Assembly (NCBI RefSeq): GCF_000143415.4
Contig: NW_003314513.1
Coordinates: 1-19,012 of the forward strand
DNA: 19,012 nt
DNA from: Selaginella moellendorffii
Lineage: Eukaryota; Plantae; Lycopodiophyta
Direction of reading: 5' to 3'
Part shown: positions 1-19,012 of the stretch, one piece after another
Position numbering within the stretch: position 1 is the stretch's first letter
Layout of the letters: the number at the start of each line of letters is the position of its first letter
The notes under the pieces: model-generated
The model's database searches: none
Seen by the model: only the letters and a program-made list of their open reading frames with translations
Told to the model about the DNA's origin: nothing
Made by a program: the position numbers and the translations under genes

Positions 1-437
1 AAGCAAAACCCTTTTAATTCAAAATGTAAGACAAACTTATTTAAACATCTTGATGCTCTCCTTCATCATGCTCAAGCTTTCAAAATGATGTATGAAATGG
101 AACAAGAAGAAATTTGTTTTGCTACACTTTCAGGTTACTCTATATATAGTGTTTACATGTTATTAAAAACTGAAGGAACTAATCCACGATGCTATAATGC
201 TTCATGGACAAATGATGTTGTTGTTGTGTTTGTTAGTGATGATGGAGAACTGCCACATAGTCATGAAATTTGTATATATCCAACTATAAGCAATTCTAAA
301 TGTATCTCAACACTTGATTATAATTGTGATCCAATAGTTCCCAAGTTGCACTTGTATATGCTTCTTGCAATGTTATACTTTTGGTAGGTCTTTAATCCCT
401 TACAAACATATGTATTTTATATATTTAATGATTTTTG

Positions 438-815
438 GGATGAATTCAAATGTTAAAATGTTAATATGAGGAGTTCATAATATTAAGAAAAAATTAGATA
501 TTAGTATTGTATTTGAATTTAAAAAAATTATTATAAAATATTAATTATAAGTTACACATAACATAACAAAGGGCATTTCTTAAAGTTACACTCAAATGGA
601 TTTTACAGTAATAATTAAATATTTAATAATAATAAATATTAAAACTTAAAATAATACTTTCTTCTGTAAATTAGGTTACAAGGCAAAACCTCTATTAATT
701 AGGAAATATTGCCACTCATATTTAAATATTATTTAAATTACTAGTTTGTTTAAAATACCTCCTTAATAAAAATATTGCCATAAGAAAATATTCTTTAGTG
801 TACCAGAATATTTTA
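438..815 (+). repeat. Diverged AT-rich dispersed repeat, copy 1 (related copies at ~4906-5294 and partial ~6710-6855)
   Basis: Collinear shared blocks: ggatgaattcaaatgttaaa vs ggatggatccaagtgttaaa; gatattagtattgtatttgaatttaaaa vs gatattgatattgcatttgaaattaaaa; gggcatttctt (571/5031); taaattagg...aaacctcta (667/5143/6827); aaaatattctttagtgta (~785/~5264). Confidence 0.7.
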
Positions 816-2121
816 AAATTTTATTCTTAATGACTCTTTTTGTTGACCTGGCTCTCTCTATTAGCAAATTGTACATCACCTAGTAAACTTTTAATGATTA
901 GTTTCTTTGAATTGATCAAGTGTGCCCAATATCTCTTTTTTTTTTGTTCAGGGGCTATGAGACACCAAAAGCAAATGTGCTTAAACTTTAAAAGAATGTG
1001 AAGGTGACATTTCCAATTTTGAAATTTTGTAAGAAAGAAAATTTACTCATTTTAAAATACTTTTAGCTATACAATTATGTAGCTAAATATGTTTACTAGC
1101 AAACCAAAATACCAAATAATATTTGTGTTACTAGTAATTAAAATAATAATACATAATATTTACCAGGAGGAGGAGGAACAAGGCTAGTGTTTTTCAAGTA
1201 AAGAAATTGGCAAAACCAACACAATATAAATCAAATTGGTATGATTTAGAACAACTTTGCAAGGAGTTCCTCTTGTACACATCAAGCAGCCCATCCTGTG
1301 GCTTCCACACACATCTCTTTTGAGGGTATGCTCCACAAATCCCTCAGCCTTAAACCTGGATATCAATCCCAAATATCCAAAGCTTTTCTTTTCACCATTC
1401 TAGTACTCATCGATGAGGTTTGGAAGGACTAGCAAGCTTTTGTAGCCAAGTAGCTGTATGTAAATGGTACGTACATACTCAAGGTCATGAAATCTCATTT
1501 TGGTGACATCCTATGAAGTGCGATACCAGCATCTCCAAATATGTTCGATTGTTGGATCGTTCCAGGCGTTTTGATGAATTTTACTCTAGACAAGCTGTGG
1601 ATTCATATCAATATGGAGCTATGTTGCACTGTGAGAATATTAAAACAGCAATGGATAGATATTTATCTTGTGTTCCTTTTTCCCATTTTTTTGCAAAAGG
1701 AAGTAGTTTGTGCATACTGATAGCTTATGTCTCCATGAGCTCCATGACTCGCATTCAATGAGTGCCAAATTTCCAGAGGTTTGAAAAGCGAGTAAAAAAG
1801 TTTCGTTCACTACATTAGAATTGAGCCTAAAAAGGAGTTACCATCAAATTAAAGTTGTTTTCACTTTTGGAAATATTTGTACCTAGAGCATTTCGTGATT
1901 GTGAGATTAAATCACTGTTCACATCTAGGTTTGGGCTCTTTAGCATGCTCAAGCCCGATGGCACCCTTGCTGACAATCCATAGTGTCACCAGCTCTCTGA
2001 GTCCACTCGTTTTTTTTTTCACAAAGCCAAAAGTACCTCTTTATTTTTTCTAAGTCAAGGGTTAGGTTATAATCTTTCTCGCTTGGATTTTTCTATTGTC
2101 AAAGCTCTCGTCAGGTAAGCT

Positions 2122-2694
2122 ATGGTCTCTCGTGCTCACGCCGCCCCAATGCTTGCCCGCCGAGCTCAAGCGCCCTGGCATGGCGGCCATCACCGAGCTT
2201 CACACCCGCAAGCTCCAGCTCTAGCTCCAGCACATCCAGCACACCACCATGGACACCAAGGCCACGAGCCAGCGCCAGCTTTAGCTCCAGTTCTTCAAGG
2301 TGACGCTCCAGATCGAGCCCCAGTGCCAGCTGCTTTCGTTCACCCTGCTCACGACCACCCTGCTCATCTAGCTCCAGCGCCTGCTATCCTCGATCATGCT
2401 CGCCACCACCATCCAGCTCCAGCAGCAGCAGTGTACCATCATCATCACGGTGATGGAGCTCCTCTGGTTGTTCACCACCATCACCATGGTCACCACCATG
2501 GAGGACGCCACAACCACCACCACCACCACCACCATCGTCGCGACGGTCACGACGCAGCAGTGGCCACACCAACACCCGCAGTAGTAGTTACAGTGGTTCG
2601 GAGGACGACGTGGTCGCTGCTCCAGCTGCTTCTCTGGGTTTTGGTTGCGATCTTGGTGCTGCTCGCGTGCTTTTTGCTCGTGCGATGGATGTGA
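2122..2694 (+). CDS. His/Ala/Pro-rich protein with C-terminal hydrophobic anchor (arabinogalactan-protein-like)
   Basis: 190-aa ORF with about 40 His, repeated APALAP/APAPA motifs and a terminal ~24-aa hydrophobic run (WSLLQLLLWVLVAILVLLACFLLV). It is a GC-rich island in AT-rich surroundings. The true N-terminus may lie in an upstream exon. Confidence 0.55.
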   Translation: MVSRAHAAPMLARRAQAPWHGGHHRASHPQAPALAPAHPAHHHGHQGHEPAPALAPVLQGDAPDRAPVPAAFVHPAHDHPAHLAPAPAILDHARHHHPAPAAAVYHHHHGDGAPLVVHHHHHGHHHGGRHNHHHHHHHRRDGHDAAVATPTPAVVVTVVRRTTWSLLQLLLWVLVAILVLLACFLLVRWM

Positions 2695-3099
2695 TCTCGA
2701 AGGAAGCAGCGCAGTAATGTGATCTTTCAGGATCCCGGGTGGCAGATCGAAGTTGTGGTGGACGATCCTCCGACTGAGAAGAAACAGCTGGAAGCTCACA
2801 CTCGTGGTTCGCACAGCAATGGCACTCTAGGATTCTCCTCAAAGTGTCCTGCAAACACTGGCAGTGACGCGTAACTCAGCACAGTGCATGCGTTGTCACA
2901 TGGAAGATTGTGTACAAACAATCTTCAAGGAGATGAAGTTGCAGAGCAAGAAGACAGCAGGCTCTTGCTCACGGACAGTGAAGATCACATAACCAGACTT
3001 GGAAGTTATTGCACAGCTGGCTCGGAACATGGACTGGAAAATAGAGCAAGAACCTACCAAGTTTCGATTTGACTGAGCTATCCTCTAGAGTGACGGGGG

Positions 3100-3900
3100 A
3101 GCAGACGTCAGTGCACCTCCAAAGGCCAGAGAAGTTGCTTGAGACGAAAGGTTTGAGAAAAGGTAACGTAGTACTTTTGCTCTCTGTTCTTGCAGGCGCT
3201 CAAAGCTCAACTTCGATGAGAAGACGCAGTGCAGGGCATAGCAGCCAGATAAGTTTCTCCAGAGTCAAGCCGGGAATCAAGCAAGTGCACTTGTGAAAGT
3301 ATGGTCGAAGTCTACACTGCGGCTTGCAACACAGGTTGTTCAACAGGATGGGACGAAGAACAGGATAGGTTGGTCTACCTCGCAAATTGTGAATACAAAG
3401 CCGATGCATTCGTCACAAGCAGCCTCGTGGACATGTGGAAGCATCAGAAGTGTTCAGGAGGACAAATAAACATGACGTTGGTTGCCTGGAACATGATCAT
3501 CATGGGACAGCACGTCTTCTATCAGATGAAACGAGAAGCTGGCCTGCCTCCAAACGCTGAGACTTTGCATGGAGTAGCAAAACATCGTTTCCTGGGCTAT
3601 GCTGAGAACAACCTTTGCTCTTGAGTGCTATGAGCAAGCCAGCAGCCAAACGCTCAGACTTTCATGGTGGTGCTCAAGGCACACAGCGACTTAGCAGAGA
3701 AGAGGCTCCACTCACAAATCTGGGAGAGAAATCTGGATGGAATCCACTACTCAGCATGCTTGCTCAATGAGAGAAAAGCTTATCTCGGGAGGTTGGTAAA
3801 CTTTGCAAGGAAAGAGTGTGATGCAAGGTTGATGGAGCTGTCCATAAAACCCAAACAAAGATGGCACCTGAAAAGACGCAAAAGGATCTTAAGTGGCACA
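3100..3900 (+). pseudogene. Decayed PLS-class pentatricopeptide repeat (PPR) gene
   Basis: PPR motif remnants in broken frames: GLRKGNVVLLLSVLAG, ADAFVTSSLVDMWKHQKC, LVAWNMIIMG, VFYQMKREAGLPPNAETLHGV, QPNAQTFMVVLKAHS, IHYSACLL. They are separated by stops, frameshifts and deletions. Confidence 0.75.
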
Positions 3901-3937
3901 CCATGGTGATATTATTCCATATCAATAGTAGAATAAA

Positions 3938-4440
3938 CAAGAATATACTAGAAAGTGTTTAGGAAAGAATATAATAATAAATTGCTACGCGTTGCATGTA
4001 GCAACGCTTGGTTTGCTTAATGGTAGTTTTATTATTACTTATTAATCTAATTGATCAAATAAAATTTATAATCATAAGCATGTTAGTAATTTATAAACAC
4101 AAGATTAATCTTATTGCATATCAACCATTAGATAATAGAATAAAAAAGAATATACTAGAAAGGGTTTAGGAAAGTTTATAAATTATAAACATGTTTATAA
4201 ATTATAAATACCAGATTAATCTAAATGAATACCAACCGTTAGATGGTAGAATATCCCAGAATATCCAAGCATATTCTAGGTATATTCACTACCATCCCAG
4301 TTCCCCTATAGGTTTGCTTAAGCAAACCAAAAAGATTAATCTAAATGAACAACAACTATTAGCTATTAAAATATCCTAGAATCTCCAAGCATATTTAAAT
4401 ATAGTCAATACTGCTACAGGTTTGCTTAAGCAAACCAATT
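3938..4440. repeat. Local duplications with a perfect 18-bp palindrome (probable non-autonomous element remnant)
   Basis: aagaatatactagaaagKgtttaggaaag at ~3939 and ~4146; agattaatct... at ~4102, 4213 and 4333; GGTTTGCTTAAGCAAACC at 4311-4328 and 4419-4436, ending two ~110-120 bp tandem units. Confidence 0.65.
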
Positions 4441-4905
4441 ATAGATTTATAGTGTTTGGTCACTTTAAATCTGTACAAGCCTATTCACGAATGTATTTAC
4501 ATAAGTATATAGAACTTTTTTCATTAGTGTATATGGGACTTAATTTTCTCCAAGATTTTATTGTAGATTAGATGTTATATTCTTCTTTCAACCATGCCCT
4601 GTACATATATACAAACTTTATAATTACAATTCAAGTTCTTTAAATCTTTTTTGATTTCATATTAGTAGACGAGAAACAACAAATATATGAGATTACAAAT
4701 ACTTGGTCAAAGGAAGCAAAGACAACATACTTAAAGGCATTATAATTAAAAGTAAAAGATCAAGGTAAAGCAGCAATACCATCATCACGAGTATATGATT
4801 CTCATTTATGGAAGTGACACTGTAAATAGAAAGCTTTACAACAAAGTTGCAATTACACATAATTCTTTAAATGTTAAAATTCTAGAGTATTTTATCCTTT
4901 GCATA

Positions 4906-5294
4906 GGATGGATCCAAGTGTTAAACTTTGGATTCATTATAACATCTGAATATGAGGTGAAAATAATAGATATTGATATTGCATTTGAAATTAAAATAAA
5001 TTTTATATAAATGACATTGAAAAAAATATAGGGCATTTCTTATAATTACACTAAAAATGTAATAAAAGCATATTATAGATATATATCGTTAATAATTAGT
5101 ATCAGTACTAATTATTAGATATAAAAATAATAATTGTTTCTCTAAATTAGGTGATAATGCAAAGCCTCTATCAAATAGAAACTATTGCCAATAAAGTTTA
5201 GATACTTAAATTACTATTTTAAAAATATCTGTTTAATAAAAATATTACAGCTAAAACCTCAATAAAATATTCTTTAGTGTATAAAAATATTTTT
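4906..5294 (+). repeat. Diverged AT-rich dispersed repeat, copy 2
   Basis: Collinear similarity to 438-815 (see copy 1). Confidence 0.7.
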
Positions 5295-7602
5295 GTGAAC
5301 TCCTTTATTTAAGTTCTCTTTATTATCAAATCCTTTTATATAGAGCATAATCCTTGATGGTAATAGTTATTTAAGAGAAATGCTATTTTAAGTTCTTTTT
5401 TGAACAATGTATATCATGTTGGAATAAAACTTTCAACACCACAAATGCTTTACAGTTTCATGAGTAATGAAGCATAAAATAATTGTGGAGGCATTAGAAT
5501 TATATGTAATGGTTCCAAAAATAAAATTTTAATTATCTGAAAGTGGAGTTGCCTTCTCTATCAAGAGTAGAGTTACATGAACATATAAAAAAATGCATTC
5601 GAGGTGAATACCATGATAAACACAATTGATTGTGCTAGAGTTTAAAAAGTACAAACACTTTAGAAAATTTAAACAAGTAATACAAGTTTATACATTTTAG
5701 TGGGTTGAAGGTAATGTTTATAGAGAATACAAGTTTAGAATTATAGACTCAGCTAACATGGTGGTTTAGCTGTTTTCTACATTTAAAGGCTTTAATTATT
5801 TCTCAGATAAAGAACTACCAGCATTGATTTCTTTATTAATTCTCTTTCTTTATTAAATGAGTTTTAAATTACTTGCTACCCACTATTGAAAACAATTTGC
5901 TCTAAATGCATATTTTAATATAAAACTTTCTTGGTCACCTCTATCTTACAATAGACCTTTATGCACTCTTATATAAAAGGCTAAGTTATAATAAAATACA
6001 TATAATTTTAAAGATTTGTTGGAATGTTTATTTACTATAACATTGACACAACCTCTTAGTCACAACCTCACAAAGTGATGGGATCAACTTTAAATGCTAT
6101 TGGAATTTAATTTAGAATGAAACCAATTAAGAACCTTAAAACTCTCAGACGAAAACAATAAGTAAGCCCAAGCAATTGAGAAATTTGTACCATCCCAAAC
6201 ATGAGTATGTAACTATAGAACATAGAGGACCAATACTTTTGAGCAATTAAAAGCTTAGCTACTTTTAAGTCAAAGAATAAAATATTCATAAGATTTAGTG
6301 AGCTATATGTCAACCTAGAGCAAGTTCTACAGTCAAATATTTTGTTTGGATTGGAGGAATATTATGTGGTAAGAAAATTATTATATGAACTTTACGCACC
6401 TAGCTGATTGTTTTTGTAGATGAAAACAATATGGCAATCCTCCAGAACAATGTGATCAATTCATATGGTTATGCCTTACGAAAGTTCTGCACACATGGTC
6501 AATTATTCAAAAACCAAAAGATATACCATATATTTAGTTATTTGGGTGAAATTGATGAATTTGGAGCTTTATGCTTTTGTTGAAACAAGCTTTAAATTTG
6601 AAATGAACACTTTACAACTATAATAACAATCTCACTTTTCTCAAGAAATTAATGTTCCTTAACATTAAAAATGCATGGTCAGAGGAATCAAAGACATTGG
6701 AAAAGAACTAGTTATTAGTATTGTAATTTAATTTGATATATTTAAAAATAAAAATTAATATATAAATTAGGATTTTATAGTAATAATTATATATTTAGTA
6801 ATACTAAATATAGTCAATTTATTATTTAAATTAGGTCAGAAATAGAAACCTCTAAAATTTTAGATTGTGAGTGTATGGAATATAGAAAGAGAATACAAAA
6901 AATATGCATCAGCCCAAAAAACTTAGTTTATATATAGGAACAAGTGGTCTGGATTGAAACTAATCTGATGGCTACTAAAATCCCACTACACTAATATTAA
7001 TATACAGCATCATAGCCGTACACTTGGACTTAGACCTCACATCATCCCTCCTCTCGGAATAATGGAAGACCATTAGGGTTCTTTTGTAGATGGGCTGGGA
7101 TCTAGAGGAATGTCAGGAGGAGGCATTGGCAGATCTGTAGGTGGTATTAATTGTTTCTGATCTTTTTATATGAAAGCTCTATTTCGTTAAAGTGGGAATT
7201 GTCATTATCCCACTTGTAAAATAAGGTTTCCAAACCTTTATATAGTATATAAATATAACAAAATTCAACTGCATTGAGGCACATGCCATTTTATTTTAAA
7301 CAAGGAAATGTCTACTCAATCACTTCTCCTCCCCCTGCCACTGCTTCACCTCTCTCTTCTCCTTGTCATCGTCGTCCAATTTCTTTCCATCCTTTTAATA
7401 TTGGCTCAGTTGCTCCGAGTCTAGGTGGAGCCCAAGTCCCCATTCAATCTTTACTTTCCCCTTATTAATAAAACAACTTCGTAGACTTCCAATAACATGC
7501 TGTAAATGCAAATCCTCTCAAAGAATTGTCTTTTAATATTAATACAATGGCATGGAACCCCATGCCATAATAAGTTACATTTTTAAATAAATACATGCCA
7601 TC

Positions 7603-8465
7603 TCAGACTGTTATTTTTTGCCTCCAACGCCTATACAATAATCTTGGAATTTCATCACTCTCCACACTATCAGGATTTAAACCCAATAGTAATGCCATCT
7701 CTTCTCTAATACGTCCACGCTCATGTTCAGTGGTCGAAGAACCCATCCGGTTGAGCAGATTATGGAGATGCGGATAGTGCTTGGCTAGACAATATACATG
7801 CCATAAATGATGACTGGTGTCTGTCCGATCAAATGGCTTCTGATATACCGTTCCATCTGCCACTTGGTTGATTTCTGCAGCCACCTCCTGGACTGGCCGG
7901 TTCTCTATCACCATCGCTTCAAGCCGTTTTGCAAGGTCCCCCAAAACATACGGTTTCTTCTCCCTAGTTTCCATACTGCAAGAGATGGGGTGCACTGCAT
8001 ATGTGTGCGTGTTCGCTGCAGTTTTAATCGGCGAGTCATCGATGATGAAGATTTCACTTGACCTAGCAGTCCGGTTCATCACTACAGCCTCTGGCTTGAT
8101 GAAGATGGGCTTGCTACCCCTCACATGGACCATAGTCAAGCAATCCTCCTGCGTTAGGAGAAAGTCAAATGGTAATATTACTCGCATCTGATCGTGCATC
8201 ATCTGTAGCAATGTTAATGCATTGTGGCGCATCATGGATGTCCAAACTCCCAATTGCAAATTGAACCCAGCCCTCTGTTTTAAGTGTCACATGGTCATTA
8301 TTAGATCCCGTAGTTTCTCCTGTGTGATTAATGTGAATCTGTCTCTTTTGACCAACTTGCGACCGCAGGCTTTGGAGGGTGCAGTGACATTCGAGGACGA
8401 GCCACGCTCATGGGAGAAAAGGACACCGTTCAGATAAAAAATGATACAGTACTTTCGCCGTGACT
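7603..8465 (-). pseudogene. Terminal exon encoding an FCP1/SCP/NIF-like HAD phosphatase domain, catalytically degenerate and interrupted by a stop
   Basis: KYCIIFYLNGVL (compare KLLVLDLNGLL motif I; Asp to Tyr), LGVWTSMMRHNA, FLLTQEDC...KPIFIK, IFIIDDSPIKTAAN...VHP. ORFs 8287..8487 and 7603..8259 are in the same frame, split by one TGA. Confidence 0.7.
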
Positions 8466-11400
8466 CTGAAATGAAATGCGTCAGCATAAAAAATGGTACA
8501 AGTCAATTTTACCATCTACAATATTAGCGAATGGTGCTCCCGATGGTCGTTCAGAGGGTTTTGGTCGAGGAAACGTGAAGGGCGGAAATACTCTCCTCTG
8601 CAATGTGGGGTCAATCGCATCCGATGGCGTGTGGGCACATGCCATTTCAGCTGTAGACTCTGGTACAACTGGCTCAACAGTGGCATGGGGTGGTTCCGAT
8701 GGCGTGTGATCACACGCCATTTCAGCTGGTGCCTCCGTTGGCAAAGTGGACATGACCGAACAGGCAGCAGGGGCGGTGTAGGGAGGTTCCAACGGCGCGT
8801 AGTCAGACGATTGGGCACACGTTGGAAATGAGGATACAACCGGCTCGGCGGCTGGGGCGGCCTCATGCGGGTCCAATGGCGCCTGGTCACCGTCAGTTGG
8901 ATACGTGGACAAGATTGACTCAATGGTATGGGCAGCATCAAGTGGAGCGTGGTCAGCTTGCTTGGCGTTGATATGGATAGTAGCCTCCACCAGCTCTGAT
9001 GACTCTTGCAGGCAAGTAGAGTCCACTGGCGGATCCATATGCATGTCCAAATATCTCCCTTCGATTGAGATGGTATCCTCCCGTGCTACTAAAAACAAAC
9101 TCATTAGCACATTGAATCGACTATACTGTATTTACCATCAACTGCTATTGAGGAACTAGGACCGATATCACTTGGGCACACTGCTGATTCTGAAGGATTG
9201 GACATACGTTTCGACCCTTGCTTGGCACTATCCTTCCTCGACACTAAAGGCTAGAGTTTGTATCTTAATTCAACTGAATAATCTCTACTTACCATTTCTT
9301 CTGCGACCTACATGGACAATGTTAGAAATGGTAAAAGGTTAGGAATGGATGTACTATTATTTACCTGATGGTTTGTCTTGTATGACCTTCCTCCGCTGCT
9401 CTTTGGCCACCTCAGGCTGGCCATCGTCGTCATCATCGTCATCGTCGTTATTGTGATCGTCACCATTGTGAGGACCATCCAAGTCCTCTTCGTCCTCCTC
9501 TTCTTCATCCTCCTCTTCTTCGTCCTCCTCTTCTTTGTCCTCCTCTTCGTCCTTCTGCTCTTCCTGCTCATTATCTTTCTCTGGCTCTTCATCCCCCTCT
9601 TGCATTTCTTCCATAGGCTGCTCAGGCTGGATGGCTTGTTTTTCCAGGACCATCTTGGGAAAATCATCTGGCCGAGTCTCCATCTCAAAATACAAGACAT
9701 CCATAGCCTGTTTTAGTGCGTGACCTAGGACCGTATCCTCACCCGACTGTCTTAACATAGTTTCTGCACGTTCTTGCACCCTTCGAAGACGACGAGATGA
9801 GAAAAACGTGGCCCTGACTTGAAAAGCATCCCTCATCCATTGTACCTCTCCATTGAGATTGGGGAAGGGGAGTCCGCCATAGGAATCTGAGTCAGAAGGT
9901 GGTGACTGGCTCCTTTCACTCAGCCCTTGATCTGCAATGAATGGCATGAGCACACACGCCATAACCGCGAGGCATTACCTATCATCTTTTCGTTGCCCTT
10001 CTTCCTTTTCGAATCAAACGCCTCTGATCCCGACGACTGTCGAACGTGCTTTCGCTTTTTATGACCACTGTCAGTTTGAGCTTGGCTGGTGCTTGCCTGT
10101 TTTGCCTTTGAAGAAGTGTCTCCTGCAAGGAATGGCATGAGACCACACGCCATTGCAAATATAATTTGTACCTCCTTTTTTCCTATTGCTTGTCTGTTTG
10201 TCCTTCTTCGACGCGCCACCAGTGCGCTCAGTCCTCGTGTCTGAATATTCACAACGATCTATAATCAAAATGGCGTGAGGCCTCATGTGACCTTACCTTG
10301 TGCAGGTTGTGACCTCGGCCTAACATCAGTAGCTGTTAACGCCGTTTCAGCATCTGGGGGTGGCCACGCTCCTGCATACAGAGCTTGTGAGATAACATTT
10401 AAACTTAAAGTGCGTACTCACCAGGTTCGTAGAGAAGATACTGTTTTTCTTTGGCAACTGTAATTATATGCTCCATTGAAGTCACCTCTTCAATGGAGTT
10501 TGTCACCGCAACACACGGGACACCCTTGAGTAGTGCGGCTCGAAAGAATAGTCCGCCGCAGTTGTACTCGACAACGCATTTGCCCTTGGAGTCACCCGCT
10601 ATTGCGTTGAAGACCCAACTGAGCATTTCCCATGCTGCACCTGGAGCTTTCTTTGGATTCGAAAGCTCCATAGCCGTCTTCAGTTCCTCAGGCACGGGTA
10701 AATTGACCTCCCTCAGATCAATTCGATCGGCTTTGTTGAACGAAGCTGGGAAGTCACTCCAGTCCCACTCTGCTGCAGGACCAATAACAAGGGCGACTGT
10801 GAAGATGCGGACATTCGTCGGTATCTTCTTCTTAGCCATTATCCCATGGATCTCCCGCATCTCCTTGCCTTTCAACCGAGCCTTCACCTCGTTCAAGGCC
10901 TTCCAGAACTTGTGATAGGATTCGGAGTCGTAGATCATATAGTGGACTGAAGATTCCACCTCCGCAAGTCCCACCATTAAGTCAATGATGGAGCTGACTT
11001 CGTCTGCATGAGTGATCTCCTCGTTTGTGAAGTCCATCACACAAAAGATGTTCTTGACCTTCTCATCTCCGCGGGAAACGATGCTCCTCCACCTTTGATC
11101 CTCATCCGAATTCACGTATACCCGATAAGGTTCTCGATAGGCCTCTGCTGCGGGGTCGAGCTGTTTCTGAAGCCGGCGGTCGACATCCCTCTTAATGAAA
11201 TTTGGATACTGATCCAACTTCTCAGCTTTACTTTTCGTGGCATCCCGCAGCAGATCGATGAACTTGGGGGCCCCCTTCACGTACTCGTCGATGTCTTCAT
11301 TTGACAAGTCCAGCTCTTCCATCATCTCTTGCGTGGTGTCGATGCTCACCCTCGCCACGGCCACTTGCTCGAAGATCCAATCCTTCAATAGCGCACGAGC

Positions 11401-12984
11401 TCTCAGAGTCGTGCACAAGTCCTCGTATGTCACAATATGGCCGGGAGTCATTTTGGTCTTGTTGAAGACTACCTCACCACGTAGAAGAGCATTAGCCACT
11501 GTCAGAAGGTCGTCGTCGTCTAGAGACAGCGAGAAACGCAAGGCGTTGAGCTTCAAATCATTGGGCTTCCGGCCGTCCTCCACACCCATTGAGTTTAGCA
11601 ACTCCCCGTCATGGTACCTCCTCAGCACATCTACCCATTTGTCAAAAACAACTTTTGTCGCGAGTAGAATGTTATGGATGCTGAGTGTGTCATTGACCCC
11701 CAGTGTTTTCGAGAGAAGACTCGAGAATTCCTGCAATGGAAATGGCGTGAGGCCACATGCTATGCCACATGCAACGAGGCTTACCTGCCAGGCGCTAGTT
11801 GCTAGTGCACGTCCTTGTCCTGGTTTTTGTGGCTTCTTCAGTTGAACCCAGAGCTTCCGTGTTCGTGCCAATGTCTTGTGCAGACCCGATTTGTAGCACG
11901 TTTCTTGCTTGACATTCTGCGCGTGGGAGATGTATATGATAGATCGGAGGGGCGAGTTGCCTTTTATCAGGCGGACAACTCTTGTCTTGAAGACTTTCTT
12001 CACCTCCTCGCCCACCATAATATCCACAACTATCTGTTGCATCGCCAAGCTAGAATGCTGCCCGGAGACGGCATAGAACCGGATGTTCTGATCGTCCAAC
12101 ACCTTCCTATTGATCAAGTCTGGAAACCTTGTCTCGCCCTTCATTGTTCGGTAGTAGGGGATCACGTCTGCGATGTCGGGTGTTACTGGACTTGCCAGCA
12201 TCTTCTGCTTCAGTTTCTCCACCCACTCATCAGATACTAGCCTGTGGTTGTATTTGCTTTGGATCTCGATACGGCTCACGTCGATTGTATATACTTTGTT
12301 GGAATAGTAATAAGTACTATTATCTGTGACGATTTTTGCTGCCTCTTCTTGCTCTTTCTGCTCTTTGCGGCTCTTCTTTTTGGTGGGTGTAATGTTCGAA
12401 CCCGAGGCAATGGCATCACCGAGTAGCTTCTTTTTTGGAGCAGCAGAGTCGGACGTCGGCTTGAGCTTGACCACCCTTTTCTGCTTCGGGGTAGTTTCCA
12501 GATCGACCCCCTTCCCCTTCGCTTCGCAAACTGGAGGCACTCTCAACGGCTCAATGTTGGAATATAGTTTTTGAACATCGCCGTAGGTGAGGTCCGTGGA
12601 TTCCATGTGATCTTCATAGACCCGCAGCGTCTTTGAAATTGTGGGCCTCCTGGACAACCTCTCCCTAGCTCCCTCTAGGAATTCCTCATAGCCGCTGCCC
12701 CCCTCCGGGAAGCCACTAGGATGTGCAAGGTGGATCTTGAAGGCGGACGTTGTCTCTACCACAAGTGCCAGTCCATATTCTTGCATGGAACTGCATGGAG
12801 TGTCTGTCACTTGGATGAGGATCCCCATGCATTCTTTTCTCCCACCATCTGTGTTGTACAGCATCAGATCCTCGCCTTCCATCCCGAAAGTCCAACTGGT
12901 GAGCTCCTCCCCCTTCTCTGCATCCACATTGACAGTGGCTGGAAGAAGAACGCAATTCCTTGCTTGTTCAGAAATGCACAACAA
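7603..12984 (-). CDS. Multi-exon transposon accessory gene (~1,600 aa): ParB/Srx-like + degenerate N6/N4-MTase-like + basic/acidic linker + FCP1/NIF-like; one in-frame stop in the last exon
   Basis: Hand-spliced exons on the - strand: (12882 ATG or upstream)-11785, 11730-10422, 10371-10297, 10240-10172, 10122-9979, 9931-9365, 9307-9293, 9243-9136, 9088-8513, 8465-7603. All nine introns are GT-AG and 47-57 bp, and splicing keeps the frame, joining six separate ORF-track entries. The 5' end is uncertain. There is a TGA at 8289-8287. Confidence 0.7.
10422..12984 (-). CDS. Large exons encoding a ParB/Srx-like domain (~11900-12300) and an N6/N4 DNA-methyltransferase-like remnant (~10460-11120)
   Basis: 859-aa ORF that includes an in-frame 54-bp intron (11731-11784). 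ParB-like: IDVSRIEI...NHRLVSDEWVEKLKQKM...FYAVSGQHSSLAM. MTase-like: KKAPGAAWEMLSWVFNAIAGDSKGKCVVEYNCGGLFFRAALLKGVPCVAV, resembling KP..L..LI...S..GD.VLDPF.GSG.T..AA...GR..IG. Domain calls are by eye. Confidence 0.65.
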
Positions 12985-13414
12985 TTAGAGCTGACAGATG
13001 AAAAGCTAGCAGCTGGAAATAACGTGAGGCCACACGCCATTCACCACTGCATCAGATGTCTTGAGGCTGCATCCTAAGATGGCGTGAGGCTACACGCCAT
13101 CTGTAACCGGACTGCACTCGAGAGCCCAATCGGTGCATGCCAATGTTGCTACTGAATGGCATGTGGCCTCATGCCATTTTCTACTTCGTCTAAAAGACTT
13201 ACCATTTGAAGCCGAATGGAGGCCGTGACAATCGAGGCCGGACTCGCTGGCGAATGTGCACTGTGTGTGCAGCGGATCATAGCAGCAAGGCTACTCTGCC
13301 ACTTACAGTTGGAGAGTGGTGCTGAAATCTCCCGGGACGCCAAGTGGGCTGCGTGTGGGTGGCGGAGTGGGCGGCGGAGTTGGCGGCGAAGTTACAAACT
13401 GGGTGTGTCTTGAA

Positions 13415-13590
13415 GTGGACGCCGATGCACACGAGCGCGATGCGAGCGCGAGTGTGATGCAAGCGCGAGTGGACGCCGATGCACACGAGAAACCTGTAGA
13501 GAAGTGAGCGTGATCGCGAGTGGGAGCGCGATGCGAGCGGGAGCGCGAGTGTGATGCGAGCACGAGCGCAAGTGTGTGAGCGCGAGTACA
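13415..13590. repeat. GCGAG/CGCGA-rich low-complexity repeat upstream of the - strand gene
   Basis: gtggacgccgatgcacacgag occurs twice (~13415 and ~13469), among many gcgag(c/t) units. Confidence 0.8.
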
Positions 13591-13618
13591 AAGCAAAATG
13601 CAAAACCTAACCTCACAC

Positions 13619-13785
13619 GCGCGAAATGTCACAACGGTTGGTAATCCCGCCACGTCATCATTCCTCGGACTTGGGCGCCACCATTAATTTCTGGATTGCC
13701 GCGCACATGCAAGCACGCAAAATCCAAAAGAAATCCGCAACGTCATCATTCCTCGGACTGCATGCATGCGAAATCCAAAAGAAAG
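13619..13785. promoter_or_regulatory. Putative promoter region of the - strand gene with duplicated ACGTCA elements and E2F-like sites
   Basis: 20-bp direct repeat acgtcatcattcctcggact at 13652 and 13740; GCGCGAAA (TTTCGCGC on -) at 13619-13626; ATTGCCGC near 13695; CAACGG at 13632. These are motif matches only. Confidence 0.3.
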
Positions 13786-13904
13786 ATCATGATTGGGATA
13801 TCATTTAATACCCTCGCTATATTTATACCATGCATGATTGGATATTCCAAAGCATCTTGTATTTCCAAAAATGGCAGATGTTCAGCTAAATAAAGAAATT
13901 CTAT

Positions 13905-15300
13905 CTGTTTCTATTTTTCTCTCAAATCAATATTATAGCGTGTGGGCTCATGCAATTTTGAACCAAAGAAACCCAAAAAACGTTGGACCCAAAATATTTT
14001 GAAAAAACCCAAAAAACCCTAAACATTTTAAACCCAAAAATCCAGGCGTCCTGTGGCATTATTCCTTGAATGGCGTGTGGGCGCATGCCATTTTCAGGGC
14101 CAAATGCTGAATAGAGAAAAATTCCCTTTTAGTGCAAATGCTGCAAGAGGCAGATGCCGAGCACAAAGGACTGTAATTACCTCACATGACACAGATAAAC
14201 TTTTCTCTATTTGGCAAAGATAAACTTTATAGCGTGTGGGCTCATGCAATTTTGAACCCAAAAAATGCACCAAAAAATTCTCGGCGTCATCTGGCGTTAT
14301 CTCTTGAATGGCGTGGGGCCGCATGCCATTTTCAGGGGCACATAGGAGTATATTCCTAGGATATTCTGACACGCGCGAGATTTTTTTGAGTTTTCTGGAG
14401 ATCCAACCGTTAGATCGCAACTAAATTTTACAGAATGGTATACAATGTCTTTCTTGATGACCCTGCAAAGAAGCATCTCGATCGGACACCACATGAGACC
14501 ACACGAGCCTTACAATGTTTCAGGGGCATTTGCCATAGATCCGACCGTTATTTTGCTCCAAGATTTTACAGTTTGGTGTGCATTGACCTTTCCATCGAAA
14601 CTGCAAAGGGACATCACAATCAGATGCGGGATCACAAGAAACTACCTTCACTAACTCTGGTTTCACCAAGATCTACGTAAGGAGTTATGAAATGAAAGGA
14701 CCCTCTCTATTGAAATGTGTTTATGGTCCTAGGGGCATTGTGACATATCAAAGGATTTTGCATCAAGTTCTGTATTTGCATGTTTATCAAGCTACTGAAT
14801 TGCTAAACCCTAAACCCTAAACCCTAAACATGTGGCAAATGCTGCGTGAAGAAAGATGCCCTTTCTGGGCAAATGCTGTAAAAGGCAGATGCCGAGCAGA
14901 TGTATCTCAGGCTAGCGAAGGGGACAAACGAAAGCTAGCTATAAACATGACGGGATGCAAATAGATTACTAGGCTGGTCCTACGAAAATCAAAAACCATA
15001 ATTGAAAACATTGAAAATGCAAAAAGAAAGGTTTATAATATTTTTGAATTTTAAGCAACCAAAGGAATGTAAGTAGGGCATGTGTTTGTAAGTTTAAAAA
15101 TGCCTCAACCACTTAAATTCCCAAGTAAATAAAGCTGTTTCTATTTTTGGTACAGGTAAACTTTATAGCGTGTGGGCTCATGCAATTTTGAACCCAAAAA
15201 TGCACCAAAAAATGCTCGACTAGCATTATTCTTTGAATGGCGTGTGGCCTTATGTCGAGCATTATTCTTTGAATGGCGTGTGGCCTTATATTGCCATAAA
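13905..15300 (+). repeat. Three direct copies of a ~130-190 bp intergenic module, each carrying a pair of palindromes
   Basis: ctattt...ttatagcgtgtgggctcatgcaattttgaacc(c)aaa...tgaatggcgtg at ~13908-14100, ~14203-14340 and ~15137-15260. There is also a 36-bp tandem duplication at ~15222-15290, and gcaaatgctg...aggcagatgccgagca at ~14134 and ~14869. Confidence 0.85.
14803..14829. repeat. Short interstitial plant telomere repeat / telo-box (CCCTAAA)n
   Basis: ctaaaccctaaaccctaaaccctaaac; a single aaaccctaaa also occurs near 14015. Confidence 0.9.
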
Positions 15301-15723
15301 TGGACGTACACACACAGCATAATTATTCCTTTACACGGCGAATAATCTTGGCGCGGATCGCTGACATGGCATGGCAAAGTTCGAATCACTGACATGGCAC
15401 AGCTGGATCGAGGCAAGGACATGATGTGACAAAGTTCAACCTCCGACAACAAAGTCTAGAAGCTACTCAGTTTGAAATTTGTCAGAGGAATCATAAGATC
15501 TGGTTTGTCAGAGGATTTGATGTGACGTTCAAGCGTGTGTTATTTTTGAATTCTCGAACTCATTCCTAGGTCTATCATTTTTGTGCGCCGTGTTCTTGGT
15601 TCCACTGAGCGCAGTGAGCGCTGCTTGTGTAAGCGGCGTTGTGGGCTGTGGTTTATGCGTCTACGAGCGGTTGCGGCATTGCGAGTGCCATTGCGAGCGG
15701 CAGTTTATGCGAGTGGCAGTTTG

Positions 15724-15793
15724 TGCGAGCGGCGCTACGAGCAGTTGCGGTGTTGCGAGCGGCGCTACGAGTAGTTGCGGTGTTGCGAGCGGC
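15724..15793 (+). repeat. 30-bp tandem repeat (~2.3 copies) in a GCGAG-rich tract upstream of the transposase
   Basis: tgcgagcggcgctacgagYagttgcggtgt x2 followed by tgcgagcggc; related units from ~15660. Confidence 0.85.
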
Positions 15794-16159
15794 ACTGTCT
15801 TTGGTGTGGCTACCGCTTCCTCTTGATATTCGGCACTTGTGCTTCCTGGTATGTTCACCATGGAATGGCTTAGGACCACATTTAGAAATGGCATGAGGCC
15901 ACATGCCATCTTGGGCCCTTGCAATTTCATGGCTAGCGTATTGTCATGTATGTTTTTACTTGCCTGCAGCTGTGTGTATATCAAGATGGCATGAGGCCTC
16001 ATGCCAATTTTGTGAATGCGAAATTTCACGTGGGTGTCAATAGCATGTTTGAATAATGGCATGTGGCCTCATGTTATTGAGGTTGTTTGGTATGTTATGA
16101 TTTAGGCCATTCTCCAATCATTTTTTGTATGGTCTTAACTTCTTTTCTGCACTTTCAGA

Positions 16160-19012
16160 ATGGCCTTCAGGGTTGGGGAAAAGGTTTACATTTTGAATGG
16201 TGGGAAGAGAGTTGCAAAAGGGACCCTTGTGTCTATGGATCGGAACTTTGTTATACACTGTCAAAAGCTTGGGGAAGGCAATGCTGCTGTATCAGTAGAG
16301 ACTGTCTTCGATGGGAATGTGGTCGCTATTGAACGAGGAGAGATGGTCGTCGGGGTAAATGTTGTTGTTGCCTTGAAAAATCTTCAGAAGAAAGCAGATG
16401 TTGGGGACAGCGCAAGTGCGACGCATGTTCCCTCCGTGGATCTTAAGAACCGTGCTACATGGATTCAGGCAAAGGTGTTTCTAAACAACCCCGAGGGGGA
16501 GGTGGTAGCTGAGGGCTTAGCCACAGTTGTCGATCCAAGAGATGCGGTTACTAATCAAGAATTGGGCTGGGATGATATTGGAGTTGTGATTTTAGAGGTT
16601 GTTGACACAGAAGAAAACAGTCTGACTATTGGAAGCATTGTGCGGTGGAAATTGAGGCACTTAGTGTTTGAGAATGTGAAGGATTCACAATCAAACACCA
16701 CTACAACTGATGACAGAACATCTCTTCATGGGAAAAGAAAGTACACCTTCCTAAAGCGCAGCCAAAGGGATCTGAGCAACGAACCGAAAAGGCAGAAAAT
16801 GGCGATGGAGGTTCGAATGGTCTCGACAGTTGCTTGTTGCAAGAGGAGGTGCTGTCAACATGCTAATTGGGATGCTATTGAAGAGGAGAGAGCAAGATAC
16901 AAGACATTGTCCTGGAAGGCAGCTCGCAATTTTGTGTATGAGGCATTACGGTCATCTGTTGATGCTTCAGAACATCAAGTGGGGGGCATGGTCTTCCAAA
17001 GGGGTTTGGTCTGCATGAAGGTATGGAGAATCATTTATGGAGTCCCTCGAACCACATTCTACAGAATCAAAACTGAGTTCGAGGAACAAAGGGTTCAACA
17101 GGCAGTCCATGGGAACGACGGTACGCACAAAACCAGGGGTCATGTTGTATATGGAGAGGCAATCTTCAAGAGGTTTGTCGAGACATGTAGCGAGCAGCAA
17201 CCACATAAAACCCGCCTCTTGGAAGATGGAACACGAGACACCCAACGAGTTCTCCCTTCCATGTATACCAAGGGGGCCATATTGGAAGATGTGAATCGGG
17301 AACTCCAGAGTAATGGCTACAGGAAGCTGAGCCAATCTAGATTTAGTAGATTGTGGAGCAACAGGTTCAGGGATGTGAGTATAGGAAAGTACTCCAGCTT
17401 TTCAAAGTGTGATGAGTGCACTGCTATCAAAATGGCTTTGTCGAAGAATTCTTGCAACGCTCAAGAGCGAGAGACGTTGGTTAGAAGGCGGCTCGATCAC
17501 AACATCGAGCAGAGAAGCTGCAGGACTGCATATTATCATAACAGGATTCTCTCCATGGAGAGACCTGACTCTTACCTCTGCATCATCCACGACAAAATGG
17601 ACCAGAAAAAGACGTGCTTACCTCGACTCAATCCTGCCCCCAAGGCAATCTCTTCATCCATGCAGCTGCCTGTGTCTCTGTTTGGCATAATCGCTCATGG
17701 GCATGGTGCCCAGAACTATGGGAACTTCTTTGTACCTCTATGGGGTGGCGGGGGTGCAAACATGATGATTGCGTCCCTAGCAAAACACTTAAGGTCTCTG
17801 CAAAGTGCGCAGACTGAGCTGAACGGCCAACCCTTGCATAAGGCCCTTGTCGATCGAACCCCATACAGGGTTCAGCTGGAGGAGGAGCAAAGGCTTGCAG
17901 TATCGCGTGGGGCCCCATGCCATCCCAGTGAATATGTTGGCCGTCAGATTGTAGGGTTATCACGTGAGGCCTCATGCCATTCCGACGAGGCTGGTCGCCC
18001 GGTGAATGCACAGCCTCATCCAAACGAAGCAGAATCTCAAGGAAGTTCTTGCGGCCGATGTGGCCTTCCACCCCATCTTCTGCTCCAAACAGACAATGCT
18101 GGCAGTGAGAACAAAAACATGTACGTCTTCGCGTACTTGGCGATGCTTGTTGCCAAAGGCATATTTGAAACGGTTACACTTGGCTTTCTCATGGTTGGGC
18201 ACACTCATGAAGACGTCGATGCCATGTTCAGTCACCTGGTAGAGTCCCTCCGGCGATCCAATGTCCTCACCCTCCCACAACTCTACGATGAATTCCAAAA
18301 TTGCATCAAAGGCACTGTTGAAGCTGCACTTCTGACAGAGGTTCCAGACTTTAAGGGGTTTGTAAGAGGCTACATCAGGGACGGATCCGAAACGCTGATT
18401 GGCCACTCCAAGCCTCTTCAGTTTCATTTCAGCATGTGTGACGGTGCTCCAGTGATGAGGTACAAGATGAGAGAATGGGACACAGTGTGGCTGCCAGTGG
18501 ACGGCATTGAACTCTTCAAGAGAGATCCCATAACTGGGGAACCTATGATTCCTGAGGGTTCCCCACGGCCGATGCACCCGGATGGACTCAAAGACCAGGA
18601 AAGTATAGTGGCCGGGATTAGACAGCATATTGCCTTCTGGAAGAGGGGGTTGGTGTTTGGTGGAGAATCCTATTTTCAGAGGTGCAAGCCTTTGCTCGAA
18701 TACTGGGAGAAGATTATATCTGCTATCCAAAATGGGCCGGTTGTATATGAAGAATTGGAAGAGTCCTTTTGGCCAGAACCCAGAGCACCAGATAGTAGCG
18801 GAACAATGTCCTCTGGAAATGCAGTGACAGATAACGATGTTGAGGATCACTATTGTGGGCCGAGGAACAAGAAGCCGGATTCAGCATTCAATCCAGTACA
18901 GGTCTGCAAAGGAATGGTCATGCTTGTCAGACCCAGTAATAAAAAACAAATGATATGGGTGGGGCGCTGCATCACTGATGCAGAGGAGGACGCGGAAACT
19001 AACTCCTTCAAT
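16160..19012 (+). CDS. Sola-like DDD transposase (DUF7869-type core), 3'-truncated by the window end
   Basis: ATG at 16160 follows a tttcag acceptor, and the frame is open for 951 codons to the window end. Motifs: CCKRRCC; VCMKVWRIIYGVPRTTFYRI; HGN; FSKCDEC (~17400); IIHDKMDQ (D at 17591); LLLQTDNAGSENKN (D at 18092); FLMVGHTHEDVDAMFS (D at 18218). Confidence 0.88.
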   Translation, partial: MAFRVGEKVYILNGGKRVAKGTLVSMDRNFVIHCQKLGEGNAAVSVETVFDGNVVAIERGEMVVGVNVVVALKNLQKKADVGDSASATHVPSVDLKNRATWIQAKVFLNNPEGEVVAEGLATVVDPRDAVTNQELGWDDIGVVILEVVDTEENSLTIGSIVRWKLRHLVFENVKDSQSNTTTTDDRTSLHGKRKYTFLKRSQRDLSNEPKRQKMAMEVRMVSTVACCKRRCCQHANWDAIEEERARYKTLSWKAARNFVYEALRSSVDASEHQVGGMVFQRGLVCMKVWRIIYGVPRTTFYRIKTEFEEQRVQQAVHGNDGTHKTRGHVVYGEAIFKRFVETCSEQQPHKTRLLEDGTRDTQRVLPSMYTKGAILEDVNRELQSNGYRKLSQSRFSRLWSNRFRDVSIGKYSSFSKCDECTAIKMALSKNSCNAQERETLVRRRLDHNIEQRSCRTAYYHNRILSMERPDSYLCIIHDKMDQKKTCLPRLNPAPKAISSSMQLPVSLFGIIAHGHGAQNYGNFFVPLWGGGGANMMIASLAKHLRSLQSAQTELNGQPLHKALVDRTPYRVQLEEEQRLAVSRGAPCHPSEYVGRQIVGLSREASCHSDEAGRPVNAQPHPNEAESQGSSCGRCGLPPHLLLQTDNAGSENKNMYVFAYLAMLVAKGIFETVTLGFLMVGHTHEDVDAMFSHLVESLRRSNVLTLPQLYDEFQNCIKGTVEAALLTEVPDFKGFVRGYIRDGSETLIGHSKPLQFHFSMCDGAPVMRYKMREWDTVWLPVDGIELFKRDPITGEPMIPEGSPRPMHPDGLKDQESIVAGIRQHIAFWKRGLVFGGESYFQRCKPLLEYWEKIISAIQNGPVVYEELEESFWPEPRAPDSSGTMSSGNAVTDNDVEDHYCGPRNKKPDSAFNPVQVCKGMVMLVRPSNKKQMIWVGRCITDAEEDAETNSFN

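Follow-up and report, generated by a model that had tools for sequence, protein, structure and literature searches.

Dispersed 22-bp palindromes in a two-gene Selaginella moellendorffii transposon as likely binding sites of an element-encoded protein

We analysed 19,012 nucleotides of Selaginella moellendorffii DNA (the window; positions 1 to 19,012 of contig NW_003314513.1). It holds a repeated two-gene DNA transposon of the DUF7869 (DDE) type at 7174..19012, which was assigned no strand as a whole and extends past the right window edge. The left end lies somewhere about 6970-7260, with no sharper position: the summed contig depth of run X1, which is not equal to copy number, climbed between 6868 and 7301, from roughly 6-8 thousand to roughly 750 thousand, and a contig of run X6 began to fit the window at 7174. 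Coding sequence makes up 65% of the element, and its two genes are divergent, with gene A on the minus strand and the transposase on the plus strand (16160..19012, cut by the window edge). The transposase is of the DDE type and matched DUF7869 (Pfam, E = 1.7e-41; 27 homologues) and no Mutator family. Terminal inverted repeats of 24-33 bp were present in 3 of 24 related loci tested and start with (AT)ATAACAC, not CACTA; the window ends give no termini or target-site duplication for comparison with CACTA/EnSpm or Sola elements. The element combines a DDE transposase, an accessory gene with an N-terminal ParB-like domain, and inverted-repeat units; no ParA-like partner was seen within the window.

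Gene A (7603..12882, minus strand) is predicted to have 10 coding exons and to encode 1607 aa, with nine GT-AG introns of 47-57 nt giving one frame. The window copy carries one premature stop (aa 1380), and 4 of 4 runs read a different base at 8289. Contigs of run X20 were unspliced across the predicted introns; the RNA nature of that run is a guess, so they have no bearing on splicing. The predicted protein consists, in order, of a ParB-like N-domain, a helical domain, a Rossmann-like region, an acidic tract, a Pro/Ala repeat and an FCP1/NIF-like domain. A word-indexed search found no gene A homologues and a profile search only two already known proteins; PDB sequence searches gave no real match, and PHROGs gave a weak match to ParB (E = 0.11). 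In an AF2 model with a pLDDT of 68, the ParB/sulfiredoxin-fold domain (11815..12354, minus strand) could be aligned with 7bm8 over 98 residues (VIA Z = 10.8; rmsd 2.3). PadC matched with Z = 9.8 among 48161 chains searched, and the top 10 Foldseek rows were Noc/ParB proteins (best E = 5.6e-3, none reaching E 0.001). Furthermore, model residues 30-328 aligned with truncated ParB/Noc/KorB chains (rmsd 5-12), the first half of the helical domain (to residue 328) lying against their C-terminal part. These models point to an N-terminal half of gene A that would fold like ParB/Noc/KorB. The helical domain (11155..11730, minus strand; pLDDT mostly 73-95) is the candidate DNA-binding part. A homodimer prediction of the ParB and helical regions, made with no alignment, scored 0.01, which decides nothing either way, and a single-sequence fold had a pLDDT of 32, too low to be of use.

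The Box II arginine motif is the nucleotide-binding motif of ParB-type clamps. Its arginine is described as required for nucleotide binding (PMC12704722). Gene A has SGQHS in place of this motif, and the arginine was absent from 12 of 12 aligned sequences, in which GQH is invariant, with S or T as the next residue. This makes a CTP sliding clamp of the KorB type less likely. The Rossmann-like region (10435..11124, minus strand) is possibly a degenerate beta-class N4C/N6A methyltransferase, judged by the motif pattern of that class, with DFTN and VVEYNCGG at the places of DPPY and motif I, respectively. Its pLDDT was below 60 over much of its length and its fold matches had Z ≤6. The methyltransferase label of the original prediction was confirmed by neither Pfam (no such match for gene A at E 10) nor the fold searches, where no methyltransferase was listed near the top, a result that neither supports nor excludes the label. 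The FCP1/NIF-like HAD domain (7900..8465, minus strand) matched NIF below the cut-off (E = 0.035), and the homologue P0042 matched it at E = 5.8e-17. In other copies its FCP1-like motif reads DLNGV (variant at 8436), and since the second Asp is replaced, phosphatase activity is uncertain.

The element is dotted with the palindrome ATGGCRTG-N6-CAYGCCAT. With a spacer of 6, 10 sites are perfect, 3 have one mismatch and 6 have two, whereas each of the 15 other spacer lengths tested gave at most 2 sites, all with two mismatches. Spacer 6 is thus unique among 16, as the proposed 8+6+8 geometry required, but the spacer is not free: it is conserved as WGGCCW (with 1.47 bits at each of positions 10 and 13), and the site is therefore 22 bp long. 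A PWM scan at ≥12 bits found 22 sites in 7101-19012 and 0 in 1-7100 (shuffled null, 0.04 sites; mean of 200 dinucleotide shuffles), so that the sites are confined to the element. Their number equals that first given, with a different membership: a degenerate palindrome near the left end (7268..7289, 13.3 bits), outside the range covered earlier, is taken in, and a half-site at 15273 (5.5 bits) is left out. C5 and T7 never vary in the 44 half-sites, and position 6 holds A in 25 of them and G in 19; the CpG of the arm changes to CpA only, never to TpG. Positions 6/17 pair in 9 of the 22 sites (about 9.4 expected under independence), and this lack of covariation between the arms favours DNA over an RNA hairpin. 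Some copies have A-C mismatches on the sense strand. Decayed copies are present at 8876, 13056 and 15273, and a tandem duplication of 36 nt, passed over by contigs of both run X6 and run X13, overlaps the site at 15237. Because no target-site duplication is visible beside the sites, a mobile unit of 22 bp was rejected. As for the flanks, said at first to be unrelated, this holds for 14 copies, and pairwise identity falls to background level immediately beyond the site; the other 8 of the 22 belong to three duplication families, giving 17 clusters overall.

The sites occur in several settings, most of them located correctly by the original prediction. One (7547..7568) lies just 3' of the gene A stop. 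Four are coding: those at 8624 and 8699 (8624..8720) lie in a 75-nt duplication within a Pro/Ala/Glu repeat, with a decayed unit at 8876, and those at 17902 and 17959 (17902..17980) fall within the transposase, in an insertion of variable length located between its HDKMD and QTDN motifs. Four more occupy tiny gene A introns (all GT-AG, minus strand), of which the site makes up 39-47%: 9932..9978 (47 nt, site 9941-9962), 10123..10171 (49 nt, site 10132-10153), 10241..10296 (56 nt, degenerate site 10270-10291) and 11731..11784 (54 nt, in frame, site 11742-11763), the last encoding 18 residues that correspond to a gap or short linker in homologues. The CTCAY of the site stands at the predicted branch position in the first two (-16), at -18 in the fourth and at -36 in the third; at -16 to -18 it resembles branch-like words of 4 of the 5 site-free tiny introns. 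The register is fixed, 9-11 nt from the 3' AG, in three of the four. Flanks of these four copies fall in separate clusters, only 4 of the 9 tiny introns carry a site, and 18 of the 22 sites lie elsewhere. Upstream of each gene, a probable leader intron predicted from sequence holds three sites: 12939..13202 (minus strand) for gene A, with sites 13019, 13079 and 13156, and 15850..16158 (plus strand) for the transposase, with sites 15888, 15986 and 16056. The intergenic sites 13935, 14070, 14229, 14308, 15165 and 15237, with half-site 15273, span 13935..15294 and include two duplication families.

The PWM scan showed that this placement is not random, as only 4 of 22 sites are coding in an element that is 65% coding (P = 1e-5). 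The further claim that sites occur only outside folded domains held in part. None of the 22 lies in the folded segments, which were drawn after the sites had been seen (8.7 expected; 84 of 11839 circular shifts do equally well), but a partition based on hydrophobicity put 1 of 22 (17902) in the ordered class. When coding DNA is taken by itself, the sites avoid folded parts weakly (P = 0.024 with the 4 copies counted singly, 0.15 with them counted as 2 pairs). Placement outside domains is by itself no proof of selection, because the same is expected wherever DNA is inserted or duplicated while purifying selection acts on the protein. More direct is the comparison of four duplicated pairs, picked for having a site, in which the arms are identical at 63 of 64 positions and the homologous flanks at 153 of 215 (P = 3e-7); the sites are thus conserved above their flanks, as had been anticipated. 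No variant fell in a site among 40 listed of 267 (1.6 expected), a count with no statistical power.

We also considered loci with related transposases. Distant relatives (transposases about 30% identical) carry lineage-specific palindromes with the same kind of placement. When trained on locus L006, a PWM recovered from 45 of the 62 loci held out a total of 183 sites (null, 4.0), which stem from essentially one clade and are non-independent; 0 of these L006-type sites lay in transposase HMM intervals, which span conserved coding parts only, against 31 expected. All 39 sites of L006 lie between its terminal inverted repeats, and its first dyad signal (spacer 16) was rejected as a tandem array of a shorter palindrome. 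Other palindromes were found in L001 (5 sites), L010 (10) and L048 (3); the tree places L001 and L010 on different branches. In all, at least three transposase lineages besides that of the window each have a palindrome of their own. Four of the closer relatives (L002, L003, L004 and L020) showed no palindrome cluster, and across 80 related loci the window's own PWM gave 13.5 bits at best, not a strong site. The window element and the large clade have in common the 8-bp centre GWGGCCWC (about 1 in 128 by chance). Among the 80 loci, which are decayed and were examined with flanks to 10 kb, a ParB-like trace was seen in 1, too few to establish that site and gene A go together; L006/8/9, L036 and L058 had FCP1-like traces. 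In L040 a ParB-like gene and a transposase are arranged in the same divergent way, and sites lie 5' of the ParB-like gene.

ParB accessory genes in algal transposons, once with inverted repeats, have already been described, and the window element is a land-plant variant. The giant DNA transposon Sola1-1_Ec32 of Ectocarpus is described as having, like the window element, a second gene opposite the transposase strand, with a ParB-like domain and a predicted N4C/N6A methyltransferase, whose product is suggested to act on its own element by binding and modifying it (PMC12477816). The main text of that report mentions no palindromes, whereas the window element has 22; gene A differs further in its putative methyltransferase, its additional acidic tract and FCP1-like domain, and its land-plant host. 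PAG3 of red-algal Plavaka (EnSpm) elements is likewise reported as an accessory gene whose product carries a ParB-like domain at its N-terminus, and inverted repeats of the element were proposed as its binding sites (10.1101/2025.02.11.637652); it has a 2OG-oxygenase and tandem arrays adjoining the gene, whereas here single sites are dispersed through the introns, linkers and spacers of a DUF7869 transposon. Both algal papers offer binding or modification of the own transposon as a proposal only, and one names VANDAL as the sole proven case (PMC12477816; 10.1101/2025.02.11.637652). For VANDAL21 of Arabidopsis, binding and demethylation by VANC were demonstrated, and the family-specific motif, gained by duplication and different between VANDAL families, is reported to be enriched in introns and in intergenic and terminal non-coding DNA (PMC5735166), much as here. 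That motif is a 9-nt non-palindrome in same-orientation arrays of a Mutator-like element; the window has palindromes, DUF7869 and putative binding. KorB of plasmid RK2, a ParB-fold protein of a mobile element, is described as acting from palindromic operators (OB), also far from promoters (PMC11790492). KorB/OB, ParB/parS and Noc/NBS resemble gene A in the ParB fold (7bm8, 7nfu, 8qa8) and in palindromic sites in the element; the bacterial proteins are CTP clamps with the Box II arginine, which gene A lacks, and a ParA-like partner was not seen in the window.

Taken together, these comparisons support the view that the sites are under selection as DNA binding sites, because the arms outlast homologous flanks, C5 and T7 are invariant with one-sided CpG change, the arms do not covary, and other lineages have their own palindromes in the same kind of placement. 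The original prediction reached this conclusion on grounds, domain avoidance and unrelated flanks, that did not carry it. We propose that the 22 palindromes are element-confined dsDNA sites, likely maintained by selection, and that a dimer of the gene A protein is their likely reader (probability about 0.6). That they bind some element-encoded protein is probable; that this protein is gene A is somewhat favoured. Short duplications would multiply the copies, which would persist where a 22-bp site is tolerated, in spacers, leader introns, tiny introns and disordered linkers; in three tiny introns the CTCAY of the site would replace the branch-like word of site-free introns at no extra cost in length. 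Gene A protein may load at sites along the whole element, bringing its C-terminal parts (a possible degenerate methyltransferase, the acidic tract and the FCP1-like domain), and may keep the element transcribed or otherwise regulate it (self-regulation or anti-silencing), as VANC does for VANDAL.

The transposase is co-inherited with the sites to the same degree as gene A, and it, or a TnpA-like part of it, might read them instead, either to assemble the transpososome or for self-activation, as Spm/TnpA and AtMu1 exemplify. Site sequence changes with transposase lineage, and all site-bearing loci have a transposase, although by construction of the locus set. TNP1/EN/SPM-like N-terminal matches (Transposase_23) are weak and below the Pfam cut-off here (E = 0.0034; 0.00066 in P0003). 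Transposases are reported to act as sequence-specific activators, and Spm TnpA to read clustered family-specific motifs of its own element (10.64898/2026.08.24.746577). Those motifs are described as terminal and non-palindromic and their reader as transposase-derived, whereas the window sites are dispersed palindromes, in introns and up to 10 kb from the left end, and we consider this reading unlikely. Recruitment of a host transcription factor or chromatin protein, the sites being captured enhancers, might explain the common centre GWGGCCWC, as a conserved host reader might require it. It is improbable given sites that are long (18-22 bp), differ between lineages and are absent from the 7.1 kb flank.

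Passive internal duplication of one unit, placed by purifying selection on the proteins, could account for the 8 copies in duplication families, the 24-bp and 50-bp arrays of L006 and the weak avoidance of folded parts within coding DNA. The 14 copies with unrelated flanks, the fall of pairwise identity to background just beyond the site, and arms much better kept than homologous flanks, already largely refute it and leave it very improbable. About equally doubtful is a palindrome that acts as an RNA hairpin, a splicing element or an introner-like unit making tiny introns. The register before the 3' AG and the branch-like position of CTCAY speak for such a role; the arms without covariation, the sense-strand mismatches, the 18 sites outside tiny introns, the 5 of 9 tiny introns without a site and an Rfam search of 7000-19012 with 0 matches speak against it. 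Introner-like elements occur in introns only, and the introns that they make up are near-identical over their full length; the separate flank clusters and the sites elsewhere led us to reject such a unit.

A broader possibility, which we regard as tentative, is a land-plant transposon superfamily that would recognise itself by a ParB/parS-like pair of bacterial type, each lineage having evolved its own palindrome of 18-22 bp along with a ParB-fold reader, with sites in introns (where they also serve as branch points) and disordered linkers, and with an FCP1-like phosphatase and a methyltransferase-like domain spread along the element to escape silencing. The window element makes cross-binding open to direct test, since its 22-bp site is defined, a candidate reader is at hand and sites differ among related lineages. 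If gene A does read these sites, the pair may be an orthogonal protein-DNA pair, and a ParB-fold protein reading dispersed palindromes in plant chromatin would be a second plant route to transposon self-regulation.

In a search of the DUF7869 DNA transposon for pairs of the 8-bp arms, a spacer of 6 gave 10 perfect sites, 3 with one mismatch, and 6 with two, whereas every other spacer from 0 to 15 gave neither perfect nor one-mismatch sites. A symmetric position weight matrix (PWM), scanned at ≥12 bits, returned 22 sites against 0.04 in 200 shuffles and none in positions 1 to 7100 of the window, which establishes the 22 palindromes as real; leave-one-out scores were 25 to 36 bits for 19 seeds. 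The consensus, ATGGCRTG-WGGCCW-CAYGCCAT, is a palindrome over all 22 bp. The originally proposed 8+6+8 geometry is right about the spacer length, but the centre, WGGCCW, is itself informative, and the unit is a 22-bp site. One site (15237) is created by a 36-nt tandem duplication (15222-15293) that is skipped by the contigs of two sequencing runs, X6 and X13.

Summed contig depth in run X1, a quantity distinct from copy number, was ~6 to 8 thousand left of 6870 and ~750 thousand at 7300 and beyond, which marks the rightmost 12 kb of the window as a repeated element. The element starts somewhere between about 6970 and 7260 and continues past the right edge of the window. On its plus strand a DDE-type transposase begins at 16160 (DUF7869, E value = 1.7e-41); it has 27 homologues, one of which is assigned to Riccia sorocarpa. 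Near the left end are a hairpin with 8-bp arms (7190-7215) and two candidate termini: the pentamer CACTA (6984) and ATATAACA (7253). Just outside, 6963-6980 holds one 14.5-bit match to the 18-bp palindrome of another clade, possibly left behind by a related element, and 3360-3800 in the flank is what we take to be a broken PPR-like remnant. A CTAAACC telomere-type repeat of 3.9 copies lies at 14803-14829, between gene A and the transposase, and such words recur in several related loci too. Together with the Riccia sorocarpa homologue, this repeat and the PPR-like remnant suggest a land-plant host. Over 7863-17413 the window copy differs from other copies mostly by A>G and T>C, so that it has likely gathered methylation-type transitions, the gene A stop among them.

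Next, we compared the 25-nt flanks of the sites without gaps. They fell into 17 clusters, and pairwise identity dropped to background beyond the 22 bp, as expected if flanks were unrelated; this had been claimed for all copies, but eight of them belong to three duplication families. In four duplicated pairs, selected for carrying a site (decayed copies exist), the arms were identical at 63/64 positions and the flanks at 153/215 (P value = 3e-7), an excess conservation that favors the proposed selection on a DNA binding site.

The placement of the sites was also nonrandom. Only 4/22 are coding, whereas 65% of the element is coding (P value = 1e-5), and this depletion is the robust placement result. 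Four sites lie wholly inside tiny introns, compared with 0.5 expected (P value = 0.0014), and within noncoding DNA the anticipated intronic enrichment was borne out (10/18 sites versus 25%, P value = 0.005). The sparing of folded protein domains fared less evenly. No site fell in folded segments, a result matched by 84/11,839 circular shifts, but these segments (39% of the element) were drawn from the model and alignments after the sites had been seen, and a partition by hydrophobicity placed 1/22 sites in the ordered class. Among the four coding copies alone the avoidance was weak (P value = 0.024, or 0.15 counted as two pairs). Domain sparing is what selection on the proteins would produce, and by itself it demonstrates neither a function of the site nor selection on it.

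Gene A (minus strand, 7603..12882) is predicted to have ten exons and nine GT-AG introns of 47 to 57 nt, giving 1,607 codons with one premature stop, at which the base differs in 4/4 runs. If any of eight introns stayed unspliced, translation would stop earlier; the 54-nt ninth is in frame, and homologues have a gap or short linker in its place. Sites occur in 4/9 of these introns, in agreement with the four originally named. In three of them the site ends 9 to 11 nt before the 3′ AG, with its CTCAY adenine at −16, −16, and −18; in the fourth the adenine is at −36. Because this register matches that of the CTNAY adenine in 4/5 site-free introns (−15 to −17), the palindrome likely doubles as the branch point in the three predicted introns, which would account for its fit into introns of 47 to 54 nt. 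Eight of the nine introns are phase 1, so that skipping exons would preserve the frame, and these eight lie inside, or border on, the low-complexity middle part of the gene (8513-10421).

We then examined 80 loci taken with the transposase alignment, 63 of them nonredundant. A PWM trained on one of them, L006 (ATYTRG-TGGCCA-CYARAT), found 183 sites in 45/62 held-out loci (Markov null, 4.0), none of them within transposase HMM intervals, where 31 were expected; some lay between transposase segments (L063 and L024). In a tree of 72 rows, excluding rows with <80 core residues, the loci with these sites formed essentially one clade. All 39 L006 sites are enclosed by that locus's terminal inverted repeats; repeats of this kind were detected in 3/24 loci tested. 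A de novo search found clusters of at least three palindromes in 27/63 loci, with at most 2 in the null; those in L036, L050, L058, and L075 may be unrelated repeats. Sites are lineage specific: L001 has its own word, ATTTGGCCATATGGCCAAAT, and L010 and L048 a distinct one, CACGGGTG..CACCCGTG. The palindrome search found no clusters in L002, L003, L004, or L020. Single palindromes 3′ of the transposase are common to L001 (5167) and L002 (4026), ATGGTGTTTATAAACACCAC, and to L004 (3866 and 5510) and L020 (12967), CAATATTGGGTACCAAA. Traces of gene A are scarce, being ParB-like in L040 and FCP1-like in L006, L008, L009, L036, and L058; at L006:5918-7105, where the FCP1-like pieces are separated from the transposase, the clade palindrome is arrayed with periods of 24 bp and 50 bp.

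As to what reads the sites, C5 and T7 are invariant in 44 half-sites, the CpG position is CG in 19, CA in 25, and never TG, and base pairing between the arms at the variable position occurs in 9/22 sites, matching expectation under independence; a protein reading duplex DNA would therefore fit these sequences better than a hairpin. That this protein is the transposase we consider unlikely. The candidate we favor is gene A, whose N-terminal part is predicted to have a ParB fold. An AF2 model (pLDDT 68, alignment with 15 homologues) gave Noc and ParB as the top ten Foldseek rows (best E value, 5.6e-3), and a VIA fold search among 48,161 chains gave a Z score of 9.8 with PadC. VIA Z scores with ParB, Noc, and KorB chains were 8.6 to 11.2, with some alignments extending into the helical domain (rmsd 5 to 12). 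A classic CTP clamp is doubtful, because 12/12 aligned sequences have another residue in place of the Box II arginine. The FCP1/NIF domain is weak in the window gene (E value = 0.035) and strong in its homologue P0042 (5.8e-17), and the Rossmann-like region may, from its sequence pattern, be a degenerate methyltransferase.

Our literature search, with subscription journals, Repbase, and the supplements of algal papers outside its scope, found no land-plant element combining ParB, an FCP1-like domain, and dispersed palindromes. PMC12477816, which refers to Iyer et al. 2011, describes in the Ectocarpus transposon Sola1-1_Ec32 a gene with ParB and an N4C/N6A MTase opposite the transposase; gene A is likewise a predicted ParB-like accessory gene so placed. 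In PAG3 of red-algal Plavaka elements, described in 10.1101/2025.02.11.637652, inverted repeats form arrays adjoining the gene, whereas the palindromes here are dispersed. Related work covers KorB and OB of RK2 (PMC11790492), the Box II arginine (PMC12704722), and Spm TnpA (10.64898/2026.08.24.746577), besides PMC4738411 and PMC10741241. The proven functional analogue, according to PMC5735166, is VANDAL21/VANC21 of Arabidopsis. With a probability of about 0.6, a dimer of the gene A protein would bind the palindromes and, once bound, would regulate or de-silence the element.
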